Source: Candidatus Latescibacterota bacterium
Lineage (GTDB): Bacteria; Latescibacterota; UBA2968; GCA-2709665
DNA length: 64,000 nucleotides
Direction of reading: 5' to 3'
Assembly (NCBI GenBank): GCA_965205485.1
Contig: OZ242180.1
Location: forward strand, 4,672,001-4,736,000
Part shown: one piece after another, positions 1 to 64,000 of the stretch
Layout: every line of letters begins with the position of its first letter
How positions within the stretch are numbered: the first letter of the stretch is position 1
Made by a program: the position numbers and the translations under genes
Notes under the pieces: generated by a model
Database searches by the model: none
Seen by the model: only the letters and a program-made list of their open reading frames with translations
What the model was told of the DNA's origin: nothing

Positions 1-555
1 ATCGTTCACGAACATCGAAGGGGATACGGCTGGGCCTGCCTCGCGGGCATCGACGCACTCGAAAAACCCGATATAGTGGTGTTCCTGGACGGAGACTACA
101 GTGACTATCCCAACGAAATGACGAACCTGGTGAAGCCGATCGTCGAGGGCTGCGCGGACCTTGTGATCGGCTCGCGCATACTCGGCAACCGGGAGGCCGG
201 CGCGCTGCTTCCCCAGGCCCGCTTCGGAAACTGGCTGGCCACGTGGCTCATCCGCCGCCTGTTTGGCGCCCGTTTCACCGACCTCGGGCCCTTCCGCGCC
301 ATAACGTATCCTGCTCTGTTACGGCTTGAAATGCAGGACAAGACCTTTGGCTGGACCGTGGAAATGCAGGTAAAGGCTGCAAGGATGAAATTGCGGTTCC
401 TCGAAGCGCCGGTAAGTTATCGACGCCGAATCGGCGTCTCCAAGATCACCGGAACCGTCAGCGGCACGATCCGCGCGGGCTGGAAGATTCTCTACACGAT
501 TTTCAGTTACAGACTCCGGAAAACGCCTGAGTCCACGTCGATCGCACCACATTGA
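1..555 (+). CDS. Glycosyltransferase family 2 (DPM1-like), 5'-truncated by window edge
   Basis: Frame 1 open from base 1 (RGYGWACLAG...VVFLDGDYSD DxD motif, DLVIGSR, TDLGPFRAI, GWTVEMQ, YRRRIGVSKI). Confidence 0.88.
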   Translation: MVHEHRRGYGWACLAGIDALEKPDIVVFLDGDYSDYPNEMTNLVKPIVEGCADLVIGSRILGNREAGALLPQARFGNWLATWLIRRLFGARFTDLGPFRAITYPALLRLEMQDKTFGWTVEMQVKAARMKLRFLEAPVSYRRRIGVSKITGTVSGTIRAGWKILYTIFSYRLRKTPESTSIAPH

Positions 556-599
556 ATCGCAATCGGCCTGCACGGTCGATTCCACCGGGGTCCCTGCGG

Positions 600-932
600 T
601 CAGTCGCTCCCGGACGCTTCGCAAGCGCCGTCATCCTCGCGGTCCAGCATCACTGTCAGGCGCGCGGCCACCTGCTCGGCCTGCCGTCCCGCCGCTTCCC
701 TGCCCGTCCGGTGCTTCAGCAGCCTGTCTGCGATCTCCAGAGCCGCGATTATGGCAATTTTCGTGGGTTCCGCCAGTTTCTGCTGAGACGCGACCTCCCT
801 CATACGGCGATCGACCAGTTGTGCAACCCGATGGGTATACTCAGACGACTCCCGACTCTGAACAGGGTATTGACGCCCGTAGATCGTAACATACGTCGTC
901 TCACCTCGATTAAGGCCGTCGGTTAGTAACAT
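600..932 (-). CDS. zapA: Cell division protein ZapA
   Basis: VTIYGRQYPV...RVAQLVDRRMREV...IAIIAALEIADRLL pattern plus C-terminal coiled coil; GGAGG RBS. Confidence 0.85.
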   Translation of the reverse strand: MLLTDGLNRGETTYVTIYGRQYPVQSRESSEYTHRVAQLVDRRMREVASQQKLAEPTKIAIIAALEIADRLLKHRTGREAAGRQAEQVAARLTVMLDREDDGACEASGSD

Positions 933-971
933 CCTCCCTCCTCAACTGTCTGCGGCGCGTGACCGCTGAAG

Positions 972-1154
972 TCAGATCTTGTCCGCGCCTTCGAGCGGGT
1001 CCACACGCACCACGCCGTCCGTTGCGGGCACCGTGACCTCAACAACCCATCCGTCCACGTCCTTGCCCATAACCCGAATCCGCGTGGGGATTCTGCGCAA
1101 TACCGTCGCGTCTTTGGAAACCCTGGCGAATGCGTGGTATTTTTCATCGTCCAT
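972..1154 (-). CDS. Small hypothetical protein (about 60 aa; start could be 1238)
   Basis: ORF co-oriented between nadD and zapA; no recognised motif. Confidence 0.4.
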   Translation of the reverse strand: MDDEKYHAFARVSKDATVLRRIPTRIRVMGKDVDGWVVEVTVPATDGVVRVDPLEGADKI

Positions 1155-1253
1155 ACAGAAATACCGCTGGATTCGTCCTTCGGGCTTTCCGCCGAGTTGC
1201 GAGCTGCTCTGTGTATGGTCCTCCGAGGAGCCGGTCATTGATTGTTCGCAATC

Positions 1254-1841
1254 CTATCTGTAGAGGCCGTGGGATTCGATGAATCGGGCGACGTTGTCCG
1301 GAACCCAGTACCGAATGGGTAAGCCGGAACGAACGCGGGAACGGATCTGAGTGGAGGAGATTTCGAGAAGCGGGGAATCCAGAAAACACATCCGTGCGGC
1401 AATCAGATCATCGACATCATCCGGCAGAAAGCCCGGCCGGCCCATCACCGTAACGCGGGCGAGATCCAGAACGCCCAGGGGGTTGCACCACGTTGACATT
1501 TCCATCGCGCTGTCCGCGCCAATGATCAGATAGAATTCAGTCCCGGAACCCAGTTCGCTGCACAACTGCCTGAGGGTCTCTACGGTATACGACTTTCCGG
1601 TTCGATCCAGTTCAATCCGGCAAAGTTCGAACCGGGGCTGTCCATCCAGTGCGAGCGCTACCATACTGGCGCGTGCTTCCGCCGGCGCCACGTCGGCAAC
1701 GCGCTTGTGGGGAGGGTCCGCCGAGGGAACGAACAGAACCCGATCCAGGCGACACGTTGCCAACGCCTCCTGTGCGATGATCAGATGGCCGAGATGAATC
1801 GGATCGAACGTTCCGCCGAGGATGCCGATCCTGCCGTCCAT
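1254..1841 (-). CDS. nadD: Nicotinate-nucleotide adenylyltransferase
   Basis: GILGGTFDPIHLGHL (HxGH), PPHK, SYTVETL, IIGADS, ISSTQIR. Confidence 0.96.
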   Translation of the reverse strand: MDGRIGILGGTFDPIHLGHLIIAQEALATCRLDRVLFVPSADPPHKRVADVAPAEARASMVALALDGQPRFELCRIELDRTGKSYTVETLRQLCSELGSGTEFYLIIGADSAMEMSTWCNPLGVLDLARVTVMGRPGFLPDDVDDLIAARMCFLDSPLLEISSTQIRSRVRSGLPIRYWVPDNVARFIESHGLYR

Positions 1842-1847
1842 TCCGCC

Positions 1848-2669
1848 TCAACGGGTATTTGCGGCGCTGGAGCCGTCCGGTTTCTCCGCGGGCTTTCGCA
1901 GTTCGTTGTTCTGCCGAACCCGGGTTTTCTCGATCTGCCGAATCTCTTCCGCAATATTCTGTTTCAGTTCGTCCTGAACGCCATCCGCGGCCAGGAGCCT
2001 CAACATTTCAAGTGCTTCGTCCAGCGCTCCCGCGCGATGTTTTGTCCGGGCAAGAAGAAAACGTGCTCTTGACACGACCGCCGTATCGTCGAATTCCTTG
2101 AGGACAATTTCGCAATATCGCCCCGCGGATTCGTACATATCCCACTGCATGTAGTTCTCGGCAACCATCAGCTTCTTCCGCGCCAACTTCGTTCGAAGTT
2201 CCAGGATTCTTTCACGAGTGCCTGATACAAGATCGCTGTCAGGGAAATCCTCGATAAACCGTTCGAATTCCCTGATGGCCTTATGGGTCTCGTCCTGGTC
2301 GTGGTGGATTCCACGAGACTGCCGATAATAACACACCCCGATCTGATAGCGCGCCTGATCGACAAACGGACTGGTTGGAAACTCATTCAGCAGGCGCTCG
2401 AATTCAAAAACGGCAGTAACGTAGTCCTTGTCGCACAGATACGCGAAACCCAGCTTGTATTGGGCGCGATCGACCAGATGGGAACCGGGAAAGTCCGAAA
2501 GTAGATTGCGGAGCAGCTTCTGCGCCTCCCAGCAGTTCTTCTTCTCCAGCTCCTCATTCGCCTTTTCCAGATAAAGGTCGGCGCTTGGGTGGCGATACCT
2601 GTTCTGCGCACATCCGGCCAGTGCCGGCAGGCCAAGACAACACAGAATGAATACACTCCGCTTCAACAT
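1848..2669 (-). CDS. bamD: Outer membrane protein assembly factor BamD (TPR lipoprotein)
   Basis: Start re-set to MLKRSVF; lipobox LAGC; TPR repeats with FPxS; HDQDETHKAIREFERFIEDFPDS motif. Confidence 0.88.
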   Translation of the reverse strand: MLKRSVFILCCLGLPALAGCAQNRYRHPSADLYLEKANEELEKKNCWEAQKLLRNLLSDFPGSHLVDRAQYKLGFAYLCDKDYVTAVFEFERLLNEFPTSPFVDQARYQIGVCYYRQSRGIHHDQDETHKAIREFERFIEDFPDSDLVSGTRERILELRTKLARKKLMVAENYMQWDMYESAGRYCEIVLKEFDDTAVVSRARFLLARTKHRAGALDEALEMLRLLAADGVQDELKQNIAEEIRQIEKTRVRQNNELRKPAEKPDGSSAANTR

Positions 2670-2933
2670 ACCCGTACCCGTCGTGCAATAACACAAAATC
2701 GGGGCCGTGTTTTTCCCAACCCCGAACGGTCGGCGCAATTGGCCACCCGGAAACCCGTGCGTTTTCCAGTGGCGCATTCCGTTGAGCCGATCGGCAAGAC
2801 CGACGCTCCACCCTTTGACTCTGGAAACCGGCGGACGGTTCCAATCAAAACCGGAAGGAAATCGTCCCGCACCGCCGGACTGAAATCACGAAAAAACGCG
2901 GTGCCTGTGCCGTTTTCGTCCGCAGATCGAAAA

Positions 2934-2962
2934 AACTTAAGCAAACGCCACAGGCAAGTCAA
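2934..2962 (-). promoter_or_regulatory. Sigma70-type promoter for bamD-nadD-zapA
   Basis: TTGACT-17 nt-TAAGTT on minus strand. Confidence 0.55.
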
Positions 2963-2975
2963 GGAAATACAATGA

Positions 2976-3051
2976 GAAGCTGATTTGAAACTCCCGCCGA
3001 CCGGCGCTTTTGCAGCCGTGCGAAGACCGCATGGAATTTCAAGACAGCCTC
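2976..3051 (+). mobile_element. MITE family A, internally deleted copy (76 bp)
   Basis: Ends GAAGCTGATTTGAAA...TTTCAAGACAGCCTC; flanked by exact 3-bp TGA duplication (2973-2975, 3052-3054); body matches the 3' half of the other A copies. Confidence 0.8.
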
Positions 3052-3090
3052 TGACCTTGATTCGTCAGTTATCCGGGACGGGATTCCTAA

Positions 3091-3252
3091 GATGCTGTTT
3101 TAAAATTACCGGTGAGTTCCCGAGCGCGAGCGAAAAAGCGGCGGTCAAGGCGGGAAAATCCGCCCATATTTGTCTATACGGGTGGGTTTGACCAACGCCG
3201 ACCGGCGCTTTTGCAGCCGCGCGAATACCGCTGGGAATTTTAAGACAGCTTC
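3091..3252 (+). mobile_element. MITE family A (162 bp; IS5/IS1031-like ends)
   Basis: TIR GATGCTGTTTTAAAATT...AATTTTAAGACAGCTTC; nearly identical to 62833-62994; no transposase. Confidence 0.88.
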
Positions 3253-3421
3253 TATAGTTCGTCTTGACGAGCGCGGCCGGAACGCGTTAACTTGAACTCC
3301 GGCCTGAACCGGCTTCGAATGCGATCAGGCGTGGACAAATCAGGTCACGTGCGCCTTCGTACCTCCCTGGCGATAACGTTGTCCGGTTCGCTGTCATTCA
3401 ACCCTCCCGGAGATCACCATC

Positions 3422-4351
3422 GTGTCACGTGCCCACGTTCTGGTCATCGGCAGTTCCAATACCGATCTGATCGTTCAGTCGGAGAACCTGCCGAGCCCCG
3501 GCCAAACCGTTATGGCGGATGCGTTTTCAACACTGCCGGGCGGCAAAGGCGCGAATCAGGCCGTCGCCGCGGCCCGCGCAGGCGCGTTTGTAACCTTCAT
3601 CGCCAGGATCGGAAGCGATGCATTTGGCCTCCATGCCCTGCGCTGCCTGGAGGCGGAGGGGATCGACACGACGTTTATCCTCAGAGATCCTGACCTGGCA
3701 TCGGGAATCGCCTCGATCCTGGTGGACAGAAGGGGTGAGAACGTCATCGCCGTGGTCCCGGGCGCCAACGCAGCCCTTTCTCCTGTTCAGGTCGATGCCG
3801 CCGCTACCCTTTTCGAACGCGTTTCCATCTGCCTGCTTCAGCTTGAAACGCCGTTGCCGACCGTTCTGCATGCGACGGGTCTCGCGAAAGAACGCGGCGT
3901 TCCGGTGATTCTCAACCCGGCGCCGGGGCGTAAGCTGCCCCCGCGGCTGCTCTCCGATCTGTTTATCCTGACGCCGAATGAAACTGAGACAGAGATACTC
4001 ACCGGGATTCTGCCGGATACCGAAAAGACCGCGCGCCAGGCGGCGGACAACCTTATGGACCTTGGCGTAAAAAACGTCGTCATCACCCTTGGCGCGCGCG
4101 GCGCGCTCCTTGCGACGGCGCGGCAAACCGTAATGGTCCCCGCGCCGTCGGTCGACGTCCGAGACACGACGGGCGCCGGAGACGCCTTCAACGGCGCTCT
4201 CGCCGCCGCAGTCGGTCATACGCATTCGCTTGCCGACGCGGTCGCTTTTGCCAACTGCGCCGGCGCCCTGGCGGTTACCCGGGTTGGAGCACAGTCCGCG
4301 CTGCCGCGCGAATCGCAGATCCGGGCACTCCTGGACCCGAGGCCGCATTGA
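3422..4351 (+). CDS. rbsK: Ribokinase (PfkB family)
   Basis: GSSNTD, GGKGANQAVAAAR, QLE, NPAP, TPNETE, DTTGAGDAFNG. Confidence 0.93.
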   Translation: MSRAHVLVIGSSNTDLIVQSENLPSPGQTVMADAFSTLPGGKGANQAVAAARAGAFVTFIARIGSDAFGLHALRCLEAEGIDTTFILRDPDLASGIASILVDRRGENVIAVVPGANAALSPVQVDAAATLFERVSICLLQLETPLPTVLHATGLAKERGVPVILNPAPGRKLPPRLLSDLFILTPNETETEILTGILPDTEKTARQAADNLMDLGVKNVVITLGARGALLATARQTVMVPAPSVDVRDTTGAGDAFNGALAAAVGHTHSLADAVAFANCAGALAVTRVGAQSALPRESQIRALLDPRPH

Positions 4352-4383
4352 CCGCGGAAATACCCCTTTTTTCGCCTTTGCTC

Positions 4384-4412
4384 TTGACCCGATCTCCGCC
4401 CTGTCCTATATT
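4384..4412 (+). promoter_or_regulatory. Sigma70-type promoter for small ORF 4498
   Basis: TTGACC-17 nt-TATATT. Confidence 0.6.
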
Positions 4413-4497
4413 CTGATCCCTCACATACACCAGGCAAGATTGAACGGCATTCACCTCCCCCCTCTCCCTGATTCCCCTAGAACGAAGGGAGCGCTGT

Positions 4498-4683
4498 ATG
4501 GCGAACCGCACGGGTGTCGAGCCTCGCCTCGACTATGAGGATCTTGTGGACGAGTTGGACCGGTTTGAGTTGCAGGCCAGAGACCTTCAGGTGCGTATCG
4601 CGAAGTTTATGAAGAATGCCAGGCAGACGCCGGCCGGCGAGACGGGTTCGGGTGTGGAACACCTGGGGATCGCAGCCGACTGA
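4498..4683 (+). CDS. Small hypothetical protein (61 aa, helical/coiled-coil)
   Basis: ATG preceded by AAGGGAG RBS; own promoter upstream and hairpin downstream. Confidence 0.6.
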   Translation: MANRTGVEPRLDYEDLVDELDRFELQARDLQVRIAKFMKNARQTPAGETGSGVEHLGIAAD

Positions 4684-4711
4684 ACTCGCGTCTTTGCAAT
4701 GGCATCCGAAT

Positions 4712-4750
4712 ACGAACAAGGCGGGGTGTAAGCCCCGCCTTGTTCGTTTA
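4712..4750. terminator. 15-bp perfect hairpin between convergent genes (likely terminator)
   Basis: ACGAACAAGGCGGGG-tgtaag-CCCCGCCTTGTTCGT followed by TTA. Confidence 0.65.
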
Positions 4751-4810
4751 AGTACGACGATAGAGTACGTTTTCAATTGCCGCGCGGCACCGGGAATCCT
4801 ATAGCGGCTT

Positions 4811-5764
4811 CTAACGCGCATCGACCGGCCCGGCCATCTCCCGGTAGAGCATCTTCAGTGCAGCGACGTCGGCTTCGTCCAGCGAACCCAATGCGGATGC
4901 CGCCGCGTTCGCTTCGGCCTGCTCGGGCGTCTTGGCGCCCGGGATAACGCAAGAGACGTCCTGGTGGCTCAGCACGAATCGCAGCGCCGTCTGCGCAAGT
5001 GATGGGCTCCGGCCGCCCACCAGCGCCTCCACCCTGGCCACCTGGGCCAGGGCCTGCTGCAATCGGCCGTCCCTCCGCCAGTCTTCCCGGAAATCTCCAT
5101 CCGGAAACCGGGTATCCCTGCGATATTTCCCGCTCAGCAAGCCTCTTGCAAGCGGCGCCTTGATCACCGTGCCGACGCCTGCGTTTCTCGCCGCCTTAAA
5201 CAAACCGGGGTCCGGTCGCTGGTCCAGGATGCTGTAGTAGATCTGCAACACATCCACACAGCCGGATTCGATGCAGAGCCGCCCCTGTTCGGCCGTATCG
5301 ACCGATACACCTGCCAAACGGATCGTGCCGGCTTCTTTCATTCTCGTCAGGAATTCAAAGACACTGCCCCGCTGAATGGTCCCGGTATCCGGATCGTGGA
5401 TATAATAGAGATCGATATAGTCCGTTCGCAGGCTCCGCAGGCTGGCCTGCAACGCCCGGATGAGGTAGATTGTCGAAAAATCACAGTTGGGCGCACCGTC
5501 CACGTACCACCAACCGCCCTTGGTTGCGAGTACGACGTGCTCCCGCCTTCCTTCCAGCGCCCTGCCCAGAACCCGTTCGCTGCGTCCGTTTCCGTATGCG
5601 TCAGCCGTATCGAAAAGCGTCACGCCGACGTCGAGCGCCCGGTGTACGGCGAGAACGGACGTCTCATCGCTGACGGGCCCCCAGTCCAAACCTCGAAACG
5701 GCCCGGCGCCGAATCCGACCTCCGAAATCCGTGGTCCACCCTTGCAGAGCGCACGGCATTTCAT
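4811..5764 (-). CDS. Aldo/keto reductase
   Basis: FDTADAYGNGRSE, LATKGG, SLRSLRTDYIDLYYIH, PLARGLLSGKY, VIPGAK; start re-set to MKCRAL because a promoter lies at 5873-5901. Confidence 0.92.
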   Translation of the reverse strand: MKCRALCKGGPRISEVGFGAGPFRGLDWGPVSDETSVLAVHRALDVGVTLFDTADAYGNGRSERVLGRALEGRREHVVLATKGGWWYVDGAPNCDFSTIYLIRALQASLRSLRTDYIDLYYIHDPDTGTIQRGSVFEFLTRMKEAGTIRLAGVSVDTAEQGRLCIESGCVDVLQIYYSILDQRPDPGLFKAARNAGVGTVIKAPLARGLLSGKYRRDTRFPDGDFREDWRRDGRLQQALAQVARVEALVGGRSPSLAQTALRFVLSHQDVSCVIPGAKTPEQAEANAAASALGSLDEADVAALKMLYREMAGPVDAR

Positions 5765-5872
5765 GACAACCCCAGACAGGTCGATCCACCACCAAGTCAA
5801 AACGGCCCTCGAAGGCTCCCTCCCGGCGATTCCCTCGAAGGCCGAATTCAGTATCACTTGGATACCGCAGCA

Positions 5873-5901
5873 AAAATAGAACCTGCAAATCGGATTGTCA
5901 A
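5873..5901 (-). promoter_or_regulatory. Sigma70-type promoter for AKR
   Basis: TTGACA-17 nt-TATTTT on minus strand. Confidence 0.6.
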
Positions 5902-6233
5902 CCAAAATCAGGTTCGGTGCATCAGTCGGTCCACCGGCGACCTGACGTTCGGAAAAAGTGGCCATGAGCCCCTATTCGCCGCCCGGAACCGCATCCATCC
6001 GGTCTCTCGCCGCGTCGTTTCACAGCTGAAGACCGGTGAATCGGAGTGGAATGTCTCAACAGCACAGGCTATCTTTATAAAAATTATTTATTGATTTCAT
6101 CAATTTTATAAATTTGCAATATATGGCGTGGTATACTAATATTTCGCTGGCGGTTCCCGCTCTGGCGCTGCCTTTCCCCGCGGGCTCCGGTGCGGGCGCC
6201 GCGGATGACTCGACCCTGACGAGGGAGTCCGCT

Positions 6234-6959
6234 TTGGATCTGCCCGCCGCGATGCTCATGGATCTGGACGATACAATCGTCTCCTATTCCACGTACGCGG
6301 GACCATGCTGGAAACGGGTCTGCTGCGATGCGGCTGGCGGAATTGAGGGGGTCGGTGCGGAGGATCTTTACAGGACGCTGACCGAAGCCCGAACGTGGTT
6401 CTGGGCCGATCCCGAACGGCACCGGGCGAACCGTCAGAACATGCCGCGTGCGTATCAGCGCGTTGTCCACCATGGCCTGTGCCGCCTTGGCATTGAGAAC
6501 CTGGAGCTGGCGGGAACGATCGCAAAATCGTACGAACGTGAACGCGACAAGACGATGAAGCCATTTCCAGGCGCCCTCGAAACGCTTCGCAAGCTTCGTG
6601 CCTGCGGAGTACGGATGGCCCTGGTAACCAACGGGGGCGCCGAACCGCAGCGGGACAAGATACACAGGTTCAATCTGGCGCCCTTTTTTGACGCCATCCT
6701 AATCGAAGGAGAATGCGGTTACGGCAAACCGGATATCCGGATCTATACGGATGCGCTCCGCCGCCTGGACGCCACACCCGGGGACGCGTGGATGGTGGGC
6801 GACAGCCTGGAGTGGGAGGTCGCGGTTCCGCAGAAACTGGGCATCTACTGCGTATGGAACGATGCAAAGGGGGAAGGTCTGCCGGAAGACAGCGGAATCC
6901 GTCCGGATCGAATCATCAGATCCCTGCCGGAGTTGTTGCCGTCCCCTATCGGTGCCTAA
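6234..6959 (+). CDS. HAD-superfamily hydrolase (YjjG/YfnB-like)
   Basis: Motif I DLDDT, VTNG, GKPD, MVGDSLEWEV; likely TTG start after GAGGGAG. Confidence 0.88.
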   Translation: MDLPAAMLMDLDDTIVSYSTYAGPCWKRVCCDAAGGIEGVGAEDLYRTLTEARTWFWADPERHRANRQNMPRAYQRVVHHGLCRLGIENLELAGTIAKSYERERDKTMKPFPGALETLRKLRACGVRMALVTNGGAEPQRDKIHRFNLAPFFDAILIEGECGYGKPDIRIYTDALRRLDATPGDAWMVGDSLEWEVAVPQKLGIYCVWNDAKGEGLPEDSGIRPDRIIRSLPELLPSPIGA

Positions 6960-7121
6960 GAAGCTGTATTAGAATCCCCAACGGTCTTTGCGCGGCTGCA
7001 AAAGCGCCGGTCGGCGTTGGTCAAATTCGCCGATATACACAAATATGGGCAAATTCACCCGCCTTGACGGTCACTTTTTCGCTCGCGCTCGGGAACTCAC
7101 CGGGAATTCTAACACAGCTTC
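6960..7121 (-). mobile_element. MITE family A (162 bp), directly on HAD stop codon
   Basis: TAA|GAAGCTGTATTAGAATCCCC...GGGAATTCTAACACAGCTTC; reverse orientation of the 3091 copy. Confidence 0.85.
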
Positions 7122-7148
7122 CCAATTGACGGCGCCGGAAAGGAATTT

Positions 7149-10100
7149 ATGGGTCTTCTTCATCTCTACCGTACGCCGTTCCTCTCACGGACGCAAACGG
7201 ATACCCTGCTCAACCAGGTCAGGCAGACCGTCTTTCCCCGCGTTGCGCGGATTGAAACCGAAGCCTGCTTCAACGTCGAACTGAGCGGTACGTTAACCGC
7301 CGAGGAACGGAAGCGGCTCGCCTGGCTTCTGGGTGAGACCTTCGAGCCGGAAAGACTCGCCGCGACGCCGTTTCTGGGGGGGGAAGGTTCGCTGATCGAG
7401 GTTGGACCGCGCCTGAACTTCAGCACAGCCTGGTCCACGAATGCCGTATCGGTCTGCCAGGCCTGCGGCCTGACGGGAATTGCGCGCATCGAACGATCCA
7501 GGCGTTATCTGCTCCGGCCCGGCCTGACCCGGGACCGGAAGACCGCATTCCTGGATGCGGTCCACGACCGCATGACGGAGTGCGAATACCCCTCGCCCCT
7601 GTCGTCCTTCGAAACCGGCGCACATCCGGAGCCGGTTTCCGAGGTTCCGCTTATTCAGGAGGGCAGGGCCGCGCTGGAGCACATCAACAGGACCCTGGGC
7701 CTGGCCTTCGACGAATGGGACCTCGACTACTATACGGACCTCTTTCTGGACCACTTCCGGCGAAACCCCACGAATGTGGAATGTTTCGACATCGCCCAGT
7801 CCAACAGCGAGCACTCCCGGCACTGGTTTTTCCGCGGCCGGCTGAGGATCGACGGCGAAGAAATGCCGGACCATCTGATGGGCATGATTCAGCAACCCCT
7901 GCGGGCCAATCCGGGCAACAGCAGCATCGCGTTCCGGGACAACGCGAGCGGCATACGGGGCTATTCCACGAGGACCATCCTGCCCGCCAGGCCGGGAGAA
8001 CCCGGCCCGTTCGTTGATTCCGATCGGAATTACGACATCATCTTCACCGCGGAAACCCACAACTTTCCCACCGGCGTCGCGCCGTTCCCCGGCGCTGAAA
8101 CCGGTACCGGCGGGCGCATTCGCGACGTGCATGCCGCCGGCCGCGGCTCGCTGGTTGTCGCCGGTACCGCGGCCTACTGTGTGGGCAATCTCCGCATACC
8201 GGGCTATGAAATGCCGTGGGAGGACCGGGCGTTCGAATATGCCGGCAATTTCGCATCCCCGCTCCGGATCGAGATAGAAGCCAGCAACGGCGCATCGGAC
8301 TACGGGAACAAATTCGGCGAACCGCTCGTTCAGGGCTATACGCGCGCGTTCGGCCTGCGATTGCCGGACGGTCAGCGCCGTGAGTGGATCAAACCCATCA
8401 TGTTTACCGGGGGCATTGGCCAGATCGACGCCCGCCACATCACAAAGGGAAGCCCGGAGAAGAAGATGTGGGTGGTCAAGCTCGGAGGCCCCGCGTACCG
8501 CATCGGGATGGGCGGCGGGGCGGCTTCGTCGATGGTGCAGGGCGAGAACACGGCGGAGCTGGACTTCAACGCCGTACAGCGAGGCGATGCGGAAATGGAG
8601 CAGAAGGTAAACCGGGTAATCCGCGCCTGCGTTGAAATGGGAGAAGAGAACCCCATCGTCAGCATCCACGACCAGGGGGCCGGCGGAAACTGCAACGTGC
8701 TCAAGGAAATCGTCGCGCCGGAAGGCGCCCGCATCCACGTTCGCGACCTGCCCGTGGGCGACCGGTCACTTTCCGTGCTGGAAATATGGGGCGCCGAATA
8801 CCAGGAAAACGACGCCCTGCTGCTGCATCCCCGGCACGAGGCGGCGTTCAAGGCCCTGTGCGAGCGGGAAAAGATAGCGGCGGCATTCGTGGGACACGTA
8901 ACCGGAAGCGGAAGAATTGTCCTCTACGACGAAAACGACAACACCACCCCGGTGGACCTGGAACTGGACAAAGTGCTGGGAGACATGCCCCGCAAGAACT
9001 TCGAATTGTATCGTAAACGGCCCGAATTGACGCCGCTGGATCTGCCTGACGACATTACCGTGGAGTCCGCATTGAAGCGAGTGTTGCGACTCGTGTCGGT
9101 TGGCTCCAAGCGTTTCCTGACGAACAAGGTCGACCGGAGCGTCACCGGTCTGGTTGCCCGCCAGCAGTGCGCGGGTCCGCTTCAGCTCACGGTTTCGGAC
9201 GTGGCCGTGATCGCGCAGAGCCATTTCGGCATAACCGGCGCCGCCACGTCCATCGGGGAACAGCCCGTTATCGGCCTGCTGGACCCCGAAGCGATGGCAC
9301 GAATGTCCGTCGGCGAGGCGCTGACCAATCTGGTGTGGGCGAGGGTAAGCGCGTTTGAAGACGTCAAATGCTCAGGAAACTGGATGTGGGCGGCCAAACT
9401 GCCGGGCGAAGGCGCCGCGCTATACGATGCAGCCAGAGCCCTGGTGGATGTAATGCTCGAACTGGGAATCGCCATCGATGGAGGGAAAGACAGTCTCTCC
9501 ATGGCCGCGCTGGCGCCCGGACCCAACCGGAACGACGAGACCGTGACCGCGCCGGGCGCCCTGGTTGTCTCGGCCTATGTCACGTGCCCGGATGTCACGC
9601 AGGTTGTCACGCCGGACCTCAAACACCCTGATGAGGGCCGCCTGCTGTTTATCGACCTGTCGGGTGGAAGGAAGCGCCTCGGCGGCTCCGCCCTTGCCCA
9701 GGTGTACAGCCAGATCGGCGACACGCCGCCGGACGTGGACGACCCCGGACTGCTGAAACGCACGTTCAACGCCGTGCAGCAACTCATCGCCGAAAACAAC
9801 GTGGCCGCGGGCCACGACCGGAGCGACGGCGGCATCGTAACCTGTCTGCTTGAAATGGCTTTCGCCGGCAACTGCGGCATCAGCATCGATCTACCGACGG
9901 CTTCAGATCCTATTGCGTCGCTGTTCGCCGAGGAGATGGGCCTGGTCATCGAAGTACACGCGGGGAATGCGCCCCATGTCCTCCGGGCTCTCAATGCCGC
10001 GGACGTGCCCTGCATTCCCATTGGCAATACCACGTCGGACACGTCCGTAGGGATCGCCGTTAACGGCCGGACCGTTCTCAGCGACGACATGGCGAATCTG

Positions 10101-11060
10101 CGCGACCTGTGGGAGGAAACGAGCTACCGTCTCGAACGGCTCCAGGCAAACCCGCGGTGCGTGGAACAGGAACGTCACTCACTGAGGGAGCGAAAGACAC
10201 CCGCGTATACGCTGCCGTTCACGCCTTCGCCGACGGCGCCGGAGATTCTGGCGTCCCGGACGAAGTTTCCGGTTGCCATCGTCCGGGAGGAAGGCAGCAA
10301 CGGCGACCGCGAGATGGCCTCGGCATTCCACGCGGCGGGCATGGAACCCTGGGACGTGACCATGTCCGATCTTCAGGCCGACCGGGTCCGACTCGACGCC
10401 TTTCGAGGCATCGCCTTTGTGGGTGGGTTCAGCTATGCGGACGTCCTGGATTCGGCCAAGGGATGGGCGGGGGTCATCCGGTTCAATCCGGGGCTTCGGG
10501 ATCAGTTTCAGTCGTTCTTCGAACGTCCTGACACATTCAGTCTGGGCGTTTGCAACGGCTGCCAGCTGATGGCCCTGCTCGGGTGGGCGCCCTGGCCGGC
10601 AGACGAGACCAGGAATCAACCGCGTTTTATCCAGAATGCATCGGGACGCTTCGAATCACGTTTCGTTACGGTGCAGGTCCAGGAGAGTCCGGCCGTGATG
10701 CTCAGAAACATGGCTGGCGCTTCCCTGGGCATATGGGTTGCCCACGGTGAAGGTCGAATCCATTTTCCCGGCCCCCGCATTTTGGAAGGGGTCATTCAGA
10801 GCAACCTGGCGCCCATCCGTTACGTCGACGACGGGAATCATGTCAGCGAAGCGTATCCGTTCAACCCCAACGGCTCTCCCCACGGCATCGCCGCCCTGTG
10901 TTCTCCCGATGGGCGCCACCTGGCGATGATGCCGCACCCCGAGCGGACGTTCCTGAAATGGCAATGGGGCTGGATGCCGGAATCCTGGAAGCGTTCCCTG
11001 GACGCGTCGCCCTGGCTGCGGCTGTTCCAGAACGCCCGGGAATGGTGCGAGGAGAACTAG
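7149..11060 (+). CDS. purL: Phosphoribosylformylglycinamidine synthase, large single-chain type
   Basis: [28 protein letters not shown], glutaminase LGVCNGCQ and MMPHPER. Confidence 0.97.
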
Positions 11061-11155
11061 GGAAACACCGGGGGACACCCGAGGCGAACGGGCATTTGCC
11101 TGCAGTCACCCGGTTCGGTATTGGGGACGCGGTATCGGCGCCCGGACACACCTCG

Positions 11156-11171
11156 GAAGCTGTTTTAAGAT
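11156..11171 (+). repeat. Isolated family-A TIR remnant upstream of folD RBS
   Basis: GAAGCTGTTTTAAGAT matches TIR GAAGCTGTTTTAAAAT. Confidence 0.45.
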
Positions 11172-11182
11172 CGGGAGGCGCG

Positions 11183-12061
11183 ATGACTGCAACGGTTCTG
11201 GACGGCAGAAAGCTTTCCGGGCAAATCGAAAGAGAACTGAAGCAACGGGTGGCGCGCATCAGGGCAAGCACAGGCGGCCGGATCCCCGTTCTGGCCACGA
11301 TCCTGGTTGGAGACGATCCGGCGTCGGCCACCTACGTGCGCATGAAGCGAAACGCCTGCGTACGGATTGGCATGGATTCATTGAGGGTGCTGCTGCCCGA
11401 AGAAACCACCACGGACGAACTCCTCGCCGAGATCGACAGGCTCAATGCCGATCCTCGCGTACACGGAATCCTCCTGCAGCATCCGGTTCCCGCCCAGATC
11501 CACGAGCGGGCGTGCTTCGACCGGATCTCCACCAGGAAGGACGTGGATGGCGTTACGGCGCACGGCTTCGGACTGATGGCAATGGGCGCGCCCGCCTACG
11601 GGGCGGCGACACCGGCCGGCATCATGAAGCTCCTGAAGCATTACCGTGTTCCGCTGGAGGGCAGAACCGCCGCCGTCGTCGGCAGAAGCCCGATACTGGG
11701 CAAACCGATGGCCATGATGCTGTTGAATGCCAACGCCACCGTGACGATCTGTCATTCCAGAACCCGCGACCTGCCCGGTATTGTGCGCGCGGCCGACATT
11801 GTCGTTGGCGCCGTTGGAAGGCGGGAATTCATCAGGGCCGACTGGATCGCGGACAACGCCGTGGTCATCGACGCCGGTTACCATCCTGGCCCGGTCGGAG
11901 ACGTGGAACTCTCCGCGGTCGTTCACCGGTGTGCGGCTTACACCCCTGTGCCTGGCGGCGTGGGGCCAATGACGATCGTGACGCTGATTGCCCAGACCGT
12001 GGAATCCGCGGAGAGGGATGCCGCCGGATCCGGCCCCGTGCCCGCGAACGAACGCCGATGA
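11183..12061 (+). CDS. folD: Bifunctional methylenetetrahydrofolate dehydrogenase/cyclohydrolase
   Basis: [46 protein letters not shown]; start re-set to ATG after GGAGG. Confidence 0.96.
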
Positions 12062-12112
12062 CGCCCTGCCAGTCGTCGAGGGGCCGCGGGTATCCATCCC
12101 GGTGCGTGGGCG

Positions 12113-15100
12113 TCAACGGCCGGTACCCACCTGCTCGAGCATTCGAATGACCAGAAGCGTCATATCGTCCGGTTGAGACGCATCTCCTTTGAAAAGGTAG
12201 ACGTCCTCCAGGATCAGCGAGACCAGGTCCTCGGCGCTTGCCCGTATGTGGGCCTTGATCGTCTGTTCCAGCCGATCCGTCTCGTAGAACTCACCGGCCT
12301 CGTTCCTCATGTCGGTCACGCCATCGCTGTAGAACACCAGCAAATCTTCCGGCGCGACCTGGATAGCGGCTTTCGCATGTCCGACCGGACTTCCCGGTGG
12401 CAACACCATCCCCAGCGGAATGGACGGCAGGTGAATCGCGCGCAATTCACCGGCGCTGGCGGAAAAATGGTACGGGAAGGGGTGAGCGGCGTTGATCAGT
12501 TGTACGTGCCGCGTCTCCAGATCCAGCGTGCCGAGACAGCAGGTCACAAAGCTGGCCTCATCCATCTGCTCCCTCAAATCTTCGTCCAGCCGCATCGCGA
12601 CTTCATTCAGCGGCCTCCCGCCTCGAAATTCGTATCTGAAAATGCCGCTTAACTGCATCGCGTGAACCGCCGCCTCCATCGCCTTTCCCGATACGTCAGC
12701 CGCGCCGAAACCCAAAGTCCGGCGAGCATCGTCCAGCCAGAAATAGTTGAAATAGTCGCCGCCGACGTGATTCGCGGGCGCGCAGACCCCAGCGATTTCA
12801 AATGAATCACCTCGAATCGGCGTCGCAGGCAGCAGGCCCATCTGCATCCTGTGCGCCTTCTGAAGCTCGGATTCCAGTTCAAGGATCTGGCGGGCCTGAG
12901 ACTCCCGCCAGCGCCGATGCCGGTGCAGCGCGTATCCGGACGATACGCAAAGGGCCACGAACGAGAATACGCTGAGCGCCACGAACCACGGCCTGCGCCA
13001 TACGGGCGCCAAAACCACGAATTGATGTCGGGCCGGTGTCGGGTCGACATTGAATCCCTGGTCCATCGCACGGACCTCGAAGGTATGACGCCCCGGATCC
13101 AGCCGACTCAGGAGCGCGTGATCTTCACCGGTAAACGGTGTCCAGATTCCAGGCGTCATGACGCGAACGAACGGCGCCCAAACCTCCTCGTTCACCCTCC
13201 ATGCGTATTTCAGCTTGTGTGTTGGCGTCTGCTTCCACGCGTCCTGACCTGAAAACTTGAACAGCACGCTCTGGTGCGGTGCGACCTCGCCGGGCGGCAT
13301 GCTCAGAGTGGTCTCAGGCGCATCTGTGTCCCGTGAGTAGACTCCCAGTCCCTTTTCCGTTGCAAACCAGACCCTGCCTGCACTGTCCTGAGTAATATCC
13401 CATATCCGGCCGCCGGGGAGGCCGGTACGCACCGTGTAACGTGTCCACGTGTCGCCATTCGTATGGACCGCGCCTGCCCCGAGGGAGGCCAGCCAGAGCG
13501 CGCCATCATCATCCACGAAAAACCTGTGTGCGCCAGCGAAGATCGTCGGATTTCCCTTCGGTACAGCCTCCCAGGTATCCTGGTTGTATCGAAATACCCC
13601 TCTGAAGCGTGTCGCAGCCCACACCGACCCATAGGCTTCGGCCAGTGCGACGATCGGTTCCGAAGGCAAGCCATCGTCCGACGTGAATACGCGGTCTTCG
13701 TTGTCCGTCTTCAAGATCACAGCGCCGTTTGCGCCAAGCCAGAGCGAGCTGTCAGCGGCCTCGTAAATCGCATGCACCCCTCTGTCCACGCCGGAAGGGT
13801 CCCCCAACCGGCCCGCGCCGTCGAATCGATACAGACCGGACCGCGTACCGGCCCAAACGCCACCCGTACGGGCCGGAAAGATCGATAGAATGCGTGATCC
13901 GCGGCGAAAAATGGGCAGGGTAAGCTCTTTCCAGTGTTCGCCGTCGAAGCGAACGAGCCGGCGGTCGGATGCGACCCAGAGCATGCCGTCCTTTCCCGTT
14001 TTCAGATCCACGATGCGCTGGGGCCGACGGCGGACTTCGGATACCAGACGGTATGCCTGAACCCAGTGGCTCCGATCATATTCGTAAACCCACTCTCCCG
14101 TGGCAGACCACAGGCGACCGTCACGGGATCGCCCCAGGGCCACCCCTCCCCGGTCGTCCGCGCCGGCCCATCGTTCCTGGTATACCCAACCCGTAGCGCC
14201 GTACCGGCCGACGCCCCAAGCCGTCCCGACCCAGACGGCGCCATGACCGTCCACCCAGATGGATCTCACGAGATTGTTCGGAAGGCCATTCTCTTCCGTA
14301 AAGACCTGAATGTCCGGCCTGACCCGTCCATCCGACGATTCACCGGTGGAAGACCTGAATCGAATGGCGCCGCCCACCGTCCCCGCCCACACCGAACCGT
14401 CGGGCGCGGTTGCGATAGACAGCACCCGGTTCGCGGGCAATCCCTCCGCTGTCGTAAACGCCTGCCAGTTTACACCGTCGTAACGCAATATCCCGCTGTT
14501 TTCCGTTCCCATCCAGATTGCGCCGTCGGCCGCCTGAGCCATCGCCGTCACAGCGCCGCCGGGTGGTTCGACGGGTATCGAGACCGGAACCCATTCATTC
14601 TTCGCCGGATCGAAACGACTCACGCCCCCACCCGGCCCGCGTCTGGGCCTGCGCGAAAAAGGCGCGACCCGCCGCCCTGCGTACGCCGCCCATACCGCAC
14701 CGTCCCTCGACCGCAACAGGCATTGCACGTGATTCGACGCAAGTCCATCGTCTTCTTCGATGGTCTTCCATTCGTCACCGGCGTAATGTAGAATTCCCAT
14801 ACCGGCCGTGGCGAAACAGAGGCCGCCTCCCCCAACGGCGACAATCGAACCTACGCCGACACCCGCGAGATTTCCCGGCAACATAACCGGCTCCCAACGG
14901 TCTCCTTCCAGTCGCGCGACGTGGTATTCAGCCTGACGGCGGAATCCAACGCCTCCGCCCGTAGCCCACAGAGTGCCATTCTCAGCTTCGAACAGTCCAC
15001 TGAAACCGCTGCCGGGCAACCCATCCGATTCGCCATAGGTGCGCCAGGTCCGCCCGTCATACCGGGAAATACCCCCGCGCGTGGCGAACCAGAGTACGCC

Positions 15101-15244
15101 GTCTCGCGTCCCAACGACTGACGTAACGACGTTATGCGCAAGCCCGTCTTCGTGTCGAAACACCGTCCAATCCATCATCGGGCGTGCTGTCGCACGCAGC
15201 GGGACGACCAGAAGAAGGACCAGGCCGATATAGACTCTGAACAT
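12113..15244 (-). CDS. Beta-propeller (Reg_prop/Y_Y_Y) sensor fused to SpoIIE/PP2C phosphatase
   Basis: Signal peptide; repeated DGLxxNxV...DGxxWxxT blades; HTFEVRA..PVWRRPWF plus TM helix; VGGDYF, DVSGK, YSDGV, QPDDMTL. Confidence 0.88.
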   Translation of the reverse strand: MFRVYIGLVLLLVVPLRATARPMMDWTVFRHEDGLAHNVVTSVVGTRDGVLWFATRGGISRYDGRTWRTYGESDGLPGSGFSGLFEAENGTLWATGGGVGFRRQAEYHVARLEGDRWEPVMLPGNLAGVGVGSIVAVGGGGLCFATAGMGILHYAGDEWKTIEEDDGLASNHVQCLLRSRDGAVWAAYAGRRVAPFSRRPRRGPGGGVSRFDPAKNEWVPVSIPVEPPGGAVTAMAQAADGAIWMGTENSGILRYDGVNWQAFTTAEGLPANRVLSIATAPDGSVWAGTVGGAIRFRSSTGESSDGRVRPDIQVFTEENGLPNNLVRSIWVDGHGAVWVGTAWGVGRYGATGWVYQERWAGADDRGGVALGRSRDGRLWSATGEWVYEYDRSHWVQAYRLVSEVRRRPQRIVDLKTGKDGMLWVASDRRLVRFDGEHWKELTLPIFRRGSRILSIFPARTGGVWAGTRSGLYRFDGAGRLGDPSGVDRGVHAIYEAADSSLWLGANGAVILKTDNEDRVFTSDDGLPSEPIVALAEAYGSVWAATRFRGVFRYNQDTWEAVPKGNPTIFAGAHRFFVDDDGALWLASLGAGAVHTNGDTWTRYTVRTGLPGGRIWDITQDSAGRVWFATEKGLGVYSRDTDAPETTLSMPPGEVAPHQSVLFKFSGQDAWKQTPTHKLKYAWRVNEEVWAPFVRVMTPGIWTPFTGEDHALLSRLDPGRHTFEVRAMDQGFNVDPTPARHQFVVLAPVWRRPWFVALSVFSFVALCVSSGYALHRHRRWRESQARQILELESELQKAHRMQMGLLPATPIRGDSFEIAGVCAPANHVGGDYFNYFWLDDARRTLGFGAADVSGKAMEAAVHAMQLSGIFRYEFRGGRPLNEVAMRLDEDLREQMDEASFVTCCLGTLDLETRHVQLINAAHPFPYHFSASAGELRAIHLPSIPLGMVLPPGSPVGHAKAAIQVAPEDLLVFYSDGVTDMRNEAGEFYETDRLEQTIKAHIRASAEDLVSLILEDVYLFKGDASQPDDMTLLVIRMLEQVGTGR

Positions 15245-15437
15245 GCCTGCAAATGCTCCTGCTGTCGGATAGGATCTACCCCCGTACAAACGGTCCTGCG
15301 CCGCACGAACGAAACATGGGTGGAGCGCGGCGACCCACGGAGACCTCAATTCTGCGATTGCACCTTCTTTTGCCCCGAAAAAACCGAAGGCCGCCCGAAT
15401 ACAGGCGACCATCCTCCAACCACGTGCGTTGCAGTTC

Positions 15438-16049
15438 TCAGAAATCCGCTACGGTATCGGCTTCCTGGATGATTCCTATCACATCGCGCAGGACGTCTAC
15501 AGGCTTCTGTTCTCCGTCGACCCTGCGAATCACGTCAGCCGGATAGAATTCCAGCAGAGGTGCGGTTTCTCTTTCGAATTCCCGCAAACGCCTTCTGATA
15601 ACCGCCTCGCTGGCGTCGTCGAGCCGGTTCTCCCGGAGCGCCCGGCGCAGCGCACGTTCAACCAGTACGTTGTCGTTGGCGATATCCAGATAGATGAGGA
15701 GATTGAGGTCGATATAGTCCGCCATCATTTCGGCCTGGCGCAAATTGCGGGGAATGCCGTCAAGAACGAGCACTTCCTCGTCCGGTCGAAAACCGCCGTT
15801 TTGGATAGCGCCGCGGATGTGGTCCAGCCACAGTTGAACGGTGAACTGGTCCGGGACCAGCCGGCCCTTGCCGGAGTAAGCAAGGAAGATCTTGCCAAGT
15901 TCACTACCAGGATCCAGTGACCTGAAAACGTCCCCGCAGGCCAAATGGTGGAATCCCGGTATGTTGCCCAGGATTCTCCCCTGCGTGCCCTTGCCGGATC
16001 CGGGCGCGCCAACGACCAGAATTGTCCGATGTCTTTCCCGTCGATCCAT
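15438..16049 (-). CDS. adk: Adenylate kinase-family nucleoside monophosphate kinase (short LID)
   Basis: GAPGSGKGTQG P-loop, GDVFR, GRLVPD, LDGIPRNLRQA, RLDD. Confidence 0.85.
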   Translation of the reverse strand: MDRRERHRTILVVGAPGSGKGTQGRILGNIPGFHHLACGDVFRSLDPGSELGKIFLAYSGKGRLVPDQFTVQLWLDHIRGAIQNGGFRPDEEVLVLDGIPRNLRQAEMMADYIDLNLLIYLDIANDNVLVERALRRALRENRLDDASEAVIRRRLREFERETAPLLEFYPADVIRRVDGEQKPVDVLRDVIGIIQEADTVADF

Positions 16050-16098
16050 CGTTCAGCCGCTCCATAGATACGTTCAGGCCCGTGGCATCAGCAGCCAT

Positions 16099-17007
16099 TC
16101 AACCGGCATCGGAGGATTGCAGCTTTCCCATCTTCGCAAGCACTTCTTTCAACTGGTGCAGATCGCCTCCGGACAATCGACGCACGGGTCGACGCGGCGG
16201 TCCGCCCGCATCGCAGACGAACTCCGCACCGGCTTTCAGCATTGCCGGATGGGTTCCCAACGCAAAGGCGGATCGAAGCGGGGCAAGCCGCTTCTGATAT
16301 TCCAGCGCGCCGCAGGCGTCTCCGGCCATGTACCGTTCGTAAATGCCCACGCCCAGTTCCGGCGCTACGTTGGCGCTTGCCGCGATTGCACCCGCGGCGC
16401 CGTGGACGAGGGCGGCGTAGATCAGCGTGTCGCGACCCATGATGACGCGAAAATCCTCAGGCGCCAGCCGCAGGTATTCGAGCGTTTGTGAAAAATCGCC
16501 CGAACTCTCCTTGATTCCAACGATATTGCCGAATGTTTCCGCCAGCCGCATTACAAGATTGACCGAAAGGCTGTTCCCGGTTCTCGCCGGGAGATCGTAC
16601 AGGAGTACGGGAAGGTCCACGGCGCGGGCGATCGCCGCAAAGTGGCAGAACATCTCCTCCGGACCCGGCGTAATGAAAAAAGGCGTCAGGACTGAAAGGC
16701 AATCCGCCCCCGCCTCCTGTGCCGCTTCCGCCAGCCGCACGGCCTCGGCCGTCGAATTCGCCGCCGTTCCCACATAGACCGGAACTCGCCCCGCCGTATA
16801 GCCCACGGTCCACTCAAAAAGCCTTTTCTTTTCTTCCGTGCTCAGCGCCCAGGGCTCCCCGGCGGTCCCCCCCGCGAATACCCCATGGGCACCCGCTGCG
16901 ATGACGTAGTTCAGCAGGCGTTCAAGCCCCGCCTCATCCAGTGCTTCGTCGCCGGTCATCGGAGTGACAAGCGCCGGAATCAGCCCGCGCACAAACGTGC
17001 TGTCCAT
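16099..17007 (-). CDS. Dihydrodipicolinate synthase-family aldolase
   Basis: PALVTPM, GTAGE, LYDLPARTG, GIKESSGD; GTAGE differs from canonical GTTGE so substrate is uncertain. Confidence 0.85.
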   Translation of the reverse strand: MDSTFVRGLIPALVTPMTGDEALDEAGLERLLNYVIAAGAHGVFAGGTAGEPWALSTEEKKRLFEWTVGYTAGRVPVYVGTAANSTAEAVRLAEAAQEAGADCLSVLTPFFITPGPEEMFCHFAAIARAVDLPVLLYDLPARTGNSLSVNLVMRLAETFGNIVGIKESSGDFSQTLEYLRLAPEDFRVIMGRDTLIYAALVHGAAGAIAASANVAPELGVGIYERYMAGDACGALEYQKRLAPLRSAFALGTHPAMLKAGAEFVCDAGGPPRRPVRRLSGGDLHQLKEVLAKMGKLQSSDAG

Positions 17008-17064
17008 TCACACCCTCACAAGGATTCCCGAAGATTTTCCCCGGGAAAGTTGCACCAAACGTAT

Positions 17065-17093
17065 AGTATACAAACCGGAGTTGAAGATGTCAA
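17065..17093 (-). promoter_or_regulatory. Sigma70 promoter for dapA-like/adk/sensor genes
   Basis: TTGACA-17 nt-TATACT on minus strand. Confidence 0.7.
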
Positions 17094-17120
17094 ACCGAAC
17101 CTGCCAGGAACCATTTGATC

Positions 17121-17149
17121 TTGACTTTATTCAATAAAGATCTTATTTT
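17121..17149 (+). promoter_or_regulatory. Sigma70 promoter for greA
   Basis: TTGACT-17 nt-TATTTT. Confidence 0.55.
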
Positions 17150-17301
17150 TAAGCATCTTAGAGTCAAATATCGGGCTCATCACCGTTGTTCCTGGTGTAC
17201 ACAGCGGGGCCGTCCGCAATTCCGGACCCCCGGTATTTTTTCTTTCAAATACAGGACTCGCAGATTCGGGTAATCCCCCAAAAAGGAAGAGAGACAGGAC
17301 G

Positions 17302-17775
17302 ATGGATCGGCTTTATCTCACAAAAGACGGATACAACAAGATCCGGACAGAACTGGAGCGCCTCAGGACCCGGGAACGGCCGGCGGTCATCGACGCGATC
17401 GCCAGGGCCCGGGAACATGGAGACCTGAGCGAGAACGCGGAATACCATAGCGCCAAGGAACGTCAGATGTTCATTGAGAAGAAAATCGCCGAACTCCAGG
17501 ACAAGCTGGTTCGGTCTGAAATCATCGACGAGAGTCTCATGGCCAAGGACAAGGCCTATCTTGGAGCCACGGTCACCTTAAAGGATCGGAGGACCGGCGA
17601 ACAGATCCGCTATACACTGGTTTCAACCGACGAAGCGGATTTCGAACAGAACAAGATCTCTACGCAGTCTCCGGTTGGCCGCGCGCTTCTTGGAAAAAGC
17701 GTTGGTGAGCAGGTCGAAGCGAAGGTTCCGGTGGGCACGCTCGCCTACGAGATTCTTGAAATCAGCAGGGATTGA
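17302..17775 (+). CDS. greA: Transcription elongation factor GreA
   Basis: AREHGDLSENAEYHSAKE, ISTQSPVGRALLGK. Confidence 0.97.
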   Translation: MDRLYLTKDGYNKIRTELERLRTRERPAVIDAIARAREHGDLSENAEYHSAKERQMFIEKKIAELQDKLVRSEIIDESLMAKDKAYLGATVTLKDRRTGEQIRYTLVSTDEADFEQNKISTQSPVGRALLGKSVGEQVEAKVPVGTLAYEILEISRD

Positions 17776-17858
17776 CCTGCGAGCGCGTCAAAACCAAAGA
17801 ACAGAGGGAACGCTCATCCTTTGCTTCATTCATTCAGACCCTGCGACAAACTCAATCA

Positions 17859-19223
17859 TCAGGCACTGTTAATCAACCGCGCCACGACCTCGCAGTGCGG
17901 TGTATGGGGAAACATGTCCACAAGCTGCACGTAGTCGGTCCTGTAGCCAGAAGACTCCAGCCGGACCAGGTCCGCACCCAAGGCCTCCGGGTTGCACGAA
18001 ACATATACGATACGCTCGGGGCGCAGATCACAGATCGCCGTTATGGCCTTCGTGTGCATACCCGGCCGCGGTGGATCGGTGACCACGGTTTCGAAACGTT
18101 CTCCCCGCTCACGTATCTGCCAGAGGATCTCTTCCGCCGCGCCCGCGATAAACCGGCAGTTGGACACGCCGTTTATCGCGCTGTTGCGGACCGCATCCCG
18201 AACCGCCCCCTCACCGACCTCGATACCGAGTACATAGCCGGCCTTCCGCGACAGGTGCAGCGAAATCGCGCCCGTTCCGCAATACACGTCCAGAATCCGG
18301 TCGTCCGGACGGGGATCGGCCAACTCAACCACCCGCCGGTATAGATGCCCGGCCTGGCGGGTGTTGGTCTGGAAAAACGAACCCGGCGAAATCTCAAATG
18401 TGAAATCACCCAGTTTCTCTCTAACGGTACCCGTCCCCGCGAGCACCTCTTCGCGGTCGCCTATGGCTACCTGGGCTCGCCGCAGATTGACGCTTCGGAT
18501 GACACTCCTGACCTCAGGAAACGTCTCCTCCAGCATCTTTCCCAACGACTCCGCCTCGGGAAACGCGTCCCCCGACGTTGTCAGCACAACCATGGTTTCA
18601 CCCGTCAGCTTGCCCTCGCGTATGGTCAGGAATCTGAGCAGACCTTCATGGCGCTTCAGATGATAAACGGAGTGCGAGCTGACAAGGTTTCGCACGCGAC
18701 CGACGATGCGGTTTGACGTTTCCGACTGGAGATAACACGCGTCCAGGTCGAATACCCGGTCGAAACGCCCCCAGACGTGCAGGCCCACCTCGGTACGCCC
18801 CTCAGGCGACGAACCGAAGGAGAACTCCATCTTGTTCCGGTAGAAGAACGGTTCTGCCGAAGGCAATGGCGCGTCCAGTTTCGTATCTATTCCGGCCTCT
18901 GCCAGACAGTTCCGCACCAGGTCCTGCTTCAATCTCACCTGGGAGTCGTAGGGAATGTCCTGCCATAGGCAACCGCCGCAGAGCCCAAAGTGAGAACAGC
19001 GTGCAGGCGTCCGCTCGATTCGGGTGGAGAGCAGCTCCTCCAGACTGGCTTCGGCCCGACGCAACCGGTTCCTGATCTTGCGTACACGCGCCCGGACCCG
19101 GTCTCCGGGCACCGTGCCGCGGACAAGCAAGGTATAGGCGCCCATCCGGCCCAGACCGTTTCCCCGTCGATCCAGCCGCTCGATGTCAATCTCTACCTGA
19201 TCGCCCCGCCTGGGTTTCAGCAC
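17859..19223 (-). CDS. rlmD: 23S rRNA (uracil-1939-C5)-methyltransferase
   Basis: TRAM domain, CSHFGLCGGC Fe-S motif, SFFQTN, DVYCGTG, DPPRPG, YVSCNP, DMFPHTPHCE. Confidence 0.93.
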   Translation of the reverse strand: MLKPRRGDQVEIDIERLDRRGNGLGRMGAYTLLVRGTVPGDRVRARVRKIRNRLRRAEASLEELLSTRIERTPARCSHFGLCGGCLWQDIPYDSQVRLKQDLVRNCLAEAGIDTKLDAPLPSAEPFFYRNKMEFSFGSSPEGRTEVGLHVWGRFDRVFDLDACYLQSETSNRIVGRVRNLVSSHSVYHLKRHEGLLRFLTIREGKLTGETMVVLTTSGDAFPEAESLGKMLEETFPEVRSVIRSVNLRRAQVAIGDREEVLAGTGTVREKLGDFTFEISPGSFFQTNTRQAGHLYRRVVELADPRPDDRILDVYCGTGAISLHLSRKAGYVLGIEVGEGAVRDAVRNSAINGVSNCRFIAGAAEEILWQIRERGERFETVVTDPPRPGMHTKAITAICDLRPERIVYVSCNPEALGADLVRLESSGYRTDYVQLVDMFPHTPHCEVVARLINSA

Positions 19224-20496
19224 GCGGGTCCTCCTCCTTCAGAAGGGCGGACGGCGCTCGAAAAGGACCTTTGTGCAACTCGCCGGTCAGCCCCTCCTGT
19301 TGTACGAATCCATCCGCGGAAAACAATACGACGCCCTGAAAGCCCCTCACGCGCGCGATCTCGATCTGAGCCACCGTTTCGTCGGCATTCTGGTTCCAGA
19401 CGCCGATTCCCGCGTACAGACCTGCCTTTTTCACTCGCTTCCTTGCTTCGGCCATCTGGCGTTCGATTTCTTGAGTCGATCCCTCATAGAACATGGGCAC
19501 CACAAAGTCCACGAGCCCCCTGTTGCTCCATGCGATCCAGTCCTGTCCGTACTGCGTATATGCGGATTCGATGTCCGGTTTTACAGCGGCAGACAGCCTG
19601 ACAGCGGGTTTGAGGCGTGCGATCGCATCACGCGCCTGGCCTACGAGCAGACTGACCTGTTCGCTGCGCCACCGATGCCACAACTTCCTGACATCGGTCG
19701 CGTCCGCACCGGCACCTGCACCGGCCTCGTTGTCATTCCGGCCGGCGGGGTCCAGGCCGTAGCGCGCCCTGAACGCTTCGTTCACGGCGGGACTGTAGTC
19801 GTAATGGATATTCGGGTACCGGACATAGTCCATGTGAATACCGTCGATATCGTATTCGTCCACGATCTCTTCGATGACCCTGAGCAGATGGGCCCTGACT
19901 TCGGGAACGCCGGGCGAAAGGAATCTCCCGGTCACTCCGCGTTCGACCAGATCGACGCCGTCGAGCGCGACGCGCCCCATATCGATCCCGTCTGCGGATC
20001 GCATGAACCATTCGGGATGTTGAAGATAGACATGCCGCGGCGACGCAGGCCGCTGCTCAGTCGGTTTCCAGGTGAGGAATATATTCACCCACGCGTGTAC
20101 TTCCAGGCCGGCCCGGTGCCCCTCTTCCACGAGAAGCGCAAGTGGATCGAAATCAGGATCGGACAGGGATTCCGATCTGGGTACCAGGCGGCTTCGATAA
20201 AAGGCATCGCCTCTGCCGCGAACCTGAACCAGGAGCGCGTTCAACCGGGCGTCTACGGCCATCCGCACAGCGCGCATGGCCTGCTCACGATTCTTCAGCC
20301 AGTGGCGAACCACCCACAATCCCCTGAATTCCTCCTGCGACCGGCCGGATGCATCCGCGGAACCGGACCCGAAGCCGAGCGCAAGGCAAAGACAGACGAG
20401 TATCCTCCGGAGAAAGACCGGGAACAAAGAGGGCAAATCGACCGGTCTGTCGATTTGCCCTCTCGTCACGAAATTGTCACGGCGCAACGGATTCAT
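19186..20496 (-). CDS. Glycoside hydrolase-like family 10 (DUF187/YddW-like) exported protein
   Basis: EFRGLWV, QVRGRGDAFY, DPL...GLEVHAWVN, DGIHMDYVRYP, QDW, PMFY. Confidence 0.82.
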   Translation of the reverse strand: MNPLRRDNFVTRGQIDRPVDLPSLFPVFLRRILVCLCLALGFGSGSADASGRSQEEFRGLWVVRHWLKNREQAMRAVRMAVDARLNALLVQVRGRGDAFYRSRLVPRSESLSDPDFDPLALLVEEGHRAGLEVHAWVNIFLTWKPTEQRPASPRHVYLQHPEWFMRSADGIDMGRVALDGVDLVERGVTGRFLSPGVPEVRAHLLRVIEEIVDEYDIDGIHMDYVRYPNIHYDYSPAVNEAFRARYGLDPAGRNDNEAGAGAGADATDVRKLWHRWRSEQVSLLVGQARDAIARLKPAVRLSAAVKPDIESAYTQYGQDWIAWSNRGLVDFVVPMFYEGSTQEIERQMAEARKRVKKAGLYAGIGVWNQNADETVAQIEIARVRGFQGVVLFSADGFVQQEGLTGELHKGPFRAPSALLKEEDPRAETQAGRSGRD

Positions 20497-21044
20497 TTTT
20501 TCGTACGCTCTTGGGCCTCACTCGATTCGTCGGCTTGCCCGGTTTCGGCCTCGCCGGATGAATCCGAAGCCGGTTCGCTCGCGGCGTCCGTGACTTCGTC
20601 AGCGGAAGTTTCCGCCGGTTCCCGGCTCTCACTGCGGACACCGCCATCATCATCCGAATCCGGTCGTCCGGCAGAATCGGCTCTGGTTTCCTCCCCGACC
20701 ATTTCCACCAGACACATCTCGACGCGGTCACCGCGGCGGGGGCCGAGTTTGAGTAACCGGAGATAGCCGCCATTGCGTTCAGAAAACGAATCCGCGATCT
20801 CGTCGAAGAGTCTGGCAACCACACGCTGGTTTCGAATCCGTCGCAGGACCTGCCGTCTCGCGTGCAAGTCGCCCCTTTTCGCGAACGTAATAAGGCGTTC
20901 GGCCACGCCGCGCAGCTCCTTGGCCTTTGCGTGGGTCGTGCGTATGGAACCGTACGTGAACAGAGACGCGGCCATGTTGTTCAACATCGCCCTCTTGTGG
21001 CTGGCCGTACGCCCGAGTTTGCGCCCCCGTTTTCCGTGTCTCAT
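20493..21044 (-). CDS. rplQ: 50S ribosomal protein L17 with acidic C-terminal tail
   Basis: MRHGKRGRKLGRTASH, TTHAKAKELR, RNGGYLR. Confidence 0.97.
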   Translation of the reverse strand: MRHGKRGRKLGRTASHKRAMLNNMAASLFTYGSIRTTHAKAKELRGVAERLITFAKRGDLHARRQVLRRIRNQRVVARLFDEIADSFSERNGGYLRLLKLGPRRGDRVEMCLVEMVGEETRADSAGRPDSDDDGGVRSESREPAETSADEVTDAASEPASDSSGEAETGQADESSEAQERTKK

Positions 21045-21063
21045 AGCCCGTCTTTCCGGTTAA

Positions 21064-21082
21064 GAAGCTATCTTAAAATTCA
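21064..21082 (+). repeat. Family-A TIR remnant overlapping rpoA last codons and stop
   Basis: TAA|GAAGCTATCTTAAAATTC versus TIR GAAGCTGTCTTAAAATTC (1 mismatch). Confidence 0.6.
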
Positions 21083-22089
21083 TCTTCCAATACCGCGACT
21101 TCCTCGCTCTTCGGGGCAATCCCGCTGTATTTCGATATATCCATTCCAAACTGAAGGCCCAGACCTTCCAGTATTGCTGTCAACTCGTTCAGCGACTTGC
21201 GGCCGAAATTCCGGAACTTCAGCATTTCGGTCTCGGTCTTTTGAACAAGGTCTTCAAGCGTGAGAATATTGGCCGCCTTCAAACAGTTGGCGGAACGCAC
21301 GGACAGTTCCAGTTCTTCCACCGGCATCTGCAGAAGCGATGCCACCCGCTGCGTGTCTTCGTCGATGATTTCCTCGTATTCCTCCTCCGGCTCTTCTTCG
21401 AAGTGTATGAAGAGCTCCAGATGGTCCTTCAATATCTTTGCCGCGTGAGACACGGCGTCGTCAGGCCGTATGGCACCGTTCGTCCAGACGGTCAGCGTCA
21501 GTTTATCGTAGTCCGTCTGTTGCCCGACGCGGGCGTTGTCCACCTCGTAATGCACCTTTCTGATGGGAGAAAATGCCGAATCGAGCATTATCGTATCCGT
21601 GGCGGGGTCGGTGACTTTATTCTCTTCAGCCAGCACGTAACCCCTACCCTTGCCTACGGTGATCTCCATTTCGAGATGGCCGTCCTGATCCAGAGATGCG
21701 ATGTGCTGTTCGGGGTTCATCACTTCGACGTCGGCGTCCACCTCCAGTTCTTTCGCCGTCAAACTGTCCGGCCCCTCCTTGTCGATACGAAGCAGTTTGT
21801 CTTCGTCCGAATGCACCCTCAGGTTTACTTCCTTGAGATTCAGTACGATTTCAGTCATGTCTTCGACGACGCCCTGTACAACGGAGAACTCGTGCTGCAC
21901 CCCTTCCACACGAATGGCCTTGACGGCTGCGCCTTCAATCGATGAAAGCAATATCCGGCGCAATGCATTGCCAATGGTGGTACCGAACCCGCGTTCAAGA
22001 GGTTGAACCGTGAACATCCCGTAAGAGTCGGTGAGGCTGCCCTCATCGATCTGCACGGACCTGGGCATCTGGAAGTTCTTAGGCTTCAT
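21073..22089 (-). CDS. rpoA: RNA polymerase alpha subunit
   Basis: PLERGFGTTIGNALRRILLSS, ELELSVRSANCLK, RNFGRKSL; start MKPKNFQ. Confidence 0.98.
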   Translation of the reverse strand: MKPKNFQMPRSVQIDEGSLTDSYGMFTVQPLERGFGTTIGNALRRILLSSIEGAAVKAIRVEGVQHEFSVVQGVVEDMTEIVLNLKEVNLRVHSDEDKLLRIDKEGPDSLTAKELEVDADVEVMNPEQHIASLDQDGHLEMEITVGKGRGYVLAEENKVTDPATDTIMLDSAFSPIRKVHYEVDNARVGQQTDYDKLTLTVWTNGAIRPDDAVSHAAKILKDHLELFIHFEEEPEEEYEEIIDEDTQRVASLLQMPVEELELSVRSANCLKAANILTLEDLVQKTETEMLKFRNFGRKSLNELTAILEGLGLQFGMDISKYSGIAPKSEEVAVLEDEF

Positions 22090-22179
22090 ACAGGAATTCT
22101 CCTTGGATCCACTGAAAGACAATATGGCAATCCGTTCCCAGCCGTGTAAACGCGGCCGCTCGTCATCGAGCCGAAGCGG

Positions 22180-22809
22180 CTATTTCGAATACAACTCCAC
22201 GATGAGCTGCTCCTCGACGGGCGTCGGAATACCCTCCCTGTCGGGATACTCGAGAACGGTTCCGGTGAGATTGACTTTGTCCAGGGACAGCCATGGCGCC
22301 TGTCGCCCCTCGCCGACCCGCTTGATGGAGTCGTGAATCAACGCCAGCTGCCGGCTCTTTTCCCGGACCTGAATGGTATCCCCGGGCGAGACCTGAAAGG
22401 AAGGGACGTCGACGATGCGCCCGTTCACCATGATGTGCCGGTGCCGCACGAGTTGACGGGCCGCCTTGTGAGAAGGCGCGAAGCCCAGCCGGTGGGTGAC
22501 GTTGTCCAGGCGGCTCTCGAGCGTCTGCAGGAGGAGTTCCCCGGTGACACCCTTCCGGCGGGCGGCCTTGTGATAATAGCCTCGGAACTGATTCTCCAAC
22601 ACGCCGTATTGGCGTTTGGCCTTTTGCTTCTCCCTGAGCTGCAGGGCATATTCAGACGGCTTGCGTCCCTGCCGCTGTCCGTGCATGCCGGGCGCATAGC
22701 TGCGCTTTTCAAACGAGCATTTGTCCAGATAGCAGCGTTCGCCTTTGAGGAACAGCTTTACGCCTTCACGTCGACACAATTTGCAACTGGAATCAGTATA
22801 CCTTGCCAT
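22180..22809 (-). CDS. rpsD: 30S ribosomal protein S4
   Basis: [34 protein letters not shown]. Confidence 0.98.
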
Positions 22810-22836
22810 GCAATAGACCTCCCAGGCCGGATGCCG

Positions 22837-23226
22837 TTATACGCGCCGCCGCTTTGGCGGCCGACAACCGTTGTGAGGAATCGGTGTAACGTCGCGAATC
22901 GCCGCGATTTCCAACCCTGCGCCCTGCAGGGCGCGGACGGCGGCTTCGCGGCCGACACCTGGACCCTTGACCCAAACCTCGACACGTCGCAGACCCATGG
23001 ACATCGCATCCTTTGCCGCGGCTTCCGCGGCCAACTGTGCGGCAAATGGCGTGCTCTTGCGTGAACCCTTGAACCCCACCTTGCCGGTTGTGGACCACGA
23101 AATCACGTGTCCGTCTTTGTCGGTCAGCGTCACGATGGTATTGTTGAACGTGGCCTTAATGTGGGCAACGCCCTGTCCGTCGACCCGCTTGTTCCTTCTT
23201 CGGCCTCTTCTCTGTTCCGGCGGCAA
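22837..23226 (-). CDS. rpsK: 30S ribosomal protein S11
   Basis: [37 protein letters not shown]. Confidence 0.98.
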
Positions 23227-23248
23227 GTGATCGCCTCCTTAGCTGCGT

Positions 23249-23629
23249 TTAGTGTTGTGCTTTCTTCTTCTTGGCAATCTGACCCTTTTTGGGCCCTTTT
23301 CTCGTCCGGGCATTCGTCCGGGTCCGCTGGCCGCGCACCGGGAGCCCCCTCCGCCACCTCAGCCCTCGATAGCAGCCGATGTCCATCAACCGCTTGATAT
23401 TCATCGCCACTTCGCTTCTCAGGTTGCCTTCCACCCGGTATTCACCCTCGATCACGCTCCGGAGTTTCGTGACGTCTTCCTCGCTTAACGCGTCGACGCG
23501 CGTGTCCGGTGAAATCTGCGTTTTCTCAAGGATCCGGTTCGAGGAGCTTCTGCCAATCCCGTAAATGTAGGTCAGTGCGATTTCTACACGCTTTTCACGC
23601 GGAACATCGACACCTGCGATACGAGCCAT
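23249..23629 (-). CDS. rpsM: 30S ribosomal protein S13
   Basis: [25 protein letters not shown]. Confidence 0.98.
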
Positions 23630-23661
23630 CGTATCTCCTCCTTCGTTCGGATTCCGAAGGG

Positions 23662-23778
23662 CTATCCCTGTCTCTGTTTATGACTTGGATCGTGTTTGCA
23701 TATCACGCGGACCACGCCCTTACGGCGAATGACCTTGCAGTGATTGCAGCGTTTCTTAACGGATGCTCTGACCCTCAT
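23662..23778 (-). CDS. rpmJ: 50S ribosomal protein L36 (Zn-ribbon form); absent from ORF track
   Basis: Hand translation [38 protein letters not shown]. Confidence 0.96.
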
Positions 23779-23794
23779 CGGTCTGTCCTTTCGG

Positions 23795-25135
23795 TCATCT
23801 CCGGCCCTTCAACCTTCCCTTTTTCATAAAGCCGTCGTAATGCCGCATGAGGAGGTGCGACTCCACGCGCTGAAGCGTGTCCAGCGCTACGCCGACGATA
23901 ATCAGAAGTCCGGTACCCCCGAAGAAGTCGATCAGACCGGGATTCACGTCGGCCCAACTGATAACGAAAAACGGGAAGACCGCGATCGCCGCGAGGAAGA
24001 TCGATCCCGGTAGCGTGATTCGGGTCAAAATCCGGTCGATAAAGTCGGACGTGCGTCGACCGGGCCGGATACCCGGAATGAACCCGCCCTGTCGCTTCAT
24101 ATTGTCGGCGAGGTCTACAGGATTGAAGACGATTGCCGTATAGAAATAGGCGAAAAAGATGATCATCGCGGAGTAGAGAATCCAGTACGGCAGCGCGTGC
24201 AACGTAGTGGCCGGTGAAAACCGTGAGGCCATATCCTGCACCCACTCGTTCATCGGGAAAAAATTCGCCAGCGTGGACGGCAGAAACATGATAGCCTGCG
24301 CGAATATAATGGGCATGACCCCCGAAGTATTCACCTTGAGCGGAATGTGAGTACTCTGGCCGCCGTATACGCGTCTGCCCACGACGCGTTTGGCGTATTG
24401 TACGGGGATTTTCCTCGTTCCCTGCGTTATGAGCACCACAAGCGCGGTGACCGCGATGATAATGACGACCACGAACAGCTCCAGCAGGATGGGCTTGTTA
24501 TTGGCCACGAAATCCTGATATTCCTGAATGACCGCCGCGGGCGCGCGGGCAATGATGCCTATGAAAATCAGCATCGACATGCCGTTGCCGATACCCCGGT
24601 CGTCAATCTGTTCACCCAGCCACATCACAAATACGGTTCCTGCGGTGATGGTCAGAATTGTCAACAACCGAAAGCCCAGACCCGGGTCCGGGACAACCAG
24701 CATGCCCGTGATGGGCGACCGGAGACTTTCCATAAACAGGCTGACGCCAAAAGACTGCGCGGCAGCCAGCGCAACGGTCCCGTAACGGGTATATTGGGTG
24801 ATCTTCTTGCGACCCTCTTCGCCCTCTTTCTGCAGCTTTTGCAGAAACGGGATTACAGCACCCATCAACTGGAGTATGATTGAGGCGCTGATATACGGCA
24901 TAATGCCAAGCGCGAATACGGTTGCGCGGCCGAACGCGCCGCCGGCAAACATGTCGTAGAATCCGAGGACACCGGTAGCGGCGCTGCTGAAATACTCGTC
25001 GAGAGCCCTTGGGTCGATGCCGGGAATGGTCACGTACGTGCCGATCCGGAAGACCACAAGAATACCCAGTGTAAACAGGATGCGATTGCGCAGTTCGGGG
25101 ATTCGAAACGCACTCTGGAAACTCTGGAGCACCAC
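23795..25135 (-). CDS. secY: Preprotein translocase SecY
   Basis: [45 protein letters not shown]. Confidence 0.98.
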
Positions 25136-25150
25136 CGCCTCCTCTTCAGA

Positions 25151-25612
25151 TTAACCCGTCCCGGAACCCGCGTCCATCAGGCTGACACTGCCTCCAGCCG
25201 CTTCGATCTTCCCCCTGGCCGATCGGGATACCGCGTGTGCCTGAACCTGCATGGCATCTGCGATCTCACCCCGTCCCAGAATCTTCACGGGTCGCCGAAT
25301 TGACCGTATCAGGCCCGTCTGCTTCAGGTGTTCGGGTGTCACTTCACCGGACAATCCACGCCTTGCCATATCGTCCAGATTAACGACCTGATAGACCACC
25401 TTCTGAGGGTTATTGAATCCTATTTTGGGCAGCCTGCGTTGCAACGGCATCTGCCCGCCTTCAAACCACGGCCTTGTTTTCGCGCCGGAACGCGACTTCT
25501 GGCCCTTATGTCCTTTCCCGCTTGTCTTGCCGCATCCGGAACCCGCGCCGCAACCCAGCCGTTTGCGGCTCTTGACGGCGCCCACGGGAGACTTCAGCCT
25601 TCCTGGTTTCAT
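25151..25612 (-). CDS. rplO: 50S ribosomal protein L15
   Basis: GKTSGKGHKGQKSRSG, FEGGQMPLQRRLPK. Confidence 0.97.
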   Translation of the reverse strand: MKPGRLKSPVGAVKSRKRLGCGAGSGCGKTSGKGHKGQKSRSGAKTRPWFEGGQMPLQRRLPKIGFNNPQKVVYQVVNLDDMARRGLSGEVTPEHLKQTGLIRSIRRPVKILGRGEIADAMQVQAHAVSRSARGKIEAAGGSVSLMDAGSGTG

Positions 25613-25687
25613 GCTCGTGACCCCTATGCTTGAGGGAAGGTAACCCCGGATCCTTCGGACCGGTCCTGCAGAGATGCATCACCGGAA

Positions 25688-25885
25688 TCAGCCGTCTGCC
25701 GGCTCCACCTCTACAAGGTGTGCAACCGTGTTGACCATACCGCGGATCTGCGCCGTGTCGTCGTGAACCACACTGTGGCGAATACGGCGAATTCCAAGAG
25801 CGCTGAGCGTACGCCGCTGTTTTTGATTTCTCGAAATCAAACTGCGTACCTGGGTAATTTTCAGCTTTCCGCCGTCGTGTGCCAT
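25688..25885 (-). CDS. rpmD: 50S ribosomal protein L30
   Basis: [22 protein letters not shown]. Confidence 0.95.
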
Positions 25886-25891
25886 GCCGCG

Positions 25892-26407
25892 TTACTCCCG
25901 GGCGCCCGTCAACTCCGCCTCATCGACGTTCCGTAACCGTGCAAACGCCCGCGCGTCCCTGAGGCTGGACAGGCCCTGAAGCGTGGCTTTCACGGTATTG
26001 TGGGTATTCTGCGACCCCAGTGATTTGGTCAGCACGTTCTGCACGCCTGCCAGTTCCAGTACCGCTCGAATGCCCCCGCCGGCGATCACACCGGTTCCCG
26101 GAGCAGCGGGCCGCAACAGCACACGGGAAGCGCCAAAGACGCCGATGATCTCATGCGGCAGCGTTCCGTTGATCAACGGTATTCGTACCAGCTCCTTCTT
26201 GGCGTTTTCCGTCGCTTTGCGGATGGCTTCCGCAACCTCTCCCGCCTTGCCCATTCCCGCACCGACGTGACCCTGACGGTCTCCGACGACGACCATCACG
26301 TTGAAAGCGAAACGACGGCCGCCCTTGCGAACGTGGGACACCCTCTTGAGGCTGTTGTTGATTACGATTTCGGTCAGGTCCAATCCGGAAGAATCTATCC
26401 GTTTCAA
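25892..26407 (-). CDS. rpsE: 30S ribosomal protein S5
   Basis: [23 protein letters not shown]. Confidence 0.97.
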
Positions 26408-26434
26408 ATGGCTGCTCCCTTTAATCTGACACCA

Positions 26435-26803
26435 CTAAAACAGCAGACCGCCTTCTCGCGCGCCGTCGGCCAATGCCTTGATCCGGCCATGATACAGGCG
26501 GCCGCCCCGGTCGAATACAACTGTCTTGATCCCGGCTTCCAGTGCCCTGGCCGCCAGGGCCAGGCCCACCTCACGGCCCTTCTGGCTCTTGTTGCCCGAG
26601 AGCGTGTCCCGGATTTCCCGGGAATTGCTCGAGAGTCCAAGCAGGGAACGCCCCGTCGTGTCGTCGATCAGTTGTACTTCGATGTGGTTCAGGCTCCTGC
26701 TCACCGCCAATCGGGGCCTCCCGGGGGTACCGCGGATCTTTTTCCGTATCCGCAATCGGCGGCGCAGTCGCAGCCTGGCCTTCTGGATCTGTGGGTTTGC
26801 CAT
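26435..26803 (-). CDS. rplR: 50S ribosomal protein L18
   Basis: RPRLAVSRS, VVFDRGGRLYHGRIKALA; start re-set to MANPQ (the longer ORF runs into a MITE). Confidence 0.96.
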   Translation of the reverse strand: MANPQIQKARLRLRRRLRIRKKIRGTPGRPRLAVSRSLNHIEVQLIDDTTGRSLLGLSSNSREIRDTLSGNKSQKGREVGLALAARALEAGIKTVVFDRGGRLYHGRIKALADGAREGGLLF

Positions 26804-26823
26804 AAAATCCGCTCCGTGTCTAC

Positions 26824-27131
26824 CAGTCCGTTGATAAAGTCGCTCTGCAGGCGAGTCCCGAAATATGTCACCATTCATCCGCCGATTCATCCCGTCTGGC
26901 GGCGTTCTTCGCTCGGTGACCGTAAGCAGGTCGCCTCGCTCAGGCGCCTTGCCAGCCGGGCGACTCCGCGGTCGAATTACGGCGATCTATTTCCGGGTCA
27001 GAACACTTGCCATTGTGGTCGAAGACAAGGCGCGCGACCGAGTCCCATCCCTCGATTCGGCGAGGGAGTGCAACGCAGTATTTCGACCGCAAGGGCCGGC
27101 CGTAGCCCGGATGGGCTTTTTCAACGGGCTG
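26824..27131 (+). mobile_element. MITE family B carrying a nested family C element, between rplF and rplR
   Basis: TIR CAGTCCGTTGATAAAG...CTTTTTCAACGGGCTG; outer parts align with 50448-50606. Confidence 0.85.
26855..27009 (-). mobile_element. MITE family C, degenerate copy nested in B
   Basis: Colinear with the reverse complement of 36020-36188 (e.g. CACCATTC..CGATTCATCCCGTCT..CAGGCGCCTTGC..TATTTCCGGG.CAGAACACT). Confidence 0.8.
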
Positions 27132-27698
27132 TTAGGTTACGGCGGCCTTGCCGGCCTTGCGTCGAACGTACTCGTTGACGTACCGAATTCCCTTACCCTT
27201 ATAAGGCTCGGGGGGACGGACTTTTCGAATATCGGCAGCCACTCGCCCCACCAGTTCCTTATCCGCGCCCCGAACAACAATCGTGGCCTGGGCCGTGTCG
27301 ATTTCGGCGGGGGCGGGTTCGACGCTTATTTCAATGCCGTCCAGGGGTTCGATGATCACGGGATGACTGAAGCCGACCTGTAAATCCAGACTCCTGCCCT
27401 TCATTTCAGCCCGGTACCCCACACCCACGACGACCAGGCGCTTCTCAAATCCGTTGCGCACGCCTTCAACCGCATTGGCCAACAACGCCCGCGTCAGCCC
27501 CCACACGGCTTTCGACTCCCTGTCTTCAACATCCTCTACCGTTACCCGGATCGCGCCGTCTTCCTGTCGGACCCGGGTCAGCGGATGAACCCTGACCGAC
27601 AGTTCGCCCTTGCTGCCCTTAACCAGCACCCCCTCAGACTCTATACGTACCTGAACGCCATCCGGTACGGCAATCGGCTGCCTTCCAACACGTGACAC
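27132..27698 (-). CDS. rplF: 50S ribosomal protein L6
   Basis: SRVGRQPI, GVGYRA, RPPEPYKGKGIRY; GTG start after GGAGGAG. Confidence 0.97.
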   Translation of the reverse strand: MSRVGRQPIAVPDGVQVRIESEGVLVKGSKGELSVRVHPLTRVRQEDGAIRVTVEDVEDRESKAVWGLTRALLANAVEGVRNGFEKRLVVVGVGYRAEMKGRSLDLQVGFSHPVIIEPLDGIEISVEPAPAEIDTAQATIVVRGADKELVGRVAADIRKVRPPEPYKGKGIRYVNEYVRRKAGKAAVT

Positions 27699-27714
27699 CT
27701 GGACTCCTCCCGGT

Positions 27715-28113
27715 TTACCAGAGGTGACAGAGGACCTCGCCGCCGACACCGGCCGTTCGCGCCTCGCTATCCGTCAGTATACCCTGTGGGGTGGAAAGTA
27801 TCGCCACGCCAAGGCCGTTGAGCACTCTGGGGATTTCCCCGACACGGACGTAACGGCGCAACCCCGGCCGGCTGATGCGGTCCAGTCCCTGTATCGCGCT
27901 CTCGTCGTCCGAACTGTACTTGAGATACAGGCGGATGTATCCCTGCCGATTGTCCTCCACGCGGGCGTAGTTGTGGATGAACCCTCTCGACTTCATTATC
28001 CGGGCAATTTCGGTCTTCATCCGGGAACCCGGAATGTCTACCTTCCGGTGCCCGGCACCGGCCGCATTCCGAATACGGGTCAGCATATCCGCAATCGGAT
28101 CGCTCATACTCAT
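27715..28113 (-). CDS. rpsH: 30S ribosomal protein S8
   Basis: DPIADMLTRIRNA, ISRPGLRRY, GVGGEVLC. Confidence 0.97.
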   Translation of the reverse strand: MSMSDPIADMLTRIRNAAGAGHRKVDIPGSRMKTEIARIMKSRGFIHNYARVEDNRQGYIRLYLKYSSDDESAIQGLDRISRPGLRRYVRVGEIPRVLNGLGVAILSTPQGILTDSEARTAGVGGEVLCHLW

Positions 28114-28144
28114 AGGGCCAACCGCCTCCTGTCTGTCTGGGCTC

Positions 28145-28330
28145 CTACCAACTCGCCTTCGCGACTCCGGGTATCTCACCCAGCAACGCCAGTTCTCTGA
28201 AACAGATCCTGCAGATACCGAACTGCCTCATGTAGCCTCTCGGACGTCCGCAACGATGGCAACGATTATACCGGCGAACCGCAAACTTCGGCTTCCTGTT
28301 TGCCTTTACAATCAACGTCTTCTTCGCCAC
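28145..28330 (-). CDS. rpsN: 30S ribosomal protein S14 type Z (Zn-binding)
   Basis: [12 protein letters not shown]...CRICFRELA...PGVAKASW. Confidence 0.96.
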
Positions 28331-28352
28331 AAGTACGCTCACTTTCCTGGAA

Positions 28353-28907
28353 TCAGGCCGCTTCGGCAGTCTGGAACGGCATGCCAAAGCGCCTGAGCAA
28401 TTCAAATGCCTCTTCGTCGGTCCCGGCCGTGGTAACGATGGTTACGTCCAGACCTCTGATCTGATCGATTTCATCGTAGTTGATCTCTGGAAAGATGATC
28501 TGCTCCCGAACCCCCACGGTATAATTTCCCCTGCCGTCAAAGGCATTGGGGGACAAACCCCTGAAATCACGTGTACGTGGTATGGCAAAGGCAAAAAACC
28601 GGTCGAGAAACTCGTACATCCGGTCTCGGCGCAACGTGACTGCACACCCGACGGGCGTACCCTCCCGCAGTTTGAAATTCGAGACGGATTTCTTGGCCCG
28701 ACGTATCGACGGACGCTGGCCCGCGATGGTGGACAGGTCCGCGATGGCGCTGTCGATCGCCTTTGGATTCTGGACGGCCTCTCCCAGCCCCATGTTCAGG
28801 ACGATCTTCTCGAGCCTTGGCACCTGCATTTTGTTCTTGTAGGCGAAATGTGAAACCATCGCCGGGACGATCTCGTTGTTGTAGATTTCACGGAGTCGCG
28901 CAGCCAT
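28353..28907 (-). CDS. rplE: 50S ribosomal protein L5
   Basis: [31 protein letters not shown]. Confidence 0.97.
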
Positions 28908-28920
28908 CCAGCCCTCGCTA

Positions 28921-29247
28921 TCAGCTTGCTTCGGCAATCTGTTCGCCGCTCTTGACCGAAAGCCGTATCCGTACGCCGTTCTCAAGTCTCTGACGGCGTA
29001 TCCTCGTGGGTTCGTCGGTCTGTGGATCGATCAGCATGAGATTGGAGATGTGTATGGGAGCCTCTTTTTCGATGATACCGCCCTGCTGGTTCTTGGGTCC
29101 CGGCCTGGTATGACGTTTTATGAAGTTCACGCCTTCAACCAGTGCGCGCGACTTTTTCGGGAGTACTCTCAATACGCGTCCACGCCTCCCTGCATCGACA
29201 CCCCCGATGACCTCAACCTGGTCGCCCTTGCGAAGATGAGTTTTCAC
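28921..29247 (-). CDS. rplX: 50S ribosomal protein L24
   Basis: [30 protein letters not shown]. Confidence 0.97.
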
Positions 29248-29275
29248 CTTTCGACGCTCCTCGCTGTCTAAAGAA

Positions 29276-29644
29276 TCAAACCACTTCCGCCGCCAGAGAG
29301 ACAATCCGCATGAACCGCCGGTCGCGCAGTTCCCGCGCGACCGGGCCGAAGATACGAGTTGCCCTGGGTTCTCCCTCGGCGTTTATCAGAACCGCCGCGT
29401 TGTCGTCGAAACGAATGTAGGAACCGTCGGAACGCCGGGCCTCTTTCCGGGTCCGAACAATGACCGCCCGCGCGACTTCCCCTTTCTTCACCGCGCTGTT
29501 GGGCTGGGCGTCCTTTACCGAGACCACAATCGTATCGCCCAGGCCGGCATATTTTCTCCGGGACCCGCCCAGCACCCTGAAACACATGACCTTTCGGGCG
29601 CCGCTGTTGTCGGCGCAGTTCAATACCGTCTGTTCCGTAACCAT
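29276..29644 (-). CDS. rplN: 50S ribosomal protein L14
   Basis: [27 protein letters not shown]. Confidence 0.98.
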
Positions 29645-29657
29645 CCTCCGATACTCC

Positions 29658-29924
29658 CTATTGAACCTTTTCCAGTATCTCGGCAAGACGCCACCGTTTG
29701 GTCTTGCTGATCGGGCGGGTCTCCATAATCAGTACGGTGTCGCCGGCGTTTGCAGCGTTGTTTTCGTCGTGCGCCGCGAATTTGGAACGACGACGGACGA
29801 CTTTGCCGTAAAGCGGATGAGGGGTACGCCACGTGACTTCCACGACGATTGTCTTATCGGCCTGATTGCTCAGAACCCGGCCCACAACGGTCTTGCGACG
29901 TCCCCGCGCGACGGATTGTGCCAT
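29658..29924 (-). CDS. rpsQ: 30S ribosomal protein S17
   Basis: [29 protein letters not shown]. Confidence 0.97.
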
Positions 29925-29927
29925 AGT

Positions 29928-30173
29928 CTAATTTCCTTCCGATCCGGTGGATTCGGCGCCTGCTTCGCCGGTCGAGGCGTTCACGTCCAGCGTTCGCTCC
30001 CTCAATACGGTTCTGATTCGGGCGATATCCCGCCGGACCGACTTGACCCGGAGCGGATTGTCGAGCTGCTGTGTGACAAGCTGAATTCTCAGGTTGGACA
30101 ACTCCTCGAGCCTGTCTCCAAGCAACTCATCGACCTCGCTCCGCGTCATCTGACGAATCTCGCTGGCTTTCAT
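29928..30173 (-). CDS. rpmC: 50S ribosomal protein L29
   Basis: [17 protein letters not shown]; operon position. Confidence 0.95.
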
Positions 30174-30589
30174 TCCTCGCTGTCTCCCCGTTCGATAAAC
30201 CGGGTCTTTATAGGCATCTTGTGGCCGGCCTTACGCATGGCTTCTCGGGCGCTTTCCCGCTCAACGCCGTCGATTTCGAACATGATGCGTCCCGGCTTCA
30301 CGACAGCCACCCAGTATTCGGGGTTCCCCTTGCCCTTCCCCATCCGGGTCTCGGCGGGCTTGATGGTGACCGGTTTATCGGGAAACAGCCGGATCCAAAC
30401 CTTTCCCCCGCGCCCGAGCGCGCGGGTGATGGCCACGCGCGCCGCCTCGATCTGCCGGCTGGTGATCCACGCGGGTTCCAGCGCCTGTAGCGCAAATTCA
30501 CCGAAAGCGATCCTGCTCCCCCGGTACGCCATGCCGCGCATGCGTCCACGCTGCTGTTTTCGCCACTTGACCCTTTTCGGCATCAACAT
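30170..30589 (-). CDS. rplP: 50S ribosomal protein L16
   Basis: [26 protein letters not shown]. Confidence 0.98.
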
Positions 30590-30621
30590 GGATTCTGATC
30601 CTTACAATTCCTGAATCACCA

Positions 30622-31278
30622 TTACTGTGCAGGCCCCCCGGGGGACCGGCGCTCCACGACCTCGCCGTGACACACCCAGACCTTTACCCCTACCGTGCCG
30701 GAGGTTGTAAAGGCCGTGGAGGTTGCATAGTCGATATCGGCACGAAGCGTATGCAAGGGCACTCTTCCGGCGGGTTCCGACTTTTCGATTCGCGCCATTT
30801 CCGCGCCGCCCAGACGCCCGCCGCATACGATCTTGATGCCGTCGGCGCCCATGCGCATCGCAGAAGCGATGGCTTTCTTCATCGCCCTGCGAAAAGACAC
30901 GCGCTGCTCCAGCTGACGCGCTATGTTGTCGGCAACGAGTTGCGCATTCAGTTCAGGCCGCTTGATTTCCTGGATGTTAATGTAGATCTCTTTTCCGGTG
31001 ATGTGTTTCAGTTCGTCTCTGAGCTTATCGACCTCCTGCCCCTTGCGCCCGATCACGATACCGGGACGCGCGGTGTGCACCGAAATGGTGACCCGCTTCG
31101 GCGCGCGCTCTATCTCGATTTGAGACACGCTTGCCCGTTGCAGCCTGCTCTGGATGTAGCGCCGCAACATCAGGTCTTCCTTGAGCAGTTCGGCAAAATC
31201 CCTTCCGGCAAACCAGCGGGAACGCCAGTCCTTAACGATGCCCAGTCTGAACCCTGTTGGATGTGTTTTCTGGCCCAA
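30622..31278 (-). CDS. rpsC: 30S ribosomal protein S3
   Basis: [34 protein letters not shown]. Confidence 0.98.
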
Positions 31279-31296
31279 AAGAAACCCTCCCGACGG

Positions 31297-31638
31297 CTAA
31301 CCGTCGTCCGAAACGACCAGTGTGATATGGCTGCAGCGTTTTCGGATGAACCCCGCCGCGCCCCGCGGCATGGGTCGGACCCGGCGCATGGCGATGGCGC
31401 CGTTCACGAACGCCTCCTGTACGTAAAGGTCTTCTTCCCTGACCGCGGACGCCTCGCTGTTGGCGGCGTTGGCCACCGCCGAACGGAGTGTGCGCTCCAC
31501 GAAACGGGCAGCCTTCTTGGGCGTAAACTGAAGAATGTGAAACGCCTCTTCAACCCCTTTGCCGCGAACAAGATCGACGACCTGTCGGACCTTCCGGGGT
31601 GAAATCCTGACGTATCTGGAGACTGCCCTGGCCGTCAT
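31297..31638 (-). CDS. rplV: 50S ribosomal protein L22
   Basis: RISPRKVRQVVDLVRG, SAVANA, SHIT. Confidence 0.96.
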   Translation of the reverse strand: MTARAVSRYVRISPRKVRQVVDLVRGKGVEEAFHILQFTPKKAARFVERTLRSAVANAANSEASAVREEDLYVQEAFVNGAIAMRRVRPMPRGAAGFIRKRCSHITLVVSDDG

Positions 31639-31699
31639 TGAGTTCCTTCTCCTGATAAAACCGCTGTCCCGCCGGCCGGAAAACCGGGAACAACCGGCG

Positions 31700-31987
31700 C
31701 TACTTCAGTCCCGTCGAACGCTCGGTGAGGCTACCCGAGTGCCCTCGAAAAGTCCGCGTAGGCGCGAACTCACCCAACTTGTGGCCCACCATGTTCTCCG
31801 TGATGTACACCGGAATGAACTTGTTCCCGTTGTGTACAGCCAGCGTATGACCGACGAATTCCGGTGATATGGTCGAACGGCGCGCCCACGTCTGAATCAC
31901 GCGCTTGTTGCCCGATTTGTTCATTCCCTCGATCTTCGTTAGAAGACCCGGGTCCACGTAGGGACCTTTTTTCAGCGACCTTGACAT
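31700..31987 (-). CDS. rpsS: 30S ribosomal protein S19
   Basis: [21 protein letters not shown]. Confidence 0.98.
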
Positions 31988-32002
31988 TCAATCCTCGCCG
32001 GC

Positions 32003-32833
32003 CTATCGCTTGCGTTGTCTTCTCAGGATGAGTTTGTTGGACTGTTTCTTGCGTTTTCTCGTCTTGTATCCCTTCGTGGGCACGCCCCAGGGCGTCACCG
32101 GATGTCCACCGCCCGAGGCGCGTCCTTCGCCGCCTCCGTGCGGGTGATCGATGGGATTCATGGCAACCCCCCTGACGGAGGGCCGCTTTCCAAGCCACCG
32201 GTTACGTCCCGCCTTGCCCAGAACGACGTTTTCGTGTTCCTGATTCCCCACCTGTCCGACGGTGGCATAACACGTCACCGGCACAAGACGGACCTCACCG
32301 GAAGGCAGACGGAGTTGCGCGAAATTGCCTTCCTTGGCCATGATCTGAATCTCGGCGCCGGCCGAACGGCCCAGTTGTCCGCCCTTGCCGGGCTGTAACT
32401 CGACATTGTGTACGTGGGTTCCCTGCGGGATGTTCTCAAGAGGAAGCGCATTGCCGGGCCGTACGTCGGCGTCGGGACCGGAAACCACCCGGTCGCCAAC
32501 CCTCAGACCCGCCGGCGCGAGAATATACCGCTTCTCACCGTCTGCATAGTGGAGCAGCGCGATTCTCGAGGAGCGATTCGGATCGTACTCAATTGAGTAG
32601 ACACTGGCCGGAACACCGGGTTTGTTGCGTTTGAAATCAATAACCCGGTAATGCCGGCGATGGCCCCCGCCGCGGCGCCGGCTCGTGATGCGGCCCATGT
32701 TGTTTCGACCACCACTCTTCCGGTTCGCCTCGACAAGCGACTTTTCGGGTTCAGACCGGGTAATTTCCTCGAACGAGGACACGGTCTTGAACCGCAGCGA
32801 CGGCGTAAACGGTCGGAACGATTTAACCGGCAT
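32003..32833 (-). CDS. rplB: 50S ribosomal protein L2
   Basis: [31 protein letters not shown]. Confidence 0.98.
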
Positions 32834-32836
32834 CGA

Positions 32837-33130
32837 TCAGGACTCTCCGAAAAAATCGATGGTGTCGCCGGACGCAAGGGTGACAATCGCCTTTTTCCAG
32901 GCTGCACGGCGGCCTTGAAACCGCCCCATTCTCTTCAGCTTTCCAGCGACTGACGATGTATTCACGCTGAGTACCCTTACATCGAACAACGTTTCAGCAG
33001 CCTTCTTGATTTCCAGCTTGTTGGCGTCGACACGAACTTCAAACACGAACTTGTTATGATCTTCCTGAAGTTCGGATGCACGTTCGGTGATCAGCGGCCT
33101 GCGGATGATTTCTCTGATGTCTTTTTTCAT
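32837..33130 (-). CDS. rplW: 50S ribosomal protein L23
   Basis: [22 protein letters not shown]. Confidence 0.96.
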
Positions 33131-33777
33131 GCCGACCCCCAGATATCCTTCAACCGGCCCAGGGATTCCGTTGTGAAGACGACCGCATCGGCATTGACGA
33201 CGTCGTACGTCGAGACCTGAGCCACCGGCAAGACCTGGACGCCGGACAGGTTCCGGCATGATTTCAGGATATTCGGAGTGGCTTCCGGTGTGAGAAGCAG
33301 GACCTTTCGATCGTCAATTTCCATTGCCCGCGTCAGGTCCGCGACACGTTTCGTTCTGGGTGCGTCGAACGTGAAGTCTTCCACCACTTTGATCGCACCG
33401 TCAGGGACTTTAAGGGAAAGTGCCGATTTCAATGCGAGCCGCCTCACTTTTCTCGGTACGCGTTCGCTCAGCTCCCGCGGCCTGGGGCCGTGTGCGACTC
33501 CGCCTCCGACGCGGATCGGAGAAGAGGCGGTGCCGGCTCTCGCCCGTCCCGTACCCTTTTGGCGATACATCTTGCGTTTGCTGCGCCGGACTTCAGCGCG
33601 GGTCTTGGAATGGGCGTTGCCCTGACGCTGATTCGTCAGATAGGACTTTACGGTATGATAAATGGCATTGTGAGACGGTTCAATTGCGAAGATCGTCTCC
33701 GGGAGGTCGACGGATCCAACGACTTCACCCCGGATGTCTGTAACATCGACTGACGCCATAACTCGTTCTGTTCCCAT
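33127..33777 (-). CDS. rplD: 50S ribosomal protein L4
   Basis: [22 protein letters not shown] (start may be 33759). Confidence 0.97.
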
Positions 33778-34403
33778 TAATTACGTTGTTTCTGCACCTT
33801 TACTATGCCGCCGTTGGGGCCCGGTACGGCGCCCTTGAGCAATAACAGGTTGCGTTCCCTGTCCACGCGGACGACCATCAGCCCTTTCACGGTTTCCCGA
33901 CGGTGACCCATATGGCCTGCCATCCGCATCCCTTTGAACACACGGGACGGATCGGAACTCTGACCGATGGAACCCGGCGCCCGATGCCGGTCGGACTGCC
34001 CATGTGTTTTCGGGCCGCCTTTGAAATGATGCCTCTTGACCCCGCCCTGAAATCCCTTTCCCTTGGTGCGACCGGTTACCGAGACGGTTTCACCCGGTGC
34101 AAATATGCCAGCATCCAGGACCTGGCCCACCTCGTACTCCGAGGTGTCGGCCACCCGAAACTCCTTCAGGATGCGATGCGGGCCGGCGCCGGACTTCTTC
34201 AGAACGCCAAGGTGCGGACGGGTCAGACGCCGTTCCGAGGTGGCGCCGAAGCCGACCTTCAGCGCACGGTATCCGTCCGATCCATCGTCCTTGACCTGTA
34301 CGACCGGGCAGGGCCCCGCCTCCACCACGGTTACGGGGACGAGGTTGTCGTCCTCGTCGTATACCTGGGTCATTCCGATTTTTGTTCCGATCAGTCCCAA
34401 CAC
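33777..34403 (-). CDS. rplC: 50S ribosomal protein L3
   Basis: KIGMTQ, KGKGFQG, HRAPGSIG, KGAVPG. Confidence 0.98.
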   Translation of the reverse strand: MLGLIGTKIGMTQVYDEDDNLVPVTVVEAGPCPVVQVKDDGSDGYRALKVGFGATSERRLTRPHLGVLKKSGAGPHRILKEFRVADTSEYEVGQVLDAGIFAPGETVSVTGRTKGKGFQGGVKRHHFKGGPKTHGQSDRHRAPGSIGQSSDPSRVFKGMRMAGHMGHRRETVKGLMVVRVDRERNLLLLKGAVPGPNGGIVKVQKQRN

Positions 34404-34407
34404 GGCG

Positions 34408-34716
34408 CTACGCCTTGATTTCGATGTCGATCCCCGCCGGCAGATCCAATTTCATCAATGCATCTACCGTTTGCGGCGTCGAGTTGTGAATGTCGATCAA
34501 GCGTTTATGTATCCGGGTCTCGAACTGCTCCCGGGATTTCTTGTCGATATTGGGGCCCCGAAGCACCGTATACAACGAACGCTTGGTGGGCAGCGGGATG
34601 GGGCCGGATATCAGCGCCCCGGTCCGTTTTGCCGTCCGCACGATTTCGTCGACGGAACGATCGAGAGCCATGTGATCGTAAGCCTTCAGTCGAATACGAA
34701 TTTTCTGTGCTGGCAC
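34408..34716 (-). CDS. rpsJ: 30S ribosomal protein S10
   Basis: [24 protein letters not shown]. Confidence 0.98.
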
Positions 34717-34728
34717 TGCCCCTCCGTC

Positions 34729-35925
<1,197 letters not shown>

Positions 35926-36019
35926 CTCGCCTTCCTCCTGTTCAATAGACTTCGCGAAAGCCTATTTGTTTTGCAATCGCAGTCGACCGCTGTGTGAAAA
36001 ACCACGCATCTTCAAGTCG

Positions 36020-36188
36020 CTAGTGTTCTGTCCCGGAAATAAGTTGCCTAAATTCGGCCGCTGAGTCGCTCGTCTCGCAAGGCGCCTGAGCGCAGGCGAC
36101 CTGCGTATGGTCGGCGAGCGACGGGAACGTAGCGAGACGGGATGAATCGACGGACGAATGGTGAGGAATTTTTGGGACAGGACGCTAG
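36020..36188 (+). mobile_element. MITE family C (IS630-like ends) between fusA and tuf
   Basis: CTAG|TGTTCTGTCCCGGAAAT...ATTTTTGGGACAGGACG|CTAG; CTAG on both sides, and the right CTAG contains the fusA stop. Confidence 0.85.
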
Positions 36189-38254
36189 TTCTCCTTGAGT
36201 TCCTGTGCGAGCGCTTTGGGCAGTTCCTGAAACCTCGAAAATTCCATCGAATAGATCGCACGCCCCTGGGTCAGGGACCGCAGCCGCGTGGCATAGCCGA
36301 ACATTTCGGTTAAGGGTACCATTGCCGTGATCACCTGTGCATCCGGCCGGTTTACAATGCCCACGATATGTCCGCGACGGGCGTTCAGATCGCCCATCAC
36401 GTCGCCCATATATTCTTCAGGTACGACCACCTCGACGTCCATCAGGGGTTCCATCAGGTACGGGTCCGCCTTTCTGGCGCCGTCCCTGAAGGCCATGGAT
36501 GCGGCCACTTTGAACGCCAGTTCGGAAGAATCGACATCGTGATACGATCCGTCGTAAAGCGTGACCCTGACGTCCTCCACCGGATATCCGGCCAGAACAC
36601 CCAGTTGCATGGCCTCATGAACACCCTGTCTGACGGCGGGGATGTATTCGGTGGGCACTGAGCCGCCCACAATCTTGTTCTCGAATACGAGGCCGCTGCC
36701 CGGTTCACCCGGACCCATCTCCAGCCAGACATGTCCCCACTGTCCACGGCCACCCGTCTGCCGGACGAAACGACCCTCCACCTGAACGGTCCTGCGGATC
36801 GCCTCCTTGAAGGTCACCTGGGGCTTGCCTACGTTCGCCGCCACCCGGAATTCACGCATCAGGCGGTCGACGATGATCTCGAGATGTAATTCACCCATAC
36901 CGGAAATAATCGTCTGCCCGGTGTCTTCGTCGGCGGATACGTGGAACGTGGGGTCCTCTTCTGACAACTTCCGCAGCGCGGTGCCCAACTGATCCTGGTC
37001 CGCCTTGGTTCTGGGCTCGATGGCAACGGACACCACCGGTTTCGCAAAGTCCATTGATTCCAGTATGACGGGATGGTCGGGGTCGCAGAGCGTCTCACCG
37101 GTTGCCGTGGCTTTCAGCCCCACGGCCGCCGCGATATCTCCGGTGACAACCTCATTGATGTCTTCGCGCTTGTTGGCGTGCATCTGCAGTACCCGGCCAA
37201 TTCGCTCCCGCTTTCCGTTGTTGGAGTTCCTCACGTACGAACCGGTCTTCAGACAACCCGAATAGACCCTGAAATAGGTCAGGTGCCCCACATAAGGATC
37301 GGTCTTTACCTTGAATGCAAGCGCCGAGAAGGGTTCGTCGTGGGATGACGCCCGGGTCACGTCTGCTCCGGTGTCCGGATCGGTGCCCTTGACCGGCGGA
37401 ACTTCCAGTGGCGATGGCAGGTAGTCCCGGACGCCGTCGAGCAATCGCTGGACGCCTTTGTTCTTGAAGGCGGACCCGCAGAAGACCGGCACGGCATGAA
37501 CGTTGATGGCCGCCAGACGAAGCGCCTGCTTGATCTCTTCTTCGGCGATGTGTTCGCCTTCGAGGAATTTCTCCATCAGCGTGTCGTCAAAATCGGAGAC
37601 CGCCTCCAGCATCTGCTCGCGGTAGGTCTGCGCATGGTCGAGCAGATCCTGCGGGATTTCGCTCTCGGAAAAAACCGTACCCAACGTGTCTTCCTGGTAG
37701 GAAACCATTTTCATCTTCACCAGATCGATCAGTCCGGTAAACAACTCGCCCGCGCCCACGGGAATCTGTACCGGCACGAAATTCGACGCCAGGCGTTCCC
37801 GCATCATTTCAAGTACTCTGAAGAAATCCGCGCCAGTACGATCCATCTTGTTGACAAAGGCAATCCGGGGCACCCCGTACTTGTCGGCCTGGCGCCATAC
37901 CGTTTCAGTCTGGGGTTCCACGCCGCCGACCGCGCAGAAAATACCGATAACGCCGTCCAGAACCCTGAGCGACCGCTCAACCTCGGCTGTAAAATCCACG
38001 TGTCCGGGCGTGTCGATGATATTGATCCGATGTCCGTCCCAGAAACAGGTGGTGGCCGCCGACGTGATGGTAATGCCCCGCTCCCGTTCCTGATCCATCC
38101 AGTCCATCGTCGCCGCGCCATCGTGTACTTCGCCCATTCGATGCAGACGTCCCGTATAGTACAGAATCCGCTCGCTCGTTGTGGTTTTACCCGCATCGAT
38201 ATGGGCCATGATGCCGATGTTCCGGATCCGTTCCAGTTGTTCTCTACGTGACAT
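36185..38254 (-). CDS. fusA: Elongation factor G
   Basis: [40 protein letters not shown]. Confidence 0.99.
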
Positions 38255-38257
38255 TTA

Positions 38258-38725
38258 TTACCACCGATAGTGTGCGAACGCCCGGTTGGCCTCGGCCATC
38301 CGGTGTGTCTCCTCTCTCCGCTGCATTGCCCGACCGCGGCCGTTGGCCGCATCCATCAATTCCCCCGCCAGCCTCTGGGACATGGTCTTCTCCCCGCGGC
38401 CGCGAGCGAATGTAATCAACCAGCCGATCGAAAGTGAAAGCCGCTCATCCGACCGCACTTCGACCGGTACCTGGTACGTCGTTCCACCCACACGACGTGA
38501 TTTCACCTGAATGATCGGTTTGGCGTTTTCGACCGCCTGCTCGAATACCTCCAACCCGGTCTTGTCCGTGCGTTCGGCAATCTGGTCGAGCGCGCGGTAA
38601 AGGATCTTCTCACCAATGCTCTTCTTGCCCTTCCGAAAAAGGCTGTTGACAAATTGCGTCACGAGAACACTGCCGTACTTGGGATCGGGTGAAAATTCTC
38701 TCTTCTCGGCCCGCCTTTTTCTCAT
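38258..38725 (-). CDS. rpsG: 30S ribosomal protein S7
   Basis: [31 protein letters not shown]. Confidence 0.98.
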
Positions 38726-38814
38726 GATACCCTCAAAACAAGGGGGACACACCGTCTTGAACCTGCGCCAGCGTTATCCCCCATTTCAAAATCCCAGCAT
38801 ATCGTTCGAAAGTC

Positions 38815-39186
38815 CTATTGAGGCGTTTTGGCGCCGTATTTGGACCGACCCTGTTTCCGGTCGGCGACGCCGGTCGTGTCCAGGACGCCGCGGATAATGT
38901 GATACCGGACCGAAGGCAGGTCCCGTACCCGACCACCCCGGATCAGCACGACGGAGTGTTCCTGGAGATTGTGTCCTTCGCCCGGGATGTATGCTGTGAC
39001 TTCCATCCCGTTTGTAAGCCGGACGCGTGCAACCTTCCGCAGGGCGGAGTTGGGCTTCTTTGGGGTGGTGGTATATACGCGCGTGCAGACACCCCGCTTC
39101 TGAGGGCATCCTCGCAATGCCGGGGCAGACGACCGCTTTGCCTTCAGCTTCCTCCCCTTGCGCACCAGCTGATTGATGGTGGGCAA
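38815..39186 (-). CDS. rpsL: 30S ribosomal protein S12
   Basis: [30 protein letters not shown]. Confidence 0.98.
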
Positions 39187-39281
39187 TTCAACCTCCAGTA
39201 TGATTTACACCAGGTGCGACGCGGCCGAATCCTCTCGGAGACGGATCCAGAAGGTTCCGGAAAAATCGGCCACAGACTTTC

Positions 39282-39310
39282 ATTATACCATTTCCTAGCC
39301 TGCTTGTCAA
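39282..39310 (-). promoter_or_regulatory. Consensus sigma70 promoter for str/S10/spc transcript
   Basis: TTGACA-17 nt-TATAAT with extended TG; the -35 overlaps the rpoC TGA stop. Confidence 0.85.
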
Positions 39311-42300
39311 GCATTTATCGGTGGAAGTCCGACGTTTTCGAGGCCCTCTTCCGGTACGTCCTCGGCCTCCTTTTCGAGCGACACCGCCTGGACTTCGCGA
39401 TACCGCTCCGAACCGGTTCCCGCGGGAATCAGGTGGCCGATGATCACGTTTTCCTTCAGTCCCAGCAGGCCGTCCATCTTGCCCTGAACCGAGGCCTCCG
39501 TCAACACGCGCGTGGTCTCCTGGAACGACGCGGCGGAGATAAAGCTGTCTGTCATCAGGGAAGCCCTTGTTATACCCAGCAACACCGGCTGGAACGTGGC
39601 CGGATCACCGCCTTCCGCGATCACCTTGTCGTTCTCGTCCCGGAAGCGGAAGCGATCCACCGTTTCTCCTTCCAGGAAATTCGTGTCGCCCGGGTCCGTA
39701 ACCTGGACCTTTTGCAGCATCTGGCGCACAATGCACTCGATGTGCTTGTCGTTGATCCGGACGCCCTGCATCCGGTAGACGGCCTGGATTTCGTTCACCA
39801 GGTACTCCTGAACCGCCTGGATACCCTGAATCTGGAGAATATCGTGTGGATTCACCGATCCCTCCGACAGCTGTTCACCGGCCTGCACCCGATCGTTCTC
39901 CTGGACGCGGAGGTGTTTTCCATAGGGAATCGTGTATTTACGCTCCTCGCCATCGTCGGACGTGACGATTACCGTCCTGGAACCCCGTACGAGTCCGCCG
40001 AAACTGACGGTACCGTCGATTTCGGTGACCACGGCCGGATCCTTCGGGCGCCTTGCCTCGAAGAGTTCGGCGACGCGGGGCAATCCGCCGGTGATATCCC
40101 GTGTCTTGCTGCGTTCGCGCGGGATCTTCGCCAGGGTATCTCCGGCGCCGATCCGGTCCTCGTCGTGTACCACGAGACGAGCGCCGACAGGGATGATGTA
40201 ATGACCGACTTCAACTGGAGCATTCGAATCGGACTCGTCAAGAATTCGAATCCGCGGCGACAGGGTGCGATCCCGGTGTTCGGTGACCACCTGCGCCGCC
40301 AGACCCGTTGTCTCGTCGGCCTCTTCGCGGTACGTCACGCCTTCGACGAGATCGACGAATTCGACGGTACCCGGCCGGTTGGAGACGATGATGTTGTTAT
40401 AGGGATCCCATTCGTAAAGGACCTGGTTTTCGTCGACCTGCTGCTCGTTCTCGACCTGCAGCACGGCCCCGTAGGGAACGTAATAGTGACCGCCGCGCGG
40501 ACGACCCTGGTCGTCCTGAACCTCGAACTCGCCGTTCCTGCCCACCGCGATTCGCTGTCCGTCGCTCCGGGTGACGGAATCCATGTTGACAAACTTCACG
40601 ACGCCGGCCCGTTTGGCGACGATTTCAGCCTGTTCCGCGATCCGGCTGGACGTGCCGCCGATATGGAAGGTCCGCAACGTGAGCTGGGTGCCCGGCTCAC
40701 CGACACTCTGGGCGGCGATCACGCCGACGGCCTCACCGATGTCGACGAGTCGTCCGGTGGCGAGGTTGCGGCCATAGCACTTGGCGCAGATGCCCCGCCG
40801 GGCTTCGCAGGTCAACACCGAGCGTACGTTTACCCGTTCCACGCCGGCGTCGGCGATCCTGGCAGCGGATGCCTCGTCCAGAAGCATTCCGCTCTCCACG
40901 ATGATTTCGCCGCCGATGGGATCGAATACATCTTCCAGAAGCGTTCGGCCCACGATGCGGTCCGCCAGGGGCTCGACCACCTCCTCACCCTCTTTGAGCG
41001 CTTCGAGTTCGATGCCCATAATGGTGCCGCAGTCCACTTCGCCTATCACACCGTCCTGCGCCACATCCACCATTCGACGCGTCAGGTAGCCCGCTTCGGC
41101 GGTCTTCAGCGCCGTATCGGCCAACCCCTTCCTTGCGCCGTGCGTCGAAATGAAGTACTCGAGCACCGAGAGCCCCTCCTTAAAGGAGGCAACGATAGGC
41201 GTTTCGATAATCTCACCGATCGCTCCGGTGAGTTTCTTCTGCGGCTTGTTCATCAACCCCCGCATACCGCCCAGCTGTTTCACCTGATCGTCGCTTCCGC
41301 GGGCGCCGGAGTCCTTCATGATGTAGATCGAGTTGAATCCGGCCTCCGAATGCTCCAGGGCCTCGTTCATCATTTCGGCGATATTATTCGTGGTGTGCTG
41401 CCAGACGTCGATGACCTTGTTGTACCGCTCGCCCTCGGTGATGACGCCGTGGACGTACTGTTGCAGAATTCGATCGACCTCGCCCTTGGCCCTGTCGATG
41501 AGTTCCTGCTTTTTCGGCGGTACCACCACGTCGTCCATCGAAACCGTCACCCCGGACTGGGTGGCGTAGTCGTAGCCCAATCGCTTCAGACCGTCGGCGA
41601 ATTCGACGGTTGCCCGATTCCCGAACCGACGGTGGACGTCGGTGGTTACTTTCTGAATCACGGGTTTGTCCACCATCTGGTTGATGTAGGGCATTCCATC
41701 CGGCAGGATTTCGTTGAAGATGACCTGTCCCACGGTGGTTGTCAGCAACTTCCCGTCAACCCGCAGGCGAATGGCTTCGTGGAGGTCGATCTTGCCGTAG
41801 TCGTGCGCGATCAGCGCTTCGTTGGGGCTTCCGAACGCCTTGAGGTGATTCCTGTCGGGCTGCTGGACCATTTTGGTCAGATAATAACAACCCATGGCGA
41901 TGTCCTGCGGATTATGCACGATCACGGCGGATCCGTCTGCCGGCTTGAGCATGTTGTTTGCGGACATGATCAGTACGCGGGCTTCGATTTGCGCCTCGAA
42001 CGACAGCGGCACGTGGACGGCCATCTGGTCGCCGTCGAAGTCGGCATTGAACGCGGCGCAAACCAGCGGATGTATGCGAATCGCCTTCCCTTCCACAAGC
42101 ACGGGCTGGAACGCCTGGATGCCCAGCCTGTGTAGCGTTGGCGCGCGGTTCAGCAGGACGTAATGATCCTGGATGATGTCCTCCAGAATATCCCAGACCT
42201 CGACCCGTTCGCGCTCCACGAGCTTTTTCGCGCTCTTGACGGTCTGGACCAATCCCCGCTCTTCCAGCTTCTTGATGATGAATGGCTTGAACAGTTCAAG

Positions 42301-43407
42301 CGCCATGTGCTTCGGAAGCCCGCACTGATGCAGCTTGAGGTTGGGGTCGACGACGATGACCGACCGACCGGAATAGTCGACGCGCTTGCCGAGCAGATTC
42401 TGGCGGAATCGGCCCTGCTTTCCTTTCAGCAGGTCCGACAGTGACTTCAACGAGCGGTTGCCGTCGCCGCGTACCGCTCGAGATCTGCGGCCGTTGTCGA
42501 ACAGGGCGTCGACAGCTTCCTGAAGCATGCGCTTCTCGTTGCGCAGGATCACCTCCGGCGCCTTGATTTCGATCAGTTTTTTCAGCCTGTTGTTCCGGTT
42601 GATGACCCGCCGGTACAGATCGTTCAAATCCGACGTGGCGAACCTTCCGCCTTCCAGCGGCACCAGCGGGCGAAGGTCCGGGGGGATTACGGGAATAACG
42701 TCAAGTATCATCCACGACGGATGGTTGTCGGACTGACGAAATGCCTCGACCACCTTGAGCCGTTTCAATGCCTCCTGTTTGCGTTGAACGGAGGTTTCCA
42801 TCCGCGCCTGGGTGCGCAACTCCGCGGACAGCTCCTCGATGTCTATTTCGCCAAGCAGCTTTTTGAGCGCAACGGCGCCCATATCCGCCTCGAAGCTGTA
42901 CCCTTTGTCCGCGAGTTCAAATGCTTCATCTTCCGAGAGAAGATCCTTGTACTTGAGGTCCGGCGCGTCGCCGGGATCCAGCACGACGTAAGACTCGTAG
43001 TAAATGATCCTTTCCAGATTGCGAATGGTAATATCCAGCAGATACCCCATGCGTGACGGAAGCGACTTGAAGAACCAGATATGCGAGACCGGCACCGCCA
43101 GTTCGATATGGCCAAGCCGCTCGCGCCGCACTTTCGATTGGGTCACTTCAACGCCGCACCGGTCGCAGACCACGCCGCGGTAGCGAATCCTCTTGTACTT
43201 GCCGCAGCTGCATTCCCAATCTTTGACCGGACCGAAGATGCGTTCGCAGAACAGACCGTCGCGCTCCGGCTTGAACGACCGGTAATTGATGGTTTCCGGC
43301 TTCGTCACCTCGCCGCGCGACCAGCCGCGGATCGTCTCGGGTGAAGCCAGTTGAATACGAATCGAGTTGAACTCTGTGGGCCGCTTGGAAGTGTTGATGT
43401 CCGCCAC
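39307..43407 (-). CDS. rpoC: RNA polymerase beta' subunit
   Basis: [12 protein letters not shown], Zn finger [30 protein letters not shown]. Confidence 0.99.
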
Positions 43408-43466
43408 GGGCCTTACCCCCTTTTTGCGATCGAAATCAGAAGAAAAGATGACCCCGCTGTTGGTAC

Positions 43467-47243
<3,777 letters not shown>

Positions 47244-47297
47244 ACTCCTCTGGTGAAATCGACCAATGATTGAAGGCAGGAATGCAGTTCGGCCCGG

Positions 47298-47678
47298 CTA
47301 TTTTATCTCTACAACGGCTCCTACCTCCTCCAGTTCGGCTTTGATCTGGTCGGCCTCCTCCCTGGAAACCCCCTCCTTCACGCTGCGAGGCGCACCATCG
47401 ACGAGTTCCTTGGCTTCTTTCAAGCCGAGGCTCGTGACGCTGCGTACCACCTTGATTACCTGAATCTTCTTGTCGCCGATGGCGTTCAACACCACGTCGA
47501 ATTCCGTCTGTTCTTCTTCTTCAGTCTCTCCGTCCGCGCCGGCGGCTGCGCCGGCTGCGGGCGCGGCGACCATCGCCTGGGCGCTCACTCCGAATTTTTC
47601 TTCGAGCGCCTTGACAAGTTCGGCCAGTTCCAGTACGGAAAGCTTCTCGATCTCATCTATAATGTCTGCGATTGCCAT
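47298..47678 (-). CDS. rplL: 50S ribosomal protein L7/L12
   Basis: [27 protein letters not shown]; start MAIADII. Confidence 0.97.
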
Positions 47679-47730
47679 GGACGTCCTCCATACGTCTTTT
47701 CCTGATGATGGAAACGGATTTAAGAAATGT

Positions 47731-48267
47731 CTAGTTTTCCTCCCCGGCTTCACCTTTCTTCCCGGCGATTTCGTTCAGAACCAGAACCAGGCTCTGAATC
47801 AGGCCGCCCAGGCAGAACACCAGTCCGGTCACCGGGCTTTGAACCGACGAAACCAACTGTCCCAGCAACACTTCCCTCGATGGAAGCTGGGCAAGCGTTT
47901 CCAGTTGATCCTCCCGAAAGACCCGTCCGTCCGCAAATCCGCCCTTGACCCTTGGCAGACCGTTGGTCTCAGATGCGAATTCGTGAAGCAGCCTTACCGC
48001 CGCTACCGGATCGGTTTCGGAACTTGCCAGGCCGGTCGGTCCCTGCAAAACCTCTTCCAGTCCCTGAATCCCGGCGTTTTTTACGGCTATCAGGGCCAGA
48101 CGATTCTTGACGACCCGATAGATGATGTCCTCGTCGCGCAGTCGTTTTCGAAGCCGGGTGACTTCGGGGACATCCAGCCCGGTGAAATCGGCCAGATAAA
48201 ACCCCTGAGACCGGCTCATCAGACGAGTCAATTCCTCGACAGCGCTGACTTTTTCATCCGTTGGCAT
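47731..48267 (-). CDS. rplJ: 50S ribosomal protein L10
   Basis: [20 protein letters not shown]. Confidence 0.96.
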
Positions 48268-48299
48268 CCTGTTCCCTTCCGTTGCGCGGACTGCCGCAG

Positions 48300-48998
48300 T
48301 CAGTTTGTCACGCTGGACCGATCGATCCGTACGCCGGGCCCCATGGTGGTTGCGAGGGTCACGGACCGGACGTACTGTCCCTTGGCGGATGAAGGACGCG
48401 CGCGAAGAATCGTATCGAAAAGCGTTCGGGCATTCTCGACCAGCCGGTCTTCATCGAATGACATCCTGCCCACGGGCGCGTGAACATTACCGTTCCGATC
48501 CGCCCGATACTCCACGCGGCCCGCCTTGGCCTCCGCTACCGCCCGCGTCACGTCCGGCGTAACCGTGCCGCTCTTGGGGTTGGGCATCAACCCTCTCGGG
48601 CCCAGAATCCTTCCAAGGCGTCCGACAACGCTCATCATGTCCGGCGCCGCGATGGCCACGTCGAAGTCCGTCCAGCCGCCGTTGATGCGTTCGGCCAGGT
48701 CGTCGGCTCCCACAACATCCGCTCCCGCCGCTTCGGCTGCCGCCGCCTGTTCGCCCTTGGCGAACACGACCACGCGAATCGTCTTGCCCAGCCCGTGCGG
48801 CAGCATCACCGTACCTCGGATCTGCTGATCGGCCTGACGCGGGTCCACGCCCAGCCGCATCGCCATTTCTACCGTTTGGTCGAATTTCGGCGCCGGCATT
48901 TCCTTCAGCCGGGAAACCGCATCTTCGATTGAATATTGCGCGCGTCGATCGATCCCTGAAAGCGCCGTTCTGTATCGTTTTCCGTTGCGCCCGGCCAT
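48300..48998 (-). CDS. rplA: 50S ribosomal protein L1
   Basis: [26 protein letters not shown]. Confidence 0.98.
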
Positions 48999-49011
48999 AT
49001 TGATGTACCTC

Positions 49012-49437
49012 CTAATCTTCGACCGTTATACCAGCGCTTCGCGCCGTTCCCTCGATCATCCGTACGGCGGTTTCCAGACTGCCCGCATTCAGGTCTTCCA
49101 TCTTCATTTCGGCAATTTCCCGAACCTGGTCCCGCCTGACGCTGCCGACCTTGGTTCGATTGGATTCGGGCGATCCCTTCTCCAGGCCCGCAGCCCGTTT
49201 CAACAACACCGCGGCGGGGGGGCTCTTCGTGATGAAGGAGAAACTGCGGTCCGCAAACACGGTGATGACCGCGGGAACGATCAATCCCTGCTTGTCCTGG
49301 GTCTGAGCGTTAAACGCCTGGCAGAACTCCATGATGTTGACCCCGTGCTGGCCGAGCGCCGGCCCGACCGGGGGCGTGGGAGACGCCTGTCCCGCCGGAA
49401 TCTGAAGTTTAATTGTCGTCATTATCTTCTTTGCCAT
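49012..49437 (-). CDS. rplK: 50S ribosomal protein L11
   Basis: [25 protein letters not shown]. Confidence 0.98.
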
Positions 49438-49441
49438 CGCG

Positions 49442-49981
49442 CTACCCTTCCACGGCCTCTTCAACCTGAAGGACATCCAGTTCCACAGGCGTATTTCTGC
49501 CGAAGATGCTCACCATCACCTTGATTTTTCTCTTCTCCGGGTTCACGACGTCGACCATGCCGATAAACTCGCTGAAGGGTCCGTCTATAACCTTGACCCG
49601 ATCGCCGACCTGGTAGGGAATTTCCTGATCGTCCTGCTCCTGACGCCGGTCCACGTGTCCCAGCACGTGTTCCACTTCTTTTTCGTGAAGCGGCTGGGGA
49701 CGCTTGCCCGGTCCGACAAAGCTCGTTACGCCCGGCACATTGGTTACGAAGTGCATGGTCTCCTTGTCCATTTCCATTTCGACCAGAATGTAGCTGGGCA
49801 GGAACTTCCTGAAGGAGGTCGTCTTCCTCCCGTCTTTCATCTCCACGACCTCTTCGGTGGGAACCACGACCCGGTTGATCCTTTCCGCAACCTCGGTGCC
49901 TTCCTTGGCGCTTTCGAGATAGGAACGCACCTTGTTTTCGTGTCCCGAATAGGTATGCACGACGTACCAGCGCATTGCCAT
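49442..49981 (-). CDS. nusG: Transcription termination/antitermination factor NusG
   Basis: [30 protein letters not shown]. Confidence 0.98.
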
Positions 49982-50015
49982 GGGGCATCACTCACTGTTG
50001 GTTAACCTGCGGCCG

Positions 50016-50201
50016 TCAGCTCATTCCAAACCTGCGAACCAGCGAAAGCACGAAATCTACGGCGAAAATAAACACCGAAAGGACCAGCGAAACCACCAGC
50101 ACAATCGTCGTGGAAGCGATCAGCTCGTCCCGGGTCGGCCAGGTGACCTTGCCCATTTCAAGCTGCACGTCCTTAATGAACTGCGCGACTTTCGCGAACA
50201 T
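50016..50201 (-). CDS. secE: Preprotein translocase SecE
   Basis: EMGKVTWPTRDEL plus one TM helix; position between tRNA-Trp and nusG. Confidence 0.93.
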   Translation of the reverse strand: MFAKVAQFIKDVQLEMGKVTWPTRDELIASTTIVLVVSLVLSVFIFAVDFVLSLVRRFGMS

Positions 50202-50363
50202 CGGGTATACCGCCAGGGAAACGCCCCAACACCGGCAGCGGCCCGGGAATGAGCAGCCGGGTGCCGAATGGACGCGGGTTGATGGGGATTCGCAAAAGAA
50301 ACCCGGGTCCTGTAGGTGCTTGCGGAACTCGGGTGCGGGCCAGGTGGCTGTTTCGGAGGATAA

Positions 50364-50439
50364 TGGCAGGGCAGGCAGGAATCGAACCCGCAACCGCCGG
50401 TTTTGGAGACCGGTGCTCTACCAATTGAGCTACTGCCCT
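50364..50439 (-). tRNA. tRNA-Trp (CCA)
   Basis: AGGGCAGTAGCTCAATTGGTAGAGC...CTCCAAA...GGTTCGATTCC...CCA. Confidence 0.96.
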
Positions 50440-50447
50440 AACCCCAA

Positions 50448-50606
50448 CAGTCCGTTGATAAAGTCGCTCTGCATGCGAGGCCGAGGTATTGTGGCCGAAG
50501 ACAAGGCGCGCGACGGAGTCCCATCCTGCGATCCGGCGAGGGAGCGCAACGCAGTATTCGACCGCAAGGGCCGGCCGCAGCCCGGATGGGCTTTTTCAAC
50601 GGGCTG
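50448..50606 (+). mobile_element. MITE family B (159 bp) between rpmG and tRNA-Trp
   Basis: Same TIRs and body as the outer part of 26824-27131, without the nested insert. Confidence 0.85.
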
Positions 50607-50632
50607 CTTAATTCAGCAGTGAACCCTGAAAT

Positions 50633-50785
50633 TCAGCGAGTCTCCCGGTGCAGGGTATGCTTACGACAGAACCTGCAGTATTTCTTGAACTCGACGCGGT
50701 CCGGGTGCAGACGCCGATTCTTGTTCGTCGTATAGTTACGGCGTGCGCAGTCGGCGCAGGCCAATGTAATCAGATCTCTGGGCAT
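50633..50785 (-). CDS. rpmG: 50S ribosomal protein L33 (Zn-ribbon form); absent from ORF track
   Basis: Hand translation [50 protein letters not shown]. Confidence 0.96.
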
Positions 50786-50807
50786 CGGTGGTGCCGGGAC
50801 GCAATTC

Positions 50808-50883
50808 TGGAGCCCACGACCGGACTTGAACCGGTGACCTCCTCCTTACCAAGGAGGTGCTCTACCGACTGAGCTACATGGGC
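50808..50883 (-). tRNA. tRNA-Thr (GGT)
   Basis: GCCCATGTAGCTCAGTCGGTAGAGC...TTGGTAA...GGTTCAAGTCC...CCA. Confidence 0.96.
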
Positions 50884-50937
50884 CATGATCCTGTCTGGAC
50901 GGCTGAAAAAGGGCCGATCAGACAGCGCGAAAGGTTT

Positions 50938-51014
50938 TGGAGCGGGAAACGGGACTCGAACCCGCGACATTCAGCTTGGAAGGCTGACGCTCTAGCCAAC
51001 TGAGCTATTCCCGC
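50938..51014 (-). tRNA. tRNA-Gly (TCC)
   Basis: GCGGGAATAGCTCAGTTGGCTAGAGC...CTTCCAA...GGTTCGAGTCC...CCA. Confidence 0.96.
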
Positions 51015-51086
51015 AAATCACAGGAAACGGCCCCCATCTGAGCTGGGTACATACCACGGCCATCCCTGAAAGTTTCCAGACTTAGG

Positions 51087-51115
51087 AAGCTATAATATAT
51101 AGGCAAGGATGTCAA
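51087..51115 (-). promoter_or_regulatory. Putative promoter for tRNA-Gly-Thr-rpmG...
   Basis: TTGACA-17 nt-TAGCTT in an AT-rich patch. Confidence 0.5.
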
Positions 51116-51245
51116 GTGTTTTATCAAAAAACAGCGCTCACAAAATCGAGAAAAACATCCACATCTCCCGATGACACACTCAGAAACCGCTCGGCCTCGC
51201 GGCGTGCGGTCGTTTACGTACATACGACAAAACCCCTCCGGTTTA

Positions 51246-51430
51246 GAAGTTGTATTAAAATTCCAGGTGAGTCCCGAGTGCGAGCGAAAATGTATCGGTC
51301 AAGGCGGGCAAATTTGCCTAAGAGAGGCGAGCAAGCGCAACCCCGACCTCTCGAAACGGGTGGATTTGCCCAATGCAGACCGACGCTTTTGCAGCCACAC
51401 GAAGACCGCTGGGGGTTTTAAGACAGCTTC
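51246..51430 (+). mobile_element. MITE family A, long variant (185 bp)
   Basis: TTA|GAAGTTGTATTAAAATT...TTTTAAGACAGCTTC|TTA (3-bp duplication); extra internal hairpin GAGAGGCG...CGACCTCTC. Confidence 0.85.
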
Positions 51431-51456
51431 TTAGGAGGGGCTCGGAGCCCGGGACT

Positions 51457-51542
51457 TGGTGGGGAGGGGCGGATTCGAACCACCGAAGGCGTCAGCCAAC
51501 AGATTTACAGTCTGCCCCCGTTGACCGCTTGGGTACCTCCCC
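51457..51542 (-). tRNA. tRNA-Tyr (GTA)
   Basis: GGGGAGGTACCCAAGCGGTCAACGG...CTGTAAA...long variable arm...GGTTCGAATCC...CCA. Confidence 0.96.
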
Positions 51543-51566
51543 ACTCAGGATGAAATCAGGGCGGAA

Positions 51567-51595
51567 ATAATACATGTGGGCGCCTGGAAAGTCAA
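51567..51595 (-). promoter_or_regulatory. Sigma70 promoter for tRNA-Tyr
   Basis: TTGACT-17 nt-TATTAT. Confidence 0.7.
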
Positions 51596-51617
51596 GCGGA
51601 AAAGTGCGAATTGCCGT

Positions 51618-51646
51618 TTGACATCCCCGGAACGAATGCGTATTTT
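51618..51646 (+). promoter_or_regulatory. Sigma70 promoter for isomerase gene
   Basis: TTGACA-17 nt-TATTTT, back-to-back with the tRNA promoter. Confidence 0.6.
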
Positions 51647-51808
51647 GGCACTTCCGTCCAGTCGGCGCCCGCGCATTCGGGGCAACCCCGACGGACACCT
51701 TCCCCGTGTGTGCCGACGGGTAGAAATCGGCGATCTGCTTCCGTATCCCGAATCGCCACCCTCGCGATTCGGAACCCACTTGCGGCAGGAGAGAAAGGAG
51801 TCCCTGTT

Positions 51809-52723
51809 GTGACCGAACCCATTCAGAACTACGCTCGCATCGGCATCGTCCACTTTATGGCCTACAAATCCTGCATCGGGGGTGAAGGACCGATTCTTGA
51901 AACGCTTGAGAGAATCGCGCTGGACCCGTATTTCCAGGCTGTGGAAGTCACGCACATGAAGGACGAAGCCGTACGCGCCGGTGCCGCCGAATTGCTCGCG
52001 GCCGCGCACATGGACGTGGCCTTCGGCGCCCAACCCATCCTTCTTGGAGGCAATCTGGATATCAACGCCAACGACGAGGACCACAGGCTCGGCGCCGTAG
52101 ACGCGGTCAAGGCCGGGATCGAGCAGGCCGAAGCGCTGGGCGCCCCGGGGGTAGCGTTGCTTTCCGGCACGGATCCCGGTCCCGGAGCCCGCGAGCGGGG
52201 CGTGGACCTGCTGGTCGACTCACTCTATCGGCTTTGCGATGACGCGGCAGGCAGGAACATGAACGTGGTATTGGAGACGTTCGACCGTGTCCCCTTTGGC
52301 AAGAATTGTCTCGTAGGCCCGAATGCACTGGCGGTCGAAGTGTCTTCGAGGATCAGGCGGGAATATTCCAACTTCGGATTGATGCTCGATCTGAGTCATT
52401 TCCCCCTTCAGGGTGAAAGCTCGGAATATGCACTGAGAATTGCTCGGGACCATCTGGTACACGCCCATATCGGCAACTGCGTGATGCGGAATCCCGATCA
52501 TCCGGCCTACGGTGACAACCACCCCCGGTTCGGTTGCGAAGACGGCGAGAACGACGTACCGGAAGCCGTGGAATTCCTCAGCGAACTCCTCGACATCGGA
52601 TTCCTGGATCCGGACAGGCGCCCCATTCTGAGCTTCGAAGTCTCTCCGATGGAAGGAGAGTCGCCCGAAATCGTCATCGCCAACGCGAAACGGGTACTCG
52701 ATACGGCGTGGGCGCAGGTCTGA
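51809..52723 (+). CDS. Sugar phosphate isomerase/epimerase (xylose isomerase-like TIM barrel)
   Basis: VVLETFD, LMLDLSHFP, HAHIGNC, SFEV metal-ligand pattern; GTG start after AAGGAG. Confidence 0.8.
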   Translation: MTEPIQNYARIGIVHFMAYKSCIGGEGPILETLERIALDPYFQAVEVTHMKDEAVRAGAAELLAAAHMDVAFGAQPILLGGNLDINANDEDHRLGAVDAVKAGIEQAEALGAPGVALLSGTDPGPGARERGVDLLVDSLYRLCDDAAGRNMNVVLETFDRVPFGKNCLVGPNALAVEVSSRIRREYSNFGLMLDLSHFPLQGESSEYALRIARDHLVHAHIGNCVMRNPDHPAYGDNHPRFGCEDGENDVPEAVEFLSELLDIGFLDPDRRPILSFEVSPMEGESPEIVIANAKRVLDTAWAQV

Positions 52724-52725
52724 TC

Positions 52726-53484
52726 TCATCCAGCGCCCCGGGAATCCGCAGCCCGGATCCCGATCAGCCATCCGAATACCCATGCAAACACGACCATCAG
52801 ATAAAACGAGCCGATTGACCCGACGAACATGGCCACCGGCGGTACCGCGCCCAATATCAGATTCACGAGGAGGAGCAGCCCGAAGCAGAGATAGAACCCC
52901 AGACACGCCTGCGTGTACCTCCCCCCGCGAACCGCCCGCCCCAGATCCGAAAGGATCGCTCCCGGATCGAACGAGGCCCAGATCTTGCGCTCGGCCGCGA
53001 ACCGCGCGAAGACGATGGGCAGCAGCCCGTAGAGCATCATCGCGGCGCCGATCGCCAGCAACGTCACCGCGCTCAGCCGGGTGGGGTCGTCACCGGGAGG
53101 AAACAGGCCGAAAACAGCCATTGCGGCGAGCGCCCCAAGACCGACCAGGAACAGATATCCGAGATAGATCACACCAAGGCGGACCCCCACGGCAGCGTAC
53201 TGCAGCCAGTCGCTCCACTCGGGCAGGCGACGGAATTCAAGGCCGTTCAACGCGTCGACGAAGACACGATAGACATATCCCCAGGTAACAACCGTCGGCA
53301 GCACGAAGAAAACAACCGCGACCGGCGCGAGCATTTTGGAGACTTTTCCCAATGCCATAAAGACGGCGAGCAGCAGCGCCAGATTCGGCAGCAGGGACAG
53401 CAACCCGCCCACCAGCACCTTCTGCCGCCAGCGCTCATCCTGCAGAGGCGCGCGCAGCGCGAATGCAAGAAACGGACCGAACAT
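52726..53484 (-). CDS. Membrane protein, DUF4013-like
   Basis: AL..P..DERWRQKVLVGG, GY..RV, LPEWSDW, multiple TM helices. Confidence 0.65.
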   Translation of the reverse strand: MFGPFLAFALRAPLQDERWRQKVLVGGLLSLLPNLALLLAVFMALGKVSKMLAPVAVVFFVLPTVVTWGYVYRVFVDALNGLEFRRLPEWSDWLQYAAVGVRLGVIYLGYLFLVGLGALAAMAVFGLFPPGDDPTRLSAVTLLAIGAAMMLYGLLPIVFARFAAERKIWASFDPGAILSDLGRAVRGGRYTQACLGFYLCFGLLLLVNLILGAVPPVAMFVGSIGSFYLMVVFAWVFGWLIGIRAADSRGAG

Positions 53485-53526
53485 ACGCCACGACGCGAAG
53501 CGAATCGCGTCCCCAATCCTCCTTTA

Positions 53527-53551
53527 GAAGCTGTTTTAAAATTGCAGCTTC
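53527..53551. repeat. Collapsed family-A element (fused TIRs) forming a hairpin after metB
   Basis: TTA|GAAGCTGTTTTAAAATTGCAGCTTC|TTT. Confidence 0.65.
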
Positions 53552-53557
53552 TTTAGT

Positions 53558-54751
53558 TTATAGCGCCTCGAGCGCCCTTTCCACGTCGCCGATCAGGTCT
53601 TCCGCGTCCTCGACCCCCACGGAATAGCGTACGAGTTCGTCGCTGATCCCAATGGCGATCCGGTCCTCGCGTTCCATTTCGTAGTAGGAAATGGTTGACG
53701 GATGAGAGACGATGCTCTCCACCCCGCCCAGGCTTGCGCCAATACAGGGTATTTCCAGGCTATCGAGGAACGCCATGGTTCCGGCCAGATCGGCGTCAAG
53801 ATCGAAACTCACCACGCCTCCGTACCCGTTCATCTGCTCCCGCGCAACCCGGTGGTGCGGGTGGCTCTCCAGACCGGGATAGTAGACCTGGCGCACCCCG
53901 GGTCTCCCTTCCAGAAAACGGGCAAGCGCCAGCGCGGTCTCGTTCTGACGCGCCATTCTCAACGGGAATGTCTTGATCCCCCTGATCAGCAGATACGCGC
54001 AATGGGGGTCGATAACCCCTCCCAGGATACCGCGATAGTCCTTAATGGCCGATACCAGCGGCTCAGGTCCAGCAACGGCGCCCGCGATAAGGTCGTTATG
54101 CCCCCCCAGATACTTGGTCGCGCTGTGAATGACCAGATCGACGCCGAATTCGAGGGGACGCTGGTTGAACGGTGTAGCAAACGTACTGTCAATAACGACT
54201 TTCGCACGGTTCGCCCTGGCGACGGCGACCACCTTTTCGAGATCCATCACATTCAGATGCGGGTTGGTCGGCGACTCCGCAATCACCACTCTCGTATTCT
54301 CCTGCATGGCCGACTCCAGCCTTCCATAGTCGCCTGCGGGAACGAAGGTGGTGGCGATGCCGAACTTCTTCAGCATCTGCTCGCAGAACTGCGCGGTCTT
54401 CCGATAACAGTCGTCTGTGATCACGGCGTGGTACCCCGAGGACAGCATGCCCAACAGGGTCGTCGTCACGGCGCTCATCCCGGACGAAAACAACAGCGCC
54501 GAATCCGCACCCTCGAGTTCGGCCAGTTTTCGTTCGGCAATCTGTTGCGTCGGGTTTCCGTAGCGCCCGTAATCGAGTCGGGCCGAACGCCCCGACACGA
54601 AATCGTCAACCGCCGCGGTGTTCTCGAACACGTAGGTGGACGTCTGCGCGATCGGAACCGTAAGGGAGTGCCCCCAATGCCCTCCGCCTTCCCCCGCGTG
54701 GACGGCACGGGTGGAACTGCAGGCGCCGTCCGACGATGGCTTCTTGTCCAT
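53558..54751 (-). CDS. metB: Cystathionine gamma-synthase, plant-type
   Basis: YGRYGNPT, SSGMSA, DCYRKT, ESPTNP, HSATKYLGGHND (PLP Lys), SLGGVES; ATG after GGAGG. Confidence 0.85.
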   Translation of the reverse strand: MDKKPSSDGACSSTRAVHAGEGGGHWGHSLTVPIAQTSTYVFENTAAVDDFVSGRSARLDYGRYGNPTQQIAERKLAELEGADSALLFSSGMSAVTTTLLGMLSSGYHAVITDDCYRKTAQFCEQMLKKFGIATTFVPAGDYGRLESAMQENTRVVIAESPTNPHLNVMDLEKVVAVARANRAKVVIDSTFATPFNQRPLEFGVDLVIHSATKYLGGHNDLIAGAVAGPEPLVSAIKDYRGILGGVIDPHCAYLLIRGIKTFPLRMARQNETALALARFLEGRPGVRQVYYPGLESHPHHRVAREQMNGYGGVVSFDLDADLAGTMAFLDSLEIPCIGASLGGVESIVSHPSTISYYEMEREDRIAIGISDELVRYSVGVEDAEDLIGDVERALEAL

Positions 54752-54770
54752 CGCATCCTCCGGAAAGGAC

Positions 54771-54799
54771 AAAAAAAAACTGAAGCCAAAAAGCCCCAG
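54771..54799 (-). terminator. Intrinsic terminator in metB leader (riboswitch expression platform)
   Basis: CTGGGGC-TTTTTG-GCTTCAG followed by 9 T. Confidence 0.75.
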
Positions 54800-54837
54800 A
54801 GAACCTGAATACGCAACCAGCTATCGTATGGGTGATC

Positions 54838-54891
54838 AGCTTTTTAGCGATTTCTTTATAGTGGCTGCAATATGCCTCAAATCACCACTAC
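54838..54891 (-). promoter_or_regulatory. SAM-II (SAM_alpha-like) riboswitch aptamer
   Basis: GTAGTGGTGATTTGAGGCATATTGCAGCCACTATAAAGAAATCGCTAAAAAG: P1 GTAGTGG/CCACTAT, pseudoknot TGATTT/AAATCG, TTGCAG and GCTAAA motifs; upstream of a Met gene. Confidence 0.82.
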
Positions 54892-54908
54892 ACTGAATCT
54901 GATCCATC

Positions 54909-54937
54909 AATTTAACCAAATCCGTCGCCGCTGTCAA
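54909..54937 (-). promoter_or_regulatory. Sigma70 promoter for riboswitch-metB
   Basis: TTGACA-17 nt-TAAATT; the -35 overlaps the thrC TGA stop. Confidence 0.72.
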
Positions 54938-56280
54938 CCACCGTTCAGATCGAGCGTCCGAAAGATCCGGTCCCGGACCGGACCGTATTCCGCCGGCAGC
55001 TGCAAGGGCAGGTTCGCATGGTTCGGGTCCACGTCGAATGCCCCGAGTTCGGCCTGGTGGTACCTGATCTTGAAATCGGCGAACTTCAATCCGTGGGCGG
55101 TGGAAATCACCACAACACGCTCGTCTCTCCGGATGACGCCGCGGTCCACCAGTTTGAAGAGCGCGGCAAAGGCCACGCCCGTGTGCGGGCACGAAAACAG
55201 ACCCGTTCGATCCGCCCGCGCCGCCGCGTCCGCCAGTTCCTGATCGGTGGCCTGCTCCACGACGCCACCGATGTTCTTGAGGGTCCTGATCGCCTTTTCG
55301 GTACTGACCGGATCTCCAATCTGGATGGCGCTGGCCAGAGTCGATTGCGCCTCGAGAGGTTCAAACGTGTCGAAATCGTTGAGAAAGCTGCGGTAAAGCG
55401 GATTTGCCCTGGCGCTCTGAGCAACCGCGATTCGGGGCACGCGGTCGACAAGGCCCATCTCCTTCAACTCGCTGAAGCCCTTTCCCAGCGCGCTGACGTT
55501 GCCCAGGTTTCCCCCGGGAATCACGATCCATTGCGGCAGTTCCCAGTCGAACTGCTGCAACAACTCCACGCTGACGGTCTTCTGCCCTTCGACACGAAGT
55601 GAATTCATCGAATTGGCAAGGTAGATGTTCTCCCTGTGGCAAATCTCCTGAACCAGCTTCATGCACCCGTCGAAGTCCGTATCCAGACTCAATACCAGCG
55701 CCCCGTTGGCCATCGGCTGCACGAGCTGGGCCGTAGAAACTTTGTCCCGAGGCAGAAACACGACCGCCTGTATGCCGGCATGCGCGCAGTAGGCCGCCAG
55801 AGCCGCCGAGGTGTCCCCGGTCGAGGCACACGCGGCGGCGGGGATGCGCTGCCCTTCGGAGACCATTTGCCGTACCATCGACACCAGCACCGTCATGCCC
55901 AGATCCTTGAACGAACCGGTGTGACTGTTTCCACATTGCTTGACCCACAGGTCCTCGACTCCGATCTCCCGGCCGAGACGCTCGGCCCAGAACAGATTGC
56001 TCCCCCCTTCGTACATCGACACGACGTTGTCGTCGTCCACAACGGGACACACCATTTCCTTCTTGCCCCATACCGAACTGCCGTACGGCCATTCCGTGCG
56101 CATATACCTCCGATCGAACAGGCGACGCCAGCTATCGGGTGATCGGTTGCGAAGCGCTTCCACGTCGTGGCGCACCTCGAGCAGACCGCCGCACTTCGGA
56201 CACGCGTAGATGATCTGCGTCAGGGGATAACGGCCGCTGCAACCCTTGAAACATCGAAACCAGGCCTTGAACGACGTCAC
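54934..56280 (-). CDS. thrC: Threonine synthase, plant-type
   Basis: [39 protein letters not shown] (PLP Lys), [39 protein letters not shown] start. Confidence 0.93.
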
Positions 56281-56393
56281 GCCAACCCCCTGACCGCATG
56301 AGTCGCCGGCACGCACCGGGAAACAGGTCTTCTCTTTTCTTGACGACCGATAAGCCGCACGCCGCCCGCGTGTGCATTCCCGTCTTCCACGTC

Positions 56394-57221
56394 TCAGATG
56401 ATCTCCAGCGAATTTCCGGGCAACCACCCGCCAATGCCGTTTGGCAACCGCACCAGATACCAGCGTTCTTCGACCCGTTCAATCGTTACCTTCGTACCTT
56501 CATGGATCGTGAATACGAGCAGATAATCGTCGCCCGGCCCGCTTCGTCCCCGCACCTCGTCCGCAAGGACGATCGCTTCCGAAGCGGCGTTCTCGCTATA
56601 GATCCGGTTCGTCAGCAGCGCGACCGAACCGCACAACCCCATGCCCGCCAGCACCAGCAAACCGATCCACAACGAGCGACGAGAAGGCGCAAGAAGCCGG
56701 ATCACGCCGGCGAACGCAGCAAGGAACAGGCAGACGCTTCCGGACACGGCCAGCACATCAGCGCTCAGCAGGCGGTCGACGGACGACAGGATGCGGGTTG
56801 CGAGATTGACGTTGCCATCCGGACTTCTGTCGACCTTCAACGCGTTCACGAATCGAAGATTCGCCAGCACATCTTCATCATCCGGCATCAACCTGAGCGC
56901 CCGCTCATACGCGAGAATGGCCTGCCCCGTTTCCCCTGCCTTGAACCAGGCATTGCCAAGGTTGAAGAAGACGTAGCCGTTCCGCACGCCCCGTGAGACG
57001 ATTTCCTCGTACCGACCCGCCGCCTTTCTGAATTCACCCTGCCCGTAAAGGGCGTTCGCCTCGTTATAGATGCTCGCGCCGGTCCCGTCGCCGCAGACCG
57101 CGCCGGGGAACAGCAGAAATACCAGTACCGCCGGCATGGCCGAGCCTGCCAGAGGAACGGCGGAATCCAGAGCCCGGAAGACCCGCCGGACGCCGCCGGT
57201 CCGTGCGCGCCCGTCCCTCAT
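56394..57221 (-). CDS. batE: BatE-like TPR + SH3b protein
   Basis: [22 protein letters not shown], 2 TM helices, RSGPG...HEGTKV...GWLP. Confidence 0.8.
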
Positions 57222-59041
57222 ATCCTGGCTCCCAGGGCGTCGATAAGCGCCGCCGCGGTGTTGTAGATTTCCTCCCGTTCCTTCTCGGGTATCCGGACCG
57301 AGGCGAAACGTGCGTAGTCGCAACGCAGGAACACATCCTGCACTTGCGAGACGATTGGATCAGGGACGTCCTGTACGCGAAGCGCCCGCGCGGCCGACTC
57401 GCGGGTCACGCCGGCAACCGGCAGGTTCAATCGGTCGGCCAGAAACTGCGCCAGGGCGCGGTCGATTTCGACGTAGAACGCCACGCCGTCTTTTTCCTGG
57501 AGTCGCTTTCGCGCCCGCGTGAGGCGTTTCCTGGCCTCCGGGCCCGAACGCCTTCTTCGGGCATAAGCCACGTCGCCGATGAGCCGGTCCCGGTGGCGCT
57601 TGTATGCAAATATGCCGAAAAAACCGAGGACGGGCACCAGCTGAACGGTCCAGAACCATGTGCTCCTGAAAATCGGCCTGGCGTGATCTTCCAGATGTCC
57701 GAGATCCGGCTTCAGATGACGAATATCCCGGCCGAGCATTTCGATCTCTCTCCGGCTCATCACCGCCCCGGAAGCGGCCTGCCGCCTGCCCTGGTTTACG
57801 TTCACCGAAACCACACGCGAACTCGCCGTCCGATATCGTTGTTTCTCAGGGTCGAAGTAAACCAGCAGAAAAGGACCGATCCTCGCGCTTCCGGCCCGGT
57901 TGGGAATCGCGACGTATTCGAACGTCTTTTCGCCGCCGATTCGTCCATCCGAGTTTCCGGTGCTTACGGTTGAATTCGGGTCGTAGAACTTGAACGCGTC
58001 CCCTTCTGGACGAATGGGTTCGCCCACGGCATTCAGATTACCCGTCCCTCGCACCTTTACCTTCACCGCGATCGGATCTCCCGTCCGGACGTCTGCGGGC
58101 GACGCCTCGACCGATACGTCGAACCGGCCCACCGCGCCGCTGAACCCGGCGGGGGCGCCCGCGGGCAGGGGGGAGACTTCGATCTTCACCTCTTCGGATC
58201 GCGCGCGCACTTCCCGGCCGGCGCCGAATCCGAAGAAATCATCCATATCGAACAGGTTTCTGCGACGCGTGCGCTCCTGAATCTGGCAGACCACTTCGAG
58301 CGCGTCAAGCGACTGTACTCCGGACGCGGTCGGAAACAACGCCATCGTCTTCAACAGCATCACGTCGAACTCGCGGCCGTTATGGACCTCGCGGTCAAAA
58401 CTGGCGCGCTGCGCGTCAAACAGGGTTTCCGACCAGAAACCGGTATAGGCGGGCAGGCGGCCGTAGCTGATATTGCGGAGTGTCCGGCGTGTGTAGAGCT
58501 TATACGTAACGGTCACCTGCTCTCCCACGTATACCTTTTTCTTATCTACCGTGGTTGCAACGAACAGGTCATCCTTCAATTCATCCACATCCGAATCGCC
58601 GGAGTTCTGTCCCGGCGCCGGCACCGGGCGCGTGCGCGGCGCCCCGCCGCGCTTCAGGACATTCACCCGAACCTTCGACGATTCGTGACGCCTACCCTCA
58701 TGCATCACGTGCGCCGGGCCGATCACGAAACTGCCCTCGCGCCTCGCCGTCACGGTGTATACGTATGAGTTGTTTCGCGTGGTTACGACCCGGCCGTTCG
58801 TAATGTTGAGTTCCTGGGTCGTATAGGACGAACGCCCGACAACGTCGAAGGCCTCCGGAACCGGCAGTTCCGGCGAGGGGACGTCTCCGCCGGCCGTTAA
58901 CGTTACCGTCAGCGTGACCTGTTCGCCCACCTCCACGCGCGTACGGTCCACCGACATGTGAAGACGCGGCGAATCGGCCAGCGCGACACCGCGCGAAACC
59001 AGGAGGACGAATAGACAGACACAGGCGGTCGCGCGTGACAT
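57218..59041 (-). CDS. batD: BatD oxygen-tolerance family protein
   Basis: VDRTRVEVGEQV, KKVYVGEQ, FSGAVGRF, GTGNL, YFDPE, DYARFA. Confidence 0.85.
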   Translation of the reverse strand: MSRATACVCLFVLLVSRGVALADSPRLHMSVDRTRVEVGEQVTLTVTLTAGGDVPSPELPVPEAFDVVGRSSYTTQELNITNGRVVTTRNNSYVYTVTARREGSFVIGPAHVMHEGRRHESSKVRVNVLKRGGAPRTRPVPAPGQNSGDSDVDELKDDLFVATTVDKKKVYVGEQVTVTYKLYTRRTLRNISYGRLPAYTGFWSETLFDAQRASFDREVHNGREFDVMLLKTMALFPTASGVQSLDALEVVCQIQERTRRRNLFDMDDFFGFGAGREVRARSEEVKIEVSPLPAGAPAGFSGAVGRFDVSVEASPADVRTGDPIAVKVKVRGTGNLNAVGEPIRPEGDAFKFYDPNSTVSTGNSDGRIGGEKTFEYVAIPNRAGSARIGPFLLVYFDPEKQRYRTASSRVVSVNVNQGRRQAASGAVMSRREIEMLGRDIRHLKPDLGHLEDHARPIFRSTWFWTVQLVPVLGFFGIFAYKRHRDRLIGDVAYARRRRSGPEARKRLTRARKRLQEKDGVAFYVEIDRALAQFLADRLNLPVAGVTRESAARALRVQDVPDPIVSQVQDVFLRCDYARFASVRIPEKEREEIYNTAAALIDALGARI

Positions 59042-59043
59042 TC

Positions 59044-59850
59044 CTACCACTCGTTACCCTTGTACCGTTTGCCGTAAACACGCAAACGGCGGTATTTCTG
59101 GGACTTCGTTTCCCTGTCTTTCATCGCGTCCAGCAGGCGTTCGGCCTCTTCCCGACTCAATGAACCGGCCGGTGACTCCGATAGCGACGACTGTTGACTC
59201 TTCTGCTGCCCGGCGGGGTCTTCCGGCTGCGGGCGCTGTCCATGGTCCGGATTCTCCCGGCCTTTCTGATTCGGATCACGATTGTCGCCGGCGTTTGGAT
59301 CGGGCTGTTCCCGATTCCCTTCGTCGTCCGGCTTATTTTCGTCCGGCTCATTGGCTTCTTCATTCTGCTCCTGATCACCCTCTTTATTTTCACCTTGCTC
59401 CTGTTCGCGCTCCTGATTCTTCTCCTGCTCCCGCATTTTTTCCAGGACCCATTCCAGATTCACCTTGGCGTCCAGGTCGTCCGGCCGCAAAGCCAGCGAC
59501 CGCTTGTAGGCTTCGGCCGCCTGCTGCAGGTTCTGCTGGCGGACGTGGACGTTGCCCACATTGTAATACGCCCTCGCGAGAAACGAGGGGTCCCTGCTCT
59601 TCAGCGCCTGTTCGAACTCCTGCAGGGCATCCTTATAGGCGTTCTTTTTGAAGTAAGCATCGCCCGCATTGAACCGAAGTTGCGGCGCCCCGGGATTCTC
59701 CACCTGGGCTTCGCGGTAGTATTCGAGCGCTTCCTCGAACCTGCCCTCGTGGAACATGCGGTTGCCCAGCCTGTTCTTGTCCGCCGCCGGGTCCAGAAAT
59801 GTGAAGCCGAGAAGCGGAACAACGACGAGTCCGATCAGATATCGATACAC
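59044..59850 (-). CDS. batC: BatC-like TPR protein
   Basis: FNAGDAYFK, YYNVGN, DAKVNLE, Q/E-rich linker, LSREEAERLLDA...EW. Confidence 0.8.
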   Translation of the reverse strand: MYRYLIGLVVVPLLGFTFLDPAADKNRLGNRMFHEGRFEEALEYYREAQVENPGAPQLRFNAGDAYFKKNAYKDALQEFEQALKSRDPSFLARAYYNVGNVHVRQQNLQQAAEAYKRSLALRPDDLDAKVNLEWVLEKMREQEKNQEREQEQGENKEGDQEQNEEANEPDENKPDDEGNREQPDPNAGDNRDPNQKGRENPDHGQRPQPEDPAGQQKSQQSSLSESPAGSLSREEAERLLDAMKDRETKSQKYRRLRVYGKRYKGNEW

Positions 59851-59881
59851 GGTGCACACTCCGGTAAATTCCGGGCCAGGG

Positions 59882-60904
59882 CTACTGAAACCGCCCACGC
59901 CATCTCGTTCGCACCCTCCTGCGGTCCGACAACATCGCCTCGCAGGCAAAACAGGCCACGGCGACGGCGAGCGGCCATTGGAACCGGTGTTTATACTGCG
60001 TGTATTTCCGCGATCCCAGTTCCTTCTTCTCCATCTGTGAGATTTCTTCGTAAACCCTGTCCATGCCCACACCACCCGCCTGTGACCGGATATAGACCCC
60101 GTCGGTCACGCCGGCGACCTGTTGCAGACTCGCTTCGTCCAGGCGCGACTTGACGTAATTCCCCCGGCCGTCCTTCAAGAAATCCGTCCTTCCGTTCTGT
60201 CTTACCGGGATCAACTCTCCGCCAGGCGTCCCCACCCCCACAGCGAATACGCGCACCCCGGCTTCCGCAGCCTCTTTCGCGGCTTCGACCGGATCGTCCG
60301 CGTGGTCTTCGCCGTCCGTGATCAGCACCGTGACCTTGTACTTGCGGTCCTCGCTGCCGAATGCCCGGGTCGACGCGCGAATGGCTTCGGCGATGGCCGT
60401 TCCCTTCACGGGTATTATATCCGTGTCGATCGAGTCCAGAAACAGCTTGGCGGCGCCATAGTCAAGGGTCAGCGGGCAGAGCGTAAAGCTGCGGCCCGCA
60501 AACGCGACCAGACCGATCCTGTCGCCTTCCAGCCTGTCGATAAAGGACTCGATTTCCAGGCGTGCGCGCGTCAGTCTATTCGGACGGATGTCTTCCGCCA
60601 GCATGCTCAGCGACGTATCCAGCGCCACTATGACATCCACGCCCTTACGGTGCAGCAGTTCGAGCCGCATCCCGTATCTCGGCTGCGCCAGCGCCAGAAC
60701 CAGAAAGACGAGTCCGACGACCGTCAACGCCGCCTTTACCCACTGCCGCTTCCAACTCGTGGCCGCCGTCAGCTTCCGCATCAGTTCCGGACTTCCGAAA
60801 CGGGCGAGTGCCCGGCGCCTTTTTCGAAAGGCGCTTGCAAATAACAGAATAGCCGCGGGCACGGTCAACAGGAACCAGAATGCCTGAACGTCGCCGAAAC
60901 GCAT
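59882..60904 (-). CDS. batB: BatB vWA-domain membrane protein
   Basis: ALAQP, MIDAS DTSLSMLAED, DRIGLVAFAG, CPLTLD, ITDGEDH. Confidence 0.88.
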   Translation of the reverse strand: MRFGDVQAFWFLLTVPAAILLFASAFRKRRRALARFGSPELMRKLTAATSWKRQWVKAALTVVGLVFLVLALAQPRYGMRLELLHRKGVDVIVALDTSLSMLAEDIRPNRLTRARLEIESFIDRLEGDRIGLVAFAGRSFTLCPLTLDYGAAKLFLDSIDTDIIPVKGTAIAEAIRASTRAFGSEDRKYKVTVLITDGEDHADDPVEAAKEAAEAGVRVFAVGVGTPGGELIPVRQNGRTDFLKDGRGNYVKSRLDEASLQQVAGVTDGVYIRSQAGGVGMDRVYEEISQMEKKELGSRKYTQYKHRFQWPLAVAVACFACEAMLSDRRRVRTRWRGRFQ

Positions 60905-60905
60905 C

Positions 60906-61892
60906 CTACGGAATCCTCCGGAACCTCGTGTTCGCCAGGATCAGTTCGACGCCCAGCAGGACGAGACCCGGCCAGAGGAATACCGTGAACAACTCGGAGT
61001 AGTCGACGTAGTCGCGTGTCTTGATCTCGGTCTTTTCCATCTCGCCGATTTCGAGGTAGATCTCTGCGAGCTTCTTCTCGCTGGTCGCGCGGAAGTAAAG
61101 GCCGCCCGTGATTTCGGCGACTTCCTTCAGGGTCTCTTCGTCGATTTCAACGCGAACCCGCTGCTGTAGCAGGCCCTGCCCGGTCACGATCACGCCGCTG
61201 CTTCCCGCCCCGATCGTGTAGATTCGAATGCCCACGGCCTGTGCGGCCCTTGCGGCGGTAACCGGGTCCACCTCTCCCCTGTTGTTCACACCGTCCGTCA
61301 ACAGGATGACCACGCGGCTGCTCGCCTGCGACCGGCGCAGGCGGTTTACCGCCGTGACGATGCCGGTCCCGATGGCCGTGCCGTCCCAGGACTCGTCCGC
61401 GAGCCGGACCTCCTCCAAAAAGCTGAGGAAGATCCCGTAGTCGAGTGTGAGCGGACACTGGGTATAGCTCTCGCCCGCAAACACGACGAGGCCGAGCCGG
61501 TCGTTGACCCGGCCCTGCACGAACTGGCTCACGACCTCCTTGCTGACCTGCAACCTGGACTTCCTCTGCTGGTCCAGATCCTTGTAGGCCATGCTGCCGG
61601 AGACGTCAAGGGCGAGTACGATATCGATTCCGCGGGTCAGGATTTCTCTCCCTTCCCGCCCGGAACGCGGACGCGCCAGCGCGATAATAAGGATTACCAA
61701 CGCCAGACAGCGCAGCGCAATCAGGCCGTGGCGCAGCTTGAGTACTGCCGACGGCGGAATCCGGCCGATTAACCCCAGGTCCGGAAAACGAATGCTGCCC
61801 TGCTTCTGCCGTTGCCGGCGTACGTATCGATAGATCAGAAACGGCACCAGAACCAGGGCGAAGAGCCATTCCGGATCCTTGAACTCAATCAT
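60906..61892 (-). CDS. batA: BatA vWA-domain membrane protein
   Basis: ALARP, GIDIVLALDVSGSM, DGTAIG, LLTDGVNNRG, IDEETLKEVA..TGG.YFRA. Confidence 0.9.
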   Translation of the reverse strand: MIEFKDPEWLFALVLVPFLIYRYVRRQRQKQGSIRFPDLGLIGRIPPSAVLKLRHGLIALRCLALVILIIALARPRSGREGREILTRGIDIVLALDVSGSMAYKDLDQQRKSRLQVSKEVVSQFVQGRVNDRLGLVVFAGESYTQCPLTLDYGIFLSFLEEVRLADESWDGTAIGTGIVTAVNRLRRSQASSRVVILLTDGVNNRGEVDPVTAARAAQAVGIRIYTIGAGSSGVIVTGQGLLQQRVRVEIDEETLKEVAEITGGLYFRATSEKKLAEIYLEIGEMEKTEIKTRDYVDYSELFTVFLWPGLVLLGVELILANTRFRRIP

Positions 61893-63010
61893 GCCGTCAC
61901 TACCGCAGGCGCCGCATTCTCCGTCCGGTCGCCACCGGGCCGATGCTGCGCGTCCAGCCGCCGCATGAGATCCAGAACCGCCTCCGCGGCCTTCGTTGCA
62001 ACCTCATCTTGCGGTCGAAGCTTCGCGAACTTTACCAGATCCGCCACCGACAACAGCCCGTCGAGCGCCGATAGCTCCGCTTTCCCAACCGCCACCCGTT
62101 CGAGGTCATGCACGAGTTCGTGCGTGGTACACTCCATGGCGTCAACCCGGAACCGATCCTCCAGGTACCTGCGCATCACCTCGGAAAGCAGGCTGTAATA
62201 GCGCTTGTACTCGCCGTTTTCCAGGAGTCGCATCCGCAGAATCTTCTCGACTTCGTCGGGCCAGTGAATCGGCGGCGGCGTTTCGATCACGGGCTTGCTC
62301 CGTCGCCGGCGCCAGAGCCAGATTGCCGCGGCCACGAGACCGGCCAGGGCGGCAACAACGAACCAGAACCACGGGGGTATTCTGGCCTCGATGTCGACCG
62401 GAGGCTTCACATCCCGGATATCCGACATTCCCGCCGGCATGACGCCGCGTACCACAACCGGAATCGGCTCGGAAGTGATTAGCCCGGAGTCGCCGCCGGC
62501 CGTCCGCACCCGGAGTATCAGGGACGGAACTTCGATCACCCCCAAACGGTACACGGCAAGTTCGAAGGCCTGTGTCTCCTCCACACCGCCTCCGGGCGCC
62601 TCCCGAACCACCGGCGGCACCTGGCGACGCACCTCGAACGGTGCGAGGAAATCCTCGTTCCGTACGAGCGCGACGGCGTCCCCCGACTCGCGCCTGATCC
62701 GTAAGTTCAGAAGAACGGGATCGCCCAGCGTCAGGGTATCCCGGTTTACCGTGGCTTCGAATAGAACTTCGGCTTCCGTGCCGGATAGTGGCGCCGCCAG
62801 ACTCCAGGCGCCTATCCACGCCGATATCAGAAGAAGTTGTTTTAAAATTACCAGTGAGTTCCCGAGCGCGAGCGAAAAAGTGGCGGTCAAGGCGGGAAAA
62901 TCCGCCCATATTTGTCTATACGGGTGGGTTTGACCAACGCCGACCGGCGCTTTTGCAGCCGCGCGAAGACCGCTGGGAATTTTAAGACAGCTTCTCAAAA
63001 TCCGGGCCAT
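61889..63010 (-). CDS. Bat-operon exported/TM protein (BatD/DUF4381-like) with in-frame MITE in its signal peptide
   Basis: DTLTLGDP, IRDVKP, TM helix, RRYLEDRF..AMECTT.E, ADLVKFAK. Confidence 0.75.
   Translation of the reverse strand: MARILRSCLKIPSGLRAAAKAPVGVGQTHPYRQIWADFPALTATFSLALGNSLVILKQLLLISAWIGAWSLAAPLSGTEAEVLFEATVNRDTLTLGDPVLLNLRIRRESGDAVALVRNEDFLAPFEVRRQVPPVVREAPGGGVEETQAFELAVYRLGVIEVPSLILRVRTAGGDSGLITSEPIPVVVRGVMPAGMSDIRDVKPPVDIEARIPPWFWFVVAALAGLVAAAIWLWRRRRSKPVIETPPPIHWPDEVEKILRMRLLENGEYKRYYSLLSEVMRRYLEDRFRVDAMECTTHELVHDLERVAVGKAELSALDGLLSVADLVKFAKLRPQDEVATKAAEAVLDLMRRLDAQHRPGGDRTENAAPAVVTA
62833..62994 (+). mobile_element. MITE family A (162 bp) inside a coding sequence
   Basis: Near-identical to 3091-3252; read in frame on the minus strand as RSCLKIPSG...ILKQLL. 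Confidence 0.9.
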
Positions 63011-63026
63011 ATTCCGTCGGCCACCT

Positions 63027-64000
63027 TCATCGCATCCGCACTGCCCCGCCAAGCGGTGATTTAATGGTATCCGGGCGGGCTGCGTCCGGTCGAACGGAAA
63101 CGAGCTCGAGCTTCAGTTTCGTCAGGACCTTGTGATCGATTCGGGCGACCTGGGTACGGCGGTGGCCCCGTGCGTACACCTCGCCGTCCCTTTCGCCGAT
63201 CGTCAGTTTCTGCACGGTCGCGCCACCGCGCCAGGCGGTGACCTCCAATGCCGGGCGATCCAATCCGAATGCCTCTGGCGATTTCAGCTCCTCCGCCACG
63301 AATTCTTCGGCTTCGAGCAGTTCAATGGTGCGAAAGAGATGTTTTATACGATGTTCCAGAACGATATGAAGCTTTGGCTGCAGCACCTCCCACGTGTTCC
63401 CGTTCCCATCCCTGACACACTCCACGACGCGGTCCCGGTACGCCAGCTTCAACCTGTCGACTCCTGAGGCATCGAACCCGAAGATACGCTTGAATCTCAG
63501 GTCCGAGGATGTCTTTCTGATATCCGCGACAAAGGTCGAGTCGACCAGGAAAACCATGGGACTGCCCGAAAATGCCGCGAAAAACGGCGGAAACCGGCGC
63601 CCTTCCTTCCTGCGTCCGATCATTATGGTCTTTTTCCGCTCACGGTCTCCATCGTATACCGATACCGTAAGCGTCGGTTTCTCCAGTCCAAATTGACCGC
63701 GCTCCCGGGATTCCTCCTCGACAACTCGCGTGAATTCGGCGGTTCGCAGCCTGTTGATCAGCTTTCGGACCTCGTCCTCGTCGGTGCGGTCGTTGACCGG
63801 AAACGTCAGGCGCCATTCGTCCGCAAGTTTCTCGACGACGACACGGGCATCGCTGCGGGCTATTTCGACCTTCCGGAGGGTTTCCGGATTGAAGTCCGCG
63901 ACCCGCTTGTCACGCAGTTGAAACAGCCCCTTTTCCAATCTCAACCTGAACGGGGCGCCAACCGCGAGTATTCCGGGATGACCGGACCACCTGACGTAAC
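63027..64000 (-). CDS. DUF4340-like exported protein, 5'-truncated by window edge
   Basis: Frame open to window end; repeated LR.K.(V/I)..F / W....P / FGL..P units. Confidence 0.7.
   Translation of the reverse strand, partial: YVRWSGHPGILAVGAPFRLRLEKGLFQLRDKRVADFNPETLRKVEIARSDARVVVEKLADEWRLTFPVNDRTDEDEVRKLINRLRTAEFTRVVEEESRERGQFGLEKPTLTVSVYDGDRERKKTIMIGRRKEGRRFPPFFAAFSGSPMVFLVDSTFVADIRKTSSDLRFKRIFGFDASGVDRLKLAYRDRVVECVRDGNGNTWEVLQPKLHIVLEHRIKHLFRTIELLEAEEFVAEELKSPEAFGLDRPALEVTAWRGGATVQKLTIGERDGEVYARGHRRTQVARIDHKVLTKLKLELVSVRPDAARPDTIKSPLGGAVRMR

Follow-up and report, generated by a model that had tools for sequence, protein, structure and literature searches.

A SAM-II riboswitch as a probable transcriptional OFF switch ahead of a plant-type cystathionine gamma-synthase gene in Candidatus Latescibacterota

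Background

The SAM-II riboswitch class is described, in the available text of PMC1273637, with a promoter just before helix P1, with intrinsic terminators in many members and with an OFF logic. Members in Bacteroides, Coxiella and Bordetella are already included there, so the rarity outside the alpha-proteobacteria that was implied in the original prediction for the locus studied here does not hold. The same prediction regarded SAM-II as acting mostly by hiding the ribosome binding site (RBS), which also disagrees with the record: terminators are the usual partner of the class in the accessible parts of PMC2258182 and PMC1273637, and among the matches listed to a SAM-II pattern (at least 120 matches, of which the 80 listed were analysed and grouped by record title) a terminator-like hairpin is found behind 50 of 63 proteobacterial ones. 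The RBS-hiding view stems from the metX model RNA, according to what could be seen of PMC10907184, and in each of the original 120 tandem SAM-II/SAM-V cases a terminator follows SAM-II, as given in the available part of PMC9481103. Mechanistic work on SAM-II, in the parts of the literature available, has nearly all been done on the translational metX RNA, and transcriptional control has been left as a prediction. For example in S. meliloti metZ, with the sRNA RZ (PMC9373788), there is a predicted SAM-dependent terminator like the one described below; a terminated RNA of ~100 nt has been detected and rises in high-SAM medium, and in the available text the SAM-dependent termination is a prediction backed by RNA levels and not by a switch mutant.

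Herein we analyse a SAM-II element in a genome of Candidatus Latescibacterota, located in a stretch of 64,000 nucleotides that is called the window throughout. As far as the class is described in the available text of PMC1273637 and PMC2258182, the element resembles it in having P1 and a pseudoknot P2, a promoter only a few bases ahead of P1, an intrinsic terminator between P2 and the gene, a methionine-pathway target and OFF logic. It differs from the class in its phylum, where matches to the family occur in 57 of 121 genomes and in one class only (0 of 24 sampled genomes outside it); in its target, which is a plant-type cystathionine gamma-synthase (CGS) and not metY, metA, metX or metZ; and in its antiterminator, which uses GCUAAAAAG, whereas a strong long complement is present in 4 of the 63 proteobacterial matches listed. 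With the complement window shifted into L3, the figure is 14 of 50 proteobacterial matches among those listed. As modelled, the element works like the terminator-coupled majority of SAM-II, and the points of difference are the phylum, the target gene and the long GCUAAAAAG complement; our literature search, of partial coverage, found no paper on SAM-II in Latescibacterota. A SAM-II aptamer with a terminator is thus the described norm, and the window is notable for its unusually clear wiring.

The aptamer and its leader

In the Rfam scan there is a single match to RF00521 (SAM_alpha), at 54824-54898 on the minus strand (43.9 bits against a gathering cut-off of 36, E 1.3e-06), which is the sole non-tRNA Rfam family within the 64-kb window and the only RF00521 match in the whole genome. 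The SAM-II-like pseudoknot first proposed at 54838-54891 is therefore recognised by the family model above its gathering cut-off. The long-loop model RF01726 was ruled out, with 25.5 bits against a cut-off of 44. The features of the leader, all on the minus strand, are as follows.

54909..54937, minus strand: sigma70-type promoter TTGACA-17-TAAATT, 10/12 consensus match
54838..54891, minus strand: predicted SAM-II aptamer, H-type pseudoknot (RF00521, 43.9 bits)
54891-54885 with 54864-54858, minus strand: aptamer P1
54881-54879, minus strand: UUU within aptamer L1
54876-54867 with 54848-54838, minus strand: 5' and 3' strands of aptamer P2
54857-54849, minus strand: A-rich aptamer L3
54838..54848, minus strand: switching strand GCUAAAAAGCU, either P2 3' strand or antiterminator 5' strand
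54803..54833, minus strand: spacer hairpin, core AUACG 54829-54825 with CGUAU 54813-54809
54785..54795, minus strand: anti-aptamer strand GGCUUUUUGGC, in the loop and the top of both terminator arms
54771..54799, minus strand: intrinsic terminator, 8-pair hairpin 54799-54780 and U9 54779-54771
54749..54770, minus strand: Shine-Dalgarno sequence (SD) GGAGGA 54761-54756, start codon ATG 54751-54749; weak local hairpin possible over the SD

The SAM-contacting residues of SAM-II, as named in the available text of PMC3303485, have counterparts in the window by motif mapping: U10/U11/U12 at U54881-U54879, U21/G22 at U54869/G54868, and U44/A45/A46 at U54846/A54845/A54844, the last three being U and A residues of the switching strand that match U44-A46 of the solved structure. 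In an alignment of 27 loci picked across genera, all of them vary little or not at all. Standard pairs make up 91% of P1, P2 and the terminator together in this alignment, and 8 of the 21 pairs show two-sided changes; the paired fraction is 88% in P1 (two-sided changes in 2/7 pairs), 97.5% in P2a (2/3 pairs) and 100% in P2b, which is invariant, and the terminator has two-sided changes in 4/7 pairs. By its sequence the element is a member of the SAM-II class, with SAM as its predicted ligand. The metX SAM-II of PDB 2QWY has the same fold and binding-site residues (available text of PMC10907184 and PMC3303485), but there the SD lies within P2 and the control is translational, while in the window P2 holds no SD, its 3' strand reading GCUAAAAAGCU, and the SD and ATG are found ~80 nt downstream of the aptamer. 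The translational metX type was therefore ruled out for the window, the SD at 54761-54756 being outside the P2 3' strand.

The promoter-like site is the better of 2 found in 53000-64000; since shuffles yield 2.5 sites, the scan is weak by itself. A TTG[AC]C[AT]-16..18-TAnnnT pattern is however present ahead of 63 of the 68 homologous aptamers surveyed below, in line with the promoter that had been predicted at 54909-54937. Its -35 box overlaps the stop codon TGA of the upstream gene thrC, and from its position transcription would start near 54900-54903. The terminator hairpin, with the sequence CUGGGGC-UUUUU-GGCUUCAG, folds at -9.8 kcal/mol (z -4.3), and here too the predicted hairpin with U9, far upstream of the RBS, is upheld. 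Between aptamer and terminator stands the spacer hairpin, for which, in the genus (13 distinct sequences), 98% of cells are paired and all changes are one-sided; it is present in both computed states and draws the two antiterminator strands together.

Pairing between aptamer and terminator

The aptamer strand GCUAAAAAGC (54848-54839) is complementary to GCUUUUUGGC (54794-54785) over 10 pairs, or 11 with U54838-G54795. For the 12-nt aptamer strand against the terminator hairpin, with the U tract excluded, the duplex energy is -14.9 kcal/mol. When the same strand was set against the 192 terminator-like hairpins given by a scan of the genome, the median was -4.35 (sd 1.8) and the next best -9.7, so that the riboswitch hairpin is the only one below -10; dinucleotide shuffles of the platform equalled the duplex in 1 of 5000 cases. 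The complement is not due to chance, and the antiterminator of 10-11 bp over the loop and both stem arms stands as it was first read. Across the 27 loci the anti-helix is paired at 88.8%, against 39-68% in slid registers.

Covariation of the antiterminator in relatives, on the other hand, did not come out. Two-sided changes are found in 0 of 11 pairs and one-sided changes in 4 over the 27 loci, the anti-helix is no better than the shuffle control (229/500), and the 13 distinct sequences of the genus, too alike to inform, hold no two-sided change; a single unaligned case is L025, with U-A replacing C-G. The test has little power because the aptamer side is nearly invariant, and an invariant ligand-binding strand would give just such an absence of covariation. 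It is thus conservation and the chance test, and not covariation, that speak for the pairing.

Survey of related loci

RF00521 is over its cut-off in 57 of 61 related genomes, and all 68 matches in these genomes, 2 of them below the cut-off, were surveyed; the 68 loci are kin and not independent, 35 coming from two genera. The gene after the aptamer is CGS-like in 55 loci, a threonine dehydrogenase homolog in 10 and neither in 3. A terminator-like hairpin lies within 125 nt of the aptamer in 67/68 loci, behind spacers varying from about 6 to 86 nt, and the aptamer-terminator duplex reaches -10 or better in 53/68. In 59 loci, belonging to 12 of 15 genera, the complement is within the best 2% of 191 control hairpins; the other 9 loci comprise all of g8 (0/4), g9 (0/2) and g14 (0/1) and two, namely half, of g5. 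For three G+C-richer aptamer variants, 7-19 of the 191 controls reach -10, and such loci are therefore uninformative. The terminator scans were ad hoc, and they missed the hairpin in L142, U-ending first terminators (L025) and some second ones (L144, L154).

Besides the CGS-like genes, ten loci (L005, L006, L010, L122, L123, L145, L149, L153, L155 and L156) have SAM-II and a terminator before an L-threonine 3-dehydrogenase homolog, which in L010 is over the PRK05396 cut-off. Low SAM may there switch on the breakdown of threonine to glycine, a one-carbon source. The window's genome has no close homolog of threonine dehydrogenase (best 33%), and our literature search, of partial coverage, found no paper on SAM control of this enzyme. 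L157 holds a SAM-II copy below the threshold in which one P1 pair is broken; a tdh-like start behind it enters a cysteine-synthase-like frame, by translation reading, and this is possibly a rearranged or decayed locus. Moreover, two RF00521 matches, both over the cut-off, are 165 nt apart in G090:C175:4777-5018, and two others, both just under it, are ~340 nt apart in G115:C159:132-548; these are likely tandem SAM-II pairs.

Folding and the proposed switch

Folding was computed with ViennaRNA on constrained secondary structures, in which the energies of pseudoknot and ligand are outside the model and the SAM-bound state is mimicked by constraints. P1 is the minimum-energy fold once transcribed. 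With P1 fixed, the probability that the terminator base is closed is 0.03 for a free 3' strand and 0.94 for a blocked one; the terminator probability in the 14 loci of the genus is 0.00-0.39 (free) and 0.89-0.98 (blocked). Without constraint it is 0.06-0.34 for the different start sites, since L1 can misfold with L3/P2 and so leave the hairpin free. A SAM-independent fold with closed terminator lies just ~2 kcal/mol above the antiterminator state, and together with this misfold it makes basal termination likely. In turn, holding the strand apart costs ~6 kcal/mol relative to the antiterminator state, a deficit for P2 and SAM to repay.

When the hairpin is complete and SAM is not mimicked, equilibrium favours the terminator in 45 of the 53 loci outside the genus. 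Equilibrium folding was thus set aside as a general test, since clean switching is seen only in the window's genus and in 8 of the 53 other loci, and outside the genus the model needs kinetics. When the last 4 nt of the hairpin are omitted, to represent bases not yet released by the polymerase, the anti-helix prevails at the first terminator in 59/68 loci, from which we infer kinetic control; the switch decision, as modelled, is probably kinetic.

The mechanism that we propose is as follows. RNA polymerase would start near 54903, or enter by read-through from thrC, which is possible because no good terminator lies between thrC and the leader, and P1 would form first. At low SAM the weak P2 would stay open, and GCUAAAAAGCU would capture the terminator loop and upper arms on their exit from the polymerase, while the hairpin is still open at its base, so that transcription continues into the gene; the complement would be placed in loop and upper arms for the very purpose of being caught ahead of stem-base closure. 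At high SAM the ligand would bind during the synthesis of the ~45 nt spacer, the strand GCUAAAAAGCU would be locked in the P2 triple helix, the hairpin would close, and termination in U9 would release an RNA of ~130 nt. A second alternative helix, in which the aptamer AAAAAGCUGA would pair with the 3' arm and the U tract, was judged by eye and dropped, its bases being still inside the polymerase at the time of decision.

The sequence holds an aptamer, a promoter-like site, a terminator and a mutually exclusive alternative helix of 10-11 bp, all of them conserved. With the folding contrast and the complement in 59/68 loci, the mechanism originally put forward, in which SAM locks the 3' strand and thereby turns transcription off, gains support, and we hold it highly probable on these models that the SAM-II riboswitch is a transcriptional OFF switch of a methionine-synthesis gene through SAM-dependent termination. 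The ~130-nt leader is also a good test RNA for pseudoknot-gated termination, because its antiterminator is single, clean, conserved and separable.

The terminator might instead be largely constitutive, as a fixed attenuator or as the transcript end of thrC, with SAM acting via RNA stability or via a distant effect on translation, as is reported for S. meliloti metA. There the SAM-II aptamer has a validated terminator for which, in the available text of PMC9373788, no antiterminator is predictable and a tie to SAM could not be made; the equilibrium preference for the terminator without SAM at the loci outside the genus agrees with this reading, and the leader's hairpin, being the sole strong minus-strand terminator in 53000-64000, could serve thrC. 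Nevertheless we regard it as unlikely: it gives no reason for an 11-nt aptamer complement in the loop, which is found in 1 of the 192 hairpins of the genome and recurs in the relatives at the count given above, it has to place a fixed terminator downstream of the CGS-like gene's promoter, where read-through is the only route to the gene, and it sits poorly with a P2 that has no SD.

Another reading would add a translational layer to the switch, in that the read-through RNA refolds and the hairpin 54770-54755 also hides the SD. A local hairpin over GGAGGA is in fact predicted, and in the long transcript the SD is unpaired with a probability of just 0.5-0.8; but the hairpin is weak, it is unlinked to the aptamer and has no bases in common with aptamer or anti-helix, and within the genus the stretch from the U tract to the SD, including the hairpin's upstream arm, is variable. 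Dual control of this kind is very unlikely.

Serial terminators in relatives

The relatives offer a possible design of one aptamer with two terminators. By a two-hairpin motif written after seeing the data, two serial hairpins with aptamer-complementary loops and U-rich tails are found in 27/68 loci (g6 20, g10 4, g2 2, g4 1). By energy, 24 loci have two duplexes of -8 or better, a level that, for the strands in question, 1-4 of 191 controls reach. The loci are listed below.

g6: L011, L016, L018, L020-L024, L026, L027, L029, L031, L126, L128-L130, L134, L136-L138
g10: L012, L025, L124, L154
g2: L144, L146
g4: L152

Their serial hairpins sit 5-75 nt behind the aptamer, and the second complements are often imperfect. 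The single terminator of the window stands approximately at the place of the second one, behind a GCGUA linker that is found in g6 as well. In a folding snapshot taken at the second hairpin, pairing of this hairpin with the aptamer strand has a probability of 0.4-1.0, and a hand-over is therefore energetically allowed.

Tentatively, and as a possibility that we rate below even chances, one strand could serve two terminators in a kinetic relay, so that a single aptamer would provide two SAM checkpoints and respond more steeply; the window would be a reduced form with one checkpoint. The aptamer strand would catch the first terminator loop ahead of the synthesis of the hairpin base; once the polymerase is past the first terminator, the first hairpin would refold and release the strand, which would then either bind SAM or disarm the second terminator. 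In the window the spacer hairpin would stand in the first terminator's place. If the relay is true, a switch at the bacterial O-phosphohomoserine branch point would be a counterpart of the plant MTO1 peptide. Among described systems, the tandem SAM-II/SAM-V and SAM-II/SAM-II arrangements (available text of PMC9481103) also have SAM-II followed by an intrinsic terminator, but they use two aptamers, whereas one aptamer is combined with one terminator in the window and with two in the sister genera. The c-di-GMP riboswitch Bc1, as presented in the available part of PMC11218506, has one aptamer and two serial terminators, like the relatives and unlike the window; its second terminator does not respond to the ligand, while in the Latescibacterota relatives both loops complement the aptamer strand. 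No paper on a relay of one aptamer and two terminators was found in our literature search of partial coverage. As a separate observation, Gemmatimonadota account for 12 of the 80 SAM-II pattern matches listed (L165, L173, L185, L224 and others), and several of these loci have a terminator with a loop or 3' arm complementary to the aptamer strand.

Neighbouring genes and the O-phosphohomoserine branch point

The leader alone separates two adjoining genes (53558-56292, minus strand), as follows.

53558..54751, minus strand: CGS-like PLP enzyme, plant-type cystathionine gamma-synthase, 397 aa, the regulated gene
54934..56292, minus strand: thrC, plant-type threonine synthase, 452 aa (TIGR00260, above cut-off)

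The best solved relative of the CGS-like protein is tobacco CGS (1i41/1qgn, 412 bits), followed by methionine gamma-lyase with 315, and it is over no NCBIfam cut-off. In bit scores, 412 vs at most 315, its sequence is nearer to plant CGS than to bacterial MetB/MetZ/MGL. Its six best relatives are from Ca. Latescibacterota with 70-93% identity, which bears out the non-alphaproteobacterial lineage supposed at first. Similarly ThrC has its best solved relative in Arabidopsis TS1 (1e5x/2c2b) with 555 bits, the best bacterial one reaching 187. Of the CGS loci, 28 have a long flank on the upstream side, the window counted among them, and in 26 of these thrC is the gene directly before. In the window's genome, which is 97% complete, thrB is present while neither metX nor metA has a model match, and HomK was not found; in the related genomes metX has a match in 2/61 and metA in 4/61, with neither in 55/61. 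There is no full-length metH over the cut-off in the genome, separate domain matches only. As a side observation, methionine synthase-like domains binding cobalamin, pterin and homocysteine occur as separate ORFs in G000:C1:452600-459100, and further homocysteine-methyltransferase-like matches are plentiful elsewhere in the genome (19 matches).

In plants CGS and threonine synthase share O-phosphohomoserine, and SAM activates the latter (TS1) and represses the former (CGS1) via the MTO1 nascent peptide (available text of PMC8137854 and PMC2694679). The window resembles this branch point, so far as these sources describe it, in the closest solved relatives of both enzymes and in having thrB with no metA or metX found; by analogy, repression of the CGS arm by SAM would be a further likeness, predicted in the window. 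The means differ, as the repression works by ribosome arrest in plant CGS1 and by an RNA aptamer predicted to act at transcription in the window. By this analogy we infer an O-phosphohomoserine branch point as in plants, with the riboswitch on the methionine arm. Since the CGS-like gene, to judge from its sequence, most likely draws O-phosphohomoserine into the methionine branch, SAM would shut the methionine arm and leave the upstream thrC unaffected. A bacterium would thus have SAM control at a threonine/methionine branch point of plant-like type, exerted on the methionine arm.

Homologous loci from other phyla were also compared: 80 CGS-homolog loci were searched with a SAM-II regular expression, which matched in 5, all Latescibacterota, and 20 of them were scanned with Rfam. 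In 3 of these 20, all in other phyla, a SAM-I riboswitch is located ahead of the CGS-like gene, which therefore supports SAM repression of this gene. The three loci are L043, L045 and L048 (Myxococcales, Anaerolineales and Caldilineaceae), with SAM-I ~150-360 nt before the CGS-like homolog. That the window's element has a ligand other than SAM by variant specificity, or is a relic, is extremely improbable, for although its P2 region is 3 bases shorter than the Rfam consensus and 10/68 loci precede threonine dehydrogenase, no listed SAM_alpha target, all binding-site residues have their (nearly) invariant counterparts over the 27 loci, the main target is an enzyme of the methionine pathway with homologs that elsewhere lie behind SAM-I, and SAM-I itself was not found in the window's genome.

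Elsewhere in the window, at 47731-51542 on the minus strand, a cluster of four tRNAs is followed by an rpmG-like ORF at 50633-50785. In many bacteria tuf lies between tRNA and rpmG; here there is no space for it between the tRNA at 50811 and rpmG. The same region also holds secE-, nusG-, rplK-, rplA- and rplJ-like ORFs, named from reading of their translations.
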